From an uncultured delta proteobacterium (GTDB taxonomy: Bacteria > Myxococcota_A > Polyangia > Polyangiales > B10-G4), in NCBI GenBank assembly GCA_963727445.1, contig CAVSGI010000002.1:128001-192000 (forward strand): a DNA stretch of 64,000 nucleotides, written 5' to 3'. The position numbers and the translations under genes are program-made. The notes beneath the pieces were generated by a model that did no database searches, was not told where the DNA came from, and saw nothing but the letters and a program-made list of their open reading frames with translations. This document shows positions 1 to 64,000 of the stretch, in pieces (position 1 is the first letter of the stretch; the number at the start of each line of letters is the position of its first letter).

Positions 1-9
1 GGCCAGGGC

Positions 10-1461
10 GTGATGAATCGTCGGAGTTGGTGGGAGATCTGGGCGCTCGGGGCGCTCGTCGCGGCGGGCGCCTGCGGCGAGGATCGCCCTCCCATGCCGC
101 CCGTTCCCGATGGTGGGATGCGGCCCGATGGCGGCCTGGACTCCGGATCGGCGGACGCGACGCCGGCCCGGCAGGGGGACGCCGGCCCGGTCCTTCCACG
201 CGCCGATCTGACGCTCGTGCTTCCTTATGAAGGCCCGGAGCAGGAGGTGAGCCTCGCCGTCATCGCCGACGCCGCCCGCTTCGACGTCCACTTCTCGATC
301 GACACCACCGGCAGCTTCGGGGAGGAGATCGACACGATGCAGAGTGAGCTCCTGGACCGCGTGCTCCCCGGGATCCGGACCCGGATCGGCGATCTGGCGG
401 TGGGCGTCAGCCGCTTCGAGGACTTCCCTGTCGCGCCGTACGGGGGCACCGAGGACCATCCCTTCACCCTGCTGACCCCGATCACCAACTCCGAATCCAA
501 CGTGGGCGCGGCGATCGCCGCCCTCGACGATCCCCTGGGCAATGGAGGCGACGTGCCCGAGGCCACGGCCGAGGCGCTCTATCAGGTCGCCACCGGCGAA
601 GGCCTGAGCAGCGGGGGCGTTCAATGGGTGCTGCCCTTCGGCCGGCGCGCCGCGCCCGGCGGCGGCGTGCTTGGCGGCGTCGGCTTTCGCGAAGGCTCGC
701 TCCGCGCGGTGGTGCACGTGACCGACGCGCCGAGCCACGCGCCGGCCGACTACCTGCCGGACATCACGGGCGTGCACTCCCTGAGCGACGCGACCGATCG
801 CCTGCGCGAGATGAACGTCGCGGTCCTCGGCATCGCGTCGGGCCGCGTCGCCCGCCCCGACCTCGAGAGGGTGGCGATCGACACCGGCGCGGTGGTCGCC
901 CCCGTGAGCGGCGCCTGCGCCACCGGCGTCGACGGCGCGTCGAACCCCCCGGTCGATGGCGTGTGCCCGCTGGTCTTCGACATCACCCGCGACGGCACGG
1001 GCCTGTCCAACGCGATGGTGGACGCGCTCGTCGCGCTGCTCGACTCCGTGCGCTTCGACGAGGTCTACGGCGAGGCGGTGGACGACGATCTCGGCTTCGT
1101 CTCCGCGATCGAAGCGCGCTCCGCCACGGTGCCGGCAGGGACGACCGAGCCCGGCCGCGAAGATCGGCATCCCGCGGGCGACGACGTCCTCGACACCTTC
1201 GTCGACGTCCGCCCCGGCACCGGTCTCGAGCTGGTGGCGCGATTTCGAAACGACCTGCTCTCGCCCGAGGACTACGATCAGGTCTTCCGCGTCACCGTGC
1301 AGGTGCTTGGCGATGGCCTGGTGCTCGCGGAGCGGGTGGTGCGCGTGGTCGTGCCGCGCCATCGGCTCGACGCGGACGGCGGGATGGACGCCGGCGCTGA
1401 CGCTTCGGCGGATTCGGGCTCCGCGGACGCAGGCGACGGTGGTATGGGCGACTCGGGATGA
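10..1461 (+). CDS. VWA-domain lipoprotein (CglB-like family)
   Basis: Lipobox-like ALVAAGAC; MIDAS-like FSIDTTGS, GGDVPE and VHVTDAPSH motifs; DAG-rich low-complexity ends typical of Polyangia lipoproteins. Confidence 0.75.
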   Translation: MMNRRSWWEIWALGALVAAGACGEDRPPMPPVPDGGMRPDGGLDSGSADATPARQGDAGPVLPRADLTLVLPYEGPEQEVSLAVIADAARFDVHFSIDTTGSFGEEIDTMQSELLDRVLPGIRTRIGDLAVGVSRFEDFPVAPYGGTEDHPFTLLTPITNSESNVGAAIAALDDPLGNGGDVPEATAEALYQVATGEGLSSGGVQWVLPFGRRAAPGGGVLGGVGFREGSLRAVVHVTDAPSHAPADYLPDITGVHSLSDATDRLREMNVAVLGIASGRVARPDLERVAIDTGAVVAPVSGACATGVDGASNPPVDGVCPLVFDITRDGTGLSNAMVDALVALLDSVRFDEVYGEAVDDDLGFVSAIEARSATVPAGTTEPGREDRHPAGDDVLDTFVDVRPGTGLELVARFRNDLLSPEDYDQVFRVTVQVLGDGLVLAERVVRVVVPRHRLDADGGMDAGADASADSGSADAGDGGMGDSG

Positions 1462-1811
1462 GCGCTCGCGCTACGGCGGCAGCGGCACTGTTGCTCGTTT
1501 GTGTCTGCTGCACCGGCGGTCAGTGGAACGGCGGGATCATCGCCCGGCTGGCCTGGTCGGAGATGGGGGGCCTGCGCGCGGTGGAGGTGCCGGACAATGG
1601 CGCCGCCCATCGTGGGGGGCTCCGCTCGGGGGACCGCATCCTCTCCATCGACGGAGAGCCGGTCGCGGGCAGGACCGAGAAGGAAGTGGTCGAGGCCCTC
1701 CGCGGTGAGGTGGGCACCGAGGTGGTCCTCGAGGTCTCGCGCGATGGGGAGACCCTCGAGCTCCGCGTCGAACGGGCTCCGTACCGCCACCGGGGACCCG
1801 ACGGTGACTGA
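1458..1811 (+). CDS. Small PDZ-domain lipoprotein
   Basis: AAHRGGLRSGDRILSIDG...LRGEVGTEVVLEVSR is a CtpA-like PDZ signature; ATGA overlap with the upstream stop. Confidence 0.85.
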   Translation: MSARATAAAALLLVCVCCTGGQWNGGIIARLAWSEMGGLRAVEVPDNGAAHRGGLRSGDRILSIDGEPVAGRTEKEVVEALRGEVGTEVVLEVSRDGETLELRVERAPYRHRGPDGD

Positions 1812-1914
1812 TCACGGCTCGGCCCCCCTGGTGGCTCGAGCGGCTGGATGGCTGAAGGTACCGACCGGGGGCGTTTCGTAGCGATCTCCTTTGTGCGGTG
1901 GGCGATTAGGCGCT

Positions 1915-3537
1915 ATGGCGCCTGTCGTGATCGACCTTTCGACCGTCAACGACTCGATCTGGCTCTACGTCGCCGCGCCAATCCTGGTCGCCTGCGCTCT
2001 GTGGGTCAGCTTCCTCTTGAAGGTCCCGCAGGTCCTACGCCTGGGATCGGCGTTTCGCGGCCTGAGGGCCACGGACCCCGAGGCCGAGGGCGAGACGCCG
2101 GCGGCGACGCCGTTGGCGCTCTCGATCGCGATCACCGTGGGCGCGGCAGCCGCCGTCGCGAGCGCGACCGCCGTGTCGCTCGGCGGCGCGGGCATCCTCT
2201 TCTGGGTCTGGGTCTTTGCGTTCCTCGTCGCCCCGCTTCGCTACGCCGAGGTCATGCTCGCGCGCACCGACGCCCCGGGCCGGTCGGAGGTGAGTGAGAG
2301 CGGCTCGCTGGTGCGGCGCCTGCTGCGCGAGGAGGGAGCGAAGCGCGCCCTCGGCTGGGTGACGCTCGTCGTTCTCGCCCTCACCGGCTTCGCATTCGTG
2401 GGAGGGGTGCACGGAGGTGCGCTCGTCGATCTGGGCGCCGCGACGCTGCCGGCGAGCGTGCCGATGGCGGGCTACGCCGTCGCCGCTGTCGCGGCGCTGG
2501 TGGTGGTGCTCGGCCTTCGAATGGGCGGCGCCCTCGCGGGATGGCTCTCGGCCGCCGCCGCGCTGACGCTGGTGGTCTCCGCCATCCTCGGCATCACAGA
2601 GAACCCGGGCCGCGCCTTCGGCACGCTGGCCCGCATGTTCGGCGAGGCTTTCTCGGGCGCGCCCCTGGCGACACCGTGGGTGGGCGCGAGCGTCAAGGAG
2701 ATCCTCCTCGCCTCGGTCGTCTTCGTCGTGCCGCCCCTGGCCGCCTCGGGCGGCGCGGTCGGTGCGCTTCACGGCGCCGCGCGGGCCAGGGGGACGCGCC
2801 GGCAGGCGGAGACCGCGCTCCTCGGCCCCCTCGCCTACGCGCTGATCGTCACGCTCCTGGTGATGGTCTTCGTCGGCTCCGGCGCGTTCTTCCGGCGCGT
2901 TCACACCGAGCGCCCCTTCGAGGACATCCTCGTCTACCAATCGACCTTCGAGTCGGCGAGCCAGCGCGACGAGCCCGAGCGACTGCACACCGGCTATCTC
3001 CGCGTCGTCGACGGAGAGGCGCGCGATCCCAGCCTCCACTACGGCACCGAGCGGGCGACCATCGAAGAAGCGCGCTTCGAGTTCCGCGGACGGCCAGCGG
3101 ACTTCGCGCTGCATCTGAAGGACGGGCGCGCCGAGCGCATGCTGCGTCCTCACGACGGAACGCTCACCGAGGTCCCACTGAGCGAGCTCTCGGCGCTCAC
3201 GGTCACCGGCGAGATGATCCCGCGCGGCGGCCCGATGGTGGTGGCCGCGATGGAGCGCGGCAGCGGCGGCGACCTCGCGGGACGCCTCGCCTTCATCGCG
3301 GTGCTCCTCTTGCTCGCGGTCGGCGCAGGCGCTTTCGGGAGCGCGCTCGGGCGCTCGCTGCCGGCGAGCGCGCCGAAGTGGGCGACGATCGCCATCGGCC
3401 TTCTGCCAGCGGCGGGGGTCGCGGTCGCGACCAGCGCGATCGTGCCGGATCTCGGGGCGATCGGGGGCATCGCGGCCGCGCTCAGCGCGACGATCGCAGC
3501 GCTCGCGGTGGCGCTCGGCGCGCGACAAGCGGCCTGA
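1915..3537 (+). CDS. Alanine/glycine:cation symporter (AGCS) family protein, divergent
   Basis: Multiple TM helices; ATAVSLGGAGILFWVWV...RYAEVMLA matches the AGCS GGPGA.FWMW...K.AE..LA motif. Confidence 0.7.
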   Translation: MAPVVIDLSTVNDSIWLYVAAPILVACALWVSFLLKVPQVLRLGSAFRGLRATDPEAEGETPAATPLALSIAITVGAAAAVASATAVSLGGAGILFWVWVFAFLVAPLRYAEVMLARTDAPGRSEVSESGSLVRRLLREEGAKRALGWVTLVVLALTGFAFVGGVHGGALVDLGAATLPASVPMAGYAVAAVAALVVVLGLRMGGALAGWLSAAAALTLVVSAILGITENPGRAFGTLARMFGEAFSGAPLATPWVGASVKEILLASVVFVVPPLAASGGAVGALHGAARARGTRRQAETALLGPLAYALIVTLLVMVFVGSGAFFRRVHTERPFEDILVYQSTFESASQRDEPERLHTGYLRVVDGEARDPSLHYGTERATIEEARFEFRGRPADFALHLKDGRAERMLRPHDGTLTEVPLSELSALTVTGEMIPRGGPMVVAAMERGSGGDLAGRLAFIAVLLLLAVGAGAFGSALGRSLPASAPKWATIAIGLLPAAGVAVATSAIVPDLGAIGGIAAALSATIAALAVALGARQAA

Positions 3538-3646
3538 ACGCTCACGAATTCGCGCGGCTAGCAGGTCCGCAGCATCCAAGCTAAGGTGCGCCGCTTCGTG
3601 CGCGCCGAGCCACTCGCGCGCACAGACGACGGGGACCGAATAGGAC

Positions 3647-4510
3647 ATGAGATCGCTAGGGATCATCGGCGGAAGCGGGTTGTACGAGCTCGAGGGCCTC
3701 GAGGACGTGGAGGAGCACGCGGTCTCCACGACTTTCGGCGAGCCTTCGGACGTGGTGCTCAGTGGGCGGCTCGGAGACACCCGCCTGCTCTTCGTTCCAC
3801 GTCACGGACGGGGGCATCGCATCCCGCCTCATCGCATCAACTACCGGGCGAACATCCTCGCGCTGAAGAAGCTCGGCGCCGAGCAGATCGTCAGCGTCTC
3901 GGCGGTCGGCTCGATGAAGGACAACATCCATCCGGGCGACGTGGTGCTGCCGGATCAGTTCTTCGATCGGACGCGAATGCGGCCCAGCACCTTCTTCGAC
4001 GACGACGGCGTGGCCGCCCACGTCGCCCTGGCCGAGCCCATCGACGCCGCGCTGCAGCAGGCGCTCTATCGGGCGGCGGTCGACGCCGACGTGCGCACGC
4101 ACAAGGGCGGCACCTACATCTGCATCGACGGTCCGCAGTTCTCGACGCGCGCCGAGTCGAACATCTACCGGAGCTGGGGCGTCGACGTGATCGGCATGAC
4201 CAACCTGCCGGAGGCGCGCCTGGCCCGCGAGGCGGAGCTCCCCTACGCCACCGTCGCCCTCGTCACCGACTACGACTGCTGGCACGACGACCACGACGCG
4301 GTCACCGTCGAGCAGGTGGTGAGCATCCTCAAGACCAACGTGGTCAACGCGCGCCGCATCCTCACGAACGTCGCCGCGATGCTCCCCGATCCCTCGGAGA
4401 GCCCGGCGGTGAACGCGCTGGAGCACGCGATCATGACCCGCCCCGACCTCATCACCGAAGCCGCCCGAGAGCGCCTGGACCTCTTGATCGGCAAGTACCT
4501 GGACAAGTAA
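3647..4510 (+). CDS. mtnP: S-methyl-5'-thioadenosine phosphorylase
   Basis: GIIGGSGLY, PRHGRGH, INYRANI, GPQFSTRAES, GMTNLPEA and VTDYDCW motifs (DYD indicates the MTAP type). Confidence 0.95.
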   Translation: MRSLGIIGGSGLYELEGLEDVEEHAVSTTFGEPSDVVLSGRLGDTRLLFVPRHGRGHRIPPHRINYRANILALKKLGAEQIVSVSAVGSMKDNIHPGDVVLPDQFFDRTRMRPSTFFDDDGVAAHVALAEPIDAALQQALYRAAVDADVRTHKGGTYICIDGPQFSTRAESNIYRSWGVDVIGMTNLPEARLAREAELPYATVALVTDYDCWHDDHDAVTVEQVVSILKTNVVNARRILTNVAAMLPDPSESPAVNALEHAIMTRPDLITEAARERLDLLIGKYLDK

Positions 4511-4523
4511 GGACCCCGCCAGA

Positions 4524-5501
4524 ATGCACTCCAGTCACCCCATGCTCGTCGTCGGATCGGTCGCCTTCGATACGATCCACAACAACTCCGGAACGCACGC
4601 CAAGATCCTCGGCGGCTCGGCCACCTTCGCCTCGATCGCCGGCGCGGTCTTCTCCCCCGTCCAGCTCGTGGGCATCGTCGGGCGCGACTTCCCCCAGGCC
4701 ACCATCGATCAGCTCACCAAGAAGGGCATCGACATGGCGGGCCTCGAGCGGAGCGACGGCCTCACCTTCCACTGGGAGGGCAAGTACAGCGAGGACCTCA
4801 CCTCGCGCGAGAGCCTCTGCACCGAGCTCAACGCCTTCGCCGAGTTCCACCCGAAGATCCCCGAGGCCTTCCGCGACACGCCCTACGTGATGCTCGGCAA
4901 CATCGCCCCCGCGCTGCAGCTCGAGGTGCTCGACCAGGTTCAGAATCCCCGCCTCGTCGTCGCCGACACCATGAATTTCTGGATCGAGGGCCAGCGGGAC
5001 GACCTGATGAAGGTGCTGGCCCGCGTCGACGTCCTCGTCATCAACGAGGAAGAAGCGCGGCAGCTCTCCGGCAAGCACCACATCATGCAGGTCTCGAAGG
5101 CGCTCCTCTCGATGGGCCCGCGCATCGTGATCGTCAAGCAGGGCGAGTACGGCGCGCTGCTCTTCCACGACGGCGAGATCTTCGCGGCGCCGGCCTATCC
5201 GATCGACACCGTGGCGGACCCGACCGGCGCCGGCGACACCTTCGCGGGCGCGCTCCTCGGCTACGTGGCGCACCACGACAACATCCGCCACGACACGCTC
5301 CGGCGCGCGGTGATCTACGGCTCGGCCCTGGCCAGCTTCTGCGTCGAAGGGACCGGAACCGAGCGGCTGCTCTCGGTGACCCGCGACGACGCGGACCAGC
5401 GTTTCCGGGCGTTCCGCAAGCTCGCGCACTTCTCCTCGGAGGACGAGGTGAGCGAAGTCGAACGAGAAGATCGCGGCCCCGAGGCGCGTCGGGCAAACTG
5501 A
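4524..5501 (+). CDS. PfkB family carbohydrate/nucleoside kinase
   Basis: VVGSVAFD, LGGSATFAS, DTMNFWI and DPTGAGDTFAG (PfkB signature); starts 13 bp after the mtnP stop. Confidence 0.92.
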   Translation: MHSSHPMLVVGSVAFDTIHNNSGTHAKILGGSATFASIAGAVFSPVQLVGIVGRDFPQATIDQLTKKGIDMAGLERSDGLTFHWEGKYSEDLTSRESLCTELNAFAEFHPKIPEAFRDTPYVMLGNIAPALQLEVLDQVQNPRLVVADTMNFWIEGQRDDLMKVLARVDVLVINEEEARQLSGKHHIMQVSKALLSMGPRIVIVKQGEYGALLFHDGEIFAAPAYPIDTVADPTGAGDTFAGALLGYVAHHDNIRHDTLRRAVIYGSALASFCVEGTGTERLLSVTRDDADQRFRAFRKLAHFSSEDEVSEVEREDRGPEARRAN

Positions 5502-5532
5502 AGACCTACGCCGGCGGCGTAGCTGGAGGATC

Positions 5533-6543
5533 GTGATGAAGAAGCTTTGCTTGATGCCACTCGTGTTGACCCTTTTCATGGGCTGCGGTGACGACAGCTC
5601 GCCGCCGAGCGACGGCGGGACCGACGCGACGGTGGACAGCGCGCCGCCCATGGGCACCTGCCCGGTCCCCGACGAGCAGATGGGACCCTGCTGCTACTAC
5701 GCGTCCAACGCCGAGAGCCTCGACCATCCGGCGCTGCGAGTCGCGGGCGTACAGATCACGACGCCGCCCTCCCTCGCCACGATCATCGTGACCACGCTGC
5801 TCGTCGACTCCCTCGACCGCGAGCTCTTCAACTGGCTCATCGACACCGAGATCAGCGGCACCGACGCCAACATCACCACCGGGTACGGCATCAAGAACGC
5901 CGACGGCACCTTCTCCTTCACCATGGGCACCGCCCCCGGGCCGGGCGACGCCAACCGCTGGGACCCGATCTCCATCTCCGGGTCGATCGCGGGAGAGGTC
6001 GTGAGCGCCCCGGTGGTGAGCGAGACCCTCACGGTGCCCGTGCTCGATCAGGACGGGATGAACGTCACCCTCGAGCTGCCGCTCCGGAACATGACCATCG
6101 AGATGGCGACCCTCTCCGAGGATCGCAGCTGCATCGGGCAGCGCCTCCCCGGCAACCGTTGGACCTCGACCGATGGCCTGCTCACCGCCTTCATCACGGT
6201 CGAGGACGCCGACGCGGGCATCCTCGACGTGCCGGACGCGATGATCCACCAGTCGCTCTGCACCTTCATCGCCAACATGCCGGCCACCGCGGGTGACTGC
6301 ACGATGCCGACGGACTGCCCGATGGGCTACACGTGCAACACCGACTCCAAGTGCGCGCGGCCGGACAACTGCCTCGACACCCCGCAGAACGACGACACCT
6401 GGTCCGCCAAGCCCGACGCCCTCTGCGACACCGCGGGCTGCACCCAGGACCCCGGCGACGGCAGCGTCTGCGACCCCGCGACCACCTGCAACGCCTGGTT
6501 CATCAGCGCCGGATTTGCCGCCCAGGGCGTCACGATCAACTGA
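5533..6543 (+). CDS. Cys-rich lipoprotein of unknown function
   Basis: GGAGGA RBS; lipobox LFMGC; strong GC3 codon bias; followed by a terminator. Confidence 0.8.
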   Translation: MMKKLCLMPLVLTLFMGCGDDSSPPSDGGTDATVDSAPPMGTCPVPDEQMGPCCYYASNAESLDHPALRVAGVQITTPPSLATIIVTTLLVDSLDRELFNWLIDTEISGTDANITTGYGIKNADGTFSFTMGTAPGPGDANRWDPISISGSIAGEVVSAPVVSETLTVPVLDQDGMNVTLELPLRNMTIEMATLSEDRSCIGQRLPGNRWTSTDGLLTAFITVEDADAGILDVPDAMIHQSLCTFIANMPATAGDCTMPTDCPMGYTCNTDSKCARPDNCLDTPQNDDTWSAKPDALCDTAGCTQDPGDGSVCDPATTCNAWFISAGFAAQGVTIN

Positions 6544-6568
6544 ATTCGACCATAGTCTCGGGACGATG

Positions 6569-6600
6569 AAGCCCCGCTCGCGTCGCGGGCGGGGCTTTCC
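6569..6600 (+). terminator. Rho-independent terminator-like hairpin
   Basis: AAGCCCCGCTCGC-GTC-GCGGGCGGGGCTT stem followed by a short T tract, 25 bp after the 6543 stop. Confidence 0.65.
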
Positions 6601-6706
6601 CGCATTCGAATCTCGTGTAAAGCTCCTGAGGTTCGGTTGGTTTGGGTGTGCACGAGGCCCCGCCGGGGATTCCGGCGTGAGGACCTACGGGCTCGGGAGC
6701 ACGGGT

Positions 6707-9700
6707 ATGCGCTTCGTTAGGCAGAATCTCTGGTCTTTTCTTCTTCCTCTCCTCGTCTTCGTCGTTCTGGCGTGTGGAGGGGGCAGCTGCGGGGGCTGCG
6801 CCGGCTGCGGGGTCGCGCCGATCCCGGGCGGCTATCCGATCGCCGATCGCGTCAGCAACTCGGCGCAGGTTCGCCTGACCGATGACGGGATCACGTTCAT
6901 CGAAGACAACTTTGATTCGATCGTGATGAATTTCCTGCCGGACGGCCTGGACTTCCCCGTCCCCCGCAGCACGGTGTCGGGTCCGCTGGGAACGAGCGCA
7001 ACCATCTGCGCGGACGACAACTGTATCGCGCACCTGGAGATTCAGAGCGTCGAGCTGACCCCGACAGCCCCGAACACCCTTCACGCGCACCTGCGCCTGA
7101 TCATGGACAGCCGCAACCTCTCCGGCGCGCGCGCTCGGTGGCGCATCGGTCTGCCCATCAGTGACTCCAACCTCGACGTCGACACGCGGCCGGGCTCGCG
7201 TATGTATGTCGGGTTCGCGGCCGATATCCGCTTCCTCGCAGAGACCGAAGCGGCCCGCGCGGGCTACACCTGGGTCAAGGTCGAGAACGCCGATCTCGTG
7301 TCCGGCGAGGGCATCGAAGACGCAGACCTCGATTTCTCCGGCGGCATCTTGTCGTGGGTCCTGAACGCGCTCAAGGGCGTCCTCATCGACCAGCTCGTCG
7401 CCCAGGTGACGGGCCTCTTGGACTCCGCCCTCGGCGACGCCCTCTGCACGCAGCAGGGCGAGTATGGGTGTCCCACCGGCACGGTCGCGGCCGGACCGGA
7501 TCCGACGGACGTCTGCGAGTACACCGCCGGCGGCCGCTGCGTCCCGATACTCCTCGGCACCGACGGCCAGGGCGATCTCGGTGAGGCGTTCCTCGGAAGC
7601 ATCTCTCCCGGCACTCACGCCCCGGGCCAGTTCCTGCTCGCGTCGGGCGGCGACGGCGAGGCGGTCAACGGGGGCATGAGCCTCTTCATGTACGGCGGCT
7701 ATCGCTCCACCGACCTCACCTTCATGACCTCGCCCGCGCACAACCCGTGCGTACCCGTGGTCGATCCGCCGCCCCTTCCGACCATCCCGCGGGTCGACAC
7801 CTTCCGGGGCAACACCATCCCCGGCGGCGGCAGCGCCCACGTGGGCATCGGCCTGTCGGAGTCCTTCCTGAACCACGCGGGCTACGGGATGTTCGACTCG
7901 GGCCTTCTGTGCATCGGCGCGGGGACGCGGCTGAGCCAGCAGCTCTCGACGGGGCTGCTCTCGGCGCTGATCACCTCGCTCCGCGGCGTGACCTTCCCGG
8001 AGACCAACGCTCCGGTGGCGATCGCGCTCCGGCCCCAGACCCCGCCGACCTTCGAGGTGGGCGCGGGCGACGGCACCGAGCCGCTCCTCACCGTCGCGCT
8101 CGATGGTGTGCAGGTCGACTTCTACGTCTGGTCCACCGAGCGATACATCCGCTTCATGACCTACGCGGCGGATCTCTCCATCCCGATCAACCTCACGGTC
8201 ACCGACGGCGAGATCGTGCCGGAGATCGTCGAGGTCGGCGCGTCCAACAGCGTCGTGACCAACTCGGAGCTGTTGAGCGAAGACCCGATGCTCCTCGCCT
8301 CGCTGATCGAGACGGTCATCAGCGAGTTCGCGTCGATGGCCACCGGCGGCCTGAGCCCCTTCGCGCTGCCGGACCTGATGGGCCTGGCGCTCGAGGTGCC
8401 CGACGGCGGCGTGACCGGCGTCGACGACGCGCGGTGAGGAGTTCGTCGGCATCTTCGCCAATCTCGCGCTGGCGTCGGGCTCGGCCTACTCGGCCAGCGT
8501 CGACACCCGCGCCACCCTCGATCCCATCCAGATCGATCCCGACGTCCTCGACCTCGCCACCTTCGGCCAGGGCGAGCACCCCTGGGTGCGCGTCGTCGCG
8601 GACGCGGACGGCCCGAGCGGCGCCGGCTACGAGTACAGCTGGCGCGTCAACGGCAAGCCGTGGAGCCCCTGGACCACCGACCGCATCCTCACGATCCAGG
8701 ACCCGGCCTTCCTGCTCCAGGCACGTCACGAGCTCGAGGTGCGGGCGCGCATGGCGGGTCAGCCCCTCACGGTCGATCCGACGCCGGCGTGGTTCGAGGT
8801 GCTGGTGGACGTCCTTCCGCCCCTGGTCGAGGTGGACCGGAGCGGCCGTGGCGTGAGCATCACGGCCAGTGACGTCCTGACGGAGCGCGAGGACCTCGAG
8901 CTCCGCTACCGCATCGACGGCGAAGGCTGGACCGAGTGGCAGAAGCTGCCGGACGACGCCTTCGTCCCCCTCCCCTACGACGACGCGAGCATGGACGTCG
9001 AAGTGCGCGACGAGGCGGGCAACGTGGGCGGCGCGAGCGCGGCGCTCATCCGCGGCCTTCCCAACCCGGACGCCGCCGCGGGCTGTGGCTGCTCGACCTT
9101 CGACGAGCGCACCTCGCCCTTCTCCGGCCTCGCCTTCCTCATGGCCTTCGCCGCGTTCCTCCTGCGCCGGAGGTCTCAAAGACGACCCTCGAAGCGGCTC
9201 GGCAAGAAGGCGAAGTCGGCCGCCAAGTGGCTCTCGATCCTGATCCTCCTGTCCATCGTCGGCTGTGATTGCGGGGGCGGCGACAACCCCGACGGCGGCA
9301 CGGACGGCATGATGGGCTGCTCCTCGTGCGTCGCAGCGGTCCCCCCGGCCACCGCCGGCGGCATCTGCTGCGAAGCCACGAACATGTGCATCTCCTACGA
9401 CCTGATCGAGCTCTGCGATCCGGGCTTTCAGTGCTCCAGCGGCGACCAGGTGGCGGTGGACGAGTCCTGCAACCTCACCTGCAACGACTGCGTGCGCTCG
9501 CCCGCCCTCAACCCCGGCCTTCTGGCGACACACCTCGACATGCACGTGAACGACGACGGCAGCGCGGTGCTCTCGGGTTACAGCCCGGGCGACGCGCCGG
9601 CCCGCGTCTACGGCGACCTGGTCATCGGCACCGCGCCGGCCGGGCCCGGCGACATGGTGCAGTGGGAGATCGTCGACGGCGCCCCCGACATGCCCATCAC

Positions 9701-10826
9701 CAACGACCCCGACGGCTATCGCGGCGGTGTGTCCGCGCCCGGCCCCGACGTCGGCCGCTGGACCAGCATCGCCGAAGCGGGCGGCACCTATTACGTGAGC
9801 TACTACGATCGCGACAACGGTGACCTCAAGCTCGCCTACGGCACCCCCGGCACCTGGACCGTCATCGTGGTGGACGACACAGGCGACAGCGGGCGCTACT
9901 CGTCGATCGTGATGACGCCGGACGGCGCCCCCGCCATCGCGTACCTGCAGATCACGCCCGGGGACGGCGGCGCCATCGAGAGCCGCGTGAAGGTCGCCGT
10001 CGCGGACAACGGCAGCCCCACGGGCCCGCCCGACTTCTTGAGCACCGAGATCGCCGGTGGTCCCATGGACTGTCGCCCGGCGTTCTGCGACGACACCACG
10101 ACCTGCACCGAGGGCGGGCTCTGCGTCACCGACAGCGGGGACTGCGGCGGCAGCTGCGCGATGGATCAGATCTGCGTCTCCGGGACCTGTGAGACCGCGC
10201 TACCCGACAACTACGTCGAGGACATGCCGCCGGCTCTGGGGATGTACAACTCGCTGGTCGCGACCGACTCCGGCCTCGCCCTCGTCTACTACGACCGGTC
10301 GAACGGCAACCTGTGGGGCGCCGCCTACGACGGCAGCGCCTGGGCTGCGCCCTTCCTGATCGACGGCTACGGCGCGGGCACCCTCGGCGTGGGCGACTCG
10401 GGCCTGGCGGCGAGCCTCTTCGTCGACGCGGCCGGCGTGTGGCACGTGAGCTACGTGGACGGCGCCGAGGAGAACCTCCGCTACGCCCGCATCGAGGGCG
10501 GCATGGTCACCGCCGAGACCGTCGACAACGGCGCGACCGACGGCACCGATCCCAATCCGGACGGCCGGCACATCGTGGGCGACGACAGCTCCATCGTGGT
10601 GACCGAGGGCGGCGAGATCCGCATCGCCTATCAGGACGCCACCTCACGCCGCGCCATGCTGGCCCGCCGGCCGGCGAGCGGAGGCGAGTGGACGATCTCG
10701 ATCTTCGACGAGACCGACAGCACCGGTTTCTGGATCGAGCAGAGTCTGCTCGGAACGACCAGCGTGATCGCGACCTACTACCGCAGCGCATCCGACGGCG
10801 GCACGCGCCTCTTCAACGTGGACTGA
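6707..10826 (+). CDS. Large surface lipoprotein (possible BPI/LBP-like N-terminal region, internal MYXO-CTERM signal, second lipoprotein-like domain); +1 frameshift near 8430
   Basis: ORFs 6707-8437 and 8586-10826 join as ...GVDDA/GEEFVGIFANL if one base near 8430 is removed; N-terminal lipobox VVLAC; GCGCS-TM-RRR at 9081-9175. Confidence 0.75.
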
Positions 10827-10845
10827 GACCGGTGCTGCGCGCGCG

Positions 10846-11091
10846 CTACCAGGTGCGCGCGCGGACCGGAACGTCTTCGCTGCTCTTCGCGACGTAGTCG
10901 CGGCGCGTCTCGCTGACGAGCGCCAGGAGCTCGTCCTTGTGGACGATGCCCGCGTCGAGGAGCGCGGCCATGTAGCCGTCGGCGTAGCCGTGGGCTCGGG
11001 AGAGCCGCGCGTACGCGGTGCCGCCGAAGCGCGCCTTCAGAACCTGTTCGAGAAGCTCGGCGACCGTGGCCTTGAGCTGTTCCTTTTCCAT
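10846..11091 (-). CDS. Small hypothetical protein (MEKEQLKATVAELL...)
   Basis: GGAGGGTGAG upstream of ATG 11091; typical codon bias; helical RAHGYADGYM motif. Confidence 0.7.
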   Translation of the reverse strand: MEKEQLKATVAELLEQVLKARFGGTAYARLSRAHGYADGYMAALLDAGIVHKDELLALVSETRRDYVAKSSEDVPVRARTW

Positions 11092-11226
11092 CTCACCCTC
11101 CAGGGTCCGACCATCACGAAGCCGCAGCTTCGGCGTCGGCAAGTCCGCTCGCCCGCGGACCAGGACGGGCATACGCGGAGCACCCGTCGGCGGTCAAAAA
11201 AGCGGACGCAACCGACGACCCGCCGC

Positions 11227-11389
11227 CGCAGGCGATGGGGACGGTCTACACTTTTCAACTTTCGCCTCGGCCGCGCATGCCGATCGCAGGCGATGGGGAC
11301 GGTCTACACTTTTCAACTTTCGCCTCGGCCGCGCATGCCGATCGCACCCGGGCGTGCGTGGCGAAAGTTGAAAAGTGTAGACCGTCCCC
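11227..11389. repeat. REPIN/MITE-like element: two direct copies and one inverted copy of GGGGACGGTCTACACTTTTCAACTTTCGC
   Basis: Direct copies at 11237-11265 and 11295-11323 (part of an exact 58-bp tandem duplication); inverted copy at 11361-11389. Confidence 0.9.
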
Positions 11390-11716
11390 GTTAGGGTGTT
11401 GGGGCGAAGCCGCCGAAGCCCCATCACCAAAAATGATCGGCGCCCGACGAAGGCAGAATTGCACTCATCGGACGCCGACCAAGGGGTTCAGGGATTTGCT
11501 TGGCAGGGAGGTCGCGCGATCTCGACGCCGCGCTCGCTCTTGGTTCTTCATTGAGCATCCTTCGTGCCATCGAACACGGACGAAAAAGCGCAACGATGGC
11601 GTCGCTGCCCCCTCCCCGAGCGGCTTCTACAGCAGCCAATTCGGCAGTAGCCGTGGCTGCTGAAGCCGCCTCCACTGACGGACCGAGCTCGTCGAAGCCA
11701 TGGGGCCTCCGCCCGC

Positions 11717-12979
11717 TCAGCGCAGGCGCGCCTGGCGCAGCACGCGTGACAACCCGGGCCAGGAGCCGCTGAGGAGCAGCCCCACGCGGAAGAGGCGCGC
11801 GCCGAAGCGGATCGACATCCAGGTCGCGAGCCCCAGCGTGGCGAAGGCGCCCGCGATCTCCCACCACGGGAGCCCGCCGGGATCGAGCGCCATCCGCAGG
11901 ATCACCGTGAGCGGCGCGGTGAACGGGATCCAGGTGAAGAGCTCGGCGAGGATGCCGTGCGGTTCCTGCATCAAGACGGTGAGCATCAGCATCGGCAGCA
12001 GGCTGAGCAGCCCCCACACCAGCGTGAACTTCTGGCTCTCCGTGGAGCTGTTGCCGAGCGAGCCGGTGGCGAGCATCAGGCTGCCGACGAAGAGGTAGCC
12101 GACGATGAAGAAGGCCGGGGCCACCGCGATCGCGTCCCACGGCACCTCGACGGCGAGCTCCTCGAGGAGTCCCGCGAGGTAGAGGGCGCCCGCGATGAAG
12201 AGGCTCGACCACACCGCGAACTGCAAGAGCCCCGCAGCGCCCAGGCCGAGGAGCTTGCCCGTGAGGATCTCGTCGGGGTCGGCGCTCGAGAGCAGCACCT
12301 CGACCACCTTGTTCTCCTTTTCGACGGCGATCGCCTGCACCAGGTAGCCGGAGGTCGTCATCAACGCCATCAACAGAAGCGTGGCCAGCACCAGCGGGAC
12401 GAGCAGCCGCGCGATCACCTCGAGGCCGCGGTCGTCGACCTGTCGCTCGGCACCCGTCTGCACGATCTCGTGATGCTCGAGGGTCAGTGGATCCTGGATG
12501 CGCTCGGCGAGGGGGCGCGGCACCTGGCCGCTCTGGAGCAAGCGCTGGACGAGGAGTGTGCGCAAGGCGCGCTCGGAGGTGGCGGCGCCCACGTCGAAGG
12601 GAGGCCCGCCGGCGGGCTCGAAGACGATGACCACCCCGGTCTCCCGGTACTCGGGGGGGATGTCGAAGAAGCCCTCGATGGCCCCCGCGCTGAGCGCCTC
12701 GCGGGCCAGGTCGTGGCTGGGCAGGACGTGCAGCTCGAGGGTGTCGAGGGGGACGGCGCCCAGCTCGAGGTCCAGGACCTCCGCACGATCGACCACGCCC
12801 CAGCGCACGGTGCGGGTGACCTCCCGCGCCACCATCTGGCCCTGGAGCATGGCCGGGATGCCGGAGAGGAGCGCGAAGAAGAGCGGGAGCCCGAAGGTCA
12901 TCACCAGATACGAGATGCGCTTGACGGCGCTCACCAGCTCGAAGCGCGCGATGGCGCGGATTTTCCTCGGGCGGATCAC
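11717..12979 (-). CDS. ABC-2 type exporter permease (NatB/YhaP-like)
   Basis: AIAVEKENKVVEVLLSS..PDEILTGKLLGLG and WIPFTAP motifs; the GTG start overlaps the ATPase stop (GTGA). Confidence 0.9.
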   Translation of the reverse strand: MIRPRKIRAIARFELVSAVKRISYLVMTFGLPLFFALLSGIPAMLQGQMVAREVTRTVRWGVVDRAEVLDLELGAVPLDTLELHVLPSHDLAREALSAGAIEGFFDIPPEYRETGVVIVFEPAGGPPFDVGAATSERALRTLLVQRLLQSGQVPRPLAERIQDPLTLEHHEIVQTGAERQVDDRGLEVIARLLVPLVLATLLLMALMTTSGYLVQAIAVEKENKVVEVLLSSADPDEILTGKLLGLGAAGLLQFAVWSSLFIAGALYLAGLLEELAVEVPWDAIAVAPAFFIVGYLFVGSLMLATGSLGNSSTESQKFTLVWGLLSLLPMLMLTVLMQEPHGILAELFTWIPFTAPLTVILRMALDPGGLPWWEIAGAFATLGLATWMSIRFGARLFRVGLLLSGSWPGLSRVLRQARLR

Positions 12980-13878
12980 GCCGCCGCCCTCCCGACCACG
13001 TCCAAGAAGACCTGTTCGATGGGGGCGAGGACCTGCTCGAAGTGCACAACCTTCGCGCCCGCCGCGACGAGCGCCGCGAGGTAGTCCTCCGGCGGGACCT
13101 CGTCTTCGAGTCGGACGAGCCACGACCCGTCCGGTGTGAGCGACGCGCGAGCGGCGCCCGTCACTTCGGGTAGCGTGCCCTCGGCGAGACGGACGCGGGC
13201 CTCGGGATGCGAATGAACGCGTCGCACCTCCTGGGTGTCGCCGTAGACCACCAGCTCGCCCCGGTCGATCATCGCCACCCGATCACAGAGCGCCTCCACC
13301 TGGTTCATCAGGTGCGTCGACAAGATGGTGGCGAGACCGGCCTCGCGACGCTCCACCATGAGGTCCTTCACCAACTGCACGTTCACCGGATCGAGACCGG
13401 AGAAGGGCTCGTCCAGGACGCAGAGCTCGGGCTCGGTCATCAGCGTCGCCGCGATCTGCACCTTCTGGCTCATCCCCTTCGAGAGCCGGTCGACGCGCTC
13501 GCGGGCGTGGCTGGCGAGGCCGACCTTGTCGAGCCACCGCATGGCGCGTCCCTTCGCGTCGCGTCGCGACAGGCCCTTGAGCTCGGCAAAGTACGTGAGG
13601 ACCTCGATGACGCGCTGGCGGCGGTAGAGCCCACGCTCCTCCGGAAGATAGGAGACACGGTCCAGATCCTCGCGCTCCAGCGGGCGGCCGAAGAGGGTGA
13701 CGGTGCCGCTGTCGGCGCGGATGATGTCGAGGGCGATGCGAATCAGGGTGGTCTTGCCCGCGCCGTTCGGCCCGAGAAGCCCGAAGACCTCGCCGGAGCG
13801 GACCTCGAGGGTCACCCCCTTGAGCGCCTGGAACGACCCATACGATTTCTTCACGTCGTCGAAGGCGAGCTCGGCCAC
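12976..13878 (-). CDS. ABC transporter ATP-binding protein (NatA/YhaQ-like)
   Basis: Walker A GPNGAGKT, signature LSKGMSQK, Walker B LDEPFSGLD, STH switch. Confidence 0.95.
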   Translation of the reverse strand: MAELAFDDVKKSYGSFQALKGVTLEVRSGEVFGLLGPNGAGKTTLIRIALDIIRADSGTVTLFGRPLEREDLDRVSYLPEERGLYRRQRVIEVLTYFAELKGLSRRDAKGRAMRWLDKVGLASHARERVDRLSKGMSQKVQIAATLMTEPELCVLDEPFSGLDPVNVQLVKDLMVERREAGLATILSTHLMNQVEALCDRVAMIDRGELVVYGDTQEVRRVHSHPEARVRLAEGTLPEVTGAARASLTPDGSWLVRLEDEVPPEDYLAALVAAGAKVVHFEQVLAPIEQVFLDVVGRAAA

Positions 13879-13977
13879 GAAAACCGCCTGATTCTAGTCG
13901 GCCCGGCCCGAGAATACGACGTCCGCACGACCTTTGTCGTATCCTCGCCGACGCCCCCGGGGCATCTCACGGACCAG

Positions 13978-15184
13978 ATGCGCTATCTCTTCGCGGATTC
14001 GGAGCCGTTCCCGCTCGAATACGATTTCCTGGCCACGCTCAGGGGATTTCTCGAGTGCGGGGCCACCTGCCTGGGTGCGGTGGCGGCCATCGACGCCCAG
14101 GAGACGCGCGTTCGGGTCGAGAGGGCCAAAGCCGAGAAGTATCAGGCCGCCCTCGACCGCTTCGAGACCGATGCGATGAGCGGCCTGGCGGCGGCGCGCT
14201 CGGCGAGCACCCTCAGCGAGGCGATCACCAGCGCCGCCGATCAGTCGGTGGCGTCGGTGCGGGGGATCGTCGCGAGCGCCAAGCAATCGGTGGAGGACGA
14301 GCTCCGGGGGGTCGAGCGGACGGCGCGGAGCCGCATCGACGGCCAGGGCGAGACGATTCGCCACGCCCTGCAGCGCTTCCTCCTGAAGGAGCGGCTGGAG
14401 GTGGAGGACACCTTCTTCGAGCTGGTCCTCGAAAACGAGGGGTACCTGGTCTCCGCCACCTGCCGGATGCCGGAGGGGCTGACGGTCCAGTATCACCTCG
14501 ACGCGCGTCGTCGCTCCGAATGGCGGAAGGCGCGCAAGATCAGCGAGATCGTCGGCGAGCTCGAGCTGCAGATCGGAATGAAGAAGAAGCTCTTCGGCAA
14601 GCAGCTCACCCCCGACATCGTGAAGGTGGGCGACTGGTCGGTGGTGGCGGCCACGCTGGGGACGACCCGCGCATCGATCACGCTGCGCAAACGGCCGGAC
14701 AGCGACAAGGACACGACCATCCTCTCGCTGCGGCGCACCGCGCAAGGCGTCGCGGGGGACGTGCGCAAGGGCGTCGAGCGGGGACAGGAGCGCGAGTCGT
14801 CCATTCCCACCGCCGTCGAGGACGCCGGCAAGCTGGCCGAGCTCTGGGACGCCCTCGACCGCGAGTGCCTCGGCACCCTCGCCCACCGCGAGTCGGTCGG
14901 CGACATCCGTCTCGACGGAGAGGACGTGCTCGAGGGCCGCCAGGTGGTCGAGTTCCTCAAGCGTTACGTCGACATGTACAAGCCGATCGTCACGGAGATC
15001 GCGCAGCGCAGCCCCAGCGCGAAGGAGCTCTCGCTGAAGATCGAGCACGACGACGGTCACCGCGAGGAGATTCTATCTGCGCCGCGAGGAGCTCGCCGAC
15101 GTGGTCGCCCCCCTCGGCGACGAAGAGATGAAGGTCTTCGCCCCGCTGGACTTCTTTCCCGAGATCGACATCGAGCTGCTCTAG
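13978..15184 (+). CDS. Hypothetical protein with N-terminal coiled coil; +1 frameshift near 15070
   Basis: Strong coding bias from ATG 13978; removing one A at ~15070 gives ...HREEFYLRREELADVVAPLG...IELL* ending at TAG 15184. Confidence 0.7.
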
Positions 15185-15230
15185 GCGGGCACGGGAGCAA
15201 CTGCTCGGCGCGGGGGTCGATAAGGGCCCC

Positions 15231-15671
15231 ATGAAGACCCATCCCCACACCCTCCCTCTGCCCTTCCCCACACCGGAAGAGCGTCGCCGCGGGCGCATCG
15301 CAGGCAAGATCGCGCGCGACTTCGTCGCCTCCGGTCACGCGCGCGGGGTCGATCCCCACGTCGCGAGCCTCGCCGCCCATGCCTTCGTCGAACGCCACCT
15401 CGAAGCCGGCGGCGACGAGCGCTCCTTCGCCTGCTTCGACGTCCCGGGGTTCGCCGCGTGGCTCCCCGAGGAAGCCCTCCTTCATCCGGAGCTCCTGCCC
15501 GCGCTTGTCGAAGCCTGGCTCGGCCTCACCCATTTCCTCGTCGAAGACGAACGCCTCGACGAGATCAGCGGCGCACGCCTGCGTCGCGAGCTGCACCTGG
15601 CGGAGCCGGGGCTGGTCGCAGCCCTGGCCGATCGCTACGCGTTTCTCGTGAGCACCCTCGAAGGCGCCTGA
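15231..15671 (+). CDS. Hypothetical protein
   Basis: 146-aa ORF with plausible codon bias and helical character; no recognised motif. Confidence 0.55.
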   Translation: MKTHPHTLPLPFPTPEERRRGRIAGKIARDFVASGHARGVDPHVASLAAHAFVERHLEAGGDERSFACFDVPGFAAWLPEEALLHPELLPALVEAWLGLTHFLVEDERLDEISGARLRRELHLAEPGLVAALADRYAFLVSTLEGA

Positions 15672-15749
15672 AGCGAAGACGGCGAAGACGGCCGCACCCA
15701 CGACAGACGACCGGCCCGGGCGCGAACGCGCCCGGACCGGCTCTCTCAC

Positions 15750-16275
15750 TCAACGCGCGGGCGCGAGCCGCGCTTCGATGGCCGCCGCAGTGAGACGACG
15801 CCACGCCTCGCGATCTGCCGGCGCGATCCAATCCCGACCGATGCGCGACCAGTCGGGATCCTCCGGGTCGAGCCCCAGATGCTCGATGTACGGCGGCTCG
15901 ACGATCAGAAACTGTCGCCGGTACCCGAGGAGGTACCCGCCGTGCTCACGCCGGATGTCGCGCGCCTCCTCGTAGGACGCGCTCCAGACGTTCCAGTACG
16001 CCCCGCCGTGCTCGCGGTGCATGAGCTCACCGCGGTCCGGCTCGTCCTCGCCCGCGAGGACGGCCCGCGCATGCGGCCATCCCCGAAAGCCGGCCGCGCG
16101 CGCGAGCGCCGCGAGACAATGACGTCTCTTCACCGACGACGCGACGGCCGCTTCGTCGAGCCCCGCGAGCTCCTCGAGCCCGCGCAAGCGTCCGAATCGC
16201 CGCCGCGTCCCCGCTACGCGCGCGCTTGTGCATGAGGCGCGCGCGCGCCTTCATATCTTTGACGAGATCCACCAT
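15750..16275 (-). CDS. Hypothetical protein with N-terminal K.RAR...HCL..LAR..GF..W module; +1 frameshift near 16191
   Basis: GGAG RBS then ATG 16275 (MVDLVKDMKARARLMHKR); removing one base at ~16191 joins it to RLRGLEEL...HCLAALARAAGFRGWPHA...YLLGYRRQF...LGLDPEDPDW. Confidence 0.7.
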
Positions 16276-16435
16276 GGCTGCTCCAATCCCGGCCGGCTCC
16301 CGCTCCCTGAGGCCGAGGGGCAAACGCATGTGGCGAAGTCCCCATCGAATCGATTCGTCTCAGGCCCTGGAAGACCGTCGCGGGGTGAGGTGTCTTTCGG
16401 CGGAGAGGCGCCCCCGAGCACCTCGAAGGCGCACC
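16276..16435 (-). ncRNA. Candidate structured cis-regulatory leader RNA
   Basis: Non-coding ~160 nt between a TTGCCT -35-like box (16455-16460) and the ATG, with several complementary segments (see findings). Not a family I can name. Confidence 0.4.
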
Positions 16436-16642
16436 ATGAGCATCCTGGAAGCGGAGGCAAGGGCGAAAAGTCGTATGTCGATACGGCAGATAGGTCGATC
16501 GAATATTGATCGAGGGAACGACTAGCTGCGCGTCACTCCGTTACTAAGAGAGTCTCGTTGCGCGCTCCCACTCGTGTAGTAATGACTTCACATCCCAAAA
16601 TACGGTGCGGTCCCGGGGGGCCCCCAACAAGCACTCATCTCC

Positions 16643-17773
16643 ATGAAATTCCGAACGTTTCGAACCCTGCTGCTCGTGTGGCTCTCCCTCCTTCTCTTCG
16701 CTTGTCAGACGCTGCAGGCCGAAGATGAGGAGGAGGCCCATCACCCGATCGTGCTCACCAGCCCGGCGGTGCAGGACGTCCCCACGAGCAAGGGCTACGT
16801 CTGCCTGGTCCACTCGCGCCGGCACATCGAGCTCCGTGCCCTGGACGCTGGGTACCTGTTGGAGATCCCGGTTCAGGAGGGTCAAACCGTGCAGGAGGGC
16901 CAGCGGCTCTTCAAGCTCCTGCCCGTCGTCTACCGAGCTCGGCTGGACGCTGACAGGGCCGAGCTCCACCTCGCCGAGATCCGCCTCCGGAACACCCAGC
17001 AGCTCTTCGAGCAGAACGTGGTCTCCGATCAGGAGGTCGCGCTGGCGCGGGCCGAGCGAGACCGGGCGAAGGCGAAGGTGGATCTCGCTGCGGCCGAGTT
17101 CGGTTTCACGAACATCATCGCCCCCTTCGACGGGATCATCGACCGCCAGTACGTGCAGCAGGGGAGCCTCGTCGAAGAAGGGGACATGCTCACGACGATC
17201 TCCGACAACAGCGTGATGTGGGTCTACTTCAACGTTCCCGAGGCCGACTACCTCCATTTCAAGTCGATCCCGAACGCGCACGATCCGGAGAACCCCCAGC
17301 AGCTCCACCTCCCTGGTGCGACCATCCAGCTCCGACTGGCGAACGGCGAGATCTTCGACCACGACGCCGGCGACACCCTCACGATCGAGTCCGACTTCGA
17401 CAACGAGACGGGCAACATCAAGTTCCGCGCGGACTTCCCGAATCCCGAGCTCCTGCTGCGTTACGGTCAGACTGGCACGCTACTGATCAACGAAACGCTG
17501 CACGACGCGCTGGTCATCCCACAGCGGGCGACCTTCGAGATTCTCGACAGGCAGTACGTCTACGTCGTCGGTGACGACGGCGTAGCGCACCAGCGCGAGA
17601 TTACCGTCGCGCACGAGTTGGACGATGTCTTCGTCATCGGCGAAGGGTTGGATGCCGACGACAAGTTCGTCCTCGAGGGAGTCCGTCAGGTGCGCGAGGG
17701 GGAGCACCTGGAGAACGCCGAGCTCCGCACTCCGGAGGAAGCTCTGAGCGACCTGAAATACCACGCCGAATAG
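16643..17773 (+). CDS. RND efflux periplasmic adaptor (MFP) lipoprotein
   Basis: Lipobox LLFAC; lipoyl-like VQEGQTVQEGQ, IIAPFDGII, ETGNIKFRADFPNP and LVIPQRA motifs. Confidence 0.93.
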   Translation: MKFRTFRTLLLVWLSLLLFACQTLQAEDEEEAHHPIVLTSPAVQDVPTSKGYVCLVHSRRHIELRALDAGYLLEIPVQEGQTVQEGQRLFKLLPVVYRARLDADRAELHLAEIRLRNTQQLFEQNVVSDQEVALARAERDRAKAKVDLAAAEFGFTNIIAPFDGIIDRQYVQQGSLVEEGDMLTTISDNSVMWVYFNVPEADYLHFKSIPNAHDPENPQQLHLPGATIQLRLANGEIFDHDAGDTLTIESDFDNETGNIKFRADFPNPELLLRYGQTGTLLINETLHDALVIPQRATFEILDRQYVYVVGDDGVAHQREITVAHELDDVFVIGEGLDADDKFVLEGVRQVREGEHLENAELRTPEEALSDLKYHAE

Positions 17774-17823
17774 TTGAATAAGCGACACGGCGTGTTGTTT
17801 GGGGCCCGCTCCATCGGTCCACC

Positions 17824-20800
17824 ATGTTCACGAAGATCCTTCACCGGCCAGCTCTCGCCCTAGTCCTCTCGATCATCGTCGTATTCCTCGGTGGCCTGGG
17901 GATCACGACCCTTCCGATCGCCCAGTTCCCCAGCGTCGCGCCGCCGACCGTGTACGTGTCCATCGCGTATCCGGGCGCCAGCGCCAAGGTCCTGGTCAAC
18001 TCCGTCCTGATCCCGCTCGAGCAGTCGATCAACGGCGTCCAGAACATGCGCTACATGGTCTCCTCTGCCACGAGCGCAGGTGAGGCGACGATCATCATCT
18101 ACTTCGAGCCGGGCACGGACCCGAGCATCAACGTCGTCAACGTGCAGAACCGCGTGAACATCATGCGGAGCCGCTTGCCTCCACTGGTGGTGCGTGAAGG
18201 CATCCTGGTCAGCAAGGTCGTGCCGAGCATGTTGATGTACTTGAACCTGTACAGCACGGACCCGAACACCGACCAGAAGGACTTATTCAACTACGCCAAC
18301 GTCTACGTCATGCCCGTGATCAAACGTATCCAGGGCATGGGGATCCCGCGAAATCTCGGCAACCGAAATTTCGCGATGCGCATCTGGTTGAATCCCGACC
18401 GCATGCGGGCCTACGACGTCTCCGTCGACGACGTCATGGAGGCCGTGGCGGAACAGAGCATCATCGGCTCGCCCGGCCGCCTCGGTCAGGCCACGGGCAT
18501 GACCTCGCAGTCGAAGGAGTACGTGCTCACCTACATCGGCCGCTACAACGAGCCGGAGCAGTACGCGAACATCATCCTGAAGGCCAAGCCGAACGGGGAG
18601 ATCCTGCGCCTCCGAGACGTCTGCGTGCCTCCCCCGAGGCCCGAGGGCGCGGGCGAGATGCACGAGCAGCACGAGGGCGTCGAGCTCGGCTCGGAGTTCT
18701 TCGACCTCTACTCCGACGTCAACGGCTATCCCGCGGCCTCCATGGTCCTCAAGCAGGCGCCCGGTTCCAACGCGGCCGAGATCATCGACCAGGTCAAGGA
18801 GACGCTCGAGGAGCTGAAGCAGTCGTTCCCCCCGGGGATGGACTACGAGATCGCCTACGACGTCTCCCGCTTCGTCGACGCCTCCATCGAGCAGGTGCTG
18901 CACACCCTGCTCGAGGCGTTCATCCTGGTGTCGCTCGTCGTCTACATGTTCCTGGGCGACCTGCGCTCCACGCTCATCCCGACGCTCGCGGTGCCGGTGT
19001 CCCTCATCGGCAGCTTCTTCATCCTGCAGTTGATGGGCTTCTCCATCAACCTGATCACCCTCTTCGCGATGGTCCTGGCCATCGGCGTCGTCGTCGACGA
19101 CGCGATCGTCGTCGTCGAAGCCGTCCACGCCAAGATGGCGGAGACGCACTTATCTCCCTATCGCGCGACCATGGAGGTCCTTCACGAGATCAGCGGCGCG
19201 ATCATCGCGATCACGCTGGTGATGACCTCGGTGTTCGTCCCCATCACCTTCGTCCCCGGCCCGGTCGGCGTCTTCTACCGCCAGTTCGGCGTCACCATGG
19301 CCTCGACGATCATCCTCTCCGGCATCGTCGCCCTCACGCTCACGCCGGTGCTCTGCGCGATGATCCTCAAGCCGCACAGCGCGAGCCACGGGCACGAAGA
19401 GAAGAAGAGCATTCGCGACCGGCTCACGGGGCTGGGCGCCAAGACCCTCGTCATCTACGCCCTCGTGGGGCTGCCGGTCCTGGCCGGACTCGTCTACATC
19501 GCCTACGAGCTCTGGGGGCCCATCGGCTTCTTGCTGATCCTCGTGCCCTTCGTGCAGGGGCCCTTCAGCCGCGGCGTCGACAAGGTCACCAACTGGTACG
19601 CGGGCGGGATCCTGCAGGCCCATCGTCACCCGCCGGCTCCTGACCATCGGTGTGATCGCGGCTTTCGCGGTCGGCATCGTCGCCACGAACTCGATCCTGC
19701 CGAGCGGTTTCATCCCCGGCGAGGACCAGGGCATCATCTACGCCGTTCTACAGACGCCTCCCGGCTCGACCCTCGAGTACACGAACGCCAAGTCTCAGGA
19801 GCTCGAGCGGATCGCCAAGGAGATCGACGGCGTCACCAGCGTCACCTCGGTGGCGGGATACGAGGTTCTGACCGAGGGGCGCGGCTCGAACGCGGGCACC
19901 GCCATCATCAACCTGGAAGACTGGTCCGAGCGCGACGTCACTGCGAAGGAGATCATCGAGGAGCTCGAAGAGCGAACGCGAGAGATGACCAACATCAAGC
20001 TCGAGTTCTTCGAACCGCCGGCGATCCCCGGGTTCGGCGCGGCGGGCGGTCTCTCCTTGCGCGTGCTCGACCAGACCCAGTCGAGCACGGCCGACTACCA
20101 GCGGCTCGGAGAGATCACCGAGGAGTTCATGGCCGAGCTGCGCGAGCGCGAAGAGGTGGGCAGCCTGTTCACCTTCTACGCCGCCGACTACCCGCAGTAC
20201 GAGCTGATCATCAACAACGATGTGGCCATGCAGAAGGGTGTGTCGATCGAGCGGGCCCTGAACAATCTCAACATCCTCATCGGCAGCACGTACGAGCAGG
20301 GCTTCATCCGCTTCAACAAGTTCTACAAGGTCTACGTCCAGGCGTGGCCTGAGTTCCGGCGAATGCCCGAGGACCTCGACAACCTGTTCATCCCCAACGA
20401 GGCCGGGGAGATGGTGCCCTACTCGTCCTTCATGGAGATCCACAAGACGCAGGGCCTGAACGAGATCACCCGCTACAATCTCTACCCCTCTGCCGCCATC
20501 CAGCTCGTTCCGGCTGCCGGCTTCTCGACCGGTCAGGCCATCGATGCGGTGCGCGAGGTTGCCGAGGCGACGCTGCCTCGCGGATACGCGCTCGGCTGGG
20601 AGGGTCTGTCCTGGGACGAGTCGAGGAAGGGCAACGCCGCCCTCTACATCTTCCTGGTCGTCGTCGTGTTCGTGTACCTGGTGCTCGTCGCCCAGTACGA
20701 GAGCTTCCTGATCCCGCTGGCCGTCGTCCTGTCGCTGCCGGTCGGGATCTTCGGCTCGTTCTTCTTCCTACAAATGGTGGGATTGGCCAACGACGTCTGG

Positions 20801-21265
20801 GCCCAGTTAGGTCTGATCATGTTGGTCGGCCTCTTGGGGAAGAACGCGATCCTGATCGTGGAATTCGCGGTCCAGCGGCGAAACGAAGGCGCCTCCCTCA
20901 AGGACGCGGCCATCGAGGGCGGCAGACTCCGCTTCCGGCCCATCCAGATGACCTCCTTCGCCTTCGTCGCCGGTCTGATCCCGCTCGTCATCGCCCACGG
21001 CGCAGGCGCCATCGGCAACCGCACCATCGGCGTCACCGGCGTCGGCGGCATGCTCCTCGGCACCGTGATCGGCGTCATCGCCATCCCCGGCCTCTACTAC
21101 CTCTTCGCTCGCATCTCCGACGGGCGCGAGCTGCTGCGCGACGAAACGGAAGTGCCGCTCAGCGAGCAACCCGAAGAGCATTCCGAGATCCACGCGGTCG
21201 AGGACGGCGAACACGCGTCGCTTCACGAGCCACCGCTGGATTCCGAGCCACCCGAAGACACGTAG
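17824..21265 (+). CDS. HAE1-family RND permease, copy 1; +1 frameshift near 19614
   Basis: LPIAQFPSVAPP, AIGVVVDDAIVVVE, KNAILIVEFA and RFRPIQMTS motifs; alignment with copy 2 (GGGATCCTCAGGCCC vs GGGATCCTGCAGGCCC) locates the extra base. Confidence 0.92.
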
Positions 21266-21289
21266 CGCCACGGCCGAGGCGCAGGCTCA

Positions 21290-21458
21290 GCGACGCCCCT
21301 CGCCTCCGTGCGCATACTCACGCGCTCCACTCATGGGCGGCGTGGCGGAATTGGCAGATGTGCGCGACTCGGGGTCGCCCGCCGGACTCTTCCACGCCCC
21401 GCAAGCACGCCGACCTCCACCGGGTCGCTTTGTAGGCGAGCGTCCTTCGTGGTAGCGC
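21290..21458 (+). pseudogene. Decayed copy of the tRNA-Leu locus (upstream promoter, 5' two-thirds of the tRNA, downstream promoter)
   Basis: 21336-21396 aligns with tRNA 26988-27048 (GTGGCGGAATTGGCAGA exact); T-arm and 3' acceptor strand absent; flanks match 26941-26987 and 27105-27133. Confidence 0.85.
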
Positions 21459-21500
21459 CTCGAACGCACGACGTGATTGTATCGATCGAGCGATCGACCC

Positions 21501-24500
21501 ATGTTTACGAAAATTCTCCACCGACCAGCCCTCGCGCTGGTCCTGTCGATCGTCACCGTGTTTCTCGGGGGGCTCGGGATCGCGACCCTCCCGATCGCGC
21601 AGTTCCCCAGCGTCGCGCCGCCGACCGTGTACGTGTCCATCGCGTATCCCGGCGCCAGCGCCAACGTCCTGGTCGACTCGGTCTTGATCCCGCTCGAGCA
21701 GTCGATCAACGGCGTCCAGAACATGCGTTACATGGTCTCCGACGCCACGAGCGCCGGGGAGGCGACGATCCGGATCTACTTCGAGCCGGGTACGGATCCG
21801 AGCATCAACGTCGTCAACGTCCAGAACCGCGTGAACATCATGCTGAGCCGCCTTCCTCCGCTGGTGGTGCGCGAAGGCATCCTGGTCAGCAAGGTCGTGC
21901 CGAGCATGTTGATGTACCTCAACATCTTCAGCACCGACCCCGATACCGACCAGAAGGACCTGTTCAACTACGCCAACGTCTACGTCATGCCCGTGATCAA
22001 ACGTATCCAGGGCATGGGGATCCCGCGAAATCTCGGCAACCGAAATTTCGCGATGCGCATCTGGTTGAACCCCGAGCGCATGCGGGCCTACGACATCTCC
22101 GTCGAAGACGTGATGGACGCGGTGGCGGAGCAGAGCATCATCGGCTCACCCGGCCGCCTCGGTCAGGCCACGGGCATGACCTCGCAGTCGAAGGAGTACG
22201 TGCTCACCTACATCGGCCGCTACAACGAGCCGGAGCAGTACGCGAACATCATCCTGAAGGCGACGCCGAGCGGCGAGATCCTTCGGCTCAGAGACGTCTG
22301 CGTGCCTCCGCCCGCGCCCGAAGGGCAGGAAGACGACCCCGCCAATCAGCACGAAGGCGTCGAGCTCGGCTCGGAGTTCTTCGACATCTACTCCGACGTC
22401 GACGGCTACCCCGCGGCATCAATCGTCCTCAAGCAGGCGCCCGGTTCCAACGCGGCCGAGATCATCGACCAGGTCAAGGAGACGCTCGAGGAGCTGAAGC
22501 AGTCGTTCCCCCCGGGGATGGACTACGAGATCGCCTACGACGTCTCCCGCTTCGTCGACGCCTCCATCGAGCAGGTGCTCCACACCCTGCTCGAGGCGTT
22601 CATCCTGGTGTCGCTCGTCGTCTACATGTTCTTGGGCGACTTGCGCTCCACGCTCATCCCGACGCTCGCGGTCCCGGTGTCGTTGATCGGCAGCTTCTTC
22701 ATCCTGCAGTTGATGGGCTTCTCCATCAACCTGATCACCCTCTTCGCGATGGTCCTGGCCATCGGCGTCGTCGTCGACGACGCGATCGTCGTCGTGGAAG
22801 CCGTCCACGCCAAGATGGCGGAGACGCACTTATCTCCCTATCGCGCGACCATGGAGGTCCTTCACGAGATCAGCGGCGCGATCATCGCGATCACGCTGGT
22901 GATGACCTCGGTGTTCGTCCCCATCACCTTCGTCCCCGGCCCGGTCGGCGTCTTCTACCGCCAGTTCGGCGTCACCATGGCCTCGACGATCATCCTCTCC
23001 GGCATCGTCGCCCTCACGCTCACGCCGGTGCTCTGCGCGATGATCCTCAAGCCGCACAGCGCGAGCCACGAGCACGACAAGGCCGGCAAGAAGAGCATTC
23101 GCGACCGGATTCGGGCCATGGATACCAGGACCCGCGTGGTGTACGTCCTGTTGGGGGCACCGGTTCTCGCGGGGCTCACCTACATCGCCTACGAGCTCTG
23201 GGGACCGATCGGCTTTTTGCTGATCCTCGTGCCGTTCGTGCAGGGGCCCTTCAGCCGGAGCGTCGACAAGGTCACCAACTGGTATGCGGGCGGGATCCTC
23301 AGGCCCATCGTCACCCGCCGGGTCCTGACCGTCGCGGTGATCGCGGCGTTCGCCTTCGGCATCGTCGCCACGAACACCATCCTGCCGAGCGGTTTCATCC
23401 CCGGTGAGGACCAGGGCATCATCTACGCCGTTCTACAGACGCCTCCCGGCTCGACCCTCGAGTACACGAACGCCAAGTCCCAGGAGCTCGAGCGGATCGC
23501 CAAGGAGATCCAGGGGGTCACCAGCGTCACCTCGGTGGCGGGATACGAGGTTCTGACCGAGGGGCGCGGTTCGAACGCGGGTACGGCGATCATCAATCTC
23601 AGGGATTGGTCCGAGCGCGAGCACACCGCCAAGGAGATCATCGAAGAGCTCGAAGAACGAACGAGCGTGATGACCAACATCAAGCTCGAATTCTTCGAAC
23701 CGCCGGCGATCCCCGGTTTCGGCGCCGCGGGCGGTCTCTCCTTGCGCGTGCTCGACCAGACCCAGTCGAGCACGGCGGACTACCAACGGCTCGGAGAGAT
23801 CACCGAGGAGTTCATGGAGGCGCTCGGCGAGCGCGAAGAGGTGGGCAGCCAGTTCACCTTCTACGCCGCGGACTACCCGCAGTACGAGCTACTCATCAAC
23901 CCGGACATGGCCTACCAGAAGGGGGTGTCGGTCGAGAAGGCCCTCGAAAACCTCAACATCCTCATCGGCAGCACCTACGAGCAGGGCTTCATCCGCTTCA
24001 ACAAGTTCTACAAGGTCTACGTCCAGGCGTGGCCGCAGTTCCGGCGAATGCCCGACGACCTGAACAACCTGTTCATCCCCAACGAGGCCGGACAGATGGT
24101 CCCCTACTCGGCCTTCATGGATATCCAGAAGACGCAGGGCCTGAACGAGATCACCCGCTACAACCTCTACCCCTCTGCCGCCATCCAGCTCGTTCCGGCT
24201 GCCGGCTTCTCGACCGGTCAGGCGATTCAAGCGGTGGAAGAGGTCGCCCGGGCGACGCTGCCCCGCGGATACGCGCTCGGCTGGGAGGGTCTGTCCTGGG
24301 ACGAGTCGAGGAAGGGCAACGCAGCCCTCTACATCTTCCTGATCGTCGTCATCTTCGTCTATCTGGTGCTCGTCGCGCAGTACGAGAGCTTCCTGATCCC
24401 GCTGGCCGTCATCCTGTCGCTGCCCGTCGGCATCTTCGGCTCGTTCTTCTTCTTGCAACTGGCGGGACTGGCCAACGACGTCTGGGCCCAGTTGGGTCTG

Positions 24501-24947
24501 ATCATGTTGGTCGGCCTCTTGGGGAAGAACGCGATCCTGATCGTGGAATTCGCGGTCCAGCGGCGAAACGAGGGCGCCTCCCTCAAGGACGCGGCCATCG
24601 AGGGCGGCAGACTCCGCTTCCGGCCCATCCAGATGACCTCCTTCGCCTTCGTCGCCGGTCTGATCCCGCTCGTCATCGCCCACGGCGCGGGCGCCATCGG
24701 CAACCGCACCATCGGCGTCACGGGTGTCGGTGGCATGCTCCTCGGCACCGTGATCGGCGTCGTCGCCATCCCCGGCCTCTACTACCTCTTCGCTCGGCTC
24801 TCCGACGGGCGCGAGCTGCTCCGCGACGAAACGGACACGCCTCTGAGCGAGGTGCCGGAAGAGCATCACCCGCTCGCCGCCCGGGCCGACCCCGAACATG
24901 CGACGCACTCCGAGCCGCCTCCGGATTCCGAGCCGCCTGAAGTGTGA
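21501..24947 (+). CDS. HAE1-family RND permease, copy 2 (intact)
   Basis: Same motifs as copy 1 and highly similar to it along the full length. Confidence 0.95.
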   Translation: MFTKILHRPALALVLSIVTVFLGGLGIATLPIAQFPSVAPPTVYVSIAYPGASANVLVDSVLIPLEQSINGVQNMRYMVSDATSAGEATIRIYFEPGTDPSINVVNVQNRVNIMLSRLPPLVVREGILVSKVVPSMLMYLNIFSTDPDTDQKDLFNYANVYVMPVIKRIQGMGIPRNLGNRNFAMRIWLNPERMRAYDISVEDVMDAVAEQSIIGSPGRLGQATGMTSQSKEYVLTYIGRYNEPEQYANIILKATPSGEILRLRDVCVPPPAPEGQEDDPANQHEGVELGSEFFDIYSDVDGYPAASIVLKQAPGSNAAEIIDQVKETLEELKQSFPPGMDYEIAYDVSRFVDASIEQVLHTLLEAFILVSLVVYMFLGDLRSTLIPTLAVPVSLIGSFFILQLMGFSINLITLFAMVLAIGVVVDDAIVVVEAVHAKMAETHLSPYRATMEVLHEISGAIIAITLVMTSVFVPITFVPGPVGVFYRQFGVTMASTIILSGIVALTLTPVLCAMILKPHSASHEHDKAGKKSIRDRIRAMDTRTRVVYVLLGAPVLAGLTYIAYELWGPIGFLLILVPFVQGPFSRSVDKVTNWYAGGILRPIVTRRVLTVAVIAAFAFGIVATNTILPSGFIPGEDQGIIYAVLQTPPGSTLEYTNAKSQELERIAKEIQGVTSVTSVAGYEVLTEGRGSNAGTAIINLRDWSEREHTAKEIIEELEERTSVMTNIKLEFFEPPAIPGFGAAGGLSLRVLDQTQSSTADYQRLGEITEEFMEALGEREEVGSQFTFYAADYPQYELLINPDMAYQKGVSVEKALENLNILIGSTYEQGFIRFNKFYKVYVQAWPQFRRMPDDLNNLFIPNEAGQMVPYSAFMDIQKTQGLNEITRYNLYPSAAIQLVPAAGFSTGQAIQAVEEVARATLPRGYALGWEGLSWDESRKGNAALYIFLIVVIFVYLVLVAQYESFLIPLAVILSLPVGIFGSFFFLQLAGLANDVWAQLGLIMLVGLLGKNAILIVEFAVQRRNEGASLKDAAIEGGRLRFRPIQMTSFAFVAGLIPLVIAHGAGAIGNRTIGVTGVGGMLLGTVIGVVAIPGLYYLFARLSDGRELLRDETDTPLSEVPEEHHPLAARADPEHATHSEPPPDSEPPEV

Positions 24948-25043
24948 GGCCCACGGGCAGAGCCCTCAGTCGCGAACCTGGCCAGCGTCGCCGACTTTGG
25001 ATGCGCTCAGGGCGTGATCTCGAACCAACAATGCAGCGGGCGA

Positions 25044-25613
25044 TCAGCGCCCCTCGCCTCGAATCGACGCGAGCTCGTGCTCGGTGTGGGCGCGGATCGC
25101 CGCGGCGAGGGTGGGTCGATAGCCAGCGGCGAGGAACAGCTCGACGAGGTGGTAGTAGAAGACGAGCAGAATGGGGATCGGGTTCTTGGTGCGGGCGAGC
25201 TCGGCGAGGTTCTTGTCGGTGTCGTCACGACCTTCGATCCGGTGACCGATGCCGACCTGCGCGCCGAACGTGACGGCGAACACGGCGACCGCGACTCCCG
25301 CGCCCCAGAGCGCGTGGTCCGGCAACACGAAGGGAGTCGTCCACCAACACGACGCGAGGAACGCAATCATGATGGCGCCCATCAACATGTCGGTGAGCAG
25401 ATAGACGGGCGCGACCAGCACGATGACGAGCATCGCGAGGTCGACCGACGCGAACAACGGAACCAGCGAGAGGAGCTTCACGACCGCCCAGAGCTCGAAG
25501 GGGATGCACACCCAGTGCAGCACGCGATTCTCCCAACGCTGGTGGTACGCCTCGTGGACGCCCATCCGACGCTTCCATCCCGCGAATCCGTCGTTCGTGC
25601 CGCTGGCCACCAT
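25044..25613 (-). CDS. DUF962/Mpo1-like membrane protein
   Basis: YHQRWENRVLHWVCIP and QVGIGHRIEGR His motifs with TM helices. Confidence 0.75.
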   Translation of the reverse strand: MVASGTNDGFAGWKRRMGVHEAYHQRWENRVLHWVCIPFELWAVVKLLSLVPLFASVDLAMLVIVLVAPVYLLTDMLMGAIMIAFLASCWWTTPFVLPDHALWGAGVAVAVFAVTFGAQVGIGHRIEGRDDTDKNLAELARTKNPIPILLVFYYHLVELFLAAGYRPTLAAAIRAHTEHELASIRGEGR

Positions 25614-25805
25614 CCCTTGCCGCCCATGGTCGGCTCGGACCTGGCAGCGGATCAAGGAGCGGCCAGCGCGTGAGGGACGCGATTCGCGCGCGCCGATCGA
25701 GCAATCTTTGCCCGCGTGGCCTTGCGAGCCGCCAGCGAGCGGCCCGAATTCGGTCGTCTTTCTCGGGGTGCGTCCCGGCATGGGATTCGCGACGATAGAA
25801 GACGC

Positions 25806-26714
25806 ATGACGACTCACACGCTGCTCCTGCTCTTCCTCTCGTTCCTGGCCTGCGGGGGCTCGTCGCGACCGGCGAGCGAGCCGCCACGCGCTCGCCGGAC
25901 CGCATCGAACCGACCCAAGCCTCCGAACGCGCTCGAAACCAATGCGTCGGGGGAGGCCGCGCCAGCATCGGCGACGAAGCCATCCGAGCCGGAGGCGGCG
26001 CCCCAAATCGAGCTCCCCCCAATCGTGCGCCACTGCGCGGAGGAGCTCGTCGAGCCCGGGGACCCCGAGCGACGAACCCTCGAGGAGTGGGCCTGGGACG
26101 CCACGGGGACGTTGCGGCGCCACTTCACCCTGCGCGACACGGAGGAGTCCGAGCAGCTGTTCACGGGCGACGCGCGGACGAGGGGAGGAGCAACGATGCA
26201 CCTCCGGGGACCTCTTGGACCCCCGAGCGCGCACCGCTATCGAGAGGTCGTGACCGGCCGGCGCGTTCTGAAGCTCGACGAGGTGTGGGAGGGAATGCCT
26301 CCGCCCAATCCCGAAGATGGCATCCTCTTCACGTACGGTAGGGACGGTCGGGTCGCTTCCATCAGCCAATACGGCGAAGAGCCCAGTCACTGCCGCTACG
26401 ATCACGCGGGCCGAATCGTGGCGTTGGAAGCGCCCATGGCCCTCTTCACTTACGAGTACGATGCACGTGGCCAGCTCGTGCGCGTCGAGCACGAGGAGGA
26501 ATCGGGGGCCTACATCACACGGATCACGCGAGACGGAACCGGTCTCGTGCTCCGCTTCGCCACACAGACGCGTCCGAATCAGGTCGACCCGTCCCCCATG
26601 ACCGGTCGCTTGGACGCAGGCTGTGAAGACGTGTTCTTCCACAAATGCGCTCCTTCCCTCGCCCCGGCCCCTCCTCACGGCGCCCGCTACCAACTGCCCG
26701 CCGCGCGTCCGTGA
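25806..26714 (+). CDS. Lipoprotein with YD/RHS-like repeats
   Basis: Lipobox SFLAC; Pro-rich linker; repeats FTYGRDGRV, RYDHAGRIV, YEYDARGQLV. Confidence 0.65.
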   Translation: MTTHTLLLLFLSFLACGGSSRPASEPPRARRTASNRPKPPNALETNASGEAAPASATKPSEPEAAPQIELPPIVRHCAEELVEPGDPERRTLEEWAWDATGTLRRHFTLRDTEESEQLFTGDARTRGGATMHLRGPLGPPSAHRYREVVTGRRVLKLDEVWEGMPPPNPEDGILFTYGRDGRVASISQYGEEPSHCRYDHAGRIVALEAPMALFTYEYDARGQLVRVEHEEESGAYITRITRDGTGLVLRFATQTRPNQVDPSPMTGRLDAGCEDVFFHKCAPSLAPAPPHGARYQLPAARP

Positions 26715-26940
26715 TGAGGAACAGCCCATCGAGGTCGTCGTCACCGACGAGAACGTCTACGCCCGGCTTTGAGTCGATCTCGAGGGGGCGGCACAGCTCG
26801 ATGTCGAGAAGCTGAGCATCCCGTGGGAGGGAATCTGCAACAGAAGCACGGCCCGAAGTAGACACGGTGGTACTGATTGAACGCGTCGGGAGTCAGCGGT
26901 CGATACTCGGCGCAACGGGCGCGAAACGGGCCAGCCCCCA

Positions 26941-26969
26941 TCGACTCCCCTGCCGATGATGCGCATACT
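26941..26969 (+). promoter_or_regulatory. Sigma70-type promoter of tRNA-Leu
   Basis: TCGACT-N17-CATACT, 18 bp upstream of the tRNA; the -10 is conserved in the decayed copy at 21313-21318. Confidence 0.55.
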
Positions 26970-26987
26970 CCCGCGATCAGACGCATC

Positions 26988-27077
26988 GCCGGGGTGGCGG
27001 AATTGGCAGACGCAGGCGACTTAAAATCGCCCGTGGGACTTTCCCACGTGTGGGTTCGAAACCCGCCCCCGGCACCA
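26988..27077 (+). tRNA. tRNA-Leu(UAA)
   Basis: Acceptor GCCGGGG/CCCCGGC, D-arm GCGGAATTGGCAGACGC, anticodon arm GGCGA-CTTAAAA-TCGCC, long variable arm, T-loop TTCGAAA, discriminator A and encoded CCA. Confidence 0.97.
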
Positions 27078-27104
27078 CAAAAGGCCCGGCGCCAGCGGCG
27101 CGCG

Positions 27105-27133
27105 TTGTAGGCGGGCGCCCTTCGTGGTAGCGC
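27105..27133 (+). promoter_or_regulatory. Putative promoter of the UPF0182 gene (probably leaderless)
   Basis: TTGTAG-N17-TAGCGC with extended TG; 6 nt separate it from GTG 27140; a 27/29 identical copy lies at 21430-21458. Confidence 0.55.
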
Positions 27134-27139
27134 GCTGTC

Positions 27140-30065
27140 GTGGCTGAGCGACACGACGGCGAAGCGCGCACGCGCTTCCTCAAGCGGATCCTGCCGGGAG
27201 TGGTCCTGTTGTTCATGCTGCTCGCGCTGCCGGCGGTCGCGTCGCTCTACGTCGACCTTCGCTGGTTCCGCTCGCTCGGTTACGAGGAGCTCTTCACCAC
27301 CATCCTCTGGACGCGCATCGGGCTCGGGGTGGCCGTCGGGCTCGTCTACGGCGGGGTGCTGGCGGCGAACCTCTGGCTCGTCACCAAGCTCACCAAGGGG
27401 CTCAAGGGCGTGGTCCTCGCCGACCCCTCGGGACAGACCCGGATCGAGGTCGGGCGCATCGTCACCCGCTTCATCTGGCCCGTCGTCGCGGTGGTGGCGC
27501 TCCTCTCCGGGCTGAGCGGCTCGGCGCACTGGGACACGTGGCTGCGCTGGGTGCACGCCTCCTCCTTCGGCATCGCCGATCCCATCCTCGGCAAGGACAT
27601 CTCCTTCTACGTCTTCTCCCTGCCGGCGCTCGAGACGCTCTCCTCGTCGCTGTCGACGCTCATCGGCATGAGCCTCTTCTTCACCGCGATGCTCTACGGC
27701 GCTCGGGGCGGCCTCGCCTTCGGGCCGGGGGGCCTCGAGGCGGACCGCCGGGCGCGCGCGCACCTCCTCGGCCTCGGCGCCGCGATGCTCGCGCTCTTCG
27801 CCTTCGACGCCTGGCTCGCGCGCTACCAGCTCCTCTTCAGCACCCTCGGCCCGGTGCAGGGCGCCTCCTACGCCGACGTGAACGCGCGCCTGCCGATGCT
27901 CAACGGGCTCATCGTCCTCTCCCTCGTCTCCGCGGGACTCGTCGCCTTCGCCGCCACGCGCAAGCGCCTGGTGCTCGCCATCGGCGGCGTCGGCCTCTAC
28001 GCCGCCGCGCAGATCCTCGGCGTCAACCTCTACCCCGCCATGGTCCATCGCTTCAGCGTCCTGCCGAACGAAGCGGTCAAAGAGGCGCCTTACATCACCC
28101 ACAACATCGAGGCCACGCGCAACGCCTTCGGCCTCGCGAACGTCACCGAGCGCGAGCTCTCCGGCGAGCTCGAGCTCAGCCACCAGGACATCCTCGACAA
28201 CCGGACCACCATCGAGAACGTCCGGCTCTGGGACCACCAGCCGCTCCTCGACACCTTCGCGCAGATCCAGGAGATCCGGACCTATTACGAGTTCGCCAGC
28301 GTCGACAACGACCGCTACCGGGTCGAGAACAACATCCGGCAGACCATGCTCTCACCCCGCGAGCTCGACGCCGACAGCCTGCCGAACCGCACGTGGATCA
28401 ACGAGCACTTCACCTTCACCCACGGCTACGGGATCACCCTCGGCCCGGTGAACGTCGCCACCAACGAGGGCCTCCCCGAGCTGCTCCTCTACGACATCCC
28501 GCCGCAGACGGAGGTCCCCTCCCTCGAGGTGACGCGCCCCGAGATCTACTTCGGCGAGCGGAGCAACGACTACGTCTTCGTCCGCACCGACAACCGCGAG
28601 TTCGACTACCCCTCCGGCGAAGAGAACGTCTACGCCGAGTATCAGGGCTCGGCCGGGGTCCACCTCGACTCGTCGATGACGCGCGCCGCGGTCGCCATGG
28701 CCCTCGGCTCCTTCAAGGTCCTGCTCTCCGACGACCTGCGCGACGACAGCCGCGTGCTCCTGCATCGCAGGATCACCGACCGCGTCCAGGCGCTGGTCCC
28801 TTTCCTCCGCTTCGACGAGGATCCGTACATGGTGCTCAGGCGAGGACGGCTCCCTCGCGTGGATCCAGGACGCCTACACCACGAGCTCGCGCTACCCCTA
28901 CTCCCAGACCCACCCGTCCTATGGGGGCATCAACTACATCCGCAACTCGGTGAAGGTCGTCATCGACGCCTACAACGGCGCGGTCGACCTCTACGTGGCG
29001 GACGCGGACGATCCCATCCTCCGCACCTGGCGCCGCATCTTCCCGGACACCTTCAAGCCCCTGTCGGCGATGCCCGCCGACCTGAAGAGCCACCTGCGCT
29101 ACCCGGAGGACATCTTCAGCATTCAGACCGAGACGTTCACCGCCTATCACATGCGGTCACCGGAGCTGATCTACAACCGCGAGGACCAGTGGGAGATCCC
29201 CACCATCCGCGTCCACGATCAGCGCTCGCAGATGGTGCCCTACTACACGATCATGCGTCTGCCCGGAGAGGACGACGCCGAGTTCATCCAGATGCTGCCC
29301 TTCACGCCGGCGAGCAAGGAGAACCTGGCGGCGTGGATGGTGGCGCGCTCGGACGGATCACATCGCGGCGAGCTGGTGGTCTACGCCTTCCCGAAGGATC
29401 GGCTGATCTTCGGCCCCGCACAGGTGATGAACCGCATCAATCAGGACGCGGACATCTCGCGTCAGCTCTCGCTCTGGGATCAACGCGGCTCGGAGGTGAA
29501 CCTGGGCACGCTCCTCGTCATCCCCATCGAGGAGTCGCTGATCTACGTCTGTCCGCTCTATCTGCGCAGCAGCGGCGGGCGCATCCCGGAGCTCAAGCGG
29601 GTCATCGTCGCCTACGAGAGCTCCATCGCGATGGAGCCGACCCTCGACGAAGCCCTCGCCAGCCTCTTCGGCGAGCGGGTGGCGGAGGTCGTGGAGGCCG
29701 ACCAGGCCCAGCAGGGTGAGGTGAACATCGCCGACGCGCAGGCCGCGCAGGCCGAGACCGCGACCGCGGACCTGGAGGAGACGCCGCCCCGCAGTCTCGG
29801 CGAGCGCGCGCGCCGCGAGTACGATCGCGCGGTCGCGGCACAGCGCGCGGGCGACTGGGCGGCCTACGGCGAGGCGCTGCAAGCGCTCGAGGCGACGCTG
29901 CGCGAGATCGCCCCGAGGCCCAGCGAGGGCGGTGGCGCGGGCGCCGGCACACGCCCCGATGGCGCGCGCACCAGTATGGGGGGCACGCGCGGCAGTGGCG
30001 CCGGAACCAACACGGCGGGCGCAGGCGGCGCCCCGACCGATGCCCCGATCGACGGTGCGGAGTGA
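27140..30065 (+). CDS. UPF0182 family membrane protein; +1 frameshift near 28838
   Basis: YVDLRWFRSLGY, DPILGKDISFYVFSLP, NVRLWD, FTHGYG, PEIYFGE, NSVKVVIDAYNG and HLRYPEDIF motifs. Confidence 0.93.
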
Positions 30066-30069
30066 CTCG

Positions 30070-31425
30070 ATGGCACGCTTCGCCCTCGCCGCGAGCCTGA
30101 TCGCGATCTTCGCCCTCATCCCGCGATCGGCGGCGGCTCACCTCCTGATCACCGAAGGCGACGTGGCCGTCGTCGCCATCTACACCGGGCCCGGCGACGC
30201 CGAGGTCTCCTTTCACTTCGTGACGCTTCGCGATTTCTATCCGGGTCAGGGCATCAACTTCACGGACCGCGGCTGGCACGCGACGGGCAGCATCTTTCGC
30301 GACGACGCCCGCGAAGGGATCCAGCGCTGGGAGCCTGCGGCCGCCGCTCTCGGCGGTTCGGTCATCTTCCTGCCCGCGCACGCCGACATGGACCTCGAGC
30401 GCGGCGCCGATCAGATCTTCGCCTATGACGGGACCATCGCCGACGACGGAGCCTTCTCCGGCGTGCTGGTGCACGGGCTGAACCTGGGCGGCGACTGGGC
30501 CGCCGACGCCACCAGCTCGACCACCTCGGCGCTTCCACGCGACCTCGTGGACGGCAGCGTCGTGCTCGGCGCCTTCGCGAACTGCGCCTACGCCGGCCCC
30601 ACCAGCGGCACCAAGAGTGAGCTGCTCGCGCTCATCGACGACAACCGCAACTGGGTCTGCAGCGACACCATGCAGCCGCCACCACCCATGACCTTCGAGG
30701 TGCTGGCGGCCCTCGGCGACTACTGCGCCGAGGACGCCGACTGCGCCGACGGATTCTGCGTGCACGGCGCTTGCTGCAACTCCGAGTGTCGCCGCGATGA
30801 GGCGGGCCACTGCCAGGAGTGCAACTTCGGTCCCACCGACGTGCGCAGCGGCTTCTGCCAGGCGGCGCCCACCACTTATCTCTGCCGCGTGAGCACGGGT
30901 CCCTGCGACCCCGCCGAGTACTGCGACGGCGAGCTCGAGGCGTGTCCGGCGGACGAGCTCCACACGGCCTCGGCGGTGTGCCGCGCATCGGCGGGCGCCT
31001 GCGATCCGCCGGAGCTCTGCACCGGCTTTTCGGCGGAGTGCCCGGTGGACGTGCGGATCGACCCGGGCTCCTGTGACGACGGGGATGCATGCACGGCGGA
31101 CGGGTGCACGGCGGAAGGCACGTGCATCCACGCCCCAATCGACAACTGCTGCGGCACCGACGCCGACTGCGACGACGGCGACCCCTGCACCATGGACAGC
31201 TGCGCCGACGCCCGCTGCGCTAGGGAGGCCATCCCCATGTGCAACCCCGACGCGTCGACTCCCGTGATCCCGCCAGTCGGCACCATCGGGGGCGGCGGCT
31301 GCAGCGCCACCGGCCGCCCTCACTCCGGCTGGCTCCTCCTCCTCCTCCTCGGGGGACGGTCTACACTTTTCAACTTTTGGCGTCGGACGCGTCCGCGAAA
31401 TCGCTCGGATAATTACAAAAGTTGA
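30070..31425 (+). CDS. Secreted protein with disintegrin-like Cys repeats and C-terminal MYXO-CTERM
   Basis: Signal peptide; CR.S.G.CDP.E.C.G repeats; CDDGD.CT.D.C repeats; GGGGCSA-TM-basic tail. Confidence 0.8.
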   Translation: MARFALAASLIAIFALIPRSAAAHLLITEGDVAVVAIYTGPGDAEVSFHFVTLRDFYPGQGINFTDRGWHATGSIFRDDAREGIQRWEPAAAALGGSVIFLPAHADMDLERGADQIFAYDGTIADDGAFSGVLVHGLNLGGDWAADATSSTTSALPRDLVDGSVVLGAFANCAYAGPTSGTKSELLALIDDNRNWVCSDTMQPPPPMTFEVLAALGDYCAEDADCADGFCVHGACCNSECRRDEAGHCQECNFGPTDVRSGFCQAAPTTYLCRVSTGPCDPAEYCDGELEACPADELHTASAVCRASAGACDPPELCTGFSAECPVDVRIDPGSCDDGDACTADGCTAEGTCIHAPIDNCCGTDADCDDGDPCTMDSCADARCAREAIPMCNPDASTPVIPPVGTIGGGGCSATGRPHSGWLLLLLLGGRSTLFNFWRRTRPRNRSDNYKS

Positions 31426-31443
31426 AAAGTGTAGACCGTCCCC
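31352..31443. repeat. REPIN/MITE-like element, second locus
   Basis: Perfect 28-bp inverted repeats at 31352-31379 and 31416-31443 around a 36-bp spacer; same core as the 11237 element. Confidence 0.9.
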
Positions 31444-31466
31444 GAGGGCGGGGCGTCTGAGGGGGG

Positions 31467-31736
31467 ATGTCGAAGCGACTCTTCCGGGTGCTGGCTGCCG
31501 GTGGTGCGGCCACGATCATGTCGTTGGCCGTGGGCGCGTCCGCGCAGGACCGAACCCAGCCACGCGATACTCAGCAGACCAATTACACGTTCGATGACGC
31601 GGACGAGGTGGTCGGCGATACGGCCAGCAGCCAGGGGCTGCGGGTTCGTATCCGACTCCCGAACGAGACCCGCAGCCTCATCCGCTACCGGACCCACTTC
31701 CGCGACTCTCTGCTGAAGAGCGTCGAGATCCTCTAA
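31467..31736 (+). CDS. CglF/GltF-like small secreted protein
   Basis: Signal peptide ending ASA; YTFDD..V.GD...RSLIRYRTHF...LLKSVEIL resembles the CglF/GltF C-terminus. Confidence 0.65.
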   Translation: MSKRLFRVLAAGGAATIMSLAVGASAQDRTQPRDTQQTNYTFDDADEVVGDTASSQGLRVRIRLPNETRSLIRYRTHFRDSLLKSVEIL

Positions 31737-31802
31737 AAGTCCCGGCCGTCACGGCCTGGTCACCGGCGGCCGGGGCCGCTTCCTGCTAGGCTCCCGGTCC
31801 CC

Positions 31803-34800
31803 ATGCGGCACTTCCTTTTCCTGGTCGTGGCCGGGCTCCTCGCGAGCGCCGGCTGCGGAGATGACAACCGTCCACCCGGCGACGCCGGCGACAGCGGCCC
31901 GGGCGATGCCAGCGACGCTGGCGATGCGGGCGACAGCAGCGTCCCGGGGGCCTGCACCCCGCCCGCGCACGATCCGGTGACAATCACCGAGTGCGCCACC
32001 CTGACGCCTCCGGCGACGGGCACCTGCACCACCACCCCCGGCTCGGGCGCCCTCCTCATCTCGGGCGACATCCTGACGCCGGGCGAGGTGCTGCGCGGAG
32101 GCCAGGTCCTGGTCGACGATTCGGGCGGCATCGTCTGCGTCGACTGCGACTGTAGCGGCGCCGCCGCGGCGGCCGGCGCGACGCAGATCGTCTGCCCCGA
32201 AGCGGTCGTCTCTCCCGGCCTGATCAACACCCACGACCATCACGGCTGGCTCGGCGGGACCCCCTTCGACGCCACCGACGAGCGCTGGGAGCATCGGAAC
32301 GAGTGGCGCACGGGCGCGGGCATGCACACGGAGATCGACCGTCCTCAAGGCAGCGGCGACGTAGAGTGGGGCGAGCTCCGCCAGGTGATGTCCGGCACGA
32401 CCTCGATCAACGCGTCGGGAAGCTCGGACGGCTTCTTGCGCAACCTGGATCGTGCGTCGGGTGAGGAGGGCCTCGGCCAACCCGCGGTGGACTACTCGAC
32501 CTTCCCCCTCGGCGACACCGACGGGACCATCCTCGTCGGAAGCTGCGACTACGGCAGCCGCGACGAGGCGGCGGACATCGCGGGAGACGACGCCTATACA
32601 CCCCACGTGTCCGAGGGCATCAACGCCGGCGCCCGCAACGAGTTCCTCTGCATGCGGGACGGGGCTGACGATCTGGTCCAGGACAACTCCGCCTTCATCC
32701 ACGGCATCGGCGTCCTTCCCCAGGACATCGGCGAGATGTCGGCGGACGGGACCATGCTCATCTGGTCTCCGCGCACCAACATCGCGCTCTACGGCGACAC
32801 GGCCCGCGTGACCGAGTACGACAACCTCGGCGTGCCCATTGCCCTCGGCACGGACTGGGTGCTGACCGGCTCGATGAACATGCTCCGCGAGCTCCGCTGC
32901 GCCGACGAGTTGAACTCGCTCTACATGAACGAGCACTTCAGCGACGAGCAGCTGTGGAAGATGGCGACCCAGCATGCCGCGGAGGCGATGGCCATGGACG
33001 ACGCCATCGGCATTCTGGCCACCGGTCGCGTCGCCGACATCTCCATCTTCGCGACCCGCGGTACGCGCGCCGACCACCGCGCAGTCATCGAGGCCGAACC
33101 GCAGGACATCGTCCTCGTGCTCCGCGGCGGCGTGCCGCTCTACGGCGACGCCGACGTCGTCGCCACCCTGGAGGCCGGCTGCGACGCGATCGACGTCTGC
33201 GGCACGCCGAAGCAGGCGTGCGTCATGCGCGAGATCGGCATGAGCCTCGACGGGTTCCAGAGCGCCAACGCCACCACCTACCCGCTCTTCTTCTGCGGCG
33301 GCGAGCCGATGAACGAGCCGAGCTGTGTCCCCTTCCGTAACGGAATGGGCAGCTTCCCCTCGCCGGAGGTCGACGGCAGCAACAGCTACACGGGCGATCT
33401 CACGATGAGCGATGGCGACGGCGACGGCATCGAGGACACCGCGGACAACTGCCCCTGCATCTTCAACCCGATCCGCCCCCTCGACGAGGGAGCCCAGGCC
33501 GACTTCGACGGCGACGGCACGGGCGACGCCTGTGACCCTTGTCCCCTCGACATGGGCCTGAGCGGCTGCGAACCGCCCGACCCCAACGACCGCGACCGCG
33601 ACGGCCGCCCGAACGCCATGGACAACTGCCCCGACGACCCCAACCCGGGCCAGGAGGACGGCGACATGGACGGAAAGGGCGACGTTTGCGATCCGTGCCC
33701 CGACGACCCCAACCCCGGCGCCGCCGCATGTCCATCGAACGTCTACGACGTGCACACCGGCGCGATCCCGATTGGCACCCCGGTCTCCATGTCCGGCCTG
33801 GTGGTGACCGGCATCGCCTCGAACGGCTTCTACGCGCAGCAGGCCGAGGGCACGACCGACTTCACCGGCGTCGACAACAGCGGCATCTTCGTCTACACGC
33901 GCGACGCCCCGACGGTCGCGCGCGGTGACGTCATCGACATCGTGAGCGGCACCGTCGGCGAATTCGGCGGCGCGCTTCAGCTCACGAGCCCGACGATCAC
34001 CGTCACCGCCAGCGGGATGGAGCCGGCGCCCCTGGTGGTCCCACCGGGCGACGTCTCCACCGGCGGCACCCGCGCCGACGCGCTTTACGGCGTGTTGATC
34101 CGCGTCGAAGGCGTGACCGTCACCAACCCGAACCCCGACGACCCCTCGGACTTCAACGAGTACGAGGTCGATGGGCTCCGTGTCGACGACCAGATGTATC
34201 TGACCGAGCCGGACCCGGTGATGGACGACGACTTCGCCGCGATCATCGGCCCGCTGGGCTTCAGCTTCTCGAACTCCAAGCTCGAGCCCCGCGACGCGGC
34301 CGACGTGATCCCGGGGAGCCTGCGGCTCGTCCCGCGGGACATCACCGTGGCCCCTGGTGGTACGGTCACCCTCACGGCGCTGGTGCCCATGGCGCCCACC
34401 TCGGATGCGAGCGTGTCGCTCCTCACTTCGCCTTCGGACCTGCTCAGCGGCACGCTCTCCATCACGATCCCCGCCGGCTCCAACTCCGGAAGCGCCACCT
34501 TCACCGCGCGCGCGACCGAAGGCATGGGCACGGTGACGGCGACCTACAACTTCGAGATGGCGACCGCCAACGTCACCATCGTCGACATCGCCGGCGCGCT
34601 GCTCATCACCGAGTACCTCGAGGGCGCGAGCAACGACAAGGCGCTCGAGCTCACCGCGGGCGCGCCGGTCGACCTGTCGACCTGCGAGCTGCGCCGCTTC
34701 ACCAACGGCGCCACCACCTACACGGCGATCTCGATGACGGGGATGCTGGCGGCGGGCGAGAGCCACGTCCTGTGCAACTCCTCCATCAGCGACGCGAGCA

Positions 34801-35087
34801 TGTGCGACGAGATGTCGTCACAGGTGAACCACAACGGCGACGACGCCTACGAGCTCTGGTGCGGAGGGATGCTCCTCGACAGCTTCGGTCAGGTCGGCTT
34901 CGACCCCGGCACCGCCTGGGAGGCGGGCGGTGTGAGCACCCGGGACCAAGACCTGCGCCGTAAGTGCACCTCGGGTCCCGACACCGACTCGTCGGACATC
35001 TTCGACCCCTCGGTCGATTGGACGCAGTTCGACCTCACGCCGGCGCCGCTGCCCTTCGGCGACCTCGGCACCTACACCTGCCCCTGA
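31803..35087 (+). CDS. Lipoprotein amidohydrolase with thrombospondin type 3 repeats, OB-fold-like region and lamin-tail-like domain
   Basis: Lipobox ASAGC; PGLINTHDH, PHVSEG, IHGIG and ALGTDW metal motifs; DGDGDGIED..DNCP repeats; GFYAQ...SGIFVY; LITEYLEG.SNDKALEL. Confidence 0.85.
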   Translation: MRHFLFLVVAGLLASAGCGDDNRPPGDAGDSGPGDASDAGDAGDSSVPGACTPPAHDPVTITECATLTPPATGTCTTTPGSGALLISGDILTPGEVLRGGQVLVDDSGGIVCVDCDCSGAAAAAGATQIVCPEAVVSPGLINTHDHHGWLGGTPFDATDERWEHRNEWRTGAGMHTEIDRPQGSGDVEWGELRQVMSGTTSINASGSSDGFLRNLDRASGEEGLGQPAVDYSTFPLGDTDGTILVGSCDYGSRDEAADIAGDDAYTPHVSEGINAGARNEFLCMRDGADDLVQDNSAFIHGIGVLPQDIGEMSADGTMLIWSPRTNIALYGDTARVTEYDNLGVPIALGTDWVLTGSMNMLRELRCADELNSLYMNEHFSDEQLWKMATQHAAEAMAMDDAIGILATGRVADISIFATRGTRADHRAVIEAEPQDIVLVLRGGVPLYGDADVVATLEAGCDAIDVCGTPKQACVMREIGMSLDGFQSANATTYPLFFCGGEPMNEPSCVPFRNGMGSFPSPEVDGSNSYTGDLTMSDGDGDGIEDTADNCPCIFNPIRPLDEGAQADFDGDGTGDACDPCPLDMGLSGCEPPDPNDRDRDGRPNAMDNCPDDPNPGQEDGDMDGKGDVCDPCPDDPNPGAAACPSNVYDVHTGAIPIGTPVSMSGLVVTGIASNGFYAQQAEGTTDFTGVDNSGIFVYTRDAPTVARGDVIDIVSGTVGEFGGALQLTSPTITVTASGMEPAPLVVPPGDVSTGGTRADALYGVLIRVEGVTVTNPNPDDPSDFNEYEVDGLRVDDQMYLTEPDPVMDDDFAAIIGPLGFSFSNSKLEPRDAADVIPGSLRLVPRDITVAPGGTVTLTALVPMAPTSDASVSLLTSPSDLLSGTLSITIPAGSNSGSATFTARATEGMGTVTATYNFEMATANVTIVDIAGALLITEYLEGASNDKALELTAGAPVDLSTCELRRFTNGATTYTAISMTGMLAAGESHVLCNSSISDASMCDEMSSQVNHNGDDAYELWCGGMLLDSFGQVGFDPGTAWEAGGVSTRDQDLRRKCTSGPDTDSSDIFDPSVDWTQFDLTPAPLPFGDLGTYTCP

Positions 35088-35100
35088 GCCACCGGGGCGT

Positions 35101-35142
35101 CTTTCGCGTCGACGCGAAAGTTGAAAAGTGTAGACCGTCCCC
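35101..35142. repeat. Collapsed copy of the REPIN/MITE-like element
   Basis: Full inverted arm at 35114-35142, overlapping the perfect palindrome CTTTCGCGTCGACGCGAAAG (35101-35120). Confidence 0.85.
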
Positions 35143-35152
35143 CTGGGGGGGG

Positions 35153-35434
35153 TTACTCGGGCTCGTCGTCTTTGGTGAGCTCGAGGCCGACGACCCAGCC
35201 GTCGGCCATCTCCTTGACCCACTTCACGCGCGCCTTGGCCCAACGGCCTTCGCCTTCGTCCGTCGCGATCTTCAGGTGGCAGAGGTCGTTGACGTAGAGG
35301 GGCTTGTCGAGGGCGATGCGCAGCCCCCCGAGGGAGGCGTTGAGGACCACGCCCTCGGCGCGGGAGGGCGACACCACCTCCACGGTGGCGTGCAGGGGCA
35401 CTCGCTCGGTCGAACGGCGGGAGTCGGAGCTCAC
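35153..35434 (-). CDS. PilZ domain protein
   Basis: RRSTER (RxxxR) and NASLGG (D/NxSxxG) motifs, ARVKW; GTGA overlap with the upstream stop. Confidence 0.88.
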   Translation of the reverse strand: MSSDSRRSTERVPLHATVEVVSPSRAEGVVLNASLGGLRIALDKPLYVNDLCHLKIATDEGEGRWAKARVKWVKEMADGWVVGLELTKDDEPE

Positions 35435-36300
35435 GGGGGGGAGCCCCCATGCTCCACCATCGACCCGAGGCGCGCCAGCGCCCCGGCCATCCGCGTCCCG
35501 TACCAGAAGAGGTCTTTGCCGTCGCAGAGGCGCACGATGGCACCCCGGAGCCGCTCGGCGAGCGCCAGGCGGTCCTCCTCGCCGAAGGCGTAGGGCTCGT
35601 CCGGAAGGAGCACCAGCGCGGGGCGCCGCGCCTCCACCTCGGCCAGGGTGGTTCGGGGATAGCGCGTGTCGCGATCGCCGAGGGCCTCCGCAGAGAGGGG
35701 CGTTGCGTCCCCGACGTCCGCCGCGAGGGGATAGCGCCGCGGCCGGTCCGAAAAGACGTTGTCGTAGCCACAGAGGTCGAGGATGTCGCTCGCGAAGGTG
35801 CGCCCGTCGAAGGTCATCCACGGGTCCCTCCAGATGGGCACGAAGACGCGAAAGCGCCGCATGCTCGGCAATCGAGCCTGGGCCTGGTCGTATGCGGCGT
35901 CGGCCGCTCGGATCGGCGCGGCGCCCGGCGGCACGTGGAGGAGCTCGGCGACCGAGCGCAGATAGGCGAGGCCCTCGGTGACGGTGCGCGGAAAGCTCAC
36001 GTGCACCGTGAGGCCCGCTTCGATGAGCTTCTCGATCGGCTTCTTGGCGTTCTCCTCCTGGTTGGCCAGCACCAGGTCGGGCTCGAGCGCGATCACCCGC
36101 GCGACGTCGATGCTCTTGGTCCCGCCGACGGACGGGACCTCCGCCACCTCCGCGGGCTCGATGCAGAAGTCGGTGCGCCCGGCCAGTCGTTCGATGCCGG
36201 CGAGCACCGCCACCGTCTCGGTCTCGCTCGGCACGAGCGACACCACACGCTTCGGCGGACGGGGCGTCGTGACGTCACGGCCGAGGGCGTCCGTGACCAT
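35431..36300 (-). CDS. Helical-backbone metal receptor (BtuF-like binding protein), no signal peptide
   Basis: PKRVVSLVPSETE, VGGTK, PDLVLANQEEN, LLPDEPYAF and DGKDLFWYG motifs. Confidence 0.88.
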   Translation of the reverse strand: MVTDALGRDVTTPRPPKRVVSLVPSETETVAVLAGIERLAGRTDFCIEPAEVAEVPSVGGTKSIDVARVIALEPDLVLANQEENAKKPIEKLIEAGLTVHVSFPRTVTEGLAYLRSVAELLHVPPGAAPIRAADAAYDQAQARLPSMRRFRVFVPIWRDPWMTFDGRTFASDILDLCGYDNVFSDRPRRYPLAADVGDATPLSAEALGDRDTRYPRTTLAEVEARRPALVLLPDEPYAFGEEDRLALAERLRGAIVRLCDGKDLFWYGTRMAGALARLGSMVEHGGSPP

Positions 36301-36305
36301 CCTGC

Positions 36306-37862
36306 TCAGAGCCCGAGGTGCTCGGTGGAGAAGCGCGCCGGCGGACGCACCGATTTGAGGTCGTCTTCCGGATCGCGGAAGCGTACGCCGTGCGCCGCGA
36401 AGTCGCGCGAGAGCTCGACCAGGCGATCGCGGATCTTCGCCGTCGTGTTCTCGTAGGCGATGTCCTCGACCTCGGTGCGATAGAAGAGCTTCATCGGCGA
36501 GCCCGACAGGATGCGCATCTCGTCGCCCTCGGGACGGAAGAGATGGAAGGAGACGTCCGGGTACATCTCCCGGAGCACCTTCGCCGCCTTGTCGAAGCGC
36601 CCGTTGATGAGCCCCTTGAGTCCCTGCATGGTGCCGAAGATACCGCCCCGCGCGTCCACGTACCCCGCCTCCTGCGAGAAGACAGGCACCAGCGGATCGA
36701 CCAGGATCACCATCGTGGCCCCGTTGCGTACCGCGACTCGCATGTTGGTGGTGCGCGTGAAAGCGCCATCGATGTAGTAGCGGCCGTCGATGACCTCCGG
36801 CGCGTAGAAGGGCGTGAGCGCGGCGGAGGCGCGGACCGCGCGATGCACCGGCACGTGCTCGAATCCTTCTTCGCCGAAGACCACCGCCTGCGCCGTGTCC
36901 TGGTCGGTCGCACCCACGAAGAGGGGCCGACGGAGCTCCTCGAAGCGATCGCTCATCCCCGGCTTGTCGAGGTTCTGCTTCATCCACTGGCGCAGGCCGT
37001 CACCCGAGAAGGCGGCCGACGGAACGGCGCGCGCCATCGACGAGAGCAGCCCGCGGGGGCCCGCGCCACCACGCGCCGCCTCGGACAGGAGCTTGAGCAC
37101 CCGCCGCGACATCTCGCCGACGTTCGGATCGAAGAGCTGCCGGCGCATGATCGGATCGATGCGGCTGCTCTGGCCCTGAAGTCCGCGCGCGATCTCTTCG
37201 GGGCCGATCCCGTTCGCCAGGAACGCGCCGAGCACCGCGCCGGCGCTGATGCCGCAGAAGAGATCGAAGTCGACGATGGAGCGATCGGCGAGGAACGACT
37301 CGAGGGCGCGCAGCACACCGATCTCGTAGAAGAGCCCTTCGATGCCTCCGCCCGCGAGACAGATCGCGATGCGCCCGGACGCGCGGCGAGCGAGGATCTG
37401 CTCGACGCGCTCGAGCACCTCTTCGCGAAGCGGCGCCGTCATCACCGTGCCGACGTGCGCACTGCCGAGCTGGAAAGCGGCTTGGATGCCGCCCTCACCC
37501 GGGCCGACCACGCCGATGATTCGATCGCGGGGGATCGCGCCCGAGACCTCGCCCTCGGGAAAGAGATGGGAGAGCAGCTCGCCTGCGCGGCTCAGGGCGA
37601 AGGGACCGTCGACGCTCGGGTTTTCGCGATCTTCCGAAGCCGCCCTCTGGCGGGTGTCCACGATGAGCACGTGGACCGGCTCTCGCCGCACGAAAGCGGC
37701 GGCCGCGGCGGGGTCCGACAGGGCCACCACGCGGCGCTCCTCGCCGTGCTCCGGGGTGAAGAAGATCGCGCCGGAGGCCAGGCGCCGCGCTCGAGGATCG
37801 TGAGAAAGGCCGAGGGGGTCGCCCGCTGGGTGCGGACCGCCCACGTAGAGTATGGTATCCAT
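36306..37862 (-). CDS. Patatin-like phospholipase with N-terminal receiver-like extension
   Basis: LAGGGIEG, GISAG nucleophile elbow, ASAAL.PFY.P and YIDGA motifs. Confidence 0.9.
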   Translation of the reverse strand: MDTILYVGGPHPAGDPLGLSHDPRARRLASGAIFFTPEHGEERRVVALSDPAAAAAFVRREPVHVLIVDTRQRAASEDRENPSVDGPFALSRAGELLSHLFPEGEVSGAIPRDRIIGVVGPGEGGIQAAFQLGSAHVGTVMTAPLREEVLERVEQILARRASGRIAICLAGGGIEGLFYEIGVLRALESFLADRSIVDFDLFCGISAGAVLGAFLANGIGPEEIARGLQGQSSRIDPIMRRQLFDPNVGEMSRRVLKLLSEAARGGAGPRGLLSSMARAVPSAAFSGDGLRQWMKQNLDKPGMSDRFEELRRPLFVGATDQDTAQAVVFGEEGFEHVPVHRAVRASAALTPFYAPEVIDGRYYIDGAFTRTTNMRVAVRNGATMVILVDPLVPVFSQEAGYVDARGGIFGTMQGLKGLINGRFDKAAKVLREMYPDVSFHLFRPEGDEMRILSGSPMKLFYRTEVEDIAYENTTAKIRDRLVELSRDFAAHGVRFRDPEDDLKSVRPPARFSTEHLGL

Positions 37863-38018
37863 ATCGGGACCTGACCCGATTGGACTTTACGGGCGTGTCG
37901 ATTTGGTAGCAAGCAGCCGTATTTGACCCTGAACGGCGTCGGCTTCCATTGCTACCGAGGGAAATCCAGTGCTACCATTCGCGAAATCCTTGAGCTGTGG
38001 GGGGAGAAGGACCACCAG

Positions 38019-38450
38019 GTGAGCGAGACCGACGTTCAAAGCGTCAAAAGGGCTCTTCAGGACGCCGGCGTCGAGATCTACCGCCTCTCAGCGGAGGAGA
38101 TCCATGTAGCCGAAAGGGTACGGCTGCACATCATGGACTCCGGGGTCCGGGTGCGCCTGGAGCAAGGGGTCCACATACGCTTCACGGCGCGCTCCCAACA
38201 GTCCGACTTCCCCAACGCGGCCGCTGACGATCTCTTCGCCAAGGTCCGCGGCACCATCGGCGAAAAGGCGAATCCCCGCGGCTATGCCGAGATGGACGCC
38301 ACCACCGTCCAGGTGAAGGATCCGGTCGACGAAGGGCGGATCCTCGACGTCTGGCACGAGGTCACCTACGAGAAATCGGCCGATCTGGACAGCCTGGTGG
38401 ACGAGGTGCGCTGGGCGCTCGAGCTCGACAAGTACGTCGCCCCCCGATAG
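38019..38450 (+). CDS. Hypothetical protein
   Basis: GAAGGA RBS-like site before GTG 38019; good codon bias; ends at a shared terminator. Confidence 0.7.
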   Translation: MSETDVQSVKRALQDAGVEIYRLSAEEIHVAERVRLHIMDSGVRVRLEQGVHIRFTARSQQSDFPNAAADDLFAKVRGTIGEKANPRGYAEMDATTVQVKDPVDEGRILDVWHEVTYEKSADLDSLVDEVRWALELDKYVAPR

Positions 38451-38468
38451 GGCCCTCCCCCAGGCTCC

Positions 38469-38510
38469 AATTGCAAAGGGCCGCGTCGTTTGACGCGGCC
38501 CTCGGCAATT
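38469..38510. terminator. Terminator hairpin between convergent genes
   Basis: AGGGCCGCGTC-GTTT-GACGCGGCCCT (38477-38502), flanked by AATTGC/GCAATT. Confidence 0.8.
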
Positions 38511-38526
38511 TCACCTGTGACTCGTC

Positions 38527-38733
38527 TCAGGCGTTGATCTTTTCGACCTTCTCGGCGAAGGCGCCCTTCGGGCCCTCGACCTTGGTGAATCGGACCTGCT
38601 CACCTTCTTCGAGCGTCCGGAATCCGTCCCCCCCAATTTGGCTGTAATGCACGAAGATGTCCGGGCCATCGTCCTGCTTGATGAAGCCGAAGCCCTTGGC
38701 GTTGTTGAACCACTTGACGAAACCTACTTCCAT
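38527..38733 (-). CDS. Cold-shock protein (CspA family)
   Basis: VKWFNNAKGFGFI (RNP1), DIFVHYSQI (RNP2), GFRTLEEG; GGAGGGAG RBS. Confidence 0.97.
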   Translation of the reverse strand: MEVGFVKWFNNAKGFGFIKQDDGPDIFVHYSQIGGDGFRTLEEGEQVRFTKVEGPKGAFAEKVEKINA

Positions 38734-38855
38734 CACTCCCTCCACACAGGACCTACTTCAGCGAACTTCCGTAGAGCCCATGGCGTAAATGCTCCATGAA
38801 CTGTCTGTTTCGGGCATCGCAGACGGGTCTGCCATGTCCCCCCTGGAGCGGCGCC

Positions 38856-38883
38856 AGAGTAGGATGGGAGCCCATCAAGTCAA
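38856..38883 (-). promoter_or_regulatory. Putative csp promoter giving a long (~115 nt) 5' UTR
   Basis: TTGACT-N16-TACTCT on the minus strand; long 5' UTRs are typical of csp genes. Confidence 0.5.
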
Positions 38884-38983
38884 GCCATTTTCCTCACCTC
38901 TACCCACCGTCACGTACCGGCACCTACCACCCGCGGGTGCCCCCCTGAGGACAAAGTTGGAAAGCACCTCCAGGAGCGGCTTC

Positions 38984-40168
38984 ATGCCCGCACATATCGT
39001 CTGGATGATCGCAGTGATTGCAATGGGTTGCGGTGGGGGTTCCGAGGTGGTGACCCCCGCCGAGAGACCCCATGCGAGCCGCGGCGAAGAGAGCCGCGAG
39101 GCGCTGGTCGAGGGGGACCTCTCACGGGCCTCGGAGCTCGCCTCGGAGGCACTTCGGGAGGCGTCTTCGGACACCGTCGCACAGCACGTCGCGGCGCTGG
39201 TGGCGCTGGCCCGGGGAGACGACGCCCGCGTCGTGCGCCTCCTCGAGGGGGCCACCCAGCCTCCGCTCGTTCGGCTCCGGGCCCGGGCCCATGCGGCGTC
39301 GGGGGATTACGAGGCCGTGGCGCGCGATCTCGAGAGCGTGGAGGGCCAGGAGCCCGCCGACGGCTGGGCGGAGGCCATGCTGCCCCTCGCGCGCCTCGCG
39401 AAGGTGCTCCACTGTCACGAGACGAGCGGCGCCGCTCGGGCCAGTCTCCCCTTCGCCGGCCGCTCTCCCCTTCCCCTGGTCGAGATCGCCGTCGACGGTC
39501 GGCCGGTCAACGCCCTCATCGCCACCCAGGCCGACCTCACGATCGTCGACGACGACCTCAGGGGCGAGGCCGGCATCCTCGGGCAGATCGAGCTCGGGCC
39601 CCTCCAGATGCAGAACGTCCCGGCTCTCGTCCGCGATCTCGCACCCATCGACGCGCAGGTGGGTGAGTCGGTGGGCGCGGTGCTGGGCCTCGACGTGCTC
39701 CTCCGCCTCGGCGTGACAATCGACTTTCGAGAGCGGTGGGTCGTCGTTCGACAACAGGGCAGCGAGGCGTCCGAGGGCGCCGCGGCGGTCCCCTTCCTCA
39801 CCCTCGGAGGGAGCTTTCTCGCGCTCGAAGGGAGGCTCGACGATCGGCGCGACGCCCTCATCGCCTTCGACACCGCGGGACCGTTCCCCGTCGCGGTCTC
39901 GGACGCCGCGGCTCAAGACCTCGGCCACGACCCGCGCACGCTGCCGCCGGCGGAGGGCGCACCTTCCGACGAGATCCGCATGCTCACGCTCGAGAAGCTG
40001 GCGATGGGAAGCGCGGTCATCGAAGGTGTGCCCGCAGCGACCGGGCTCATCCCCGCCGATCTCTCGGAGCTCGCCGGCGCCCCCGTCGACGCCATCGTCG
40101 GCGCCATCGCGCTGCAGCAGATGCGCATCACCATCGACGCCGAGGGCCGGCGCCTGCTCTTCGATTGA
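38984..40168 (+). CDS. Lipoprotein with TPR-like region and two retropepsin-like aspartyl protease lobes
   Basis: AGGAG RBS; lipobox IAMGC; PLVEIAVDG, AVLGLDVL...VTIDF and second lobe IAFDTAG...AIVG...ITID. Confidence 0.75.
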   Translation: MPAHIVWMIAVIAMGCGGGSEVVTPAERPHASRGEESREALVEGDLSRASELASEALREASSDTVAQHVAALVALARGDDARVVRLLEGATQPPLVRLRARAHAASGDYEAVARDLESVEGQEPADGWAEAMLPLARLAKVLHCHETSGAARASLPFAGRSPLPLVEIAVDGRPVNALIATQADLTIVDDDLRGEAGILGQIELGPLQMQNVPALVRDLAPIDAQVGESVGAVLGLDVLLRLGVTIDFRERWVVVRQQGSEASEGAAAVPFLTLGGSFLALEGRLDDRRDALIAFDTAGPFPVAVSDAAAQDLGHDPRTLPPAEGAPSDEIRMLTLEKLAMGSAVIEGVPAATGLIPADLSELAGAPVDAIVGAIALQQMRITIDAEGRRLLFD

Positions 40169-40252
40169 CCTTCGGCCCCGCGCGCCCGTTCCTGACGCTG
40201 CGAGGGGGCCGACGAACGAGCGAGGCCCTTCCGTGGCTCTGCATCAGGCACT

Positions 40253-40840
40253 ATGTTCCGCGGCGTGGAAGACCCGATCGCGCTGGTCACAGAGCACTTC
40301 AGGCGCGCCCGCGAGAGCGAGAGCTTCGACGCCAGCCGCGCCGCCCTCGCCACCGTCGACGAAGAGGGCCGCCCTGCGGTGCGCTTCGTCCTCGTCCGGC
40401 AGATCGAGGACGCCGGCTTCTACTTCTACACCAACTACGACAGCGACAAGGCGCATCAGCTCGACCACACCCCGCACGCCGCGATCGTCTGGCACTGGTC
40501 GTCGATCGGCATCCAGGTGCGCGTCGAGGGAGCGACCGAGCGCGCTCTGGCGGAGCGCTCCGACGCGTACTTCGCCACGCGCGCCCGCGAGAGTCAGATC
40601 GGCGCGTGGGCCTCGCATCAGAGCCACCCGCTGGCCTCACGCGAGGCCCTGGACGCGCGCGTCGAGGAGGTCCGCGCCCGGTTTGCGGGCGGTGAGGTGC
40701 CGCGCCCACCGCATTGGGGCGGCTATCGCCTCGCGCCCCGGCGCATCGAGATCTGGCACGAAGGCGCGCATCGCCTCCACGACCGCTTCCGCTACGATCG
40801 CGACGGCGACGCATGGCGCATGACGCGCCTGTCGCCCTGA
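40253..40840 (+). CDS. pdxH: Pyridoxine/pyridoxamine 5'-phosphate oxidase
   Basis: LATVD..GRP.VRFVL, FYTNYDSDK, YFATRARESQIGAWAS.QS, RPPHWGGY and RLHDRF motifs. Confidence 0.96.
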   Translation: MFRGVEDPIALVTEHFRRARESESFDASRAALATVDEEGRPAVRFVLVRQIEDAGFYFYTNYDSDKAHQLDHTPHAAIVWHWSSIGIQVRVEGATERALAERSDAYFATRARESQIGAWASHQSHPLASREALDARVEEVRARFAGGEVPRPPHWGGYRLAPRRIEIWHEGAHRLHDRFRYDRDGDAWRMTRLSP

Positions 40841-40850
40841 GACGCGGCGA

Positions 40851-41492
40851 CTACCCGGGGAGCTCGTCGTCGAGCGACAGCGTATCGAGGAGCTGCGAGA
40901 CGAGGGCGCCGAGCGTCTGCGGGCCTTCGACGACATCGGAGAGCGTTCGGTCGTCCTCGGTGAATGATTCGAGGAGCTCGCGCACGCCTTCGGCGTCGAC
41001 CTCGGCCAGGGCGCACGCCGCCTCCGCCGCGACGTCGGCGTCCGCGTGATCGAGGAGCTGCACCAGCACGTCGAGGGGCGGTGGGGCGTCGACGTCGGCG
41101 CAATCGAGGAGCAGCCCGGGGAGCTCGAGGAGCGCCGGGCCCTCGAGCCCCTCGTCGAGGGCGTCGAGGACGACCTTGGCGAGCACCGGCAGGCGGGCGG
41201 CGCCCCCGCGCGCGAGGCCGATCGCGGCGCGGGCCCGCACCGAAGGATCCGGGTCGTTCAGGATGTTGAGGAGGAGCGCCGTCGCCCCGGCGTCCTCCAC
41301 GCGGGCGAGCAGATCCGCGAGCACCTGCAGGCGGAAGCTCCGCTCGGTACGCTCGGGGTGGTTGCGCGCCTCGTCCAGGGCCACCGAGAGCCGCGGGACC
41401 AGCTCGGCGTCCTCGGCCACGTCGAGGACCGCAGCCTCGGCCTCCAGGGCGGCTTTTCGGGCGCGGTAGAGCACCGCCAGACGGTCCTTCAT
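40851..41492 (-). CDS. HEAT-repeat protein
   Basis: LNDPDPSVRARAAIGL and LDHADADVAAEAACALAE repeats. Confidence 0.75.
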   Translation of the reverse strand: MKDRLAVLYRARKAALEAEAAVLDVAEDAELVPRLSVALDEARNHPERTERSFRLQVLADLLARVEDAGATALLLNILNDPDPSVRARAAIGLARGGAARLPVLAKVVLDALDEGLEGPALLELPGLLLDCADVDAPPPLDVLVQLLDHADADVAAEAACALAEVDAEGVRELLESFTEDDRTLSDVVEGPQTLGALVSQLLDTLSLDDELPG

Positions 41493-41605
41493 CCCGGGGG
41501 AATCCCACGAGGTGGGGGCCCGGCGCAACCCCCCGAGGATGCGGCCTTAATGGCCACCGCTTTGGCTGCCTCGGGGAGCGCTGCGTGGTAGCCTGCGCGG
41601 CGATC

Positions 41606-44600
41606 GTGGATCCCCACGCCGAGAGTCTGGTCGCACGATTGAAGCGCAATCCGGACGACGCCGAGGCCTACTCGGCGCTGAGGGCTCACTACCACCGTCT
41701 GGGTGACTACGCTTCACTCGCCAACCTCCTCGAAGGTTGGGCGGCGCGAGCCTCGGACGTGAGCGCCGCCGCCTCGGCCTACTTCGAGGCCGCCGAGCTC
41801 TGCGAGGGCTACCTCGACGATCGGGTGCGGGCGATCAGCCTGCTCGAGCGCTCCCTCGAAAAGAACCCGATGTACCTCGACTCGTCGGTGCGCCTCGAGG
41901 AGGTCTTCGAGGCCACCGGCGACCAGCGCCGCCTCCTCGACGTCCTCGAGCGTCGCGCCAAGGCCTTCGTCGACGCCGGCGCCGACCCCCGCCACGCGGC
42001 GGCCATCCACCAGCAGATGGGTGAGATCTGGGAGCAGCGCCTGGGACGCGTCGACCGCGCCATCAACCACTACCGCAAAGCCTTCGAGCTCGACAGCACG
42101 TTGGTGACGGCGATCTACGCCGCGCGCGAGATCTATCGCAGCGCCGGCAACCTCAAGGCCGCGTCCTCGCTCTACGACCTCGAGGTCGCCGCCGAGGCCG
42201 ACCCGAAGCGCAAGGTCGCGCTCTTGCGCGAGGTGGCGCACATGCGCGCCGAGCAGCTGGGCGACACCGAGGGCGCCATCACCGCCCTCAAACGCGCGCA
42301 GACGCAGGCGCCGACCGATCTGTCGGTGATGCACGACCTCGCGACGGTGCTGCTCAAGCGCGCCGACACCCAGGGCGACGCAGGCTCCGCCACCCTCGAT
42401 CGCCAGAAGGCCGCCGACCTGCTCTTCCAGATGGCCCAGAGCGTGCCGCCCGATCACGGCATCGCTTACGCCGAAGCTGCGCTCGACGCGGCCCCCGATC
42501 ACGACGGCGCGCTCGACCTCCTCGAGCGCATCGCAGGCGACCTGGGTCGCGCCGACGTCCTGCCCGTGCGCTGGGTGGCGTACCTTCAGGTCGCGCCGGA
42601 GTCGCCGACCACCGACCGCATGCGCCGGCGCCTCGGTGCCGCCTACGTCGAGGCGGATCAGCTCGAGGACGCGATCATCTGCTACGAGCCGCTCCTCGAG
42701 CGCGGAGACGCCGAGGCCGCCGAGTCGCTGGTGGACCTCTATCGCCGGGCGGGCCGCGAGCGCGACGTGGTCCGCGCGCTCTCGGTGGCGGTGGCGGGCC
42801 TGCCCGCCGACAAGCGCATCCCGCGCCTGCGCGAGATCATCTCCATCCTGGTCGAGCACGGCGAGCTCAGCGAGGCCCGCGACCGGGCGCGCGAGATCCT
42901 GGCCCTCGATCCCGCCAATCCCGAGGCCCTGGCCTTCCTCGAAGACGACTGCCGGAGCCGTGGGGCCTGGGGCGAGCTTCGCGACCTCCTCCTCGCGGCG
43001 GGCCGCGTCCCGGGGCTCTCCGTCGACGCGCGCAAGCAGCGCCTGCGCGAGGTCGCCTCCATCTGCGAGGAGAAGCTGGAGGATCTGGAAGGCGCCATCA
43101 GCGCGTGGCGCGCGTGCACTGCGCTCGACCCGGCAGACGGCGCCGCGCGCAAGCGCCTGGCCGCCCTCCTCGAGCACACCGAGCGCTGGGACGAGCTGGT
43201 GCAGGTGCTCGAACGAGAGGCGCTCTCGCTCACCGACCCGGACGAGAAGGCAGACGTGCACCGCAAGCTCGCGCGCATCCATCGCCACTGCCGGCAGAGC
43301 CTGATGGAGGCGGTGGAGGCCTACCGCGCACTGCGGGAGATCCGGCCCGGCGACGACGAGGCCCGCGACGAGATGTGCGACACGCTCATCGAGGCGGGAG
43401 CCTTCCTCGAGGCGGTCCCGATGATGCGCCAGCGCATCGACGGCGCGGTCGACAGCGACGAGCGCATCGAGCTCCTCGCGCGGCTGGCGGCGCTCCTTCA
43501 CGAGCAGGTGGGCGACGACGAAGGCGCCTTCGAGACGGCGACGCGCCTCCTCGACGAAGACCCCGGTAACGCGACGGCGCTCGATCGCATGGAGCGGATC
43601 GACCGGGAGGCCGAGAACTGGTCGCGCCTCCTCGAGACGCTCTCCTACCGCACGGAGCTCGCCGAATTGGACGAGCGCGCGCAGATCTTCGTGCGCATGG
43701 CCGACATCGCAGACCGAGCGCTCGGCGATCTCGACCGGGCCGCGGAGTACTACGCGCACGCCGTCGACCTGTCTCCCACGCCGGAGACGCTCGACGCGCT
43801 GTGCAGCGTCTACGACCGCGCGAATCGCTACAAGGACCTGGTGGTCCTGCTCAGGCAGCGGGCCAAGGACGAGACCGAGCCCCTCGCGCGCGGGGAGCTC
43901 TACCGGCGCATCGCCCGCACCATGCGCGACCGGGTCCGCAACGACGACGCGGCGGCGGAGGCGTACATCGAGGTCCTCACCGGCGGTGAGGACGAAGAAG
44001 CGCTGCGTTTCCTCGAGACGCACAACGATCGCATCGGCGATCACGGCAGCCGCGTCGAGTACCTGGGCCGGCTGGCGGCGCTGGTGGACGACGAAGACGA
44101 GCGACGCGACCTCTTGATGGAGAAGGCGCGGGTGCTCACGGACCACCTCGAAGACGACTCCGAGGCGATGCGTGTGCTCTCCGACGTCGTCACCCGCGTC
44201 GACCCCAACCACCTCGGTGCGCTCGCCAAGCTGGCGGCGCTCGCGGAGAAGCTCGAAGAGCCCAAGACGCTCTCCATGGCGCTCGAGCGCCAGCTCGAGA
44301 TCACCGAGGACGGCGGGTTGCGGATGCCCATCGCGCGCCGACTCGCCGACCTCTACGAGAACGAGCTGGACGACGCGCCGCGCGCGATCGAGGCGCTCGG
44401 GCACTGGGCGGATGCCGACCTGATGGAGCCCGAGCCCCTGCGACGGCGCGCGCGCCTGCTCGAGGCGGCGGGGCGAATCGAAGAGCTCATCCAATGCCTC
44501 GACGCGCTCGCCGGCATCGAGCAGAACGAGGCGGTCACCAGCGAGCTGATCCAGAAGGCCGCGCGCCTCTCGGTGGAGCACCTTGGCGACGTCGACGGTG

Positions 44601-46801
44601 CATGGAAGCGACTCTCGGAGCTCGCGGCCGAAGGGGACGACGACTGCGAGCTGGCGCTTCGCGACCTCGCCAAGGAAGTGGCGCGGGGTGAGCAGCTGGC
44701 GCAGTTCTTCGTGACGCTGGCGCAGGAGTCGACGCTCGAATCGGAGCAGCGGCGGCGGTGGCTCGACGCGTCGGAGGTCCTCGAGACGTATCTGAACGAC
44801 TCGGGTCGGGCTCTCGAGGCAACGCTGCGCGCCTTCGCGACCGACCTCGACGACGAAGCGATCCTCGACGACGTGGATCGCCTCGCCGAGGCCGCCGGGG
44901 CCTGGCAGCGCATCAACCAGGTCTACGAAACCCTCTTCAAGCGCGCCGATGGCACGGAAGCCAAGGTCTCGCTCCTCATGCGGCAGGCGCATCTGCTCGA
45001 TGCCAAGGCCCAGGATCCAGGCGCCGCCCTCGACCTGGTGCTTCGCGCCTGCAACCTCGCACCAGAGGACGAGGACGTGCTCGAGACCGCCGAGGAGCTC
45101 GCCCCCCGGGCCGGACGGGCCGAGGAGCTCTTCGTCGTCTACGACCGCCGGCGCGCCAAAGCCGACGACGACGCGGGACGGGTAGAGGCGCTGCTCCGTG
45201 GAGCGAAGCTCGCCGACGTCGGCATGAAGGATCGTGACCGCGCGATGAGCATGGTTCAGAACGCCGTGCTCTCGAGCAAGACGCCCGAGCTGCTGCTGGT
45301 GATCGAAGCCGCGGTACGCGAGCTCGACGACCTCCGGCCGGAGCTCGGAGAGGCGGCCGCGGTCAAGGCCCTGGTCGCGGTCTATCAGGGGCTCGCCGAG
45401 AAGGTCGCCGAGGATGCGCCGGAGGTCAGCGCCGCGATGCTTCGTCGCGCCGCCGGCGTGTGCCTCGAGGACCTCGACGACGCACAGAGCGGTCTGAAGT
45501 ACCTGGTTCGCGCGACGACCTACGCACCCGGCGATGAGCAGATCCTCGACGAGCTCGAGCAGGTCTCCGAACACGCGGGGCGCCTCGACGCCTTTCAGAA
45601 GCACCTCGACAAGCTGGTGCAGGAGGCCCTCGACCAGGCGACGGCGGCTGCCCTCCTCAAGCGCCGCGGCCGGATCCTCGAGGTCGAGCTCGAGCGTTAC
45701 GGCGAAGCGGCAGACGTGTTCACCCGGTTGATGTCGCTCAAGCGCCACGACCCCGAGGTCCCGCCGCGCCTCAAGAACTGCCTGCGGAAATCGGGACGTC
45801 ATCAGGACCTCTTGATGGCGCTCGAGCGCGAAGCGGATCGGGCGGACGACACGATCCTGAAGGTCGACCTCTACAAGGACGTGGCGCGGGTCTGGGAGGA
45901 GGACCTGGGCAACAAGTGGGAGGCGATCGACGCCTGGAAGCGGGTGCTCAAGGAAGACCCGGACGACGAGGAAGCGACCGAAGCGGTGCAGCGCCTCGGG
46001 CACAGCACGCGTCGCCTGAGCACCGCCGAGCTCTCTGACGTCGCGGGTATGGGCAAGAGCCACGACGACACCGGCGAGGTCGACGTGCCGCAGCCGGGAA
46101 GCGCAGCGCCCTTCGAGGAGGACCCGAGCGGTGACTTCACCTCGCCGGCCCTTCTCGCGCCGAGCTCGGAGCCGGCGGCCGAGTTCGACGACCACACCGA
46201 GACCACGGGCGACGACTTCCTGGACGAGCTCGGCCCGTCGGAGCGGCGCCGGATGGACATGGACGAGGTGGTGGCCAACGAAGGGATGGACGAGGACGCG
46301 CTCGGCCAGACCCTCGACGAGAGCGAGCCCATGGTCCTCGCGCCGCCGGTCTCCGTCGACCGCCTGATCGTCCCCGGCGACCCGCAGGGCTTCGCCGATT
46401 TTGGCACCGAAGAGAGCACCATGACGGGCTCGGACGACGGCTCGGAACAGGAGCCGCGCGAGGTCACCAACGAGCTCGACATCTCGGAGGTCGACGAGAT
46501 CGAGGAGGATGACGACGAGACCGCCGTCGGCAGCGACCTCGAGCCGATCTCCCTCGACACGGGCGAGATCGACGTCGCGCGCATCGACACCGGCGACATC
46601 CTGATCGAAGAGGATTCGATCCAAGAGCTGGACGGGGACGAGCTCCTCGAGGAGCTCGATTCGGCGGAGCTCGCCCCGCAGCCGACGCGAAGCGTGCCCC
46701 CGCCGCCTCCACCCAGCGTGAGCCGCCCGCCGCCTCCGCCGCCGCGGGGAGGGGCATCGTCGATGCCTCCGCCGATCCCGGTGGGCAAGAAGGACGACTG
46801 A
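41606..46801 (+). CDS. Giant TPR-repeat protein (myxobacterial AgmK-like class) with acidic/Pro-rich tail
   Basis: About 1730 aa of helical repeats (A...Y..AL.LDP....A...L..L); C-terminal acidic low-complexity region and SVPPPPP motifs. Confidence 0.85.
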   Translation: MDPHAESLVARLKRNPDDAEAYSALRAHYHRLGDYASLANLLEGWAARASDVSAAASAYFEAAELCEGYLDDRVRAISLLERSLEKNPMYLDSSVRLEEVFEATGDQRRLLDVLERRAKAFVDAGADPRHAAAIHQQMGEIWEQRLGRVDRAINHYRKAFELDSTLVTAIYAAREIYRSAGNLKAASSLYDLEVAAEADPKRKVALLREVAHMRAEQLGDTEGAITALKRAQTQAPTDLSVMHDLATVLLKRADTQGDAGSATLDRQKAADLLFQMAQSVPPDHGIAYAEAALDAAPDHDGALDLLERIAGDLGRADVLPVRWVAYLQVAPESPTTDRMRRRLGAAYVEADQLEDAIICYEPLLERGDAEAAESLVDLYRRAGRERDVVRALSVAVAGLPADKRIPRLREIISILVEHGELSEARDRAREILALDPANPEALAFLEDDCRSRGAWGELRDLLLAAGRVPGLSVDARKQRLREVASICEEKLEDLEGAISAWRACTALDPADGAARKRLAALLEHTERWDELVQVLEREALSLTDPDEKADVHRKLARIHRHCRQSLMEAVEAYRALREIRPGDDEARDEMCDTLIEAGAFLEAVPMMRQRIDGAVDSDERIELLARLAALLHEQVGDDEGAFETATRLLDEDPGNATALDRMERIDREAENWSRLLETLSYRTELAELDERAQIFVRMADIADRALGDLDRAAEYYAHAVDLSPTPETLDALCSVYDRANRYKDLVVLLRQRAKDETEPLARGELYRRIARTMRDRVRNDDAAAEAYIEVLTGGEDEEALRFLETHNDRIGDHGSRVEYLGRLAALVDDEDERRDLLMEKARVLTDHLEDDSEAMRVLSDVVTRVDPNHLGALAKLAALAEKLEEPKTLSMALERQLEITEDGGLRMPIARRLADLYENELDDAPRAIEALGHWADADLMEPEPLRRRARLLEAAGRIEELIQCLDALAGIEQNEAVTSELIQKAARLSVEHLGDVDGAWKRLSELAAEGDDDCELALRDLAKEVARGEQLAQFFVTLAQESTLESEQRRRWLDASEVLETYLNDSGRALEATLRAFATDLDDEAILDDVDRLAEAAGAWQRINQVYETLFKRADGTEAKVSLLMRQAHLLDAKAQDPGAALDLVLRACNLAPEDEDVLETAEELAPRAGRAEELFVVYDRRRAKADDDAGRVEALLRGAKLADVGMKDRDRAMSMVQNAVLSSKTPELLLVIEAAVRELDDLRPELGEAAAVKALVAVYQGLAEKVAEDAPEVSAAMLRRAAGVCLEDLDDAQSGLKYLVRATTYAPGDEQILDELEQVSEHAGRLDAFQKHLDKLVQEALDQATAAALLKRRGRILEVELERYGEAADVFTRLMSLKRHDPEVPPRLKNCLRKSGRHQDLLMALEREADRADDTILKVDLYKDVARVWEEDLGNKWEAIDAWKRVLKEDPDDEEATEAVQRLGHSTRRLSTAELSDVAGMGKSHDDTGEVDVPQPGSAAPFEEDPSGDFTSPALLAPSSEPAAEFDDHTETTGDDFLDELGPSERRRMDMDEVVANEGMDEDALGQTLDESEPMVLAPPVSVDRLIVPGDPQGFADFGTEESTMTGSDDGSEQEPREVTNELDISEVDEIEEDDDETAVGSDLEPISLDTGEIDVARIDTGDILIEEDSIQELDGDELLEELDSAELAPQPTRSVPPPPPPSVSRPPPPPPRGGASSMPPPIPVGKKDD

Positions 46802-46826
46802 GCGCCTGGTCGACTGCTCGGCGCGC

Positions 46827-47431
46827 TCAGCGAACCGGAACGCCGAAGAGCAGCTGATGTAGCCACAGGAAGAACGCCGCGTAGAGGCCGAGGCCGACGA
46901 CGATGGCGATGGCGTCGCCGGCGCTCCAGCCGCGCGGCTCGGGGGTTTCGAGTCGGGGCCGGGGGCGGTGGGAGCCGGCTGAGGCCGACGATGGCGCCGC
47001 TTCAGCGAGATCCGATCAGCGACTGCCCAGGCGAGGAAGCTGCCGAAGAGCAGGACGTCCGCCAGGGTGCCGTTGACGAGGAGATGGGCGAGCGCCCAGG
47101 TCTTCACCGCGGTGAGCATCGGATGCTTGACCGTGGATTTGATCTTTCCCGGCGCGTAGGTCGCCACCAGGAGCGGGAAGACCGGGAGCATCAAGAGCCA
47201 GACGACGTGCCGCATCCACACCGGCGACTGATAGAGCATCACCGGCGTCTGCCGCGCCTGCCCGAAGCCCCAGACCAGAAGCGCGAAGGAGGCGATTGAC
47301 ACGACCGTGTAGATGCCCTTGAAGGTCGGGGCGCCGAGGCGTTCGACGAGTCGATTCCGCGCGCCTCGCGACACGATCGACAGCGAGTGGACCCCGAGGA
47401 AGAGCGCCAGCCCGATGACCAGGAAGGCCAC
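46827..47431 (-). CDS. NnrU family membrane protein; frameshifted near 46950-46995
   Basis: LFLGVHS, KHPML..VKTWALAHLLVNG, LLFGSFLAWA; the true C-terminus DAIAIVVGLGLYAAFFLWLHQLLFGVPVR* is in another frame. Confidence 0.88.
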
Positions 47432-47432
47432 G

Positions 47433-48471
47433 CTACGCCCGCGGGTTCTTCAGGTGCCGGCGCGCGACCTCGGCCCACGGTCCCGTCGGGATCGAGGCGC
47501 AGGTAGCTCTCCCAATGCGGCCGGGCCGCGGCCGGGCGGCCGAGCTCTTCGTAGGCCATGGCCAGGTTGAAGTGGGCATCGGCGAAGGCCGGGTCCTGGA
47601 CCAGCGCCTCCTCGAAATGCGGGAGGGCGGTGCGCGGATCGCCCCGCTCGAAGGCGAGGAAACCGAGGTTGTAATGCGCCTCGGGCTGCGCGGGATCGAC
47701 CATCAAGGCGCGCTGATAGAGGAGCTCTGCCTCGTCCAGGTCGCCCCGCCGGAAGGAGATGTTGCCGAGGTTGGTGATGGCGTTGGAGAGCGACGGATCG
47801 AGAGAGAGCGCCTGGCGGTATAGATCCGCCGCTCGCTCGACCGTGGTCTCTTCCTCGTCGAGTCGACAGCCCTCGAGGTAGAGGTCGTAGGCCTTTTGTT
47901 TGTCGGCGTTGCCCGGCCGGCGCTCGTCGAGCGCGCGCACCACGTCGTCGCGAAGCGCCGACACCTCGAAGTCGAGGACCATCTGCCCCGTGGTCGGCTC
48001 GAAGGTGCCGCTGTCACCCTGCACCACCACGGTCTGACCGTCGGTGGTCACCCGCAGCTCGGAGAGCGGGCGCACCACCCGCGGCAGATCTTTCTTCAGG
48101 GCCTCGACGCTCTTGCGCACCTGCTGCAGCGACATGCCCGACTCGAGCAGGCCCTTCGCGACGCGCAGGCCGATCAGATCCTGGAAGGTGTAGAATCGCC
48201 GGCGACCCGAACGGCCGGAGGGCGACAAGAACCCCGAGCGATCCCAGTAGCGGAGCCGGCCGACCTTCAGACCGAAGACGCGCGCCACCTCGTGCACGCT
48301 GTAGAGATCCGCGAGGGGATCCTCTTTGCGCTCGCGGCGCGCGGCGGGTGTCGGCTTCGGCGTCTCGGCGACCTCGACCTCGGGCGGGGGGGCCTTGGGT
48401 CGGGTCTCCACGTCGGCCACCCCGTCCTTGCCGAAGCGGACGTGGATGACGTTGTCGCGGTCCTCGTTCAT
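47433..48471 (-). CDS. MerR-type HTH plus TPR protein; +1 frameshift near 47481
   Basis: YSVHEVARVFGL..GRLRYWDR.GFL.P..RRFYTFQDL; TPRs (AHYNLG, AHFNLA); the corrected end is DGPWAEVARRHLKNPRA*. Confidence 0.88.
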
Positions 48472-48908
48472 CGGCTTTCGGCTGAAGATACGCCGAAGGG
48501 GACCTCGAGGTCGACGTCGAGGTGCAGCTCGTCGCCCGTGAGGTCGACGTGCGTCTCCACGTGCGCCGTCCCCAGCTTCTCGGTGGGAAAGCGCCGCGCG
48601 ACCTCGGCCATGGCGATGCGCATCGCGCGGATCCTCACGCGCACCGAGCCGTCCATCGCCGACAGGAGCCGGGCGCGCCCTTCGATGCCCAGGGGACGCC
48701 TCAGATGAGCCTCCACCCGGCCGAGATCGATGGTGATCATCGTGCTTCCGTAGAAGACCCCGTCCCGCACGCTGCCCTCGGAGAGGACCTCGACCTCGGA
48801 GAAGAGCAATTCCTCCGTCTGGCGGTCGAGCGCGACGTGGGAGCGCTCCCGGAGGGCTTTCGCCTTTTCCGCCCTCGCCGGGCCTTTGATTTTGGGCTTT
48901 TCCGCCAT
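48468..48908 (-). CDS. Hypothetical protein translationally coupled to the MerR-TPR gene
   Basis: GGGGGAG RBS; ATGA overlap with the downstream start. Confidence 0.7.
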   Translation of the reverse strand: MAEKPKIKGPARAEKAKALRERSHVALDRQTEELLFSEVEVLSEGSVRDGVFYGSTMITIDLGRVEAHLRRPLGIEGRARLLSAMDGSVRVRIRAMRIAMAEVARRFPTEKLGTAHVETHVDLTGDELHLDVDLEVPFGVSSAESR

Positions 48909-49065
48909 CTCCCCCGGACCATCCTACACACACCTACATCTGGACCTACAAAAAGAGACGGAGGCGTCGATCCACCTCGGCGCCTGGCTCGTACTGGTTT
49001 TCAGGGTCTTTCACCGTGTTCCCATTCATTGCCCGCCTGACGCCTCTTTGCGATCCTCCATCCCC

Positions 49066-49611
49066 GTGGTGGACGAAGCCCCAGAGGACGAGGAGCTCGT
49101 GATGCGTGTCGCATCGGGAGATCAGAGCGCCCTGGGCGACCTCTACGACCGCCACGGGCCGACGATGATGGCCATCGGGCTCAAGATCCTGAAGAACCCG
49201 CGGGAGGCCGAGGACCTGCTCCACGACGTCTTCGTCGAAGCCTGGAAGCGAGCGAACACCTACGACCCCGGGCGCGGCTCGGTGCGCGCGTGGCTCTGCC
49301 TCAGAATGCGCAGCCGCTGCCTCGACCGGGTCAAGTCCGCCCGATGGAACCGCTCGCAGCCCCTGCCCGAGCGCGAGAGCCACATGGGCCCGGGCAGCGA
49401 GACGAGCGCCGAGACCATGGCCGATGCGAGCCGGCTCAAAGCCGCGCTCGCCGAGCTTCCCGAGGAGCAGCGCGTCGTGCTGATCCTCGGTTACTTCGAG
49501 GGCCTCTCCTCGTCCGAGATCGCCGTGCGGTTGGGCGTCCCCATCGGCACGGTCAAGTCGCGGGTTGCGGCGGCGATGGGGAAAATGAAGAAAGCGATGG
49601 AGACGAAGTGA
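49066..49611 (+). CDS. ECF RNA polymerase sigma factor (SigK-like)
   Basis: GDQSALGDLYDRH, EAEDLLHDVF..AW, LPEEQR..L.LGYFEGLS.SEIA.RLGVPIGTVKSR. Start codon uncertain. Confidence 0.93.
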   Translation: MVDEAPEDEELVMRVASGDQSALGDLYDRHGPTMMAIGLKILKNPREAEDLLHDVFVEAWKRANTYDPGRGSVRAWLCLRMRSRCLDRVKSARWNRSQPLPERESHMGPGSETSAETMADASRLKAALAELPEEQRVVLILGYFEGLSSSEIAVRLGVPIGTVKSRVAAAMGKMKKAMETK

Positions 49612-50204
49612 CCAGCGGCGACGAAACATTGGAGCTCGATCCCTTCCTGCGAGAGCTCGCGGAAGCGGGTGTGAGCGAAGCGGAGGCGATGGAGGTTCTC
49701 CTCGATTCCCTCGAGCCAGCCCCGCTGCCGGCGACCTTACGCGCGCGCATCCTCGAAGCGACGCGCACCGAGAGTCGCTTCGCGTCTTTCACGGCGCAGG
49801 TCGCGAAGCTCGTCGACGTCACGGTGGACACCGCGAAGGAGCTGCTCCTCGGCATCGACCGCGAAGAGAGCTGGGGCCCCGCAGCCGTGCCCGCGATGCT
49901 TCTCTACAACTTCGACGGCGGCCCCGCCGTCGCCAATGCCATCGCCGGCTTCGTCCGCATGCCTGCAGGCAGCTCGTTTCCACTTCACTCGCACCTCGGC
50001 GAAGAGACGGTGTTGGTGCTCCAAGGCCGCTACCGAGAGAACGACGGCCGCATCGTGGGCCCCGGCGAAACCAGGGTCAGCACCACCGAAACCCACCACT
50101 CCTTCGAGGTCCTCGAAGGCGCCGAGCTCATCTACCTGGTCGTCGCCCAGAACGGCATCGAGATCGGCGACAGGACCTTCGGTCCCGACGACCCGACGAT
50201 GTAG
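49608..50204 (+). CDS. ChrR-like cupin anti-sigma factor
   Basis: GTGA overlap with the sigma stop; P.P.TLRARIL anti-sigma helix; cupin FPLHSH.GEE..LVLQG...HSF. Confidence 0.85.
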   Translation: MTSGDETLELDPFLRELAEAGVSEAEAMEVLLDSLEPAPLPATLRARILEATRTESRFASFTAQVAKLVDVTVDTAKELLLGIDREESWGPAAVPAMLLYNFDGGPAVANAIAGFVRMPAGSSFPLHSHLGEETVLVLQGRYRENDGRIVGPGETRVSTTETHHSFEVLEGAELIYLVVAQNGIEIGDRTFGPDDPTM

Positions 50205-50208
50205 CGCT

Positions 50209-50862
50209 CTAATAGTCGACCCAGGCTTGTTCGACCTGAGCGCCTTCGAGCGCGGGGGTGACGATGGTGTAGTGAGCCACGCGACCCTCGGGAGCCTCGC
50301 CCACCGAGCCGACGTTCACGATGCGCACGTCGTCGATGGTTCGATCGAAGGGAACGTGCGTGCCGCCACAGAGGAAGAGGTCCGCGGGATTTCCGTCGAC
50401 GAGGGCGAGGACCTCCGCTTCGGTCATGTCGTGCGACATCTCGACGTGGTGGTTCGCGGGAGACCCGTGGCTCATCACCAGCTCGCGGCCATCGAGCATC
50501 GGGATGCGCAGGGTCTCCGGCAGCGTGCGGAGCTGCTGGAGCACCAGATCACCCACCGCGTTGCGGGTACGCACGAAACGCGCGAGGCGCGCCTTCGCGT
50601 CCTCGGTGAGGGCTTCGAGCTTGTCCGGGTCCATGGTGGCCAGGGCCTCGTCGCTCGGGCCCACGGTGCACCGCGCATCGCGAGACATCAGCCGCCGCCA
50701 GACCTCGAGGGGCGCGTCGCCGCCGAGGAGATGATCGCCGAGGGCGAAGATGTCGCGCACACCACGGCGATCGAGCTCCTCGAGAACCGCGTCGAGCGCT
50801 TCGAGGTTGCCGTGGATGTCCGAGAGGAAGGCCATCGGACGAGCTGCGAGAGGAGTGGCCAT
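50209..50862 (-). CDS. Metallophosphoesterase (YfcE-like)
   Basis: SDIHGN, LGD, HGSP and NVGSVG motifs; the GNHD and GHTH sites are altered to GPSD and GGTH. Confidence 0.85.
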   Translation of the reverse strand: MATPLAARPMAFLSDIHGNLEALDAVLEELDRRGVRDIFALGDHLLGGDAPLEVWRRLMSRDARCTVGPSDEALATMDPDKLEALTEDAKARLARFVRTRNAVGDLVLQQLRTLPETLRIPMLDGRELVMSHGSPANHHVEMSHDMTEAEVLALVDGNPADLFLCGGTHVPFDRTIDDVRIVNVGSVGEAPEGRVAHYTIVTPALEGAQVEQAWVDY

Positions 50863-50923
50863 GGCGATTTCGGGGCCGGAGCTTAGCGCTCGCGGAGCGC
50901 GGCGCTAGTGCCGGCGCGAAGCC

Positions 50924-52202
50924 TCATTCCGCGGCGACCGGGCCGGTCTCCCGGATCTCGACCCGTCGAATGGCTTTTTCGTCCCCTTCACGGACGGTGA
51001 GCTGATAGCTGCCCGCGACGACGTGCTCGCCGACCGCTGGGACGTGCCCGGCCAGATCGATCATCATGCCGCCGACCGAGTCGTAGTCCCCCTCCTCGTC
51101 GCGGATCCGAACCCCGAGCTCCTCCTCGAGGTCGTAGACGGAGAGGCCCGCGTCCACCAGGAAGCGCCCCGGCTCGAGCTCTTCCACGCGGGTGTCCTCC
51201 TCGTCGTGCTCGTCTTCGATCTCGCCGACGATCTCCTCGAGGATGTCCTCGAGGGTCACCACGCCGGCGACCCCTCCGAACTCGTCGAGGACCACGGCGA
51301 GGTGGATGCGCCGCGACTGCATCTCGCGCAGGAGCGCCCCGATCTTCTGGCTCTCGGAGGCGAAGAAGACCGGGCTGCGGATCAGGTCCTCGACGAGCAC
51401 CTCCTCGCCGTCCTCCTTCTGGAGAAGGCCGAAGAAGATCCTTCGCGTAGAGAATGCCGACGACGTTGTCGATCCGTTCGCGGTAGATCGGATAGCGGCT
51501 GTGTCCCTCCTCCACGACGAGAGACGCCACGTCCACAGCCTTCTGTGCGGCTTCGAAAGCCACCATCTGAGTGCGCGGCACCATCACTTCGTGGGCGACG
51601 GTGTTCTTGAACTCGAGGACACTGCGAAGGAGCTCGGCGTGATCCTGCGCGAGGGCGCCTTCTTTCTCGCCTTCGGCGATGACCCGCTCGAGACCGATCA
51701 CCGTGACGCGCTCCGGGTCGGCGCCGGGCACCGAGTCCATCTGACGCTCGAGCATCTCGCCCAGCAGGTGCACGGGGAAGGTGAAAGGGATCACCAGAAC
51801 CTCGAGGGGCCGGAAGTACTTGAGCATCGCCAGCGCCCAGGTGCCGGCCCGTTGGGCGGCGACGGTCGACAGGATCTCGGCCAGCACCGAGTACACGAGG
51901 CCCACCAACGCCGCGGCGCCGGCCACCACGCCAACGCCTCCGAAGTCGGAAGCCACGTACACGGTCACCACCGCACCGCTCGTCAGACAAAGCACCCGAC
52001 CCGTGCGCAGGCGCGCACGGATCCGGTCGAGCTGCCTCAGGGCGCGCGCCGCCACGGAGGCGTAGCGGCCCCCCTCGTCCGAGACCGCCTTGAGCCTGAC
52101 CACGCCAAGCGCGAGGAGGCCCGCGTCGAGGGCCGAAAAAGCCGCGCCGACCACGACGGTCACGACGATGACGGCGATTTGCGTACTTAGTGGGTCTTCC
52201 AA
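50924..52202 (-). CDS. Hemolysin/CorC (CNNM-CBS-CorC_HlyC) family protein; +1 frameshift near 51435
   Basis: TM DUF21-like region, EVMVPRTQM, GHSRYPIY, HLAVVLDEFGGVAGVVTLEDILEEIVGEIEDEHD, YDSVGG. Confidence 0.92.
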
Positions 52203-52425
52203 CTCTGCTCGCCCCGGCCGCCTTTTCCTGGCTCGTGCCCCCTGGCCGAAACGCTCATTCGAGCGTAGCCAGGCCCTTCGTCGGTCGCAAGGCCCCCCGA
52301 CGACGAGGAGCATCGAATGCTCCCGGAAAGCCCATAGGAGCAGAACCTGTTCCAGCACCCCCGTGGAACTTCGTTTGGTTTTCGAGGCTCTGGCCGCGGA
52401 ACGCTTCTTGCGCTCTTCCCGTCAC

Positions 52426-54069
52426 ATGCGGCTCCCCACGCTTCTTGGCGCATTTTGCGTTCCGCTCCTCGTCGCGTGCAATGGCCTCATCGGCGACCCC
52501 GGAGTGACCCCGGGTGAGGACCCGTCGCGGCGGGGGCCGGGGGATGGGCCCAGCCTCTGTGAGCTCCAGATCCCCGACGGGGCCCTGTCCCGCCTGACCC
52601 GCGCCCAGTACGACAACACGGTGCGGGACCTCCTCGGCACGACCGGCAATCCGGCCGAAGGCTTCCCCGCGGACGACAACACCCAGGGCTTCGAGGTGGG
52701 TCTCACCGTCCCCGCGGTGCTCGCCGAACAGTACTTCGACACTGCCGAGACCCTCGCGGAGGCGGCCGTCGCCGATCTCGAGAGCCTTCTGCCCTGCGAT
52801 CCGGCCACCGGCGAGGACGCCTGCGCCGCCGAGTTCGTCGACGAGTTCGGGATGAAGGCCTTCCGCCGCCCCCTCACCGAGGACGAGCGGACGCGCCTCA
52901 TGGGCCTGTTCACCACCGGCCGCGACGCCTACGACTTCAGCACCGGCATCCAGATGGTGGTGCACGCCGCGCTGACCTCGTCGCATTTCATCTATCACGT
53001 CGAGCTCTCGCCCGAAGCCACACCCGGAGAGATCGCGCGGGTGAAGGGCTACGAGATGGCGAGCCGCCTCAGCTACTTCCTGTGGAACACCATGCCCGAC
53101 GACGCGCTCTTCGCGGCGGCCGCGGCAGGTGAGCTCGATACTGCGGAGGGCGTGGAAGCGCAGGCCCGCCGCATGGTGATGGACCCGCGGATGGGCGACG
53201 GTCTCGGCAACTTCACCCGGCAGTGGCTGCACCTCGACGGCTTCGCCACCCTCGACAAGGACACCGCCCTCTTCCCCGACTGGGACGGTGCGCTCGCCGA
53301 CGACCTGCGCGCCTCCGTCGAGGAGTACATCCGCTACGTGGTCCTCGAGGGTGATGGAAGCGTCGAGGGGCTGCTCACGGGACGCGTGGCCTTCGTCAAC
53401 GATCGCATCGCGCCCATCTACGGTCTGACTGGGAGCTACGGTCCCGAGCTCGAGCTCGTCGAGCTTCCCGCCGGCGAGCGCCAGGGGCTTCTGACGCAGC
53501 CTGGCCTTCTGGCCCTGCTCGCGAAGACCAACCAGAGCAATCCCATCCATCGCGGCAAGTTCGTTCGCGAGCGTCTCTTCTGCCAGAACCTGCCTCCGCC
53601 CCCCGAAGACCTCGTCATCACTGCGCCCGATCCCGCGCCCGGGCTCTCGACCCGCGAGCGCTTCGCCGAGCACTCGAGCAACCCGGGGTGTGTGGAGTGC
53701 CACCAGCTGATGGACCCCATCGGCTTCGGCTTCGAGAGCTTCGATGCCCTCGGACGCTTCCGTGCCGAGGACGACGGCCGTCCGGTGGACGCCACCGGCG
53801 AGATCCTCGGCACCGACGACGCGGACGGGCCCTTCGACGGAGTGCCCGAGCTCGCAGACCGTCTGGCGGGCAGCCAGCAGGTGCACGAATGTGTGACCCG
53901 GCAGTTCTTCCGCTACTCCGTGCAGCGGGTGGAGACCTCCCAGGAACAATGTGGGCTCGACGAGCTCTTCGACGTGGCGGCCGACACGGACTGGAACATT
54001 CGTGAGATGCTCGTTCACATCACCCAGACCGATGGGTTCGCCTATCGGCACGTTCTGGAGGGCCTCTGA
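52426..54069 (+). CDS. DUF1592/DUF1588-type (PSD/PSCyt) cytochrome c-like lipoprotein
   Basis: RLTRAQYDNTVRDLLG, EMASRLSYFLW...PD, PIHRGKFV, heme motif CVECH, DPIGFGFESFD.LGRFR. Confidence 0.92.
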   Translation: MRLPTLLGAFCVPLLVACNGLIGDPGVTPGEDPSRRGPGDGPSLCELQIPDGALSRLTRAQYDNTVRDLLGTTGNPAEGFPADDNTQGFEVGLTVPAVLAEQYFDTAETLAEAAVADLESLLPCDPATGEDACAAEFVDEFGMKAFRRPLTEDERTRLMGLFTTGRDAYDFSTGIQMVVHAALTSSHFIYHVELSPEATPGEIARVKGYEMASRLSYFLWNTMPDDALFAAAAAGELDTAEGVEAQARRMVMDPRMGDGLGNFTRQWLHLDGFATLDKDTALFPDWDGALADDLRASVEEYIRYVVLEGDGSVEGLLTGRVAFVNDRIAPIYGLTGSYGPELELVELPAGERQGLLTQPGLLALLAKTNQSNPIHRGKFVRERLFCQNLPPPPEDLVITAPDPAPGLSTRERFAEHSSNPGCVECHQLMDPIGFGFESFDALGRFRAEDDGRPVDATGEILGTDDADGPFDGVPELADRLAGSQQVHECVTRQFFRYSVQRVETSQEQCGLDELFDVAADTDWNIREMLVHITQTDGFAYRHVLEGL

Positions 54070-55421
54070 TGAAGCGGCGATGGAAGCTCACCCGACGTGG
54101 ATTCGTACGGAACGTCGCGGCCGCCGGAGCCGGCGCCGCCGCCCTGCCCTTCCTCACCAGCGGCGGCAAGGTCGCCTCTGCCGCCGACGGGTTCCCCACT
54201 CGTTTCATCGTCTTCTTCTCGCCCAACGGCTCCATCCCCAGCGAGTGGAGCCCCGACGGGGGCGAGACCGACTTCACGATGCGGCGCATCCTCGCGCCTC
54301 TCGAGCCCTACCGGGACAAGCTCCTGATCCTCGACGGGATCGACGGGCGTTCGACCTCTTCGGGCCCCGGGGACGGCCACCAGAAGGGCATGGGTCACAT
54401 GCTCACGGGGCGCGAGCTCTTGCCGGGTGACACCGGCGGCGGCTGCGACAGCTGCGCGCCCGTCTCCTGGGCGAGCGGCATCTCGGTCGATCAGGACATC
54501 GCGAACCACATCGGCGGAGACACCGCCTTCCGCAGCCTCGAGCTCGGCGTGCGCAACGGCAACAGCAACAACGTGTGGACGCGCATGTGCTACCGCGGCG
54601 CCTCCGAGCCGCTCCCGCCGGATGACGATCCCTACGCGGTCTTCGAGCGTGTCTTCGGCGATCTCACGGCGGATCCCTTCGGCCTCGAGCGACGTCGCGC
54701 CATGCGCCAGAGCGTCGTGGACTACCTGAACCAGGACTACGCCGACCTTCAGAGCCGCGTCGCACGTGAAGACGCGCTCCGCATGGAGCAGCACATCCAG
54801 GGCATCCGCGACATCGAGCGACGCTTGACCGCCGGCAACCTCGGCGCCTCCTGCGCCGCGCCGGACCTCGGCGGCCGCATCGATCTCAGCGACATCAACA
54901 ACATGCCGGCGATCGGGACGATGCAGATGGATCTCGCCACCATGGCGCTGGCCTGCGATCTCACGCGGGTGGTGTCGCTGCAGTGGACGAACTCGGTCGG
55001 CGGCGCAGCCTCGCCCTGGCTCGGCATCAGCGAGGGCCATCACAGCCTCTCCCACGAGGGCGACAGCAACACCGACGCGGTCGACAAGCTTGTGCGGATC
55101 AACACCTGGTACGCGGAGCAGTTCGCTTATCTGATCCAGCAGCTCGAGAGCGTGCCCGAGGGTGACGGAACGCTCCTCGACAACACCTGCATGATCTGGG
55201 TGAACGAGCTTGGCAAGGGCAACTCCCACACCCGCAACGACCTGCCCCTCGTCATGGCGGGGAGCGCCGGCGGCTACTTCCGCACCGGCCGCTGCCTCCG
55301 CTACGGCGACACCCCGCACAACGATCTGTTGGTCACCCTCACCAACGCCTATGGCGTCGAGCAGGAGACCTTCGGCGATACCCGCTTCTGCAACGGCCCG
55401 CTCACCGAGCTCCTGGCCTGA
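54069..55421 (+). CDS. DUF1552 (HXXSHH-type) Tat-exported protein
   Basis: Twin-arginine TRRGFV signal; SVDQ.IA, ALACDLTRV, HHSLSH and EGDGTLLDNT motifs; TGATG coupling with the upstream gene. Confidence 0.92.
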   Translation: MKRRWKLTRRGFVRNVAAAGAGAAALPFLTSGGKVASAADGFPTRFIVFFSPNGSIPSEWSPDGGETDFTMRRILAPLEPYRDKLLILDGIDGRSTSSGPGDGHQKGMGHMLTGRELLPGDTGGGCDSCAPVSWASGISVDQDIANHIGGDTAFRSLELGVRNGNSNNVWTRMCYRGASEPLPPDDDPYAVFERVFGDLTADPFGLERRRAMRQSVVDYLNQDYADLQSRVAREDALRMEQHIQGIRDIERRLTAGNLGASCAAPDLGGRIDLSDINNMPAIGTMQMDLATMALACDLTRVVSLQWTNSVGGAASPWLGISEGHHSLSHEGDSNTDAVDKLVRINTWYAEQFAYLIQQLESVPEGDGTLLDNTCMIWVNELGKGNSHTRNDLPLVMAGSAGGYFRTGRCLRYGDTPHNDLLVTLTNAYGVEQETFGDTRFCNGPLTELLA

Positions 55422-55492
55422 GACCCCGTCAGAGCCCGACTCGCCCTTGACACCTTCGAGGCGTTAGCCGCGAATTGGAGGCGGAGGCTTTC

Positions 55493-57913
55493 ATGCGCGC
55501 TTGGATTCGGTCGTTCTCCGTCTTGCTCATCCTCAGCGTGGTCGGTTGCGACTGCGGCGATTCCACGAACCCCGACGGAGGCGCGGACGCCGCGCCGGAC
55601 GGGATGGCCGACGCCACCATGGACGCGACACCGGACGCGACCATGGACGCCTGTGGGGCCGGCGAGACGGACTGCGACGGGGCCTGCGTCGACACGACCG
55701 CCGACCCCGCGAACTGCGGAGCGTGCGGAACGACCTGCCCGAGCGGTTTCTGCGACGACGGCGGGTGTCGCGGCTGTCCGGCGGGCGAACGCGACTGCGA
55801 CGGGATGTGCACCAACCCGCTGAGCGATCCGATGAACTGCGGCGGATGCGGCGTGGCCTGCGCGGCCGGCGAAGTCTGCTCGGTGGGCGCGTGCGCGGAC
55901 GCCTGCGCCTCCGGCCTCACCGACTGTGGGGGCGCATGTGTGGACACCGGATCGGACACGGCCAACTGCGGCGGCTGTGGCACTGCTTGCGCGTCGGGCC
56001 AGCTCTGCGTTGCGTCAAGCTGCGAGTGCCCGGGGGGCGGCATGCTCTGCGGCGACACCTGCACGAACACCGGCACCGACCCGATGAACTGCGGCGGATG
56101 CGGCACGACTTGCGCGATGGGTGAGGTGTGCAGCGCGGGCTCCTGCACCGCGATGTGCCCCTCGGCAACCGCGGATTGCAGCGGCGCCTGCGTCGACACC
56201 TCGAGCGACGAGGCCAACTGCGGCGCCTGCGACATGGCCTGCACCCCCGGCCAGCTCTGCACCTCGGGCACCTGCGGCTGTGCGGCGCCCGCCACGGACT
56301 GCTCCGGCGTCTGCGTGAACACGGACGCGGACCCGACGAACTGCGGCGCCTGCGGCAACGCCTGCGCCGCGGGCGAGACCTGCGCGCGCGGCAGCTGCAC
56401 CACCAGCTGCCCCTCTGGCGAGACCAGCTGCGCAGGGGCCTGCGTCGACACCCTCACCGACGCTGCGCACTGCGGCGGATGCGGGATCGCCTGCGGCCCC
56501 GACGAGCGCTGTAACGCCGGCGCCTGCGAGTGCATCCCCGGGCTCCTCGCCTGCGCGGGGAGCTGCGTCGATCCGCAGACGAACCCGATGCACTGCGGCG
56601 GATGCGGGGTGGCCTGCGCGGCCGGCGAGGTGTGCACCCTCGGCAGCTGCACCAGCACCTGCCCCATGGGCACCACCGACTGCATGGGCGCCTGCGTCGA
56701 CACGCTCACCGACACGGGCAACTGCGGCGCCTGCGGCAACGTCTGCGCCGCCGGCGCGTTCTGTAGCGCCGGCGCTTGCGTCTGCCCGACCGGGACCACC
56801 GAGTGCGACGGGGCCTGTGTCGACCTCATCAGCGACCCGACCAACTGCGGCGCCTGCGGCAACGTCTGCGCGACCGACGAGTCCTGCGGCTTCGGGACGT
56901 GCTTCGGGATGTGCCCCATCGGCCAATCGGACTGCGCGGGTTCGTGTGCGGACACGCAGTTCGATCCAACGAACTGCGGGATGTGCGGCACCTCCTGCGG
57001 GCCGACTCAGGCCTGTCAGGGCGGCGAGTGTCGCTGCGGGAGCGGCAAGACCGACTGCAGCGGCGTGTGCGTCGACACCGGCACCGATCCGGCGAACTGC
57101 GGCGGCTGCGGGACGACCTGCGCCGCCGGCGAGTTCTGCTCGGGCGGCGCGTGCGTCGGCATGTGCGCCACCGACACCACCACCTGCGGCAGCTCCTGCG
57201 TGAATCTCAACAGCGACGAGTTCAACTGCGGCGCGTGCGGCACCGTCTGCAGCCCGAGCGAGAACTGCGTCGCGGGCAGCTGTGGCTGCTCGGGAGACCT
57301 CGTCTCCTGCGGTCGTTCCTGCAAGGACCTGAGCTCGAACCGCAACCACTGCGGCGCCTGCTTCCACGCCTGCGCTGACGGCGAGTTCTGTAGCGATGGC
57401 GCGTGCGTCACCGACGGGTGCCGGGGCGGCCGGGTCGACTGTGGCGGCTCCTGCGTCCGGACCGATCGCGACCCGCTCAACTGCGGCGGCTGCGGCGTCA
57501 CCTGCGCCGTCGGCGAGTTCTGCGTCGACTCCGCATGTGTGCCCTGCCCGCGCGGCGAGACCGACTGCGGCGGCGGCGTATGCGCCGACCTCACCAGCGA
57601 TGCGATGAACTGCGGCATGTGCGGTACGGCCTGCGCCATGGGTGAGATCTGCTCCAACAGCATGTGCTGCGCCATGGGCGAGACCGCCTGCATGGGCACC
57701 TGCACAGACACGAGCGCCGACACCATGAACTGCGGCGGCTGCGGTACGGCCTGCGCCATGGGTGAGGTCTGCTCGACCGGTACCTGCTGCGCCATGGGCG
57801 AGACCGCCTGCATGGGCACCTGCACAGACACGAGCGCCGACACCATGAACTGCGGCATGTGCGGGAACGCCTGCGCCTCCACCGAGACGTGCACCAGCGG
57901 CGTCTGCGGCTGA
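55493..57913 (+). CDS. Cys-rich repeat lipoprotein (myxobacterial D..NCG.CG..C repeats)
   Basis: Lipobox VVGC; roughly 18 repeats of C.G.CVD...D..NCG.CG..C; no catalytic domain seen. Confidence 0.9.
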   Translation: MRAWIRSFSVLLILSVVGCDCGDSTNPDGGADAAPDGMADATMDATPDATMDACGAGETDCDGACVDTTADPANCGACGTTCPSGFCDDGGCRGCPAGERDCDGMCTNPLSDPMNCGGCGVACAAGEVCSVGACADACASGLTDCGGACVDTGSDTANCGGCGTACASGQLCVASSCECPGGGMLCGDTCTNTGTDPMNCGGCGTTCAMGEVCSAGSCTAMCPSATADCSGACVDTSSDEANCGACDMACTPGQLCTSGTCGCAAPATDCSGVCVNTDADPTNCGACGNACAAGETCARGSCTTSCPSGETSCAGACVDTLTDAAHCGGCGIACGPDERCNAGACECIPGLLACAGSCVDPQTNPMHCGGCGVACAAGEVCTLGSCTSTCPMGTTDCMGACVDTLTDTGNCGACGNVCAAGAFCSAGACVCPTGTTECDGACVDLISDPTNCGACGNVCATDESCGFGTCFGMCPIGQSDCAGSCADTQFDPTNCGMCGTSCGPTQACQGGECRCGSGKTDCSGVCVDTGTDPANCGGCGTTCAAGEFCSGGACVGMCATDTTTCGSSCVNLNSDEFNCGACGTVCSPSENCVAGSCGCSGDLVSCGRSCKDLSSNRNHCGACFHACADGEFCSDGACVTDGCRGGRVDCGGSCVRTDRDPLNCGGCGVTCAVGEFCVDSACVPCPRGETDCGGGVCADLTSDAMNCGMCGTACAMGEICSNSMCCAMGETACMGTCTDTSADTMNCGGCGTACAMGEVCSTGTCCAMGETACMGTCTDTSADTMNCGMCGNACASTETCTSGVCG
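57605..57865 (+). repeat. Recent 120-bp intragenic tandem duplication
   Basis: Units begin ATGAACTGCGGC at 57605, 57725 and 57845 (partial) and are nearly identical at the DNA level. Confidence 0.85.
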
Positions 57914-57989
57914 GCTCCCCCGCCGAATTGTTGCGCTGGCGGCGCCCCGTCGTTTACCTCTGAGGGAGGTTCGGGCATAGTCCCGCGCC

Positions 57990-58430
57990 ATGGCCAGCTT
58001 GCGGGACGCCTTTGCCTCCGAAGACAAGAAGCAGATCGTGATCGACGAGTGTCTCCAGATCCTCGATCAGGAAGTCGCCGACAAGTCGGGGATCAGCGGA
58101 ATGGCGATCAAGGCCGGATTCAAGGCCGTCAAGGGCATCCGCCCCGGCTTCATCCGGCAGGTCGTCCACGATCTGTTGCCCGAGTTCGCGGATGCGCTCG
58201 ACCCGATGTATCAGGAAGCGATCGAGAGCGACAAAGAGGTCGGTAAGTACCTCGTCGACAACTCGGGCCGCGCGGCCGACGCGCTCCTCGCCATCACCGA
58301 CAACAAAGCGGTGAAGTCGAAGAACAGGCTCGTGAAGAAGACCTACGAAAAGCTCCGCGGCCAGGCGAAGAAGAACGTCGAAGCCGCCATGCCGCGCCTG
58401 GGCAAGCTGATCGAGAAGCACGGCGAATAG
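57990..58430 (+). CDS. Conserved small helical protein (DUF6918-like)
   Basis: DQEVADKSGISGMAIKAGFKAVK.I.PGF...LLPEF..ALDP, ADALLAITD, YEKLR motifs. Confidence 0.7.
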   Translation: MASLRDAFASEDKKQIVIDECLQILDQEVADKSGISGMAIKAGFKAVKGIRPGFIRQVVHDLLPEFADALDPMYQEAIESDKEVGKYLVDNSGRAADALLAITDNKAVKSKNRLVKKTYEKLRGQAKKNVEAAMPRLGKLIEKHGE

Positions 58431-58442
58431 CTTTGGGGTGGC

Positions 58443-59280
58443 CCACTCCCGGCTCCGCGCCGCCTGCGCTGCGGACCGCCTTCGGGCGCTCTGCGCCCTG
58501 CGGCGTTCCTCCGCTCCGGCGCCGCTCCGCCTTCTCCTAGGCTGGACCACTCCCGGCTCCGCGCCGCCTGCGCTGCGGACCGCCTTCGGGCGCTTCGCGC
58601 CCTGCGGCGTTCCTCCGCTCCGGCGCCGCTCCGCCTTCTCCTAGGGGGGACCACTCCCGGCTCCGCGCCGCCTGCGCTGCGGACCGCCTCCGGGCGCTCT
58701 GCGCCCTGCGGCGTTCCTCCGCTCCGGCGCCGCTCCGCCTTCTCCTAGGGGGGACCACTCCCGGCTCCGCGCCGCCTGCGCTGCGGACCGCCTTCGGGCG
58801 CTCTCGCGCCCTGCGGCGTTCCTCCGCTCCGGCGCCGCTCCGCCTTCTCCTAGGGGGGACCACTCCCGGCTCCGCGCCGCCTGCGCTGCGGACCGCCTCC
58901 GGGCGCTCTGCGCCCTGCGGCGCTCCTCCGCTCCGGCGCCGCTCCGCCTTCTCCTAGGGGGGACCACTCCCGGCTCCGCGCCGCCTGCGCTGCGGACCGC
59001 CTTCGGGCGCTCTGCGCCCTGCGGCGTTCCTCCGCTCCGGCGCCGCTCCGCCTTCTCCTAGGGGGGACCACTCCCGGCTCCGCGCCGCCTGCGCTGCGGA
59101 CCGCCTCCGGGCGCTCTGCGCCCTGCGGCGTTCCTCCGCTCCGGCGCCGCTCCGCCTTCTCCTAGGGGGGCCCACTCCCGGCTCCGCGCCGCCTGCGCTG
59201 CGGACCGCCTCCGGGCGCTTCGCGCCCTGCGGCGGTCCTCCGCTCCGGCGCCGCTCCGCCTTCTCCTTGGTTAGGGGGGC
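58443..59280. repeat. Tandem array of 8 x ~104 bp hairpin-rich units
   Basis: Units start (CCACTCCCGG) at 58443, 58547, 58651, 58755, 58860, 58964, 59068 and 59172, with few differences between them. Confidence 0.97.
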
Positions 59281-60663
59281 GCTGCGTCGGGCTCCGATGC
59301 CGAATCCACCAGCTCGCCGAGGGTGGTCTGGCCGGCGAGCTTGCGCTGCGCTTCGCGGAGCTCCTTGATCAACGGCACCAGCTTGGGCGGGGTGTCCGCC
59401 GCGAGGCTGAAGCCCACCTCGAGGACGTTCTCGAGGCGGATCCGTTCGAATCGGTTGGCTCGGCGTCACGTAGCCCTCCTGGCGGCTCAGCCAGTGCAGC
59501 AGGCCCGCGTCCACCAGGGCGTCGAGCATGTAGCGGACGGTCCTTTCCTCGATGCGCAGCTCGTCGGCGACGTCGCGGGCGGAGGTCTTTTCGCCGTCGC
59601 CGAAGCGCGCCGCCACAATCTGCATCACGGCCACCAGGGTGCCGGGATCGGTGATCAGGTGCGCAGCCTCGATCAGATCCTCGTCGTCTCCGATCTTGTC
59701 CCCGCTGAACTTCTGGAGCGCCGCGGCGATCTCGGTCCCGAAGAGGACGATCAGCCACATGACGTAGAGCCAGAACATGAAGAGGGGGATCAGACCCAAG
59801 CTGCCGTAGAGGTGCCTCACGCTGAAGGCGTTGCCCATGTAGGTCGTGAGGAAGGCCTTTCCACCGGTCAGCGCGAGCGCGGCGAAGAGAGCACCGATGG
59901 CCGCGGGTCGGAAACGAACGTGGGTGTTGGGAAGCCATCGATAGGCGGTGAAGAGAACGCCCCAGGTTCCGATGAAAGCCGAGATGGGTCCGACGATGCT
60001 GAGCACGCGCCAGAAGCCCGTGAGCGACTCGACGAAAGCCGAGATCTGATTGTCGATGTAGATCGTTCCGAGCACCGCCACCGGCGCCAGCGTGAGGAGC
60101 GTCCAGTAGATGGGGAAGCGGCGCGACCACTTCCGCCCGCCGGGCGCGCGGAAGATGGTGTTGGTGCTGTTCTCGATGGTCACCATCAAGCTGATGGCGG
60201 AGTAGATCAGGATGGCGACGCCGACCCAGGTGATGGCGGTCAGATCGATGCGCTCGGCTTCGTCGTAGAGCTGGAGGATCCACGCGCTCAGGGTCTGGGT
60301 CTTCGAGGCGACCTCGGTGCCCTGCTCGGTGGCGAGGCGGATGTCGCTCAACCCGTAGGAGGCAAGATACTCCTCGAAGCAATCCCGGAAGCGGGCCACG
60401 CCTCCGACCGCGCGCACCACCATCGTGCCGACCACCAGGACCGGTAGAAGACTGAACAAGGTCCGGTAGGCGAGTGCGGCCGCCATCTGGGTGGCGCTGT
60501 CCCGCCGGAGGCGCCGGGCGCCGTAGGTGCCGAGATCGTAGGCGAATCGTGCGCGGCTCTCCCAGCGGCCGAGCTCGCTCCGTGGAGACTCGATGGCGTT
60601 CTTGAGCCAGCTCATCGCGCCAGAAAGGAGCTGCCTCAGGCTACGTGGCTCGCGGTCCTTCAT
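59271..60663 (-). CDS. YihY/BrkB family membrane protein with C-terminal wHTH; +1 frameshift near 59451
   Basis: [56 protein letters not shown]; the corrected frame ends at TAA 59271-59273. Confidence 0.9.
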
Positions 60664-60683
60664 GCGGTATATGCTCGCCTGCC

Positions 60684-61895
60684 ATGACTCAAAAGCCCAA
60701 GAAGATCGTGCTCGCCTACAGCGGAGGCCTGGATACCTCCGTGATTCTCACGTGGCTCAAGGAGACCACCGGCGCCGAGGTCGTCGCGTTCTGCGCCGAC
60801 GTCGGCCAGGGAGGGGACGAGCTCGAGGGTCTCGACGAAAAGGCGCGGGCGACCGGCGCCATCAAGTGCGTCATCGCCGACATCCGTGAGGAGTTCGTCC
60901 GCGACTTCTGCTTCCCGATGCTCCGCGCGAACGCCGTGTACGAAGGGGAGTATCTCCTCGGTACGAGCATCGCCCGTCCGGTGATCGCCAAGGCGATGAT
61001 GGACGTGGCAGAGGCGGAGGGCGCCGACGCCATCGCGCACGGCGCGACCGGCAAGGGCAACGACCAGGTTCGCTTCGAGCTCACGGCGATGGCCATCAAT
61101 CCCCGCATTCGGGTCATCGCGCCCTGGCGCGAATGGGACCTGCGCTCCCGCACCGACTGCATCGAGTACGCGAAGAAGCACGGCATTTCCGTGCCGGTCA
61201 CGGCGGAGAAGCCGTACTCGATGGACGCGAACCTCTTCCACATCAGCTACGAGGGTGGCGTCCTCGAGGACCCGTGGAACGAGCCCGACCCGCAGATGTT
61301 CCGCTGGACCACCAGCCCCGAGAAGGCCCCCGATGCGCCTCAGTACGTCACCATCCGCTACGACCAGGGCGACCCCGTCGCCGTCGACGGCAAGGAGATG
61401 AGCCCTGCCGAGCTCCTCGCGCACCTGAACCAGATCGGCGGCAAGCACGGCGTCGGCCGCGTCGACGTCGTCGAAAACCGCTTCGTCGGCATGAAGAGTC
61501 GCGGCGTTTACGAAACCCCCGGCGGGACCATCCTTCAGAAAGCCCACCGCGCCATGGAGTCGATCACGATGGACCGCGAGGTGATGCGCATCCGAGACTC
61601 CCTGATCCCCGAGTACGCCTCTCTCGTCTATCGCGGCTTCTGGTTCGCTCCCGAGCGCGAGATGCTCCAGACCCTCGTCGACGACTCTCAGAAGAACGTC
61701 ACCGGCGAGGTCCGCATCAAGCTCTACAAGGGCGCTGCCTATGTCGCCGGCCGCCGCAGCGACCAGTCCCTCTACGACCCAGCCATGGCCACCTTCGAAG
61801 AGGACGACGTCTACCAGCAGTCCGACGCCACCGGCTTCATTCGGCTCAACGCCCTGCGCTTGCGGATCCGCGCGAGGTTGAGCGGCAAGGGCTGA
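60684..61895 (+). CDS. argG: Argininosuccinate synthase
   Basis: [34 protein letters not shown] and [13 protein letters not shown] motifs. Confidence 0.98.
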
Positions 61896-61934
61896 GGGGG
61901 CGCTCTCGCCTCGCGCTCTCGCTGGTCTCGCGCC

Positions 61935-64000
61935 TTACCCCGAAAACCCCGGGCTCAGCACTCGGGCCCAGGCGTCGGCGTCGACGATGCGTTGGGCTTC
62001 CATCGCTTCGCGAGCGCGAGCGGCTTCGTCGCGGTCGCCGGTGGATTGACCGAGCTGGGCGCGGCGGAGGCTGGCGACCTCCGCGTGCAGGCCCATGTGG
62101 GCGGCGCGGGCGACTTGTTCGGCTTCTCGCAAGCGCGGGAAGGCCTCGGCGCGCTGGTCCATGAGGGCGTGGGCGCCGGCTTCGATGAGCGCGGCGAGAG
62201 CATCGGCCCAGGGGTTCTTCTCCTTGCGGAGCTTCTTCGCAGCCTTCTGCGCGCCCGCCAGGTGTGAGCTGCGCTCGTTCGCTTGCGCGCGCGCGACCGC
62301 CAGCTCGGCACGCCCGCGCAGATCCCAGATGCTGACCCGGTAGAGCTGGAGCGTCAGCAGCAGCGAACGCTTGATGTCGGCCCAGGCGGCGTCCAGGCGG
62401 GCGAGCGCCTGCTCCGGCTCGCCGTCGTAGAGGTCGGCCTCGCAGGTCGCGTACAGATGCCAGAACTGAAGGAGCGTGTAGCTGCCCTTGCTCCACCTCT
62501 CGAGGGCGCCGTCGAGCTCGGCGCGCGCGCCCGCCGAGTCGCCCTGCGCGAGGTGCGCGAGCGCCTTGAACTTGATCCGCAGGTACATCTCGAGGAAGAG
62601 GTCACCGCGCGACTCGGCGTCGTCGAGCACGTCGTAGATGCGGTCGAAGAGCTCCGCCCAGTCGCCCAATCGGTACAAGGAGTCGAACATCACGATGTTG
62701 ATGGTCGCGAGCTGCCAGGCCGCTCCGGTGCACTCGCGGCGGATCTGTTCGTCCGCCTTCTTCTGCCAGCTCGCCGCCTCGCGCCATCGGCCTTCGAGCC
62801 AGGCGGCGCCTCCGTGACACGACACGGTGAGCGCTTTGACGAAAGGATCGTCCACCTCGGCCGCGAGGGACGTCGCCAGGGACTCGAGGTGCGCGGTGCG
62901 CTTGCGGTTCTTCGGGCCCGCGGTCGCCGAAAAGGGGATCTCGACCGCAACCGCCTTCGCGATCCGCTCCTTGTCACCGGCGTTCAGCGCCATCACCAGG
63001 TGATGCGCCTGGAAGCTCCCCGCGCGGACGGGCTCGATCATCGACAGACCGATGGACACCGACCAGGCGACGTCGATCTTGAGCAGCACGTCGGGATCGA
63101 GCTCGGCGGCGCTGCGCTCGCGGTAGTCGAGCCCTCGGAGCTGAGCCTGAGCGCGCCGGCCGGCGAATGAGGCGAAAGCGAGGGCCGGGCTTCGCGGCAT
63201 CCGCAGACCCACCGCGGACAGGACCTCTGTCAGCACCGACTTCCCCTCGTCGAGGCGACCACTGAAGAGGAGCTGCTCCGCCGCCTGATGCCGCAAGAGA
63301 AGAGCGTCCCGCGGGTCCGACTCGCCGACGAGGTCCGCCGCGTCGAGGTAGGCGTGGGCGGCCGATGCGCCGAGGCCTGCATGCCGGAACGCGTCTGCCA
63401 TCGCCACCGTCAGGCGGGCTCGTTCGTCGGGGCGCGCGAGCTCGAAGTCGAGCGCCATGCGATAGAGGCGCGCCGCGCGCGCGAAAGCCAGGGAGGCGAC
63501 GGCCCGATCGCCCGCGCGGACGGCGAAGGAGAACGCACGGTCCGTCTCGCCCGCCGCGCCATAGTGGATCGCCATGGCCTCGAAATCGTCCGAGTCGAGC
63601 GCCCTGAGCGCGTCGGCGTACGAGCGGTGGTAGTCGCGGAGCTCGTCGTCAGCGAGCGTCTCCACGACCGTCTCGCGGATGCGGTCGTGGTAGCACTCGA
63701 ATCTCTTCGCTCGACCCCGTCCCGCGCGAGCGCAGGAGCCGCGCCGAGCGGAGGCTCCCGACAATCGTCGGTGACAGGGCATCGATCACCAGCGCGCGAC
63801 GGATGACGTCGGGCCCGAGGGGCCGGTGGCTCACCGACACGAGCTCGAGGAGGCGTCGCGCCTCCTCGGGGAGGGTCCCGACCGTGGCGCGGATCACGTC
63901 GGCGAGGCGCGTGGGCGCGGGAGGCGGTCCCTCGCCGCCGGGGTCCTCGACCCGTGCGAGCAGGTTCGCATGCCGGGTCAGGACGTCGATGAAGAGGGGA
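61935..64000 (-). CDS. C-terminal part of a myxobacterial AAA-ATPase/TPR protein (usually fused to a Ser/Thr kinase); partial, +1 frameshift near 63702
   Basis: LPEEARRLLELVSV, YHDRIRE, AIHY.AAG, AGDRA..SLAFARAARLYR motifs. The N-terminus lies outside the window, so the kinase domain is inferred only. Confidence 0.8.

Follow-up and report, generated by a model that had tools for sequence, protein, structure and literature searches.

The window, the whole 64,000-nt stretch of DNA analyzed here, carries on its minus strand a small gene with a leader of approximately 125 nt in front of it, divergent from an RND efflux operon. The genes and protein domains concerned are:

ATG 16275 to 15750, minus strand: open reading frame of the leader gene, in two frames
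16060..16275, minus strand: N-terminal helical module of approximately 70 aa, K.RAR.L...RRHCL...AR..GF.GW, predicted to bind RNA
15750..16059, minus strand: C-terminal alpha/beta domain, N.WSA.Y.EA...GGYLL.Y...LGLDP.DPDW..IG.DW
16643-17773, divergent from the leader gene: membrane-fusion gene
17824-21265 and 21477-24947, plus strand: tandem RND efflux genes, 91.5% identical
26988-27074, plus strand: tRNA with a long variable arm and anticodon loop UAA

A first-pass annotation made from the letters alone had described the protein correctly, and translation of the window gives it in two adjoining frames, the N-terminal half (MVDLVKDMKARARLMHK...) in one and the remainder (...RRHCLAALARAAGFRGWPHA) in the next. 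The split is caused by an extra base near 16195, inside the N-terminal module, whilst homologues of the gene encode intact proteins of approximately 172 aa. This base is absent from a public contig approximately 98% identical over 16130-16305 (one contig, depth 2.6), and the first RND gene (17824-21265) is itself split by a lone single-base gap near 19614 relative to its paralogue; the extra base is therefore probably an assembly error rather than the mark of a pseudogene. Further ORF pairs on the plus strand (6293-10826 and 13934-15131) also look like single genes broken by frameshifts, one of them with a weak MYXO-CTERM match, which suggests indel errors in the assembly. In the intergenic stretch at approximately 11018-11464 the same short peptides recur in overlapping ORF translations on both strands, pointing to direct and inverted DNA repeats. 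The closest named homologues of the window protein are in Deltaproteobacteria/Myxococcota records, Sandaracinaceae included, which together with the nearby MYXO-CTERM match makes a myxobacterial host probable. A search of the genome to which the window belongs (86% complete) gave neither another module gene nor a further strong copy of the leader.

In its predicted fold the leader opens with an H-type pseudoknot; an AAAG linker follows, containing a mini-hairpin, and a kiss of 5 bp connects the core with the loop of a 3' hairpin. In the window the promoter and predicted elements are:

16433..16460, minus strand: likely sigma-70-type promoter, -35 TTGCCT at 16460-16455 and weak -10 CATGGT at 16438-16433
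16407..16422, minus strand: hairpin P1, GGTGC 16422-16418 with GCGCC 16411-16407 around a 6-nt loop
16381..16416, minus strand: pseudoknot PK1, loop CGGGG 16416-16412 with CCCCG 16385-16381
16386..16399, minus strand: conserved linker CGAAA, mini-hairpin P2 (G16394-C16387, A16393-T16388) and the single A16386
16299..16404, minus strand: long-range kiss PK2, TCCGC 16404-16400 with GCGGG 16303-16299 in the loop of P3
16325..16380, minus strand: variable insert, gapped and unconserved in alignment A2 (see below), containing the CCTGAG and the palindrome of the first-pass annotation
16273..16330, minus strand: 3' hairpin P3, CTCGGCC 16317-16311 with GGCCGGG 16294-16288

The leader RNA likely starts at P1, since a sigma-70-like promoter (TT[GT]V-16..18-YANNNT) ending 7-10 nt before P1 was present at 35 of 74 homologous loci, against a shuffled mean of 1.06. 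The window promoter ends 10 nt before P1; a strict promoter scan of the window gave no match.

Homologous loci were fetched as the best 80 of 214 genomic loci, and a loose pattern was found no more than 330 nt upstream in 78 of these 80; four matches were spurious, leaving 74, and a covariance model added L014, L038 and L071, placing the leader at 77/80. At L014 it lies 1 kb upstream with a kinase gene in between, L038 has an extended N-terminus and L071 is cut by the contig end. The leaderless loci (L001, L044 and L072) are also without an intact module start. In 88 of 94 sources the covariance model gave a single match at each locus. Alignment A2 (67 rows: 66 loci plus the window) was made with MAFFT, blind to structure, with exclusion of the long-insert loci L007, L010, L019, L041, L045 and L066, the short variants L047 and L057, and L001, L014, L038, L044, L071 and L072. 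In A2, 86.4% of cells were paired, with 78 two-sided changes and a covariation score of 0.186, each reached in 0 of 500 shuffles; slid controls were 39-52% paired, a comparison in which the structure is favored because it was read from the same sequences. P1 was 92.5% paired with compensation at 2 pairs, PK1 98.5% and PK2 90.7% paired with two-sided changes at 3 pairs each, and P2 94.8% paired, its G-C pair being invariant and its second pair showing 23 two-sided changes in the 67 rows. P3 was only 58.5% paired in A2 because this region is raggedly aligned. RNAalifold unaided recovered PK1 only, and the window leader folded by itself does not stand out from shuffled sequences (z -0.24, with 82 of 200 as good). 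A GGA, the triplet that CsrA/Rsm targets carry at the SD and in a hairpin loop, is found before PK2 in most family leaders but is replaced in L036, L050, L055, L065, L069, L079 and most of the sister leaders described below. The first-pass annotation had proposed a search of homologous upstream regions for conservation and covariation, and both were found (77/80 loci; 0/500 shuffles).

That annotation had also proposed a structured cis-acting leader with pseudoknots, ending at the ribosome-binding site. The leader is indeed conserved and covarying, but its conserved fold differs from the pairings listed there, which were:

16432-16418, minus strand: hairpin a
GGGGGCG 16415-16409 with TGCCCCT 16322-16316, minus strand: pairing b
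CCTGAG 16364-16359 with CTCAGG 16311-16306, minus strand: pairing c
16357-16346, minus strand: palindrome d
GAGGTG 16424-16419 with CACCTC 16392-16387, minus strand: pairing e

All of these strings, together with GGAG at 16284-16281 and TTGCCT at 16460-16455, occur on the minus strand where the annotation had put them. As structures, pairings b, c and d together were 61% paired (52/500 shuffles as high; 87/500 for the covariation score) and pairing e 56% paired (58/500) in the 67-row alignment. The pairings of the annotation thus did no better than shuffles, and a, c, d and e in particular are unsupported. Pairings c and d are located in the variable insert, and hairpin a probably begins upstream of the transcription start, judging from promoter positions at the homologous loci. 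Pairing b survived in part: its pyrimidine tract is conserved and 3 of its pairs are formed in 60-61 of 67 rows, but there is almost no compensation. This tract is read here as the anti-Shine-Dalgarno (anti-SD) strand, and pairing b may be an alternative pairing.

In the predicted lower stem of P3, the pyrimidine tract and the bases upstream of it pair with the SD sequence GGAG (16284-16281) and the ATG (16275-16273). Folding of the last 62 nt with RNAfold, in 104 of 107 non-redundant leaders (three being without an SD call), gave a mean SD pairing probability of 0.75 versus 0.54 for shuffled sequences and a higher value in 88 of the 104, with kin counted as if independent. The structure predicted in this way is an extended hairpin that covers the SD and in many cases the AUG too; both the base-paired fold and the occlusion of SD and AUG are predictions. 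Burial of the translation start would also be expected of a sensor of temperature or ribosome status that works without protein, whether thermometer or translation-coupled switch, with pairing b providing the alternative partner for the anti-SD strand. Such a sensor is considered very unlikely, as it would leave unexplained both the restriction of the leader to module-bearing genes and the conserved tertiary core, and no conserved upstream ORF is visible in A2. In the short variants (L047:2298-2374, L057:2294-2374, L253 and L262) a local hairpin seems to take the place of the long-range kiss. For L047, L057 and L253 the predicted partner of the SD is the 3' strand of PK1, so that the folded core might free the SD and the sign of control could be reversed there. 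The L047 locus, from a record labelled Bordetella, closely resembles acidobacterial L057 and its label may be wrong.

The window protein belongs to a family with 282 homologues and 684 cluster representatives. Its C-terminal domain had no Pfam, NCBIfam or PDB sequence match, and no function was named by family, PDB-sequence or Atlas searches, the sole named Atlas row (Glyoxalase_8 at 0.82) being a lead only. PF20066 (Glyoxalase_8) scored 11.6 bits on the main frame of the window gene, below the curated cut-off of 23.7, and weakly matched 19 of 122 homologues (best E 0.0011). No nuclease or toxin family rose above noise in Pfam searches of the 122 members, and no ribosomal-protein match for the family was found in Pfam, NCBIfam or PDB. 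An AlphaFold (AF2) model of an intact homologue (pLDDT 97) is helical in its N-terminal region, the remainder being a small alpha/beta unit. Fold searches gave no clear match, with a best Z of 3.2 for the whole model and 4.3 for the module alone, a result that is not proof of a new fold. Eight rows of the whole-model search (Z 2.5-2.9), which from chain size we take to be RNA-polymerase omega/Rpo6/RPB6, were absent from the module-only list and this lead was dropped.

The mean net charge of the module is +3.6 versus -1.4 for the rest of the protein (107 homologues), and at six positions of the module at least 82% of the 38 aligned rows have K or R. In a search of 201 alphaproteobacterial genomes, a module HMM built from the first 72 residues matched the N-termini of ankyrin, DUF1835, PhyH and VOC proteins, the same search also giving weak rows that were non-module genes. 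Comparison of the three kinds of N-terminus by hhalign shows them to be homologous (99.0, 96.1 and 97.2), the window module scoring 99.0 against the ankyrin/DUF1835-type module and a probability of 96.1 (E 3e-9) against the PF20066 N-terminus; the likeness to glyoxalase-superfamily and ankyrin proteins that the first-pass annotation had suggested is thus supported. In five family proteins (L089, L093, L142, L173 and L174) the middle module helices are deleted and the first helix and the RRH...GF..W helix remain, as in PF20066, which marks the minimal module.

Upstream of 11 module-bearing genes of the ankyrin, DUF1835, PhyH and VOC kinds, the leader elements recur in unchanged order but their stems are re-written, as recognized mostly by eye. 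P1 is wholly re-written in the ankyrin and DUF1835 leaders, PK2 in relatives reads GGTCCAT/ATGGACC, GCCTGC/GCAGGC or ACTCAC/GTGAGT, and P2 is 3-6 bp in sister leaders. Covariance model R1 was weak on the ankyrin/DUF1835 leaders (12-17 bits, 4 of 11 listed), so a strict descriptor was used instead. It matched 5/11 discovery loci, a sixth (L253) as the short form, and 72/107 family leaders, missing 6/11 and 35/107 respectively; controls gave 3/214 shuffles and 6/300 upstream regions of the own genome. Genomes of Acidobacteriota (61) and Gammaproteobacteria (250) then supplied a held-out set of 26 new loci, from which two rows already known and one internal repeat had been left out; the unchanged descriptor matched 19 of them, comprising 6/6 family genes and 13/20 genes with other C-termini. 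Held-out C-termini (18 of 26 scanned) were ankyrin, LRR, methyltransferase, DUF6624 and DUF1835; four related methyltransferases are among the matches, which are therefore not all independent. Among the seven misses one was without upstream DNA and one had a wrong start, whilst L281 and L282 fit by eye. The other three misses are module genes L270 and L276, which have no leader by eye, and L271. Upstream of an ankyrin gene on the minus strand of L271 lies a structured leader of different appearance, possibly a fourth subclass, in which a hairpin like P3 is retained and has GCGGAC in its loop. Genes of the own genome with similar C-terminal domains and without the module gave 0/11 matches, a small set of 8 methyltransferase-like and 3 Lon-like genes with no ankyrin gene.

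PF20066-type genes, with 15 matches in 151 genomes, also have a sister leader. In an alignment of 13, excluding L226 (leader further upstream) and L235 (no module, and no leader by eye), it was 83.5% paired with 43 two-sided changes (0/500 shuffles). The C-termini of these genes are Glyoxalase_8, VOC, Lon-N and ClpX zinc finger. A third version of the leader precedes all seven PRK05973 genes found in 301 genomes and was 89.6% paired (4/500 shuffles), a weak result from 7 rows only. In VOC proteins the leader class matches the module, being type II in L236 and L238 and short type I in L253 and L262.

When metagenomes were searched with the exact RNA pattern at least 120 stretches were found, and among the matches listed with at least 250 nt downstream, 106 of 110 precede a member of the window-gene family. 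Of the remaining four, L133 has a truncated module, L154 an oxidoreductase and L190 half a leader, whilst L177 is a chance match without P1. The L154 leader (L154:1191-2360) is complete and stands before an NADP-dependent oxidoreductase without the module. No exact-pattern match was found in viral contigs. Nothing in Rfam 15 covers the leader, either in the window at the gathering threshold or in sets of 12, 19, 20 and 7 loci at E<=1 or 2, in keeping with the failure of the first-pass annotation to name a riboswitch; the Rfam matches listed were tRNAs, sRNAs outside leaders or rows below threshold. Two of these outside leaders are sRNA-Xcc1, above the cut-off at L030:829-913 (minus strand), and SorX, just below it at L313:1293-1358 (plus strand). 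The family is patchy, being found in 3/201 genomes of a sample of its own phylum and its leader in 5/101, one of them weak, and homologous loci have no conserved gene neighbors beyond close kin. Patchy spread (3/201) without conserved neighbors might indicate a selfish or catalytic element of no regulatory value, and P1 with its loop pseudoknot recalls the core of the pistol self-cleaving ribozyme. It is extremely improbable that the leader is of this kind, given that no Rfam ribozyme was matched, that the second pairing falls in a hairpin loop, that the element always spans promoter to start codon and that viral contigs gave no exact-pattern match.

Three Sorangium genomes each carry three leader copies, the first before a family gene, the second before a fusion of the family protein with a kinase (APH) and the third an orphan. 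The fusion is intact in two of these genomes (L307 and L310) and in the third (L218) the family part, with the module, is deleted in-frame. At L014 the family protein follows an APH gene under one leader. This association with APH kinases is a possible hint at the role of the C-terminal domain. The orphan leader is intact in all three genomes, with a carotenoid oxygenase next (L217) or a six-codon stub (L308 and L309), and could be a relic, a decoy or a regulon member. Its retention before differing downstream DNA, together with the one-to-one tie of a pseudoknotted RNA to a protein module, would suit an RNA that acts on the protein, whole or as a processed piece, as a bound cofactor or inhibitor gating the fused domain in the manner of the pseudoknot antitoxin of type III systems. 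This is quite improbable: there is one copy per locus and no repeat array, the leader always ends on an SD and start codon with an anti-SD strand, and no nuclease or toxin family was matched.

Intact leaders before the module-less L154 and L217 also bear on the question of whether the leader is an undescribed riboswitch for a small molecule or ion, with the module riding along and doing another job, such as that of a proteolysis or localization tag. Compact A-rich double pseudoknots are typical of metabolite aptamers too, and the nested pseudoknots, the A-rich linker and the clear predicted translational expression platform over the SD are as a riboswitch would have them, whilst fusion of the module to Lon-N and ClpX zinc-finger domains hints at proteolysis. 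However, nearly all stems are re-written with few fixed bases across subclasses, as is more readily expected where a protein recognizes the shape of the RNA than where a pocket binds a ligand, and the downstream domains are without evident common substrate. Moreover, 106/110 listed RNA-pattern matches stay with one module-bearing family, and since there are no conserved neighbors no shared pathway points to a metabolite. A riboswitch is accordingly judged unlikely; were it true, this would be a new multi-phylum riboswitch class.

The leader is conserved and covarying, reaches from close to a promoter as far as the start codon, and follows the module across unrelated C-termini. The annotation's suggestion that the basic module binds the RNA receives strong, though indirect, support from the recurrence of the leader architecture before other module genes. 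An RNA that retains its shape through changes of sequence and accompanies a single basic module is most simply explained by binding of that module, although leader and module are adjacent and their co-inheritance is explicable by linkage alone. Leaders before the module-less genes at L154 (oxidoreductase), L217 (carotenoid oxygenase) and L218 (module deleted) count against it, as do the module genes missed by the descriptor. On balance the module probably binds its own leader and represses translation, the two forming a portable autoregulatory cassette. For this cassette we infer RNA binding by the module, a repressive sign and a sensor role of the C-terminal domain. By attaching to the predicted double pseudoknot of the mRNA that encodes it, the basic helical module would keep the predicted hairpin over the ribosome-binding site closed, so that translation of the gene would fall as the protein accumulates; since the core kisses the loop of the predicted SD/AUG-burying hairpin, binding of the module would lock translation off. 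The C-terminal domain (alpha/beta here; ankyrin, VOC, methyltransferase or ATPase elsewhere) may tune binding on meeting a ligand or partner, and promoter, leader and module would constitute one 5' cassette of approximately 350 bp grafted onto many genes. It is also quite possible, if more tentative, that these represent a widespread and hitherto undescribed class of RNA-level one-component regulators, in which a plug-in of approximately 350 bp (promoter, double-pseudoknot operator and an RNA-binding module with no clear fold match) exists as at least three co-evolved RNA/module subclasses and the C-terminal sensor releases its own mRNA. Ankyrin, VOC, methyltransferase, dioxygenase, kinase, ATPase and protease-adaptor domains would then be under self-control.

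No description of the leader or of its pairing with the module was found in full-text literature searches, including the portions of PMC3895269 and PMC7297116 covered. Ankyrin and glyoxalase go unmentioned in the main-text passages covered of PMC5737381 and PMC11109978, whose supplements, with hundreds of motifs, may bear on novelty. The parts of the PMC2864571 supplement consulted had no matching gene terms and three incidental string matches in flanks, those of the PMC8040213 supplement no sequence strings and unrelated glyoxalase rows, and one small supplementary file of PMC8632094 nothing relevant. The proposed cassette would give a job to a common unnamed module labelled 'glyoxalase superfamily protein', 'ankyrin repeat protein' or 'DNA helicase PRK05973', and the leaders would represent a complex RNA superfamily absent from Rfam 15 and distributed over Myxococcota, Acidobacteriota, Alpha- and Gammaproteobacteria and Deinococcota. 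Several co-evolved RNA/module pairs could act as orthogonal translational switches.

Among the closest known systems are PF20066 Glyoxalase_8 proteins (N-terminal approximately 55 aa) and the N-terminus of PRK05973, which have a homologous helical module and sister leaders; PRK05973 weakly matches a PF20066 protein, and the window protein differs from PF20066 proteins in its C-terminal domain. The PF20066 family description mentions no RNA role. Type III toxin-antitoxin systems (ToxIN) also have a pseudoknot RNA upstream of a protein gene, in tandem repeats and with a ToxN/CptN/TenpN toxin, whereas the window leader is single copy without repeats, includes the translation start and has no ToxN-type match. 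Pseudoknot riboswitches and the pistol ribozyme likewise combine an H-type pseudoknot, a 6-nt loop and an A-rich linker, but in the window leader the helix order is different, Rfam gives no match and the tie is to a module rather than a pathway.

Ribosomal-protein leaders (S6:S18 and L31) are similarly structured 5' UTRs before the gene of a basic protein, and S15 and S4 have pseudoknot operators under autogenous control. At the window locus too a structured 5' UTR abuts the start codon of the putative binder, as in autoregulated protein-binding leaders, and feedback is predicted, but the gene is non-ribosomal and no Rfam leader was matched. The putative binder here is a detachable module on many unrelated proteins, whereas that of ribosomal leaders is one protein mimicking an rRNA site. 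On the portion of PMC11109978 consulted, the window leader fits its definition of a protein binding candidate. In the ANTAR system a small helical domain on varied partners acts with a cognate RNA, and the same pattern is seen here with RNA binding predicted; the portions consulted of PMC3369931, PMC7496416 and 10.1101/660928 describe translational repression over start sites by ANTAR in actinobacteria. Pfam searches of 122 members (E<=0.1) gave matches to 21 families, none of them ANTAR; on the question of an ANTAR-like fold, the fold search with the module had a best Z of 4.3 and no clear match. ANTAR RNA, as described in the parts of these sources covered, consists of tandem hexaloop hairpins and is spread across a regulon, whereas window-type RNA is a predicted P1/PK1/P2/PK2/P3 double pseudoknot found almost only before the module's own gene. 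The predicted system of leader and module belongs to neither family, yet its mode of action would resemble that of autogenous leaders or of ANTAR with its RNAs.
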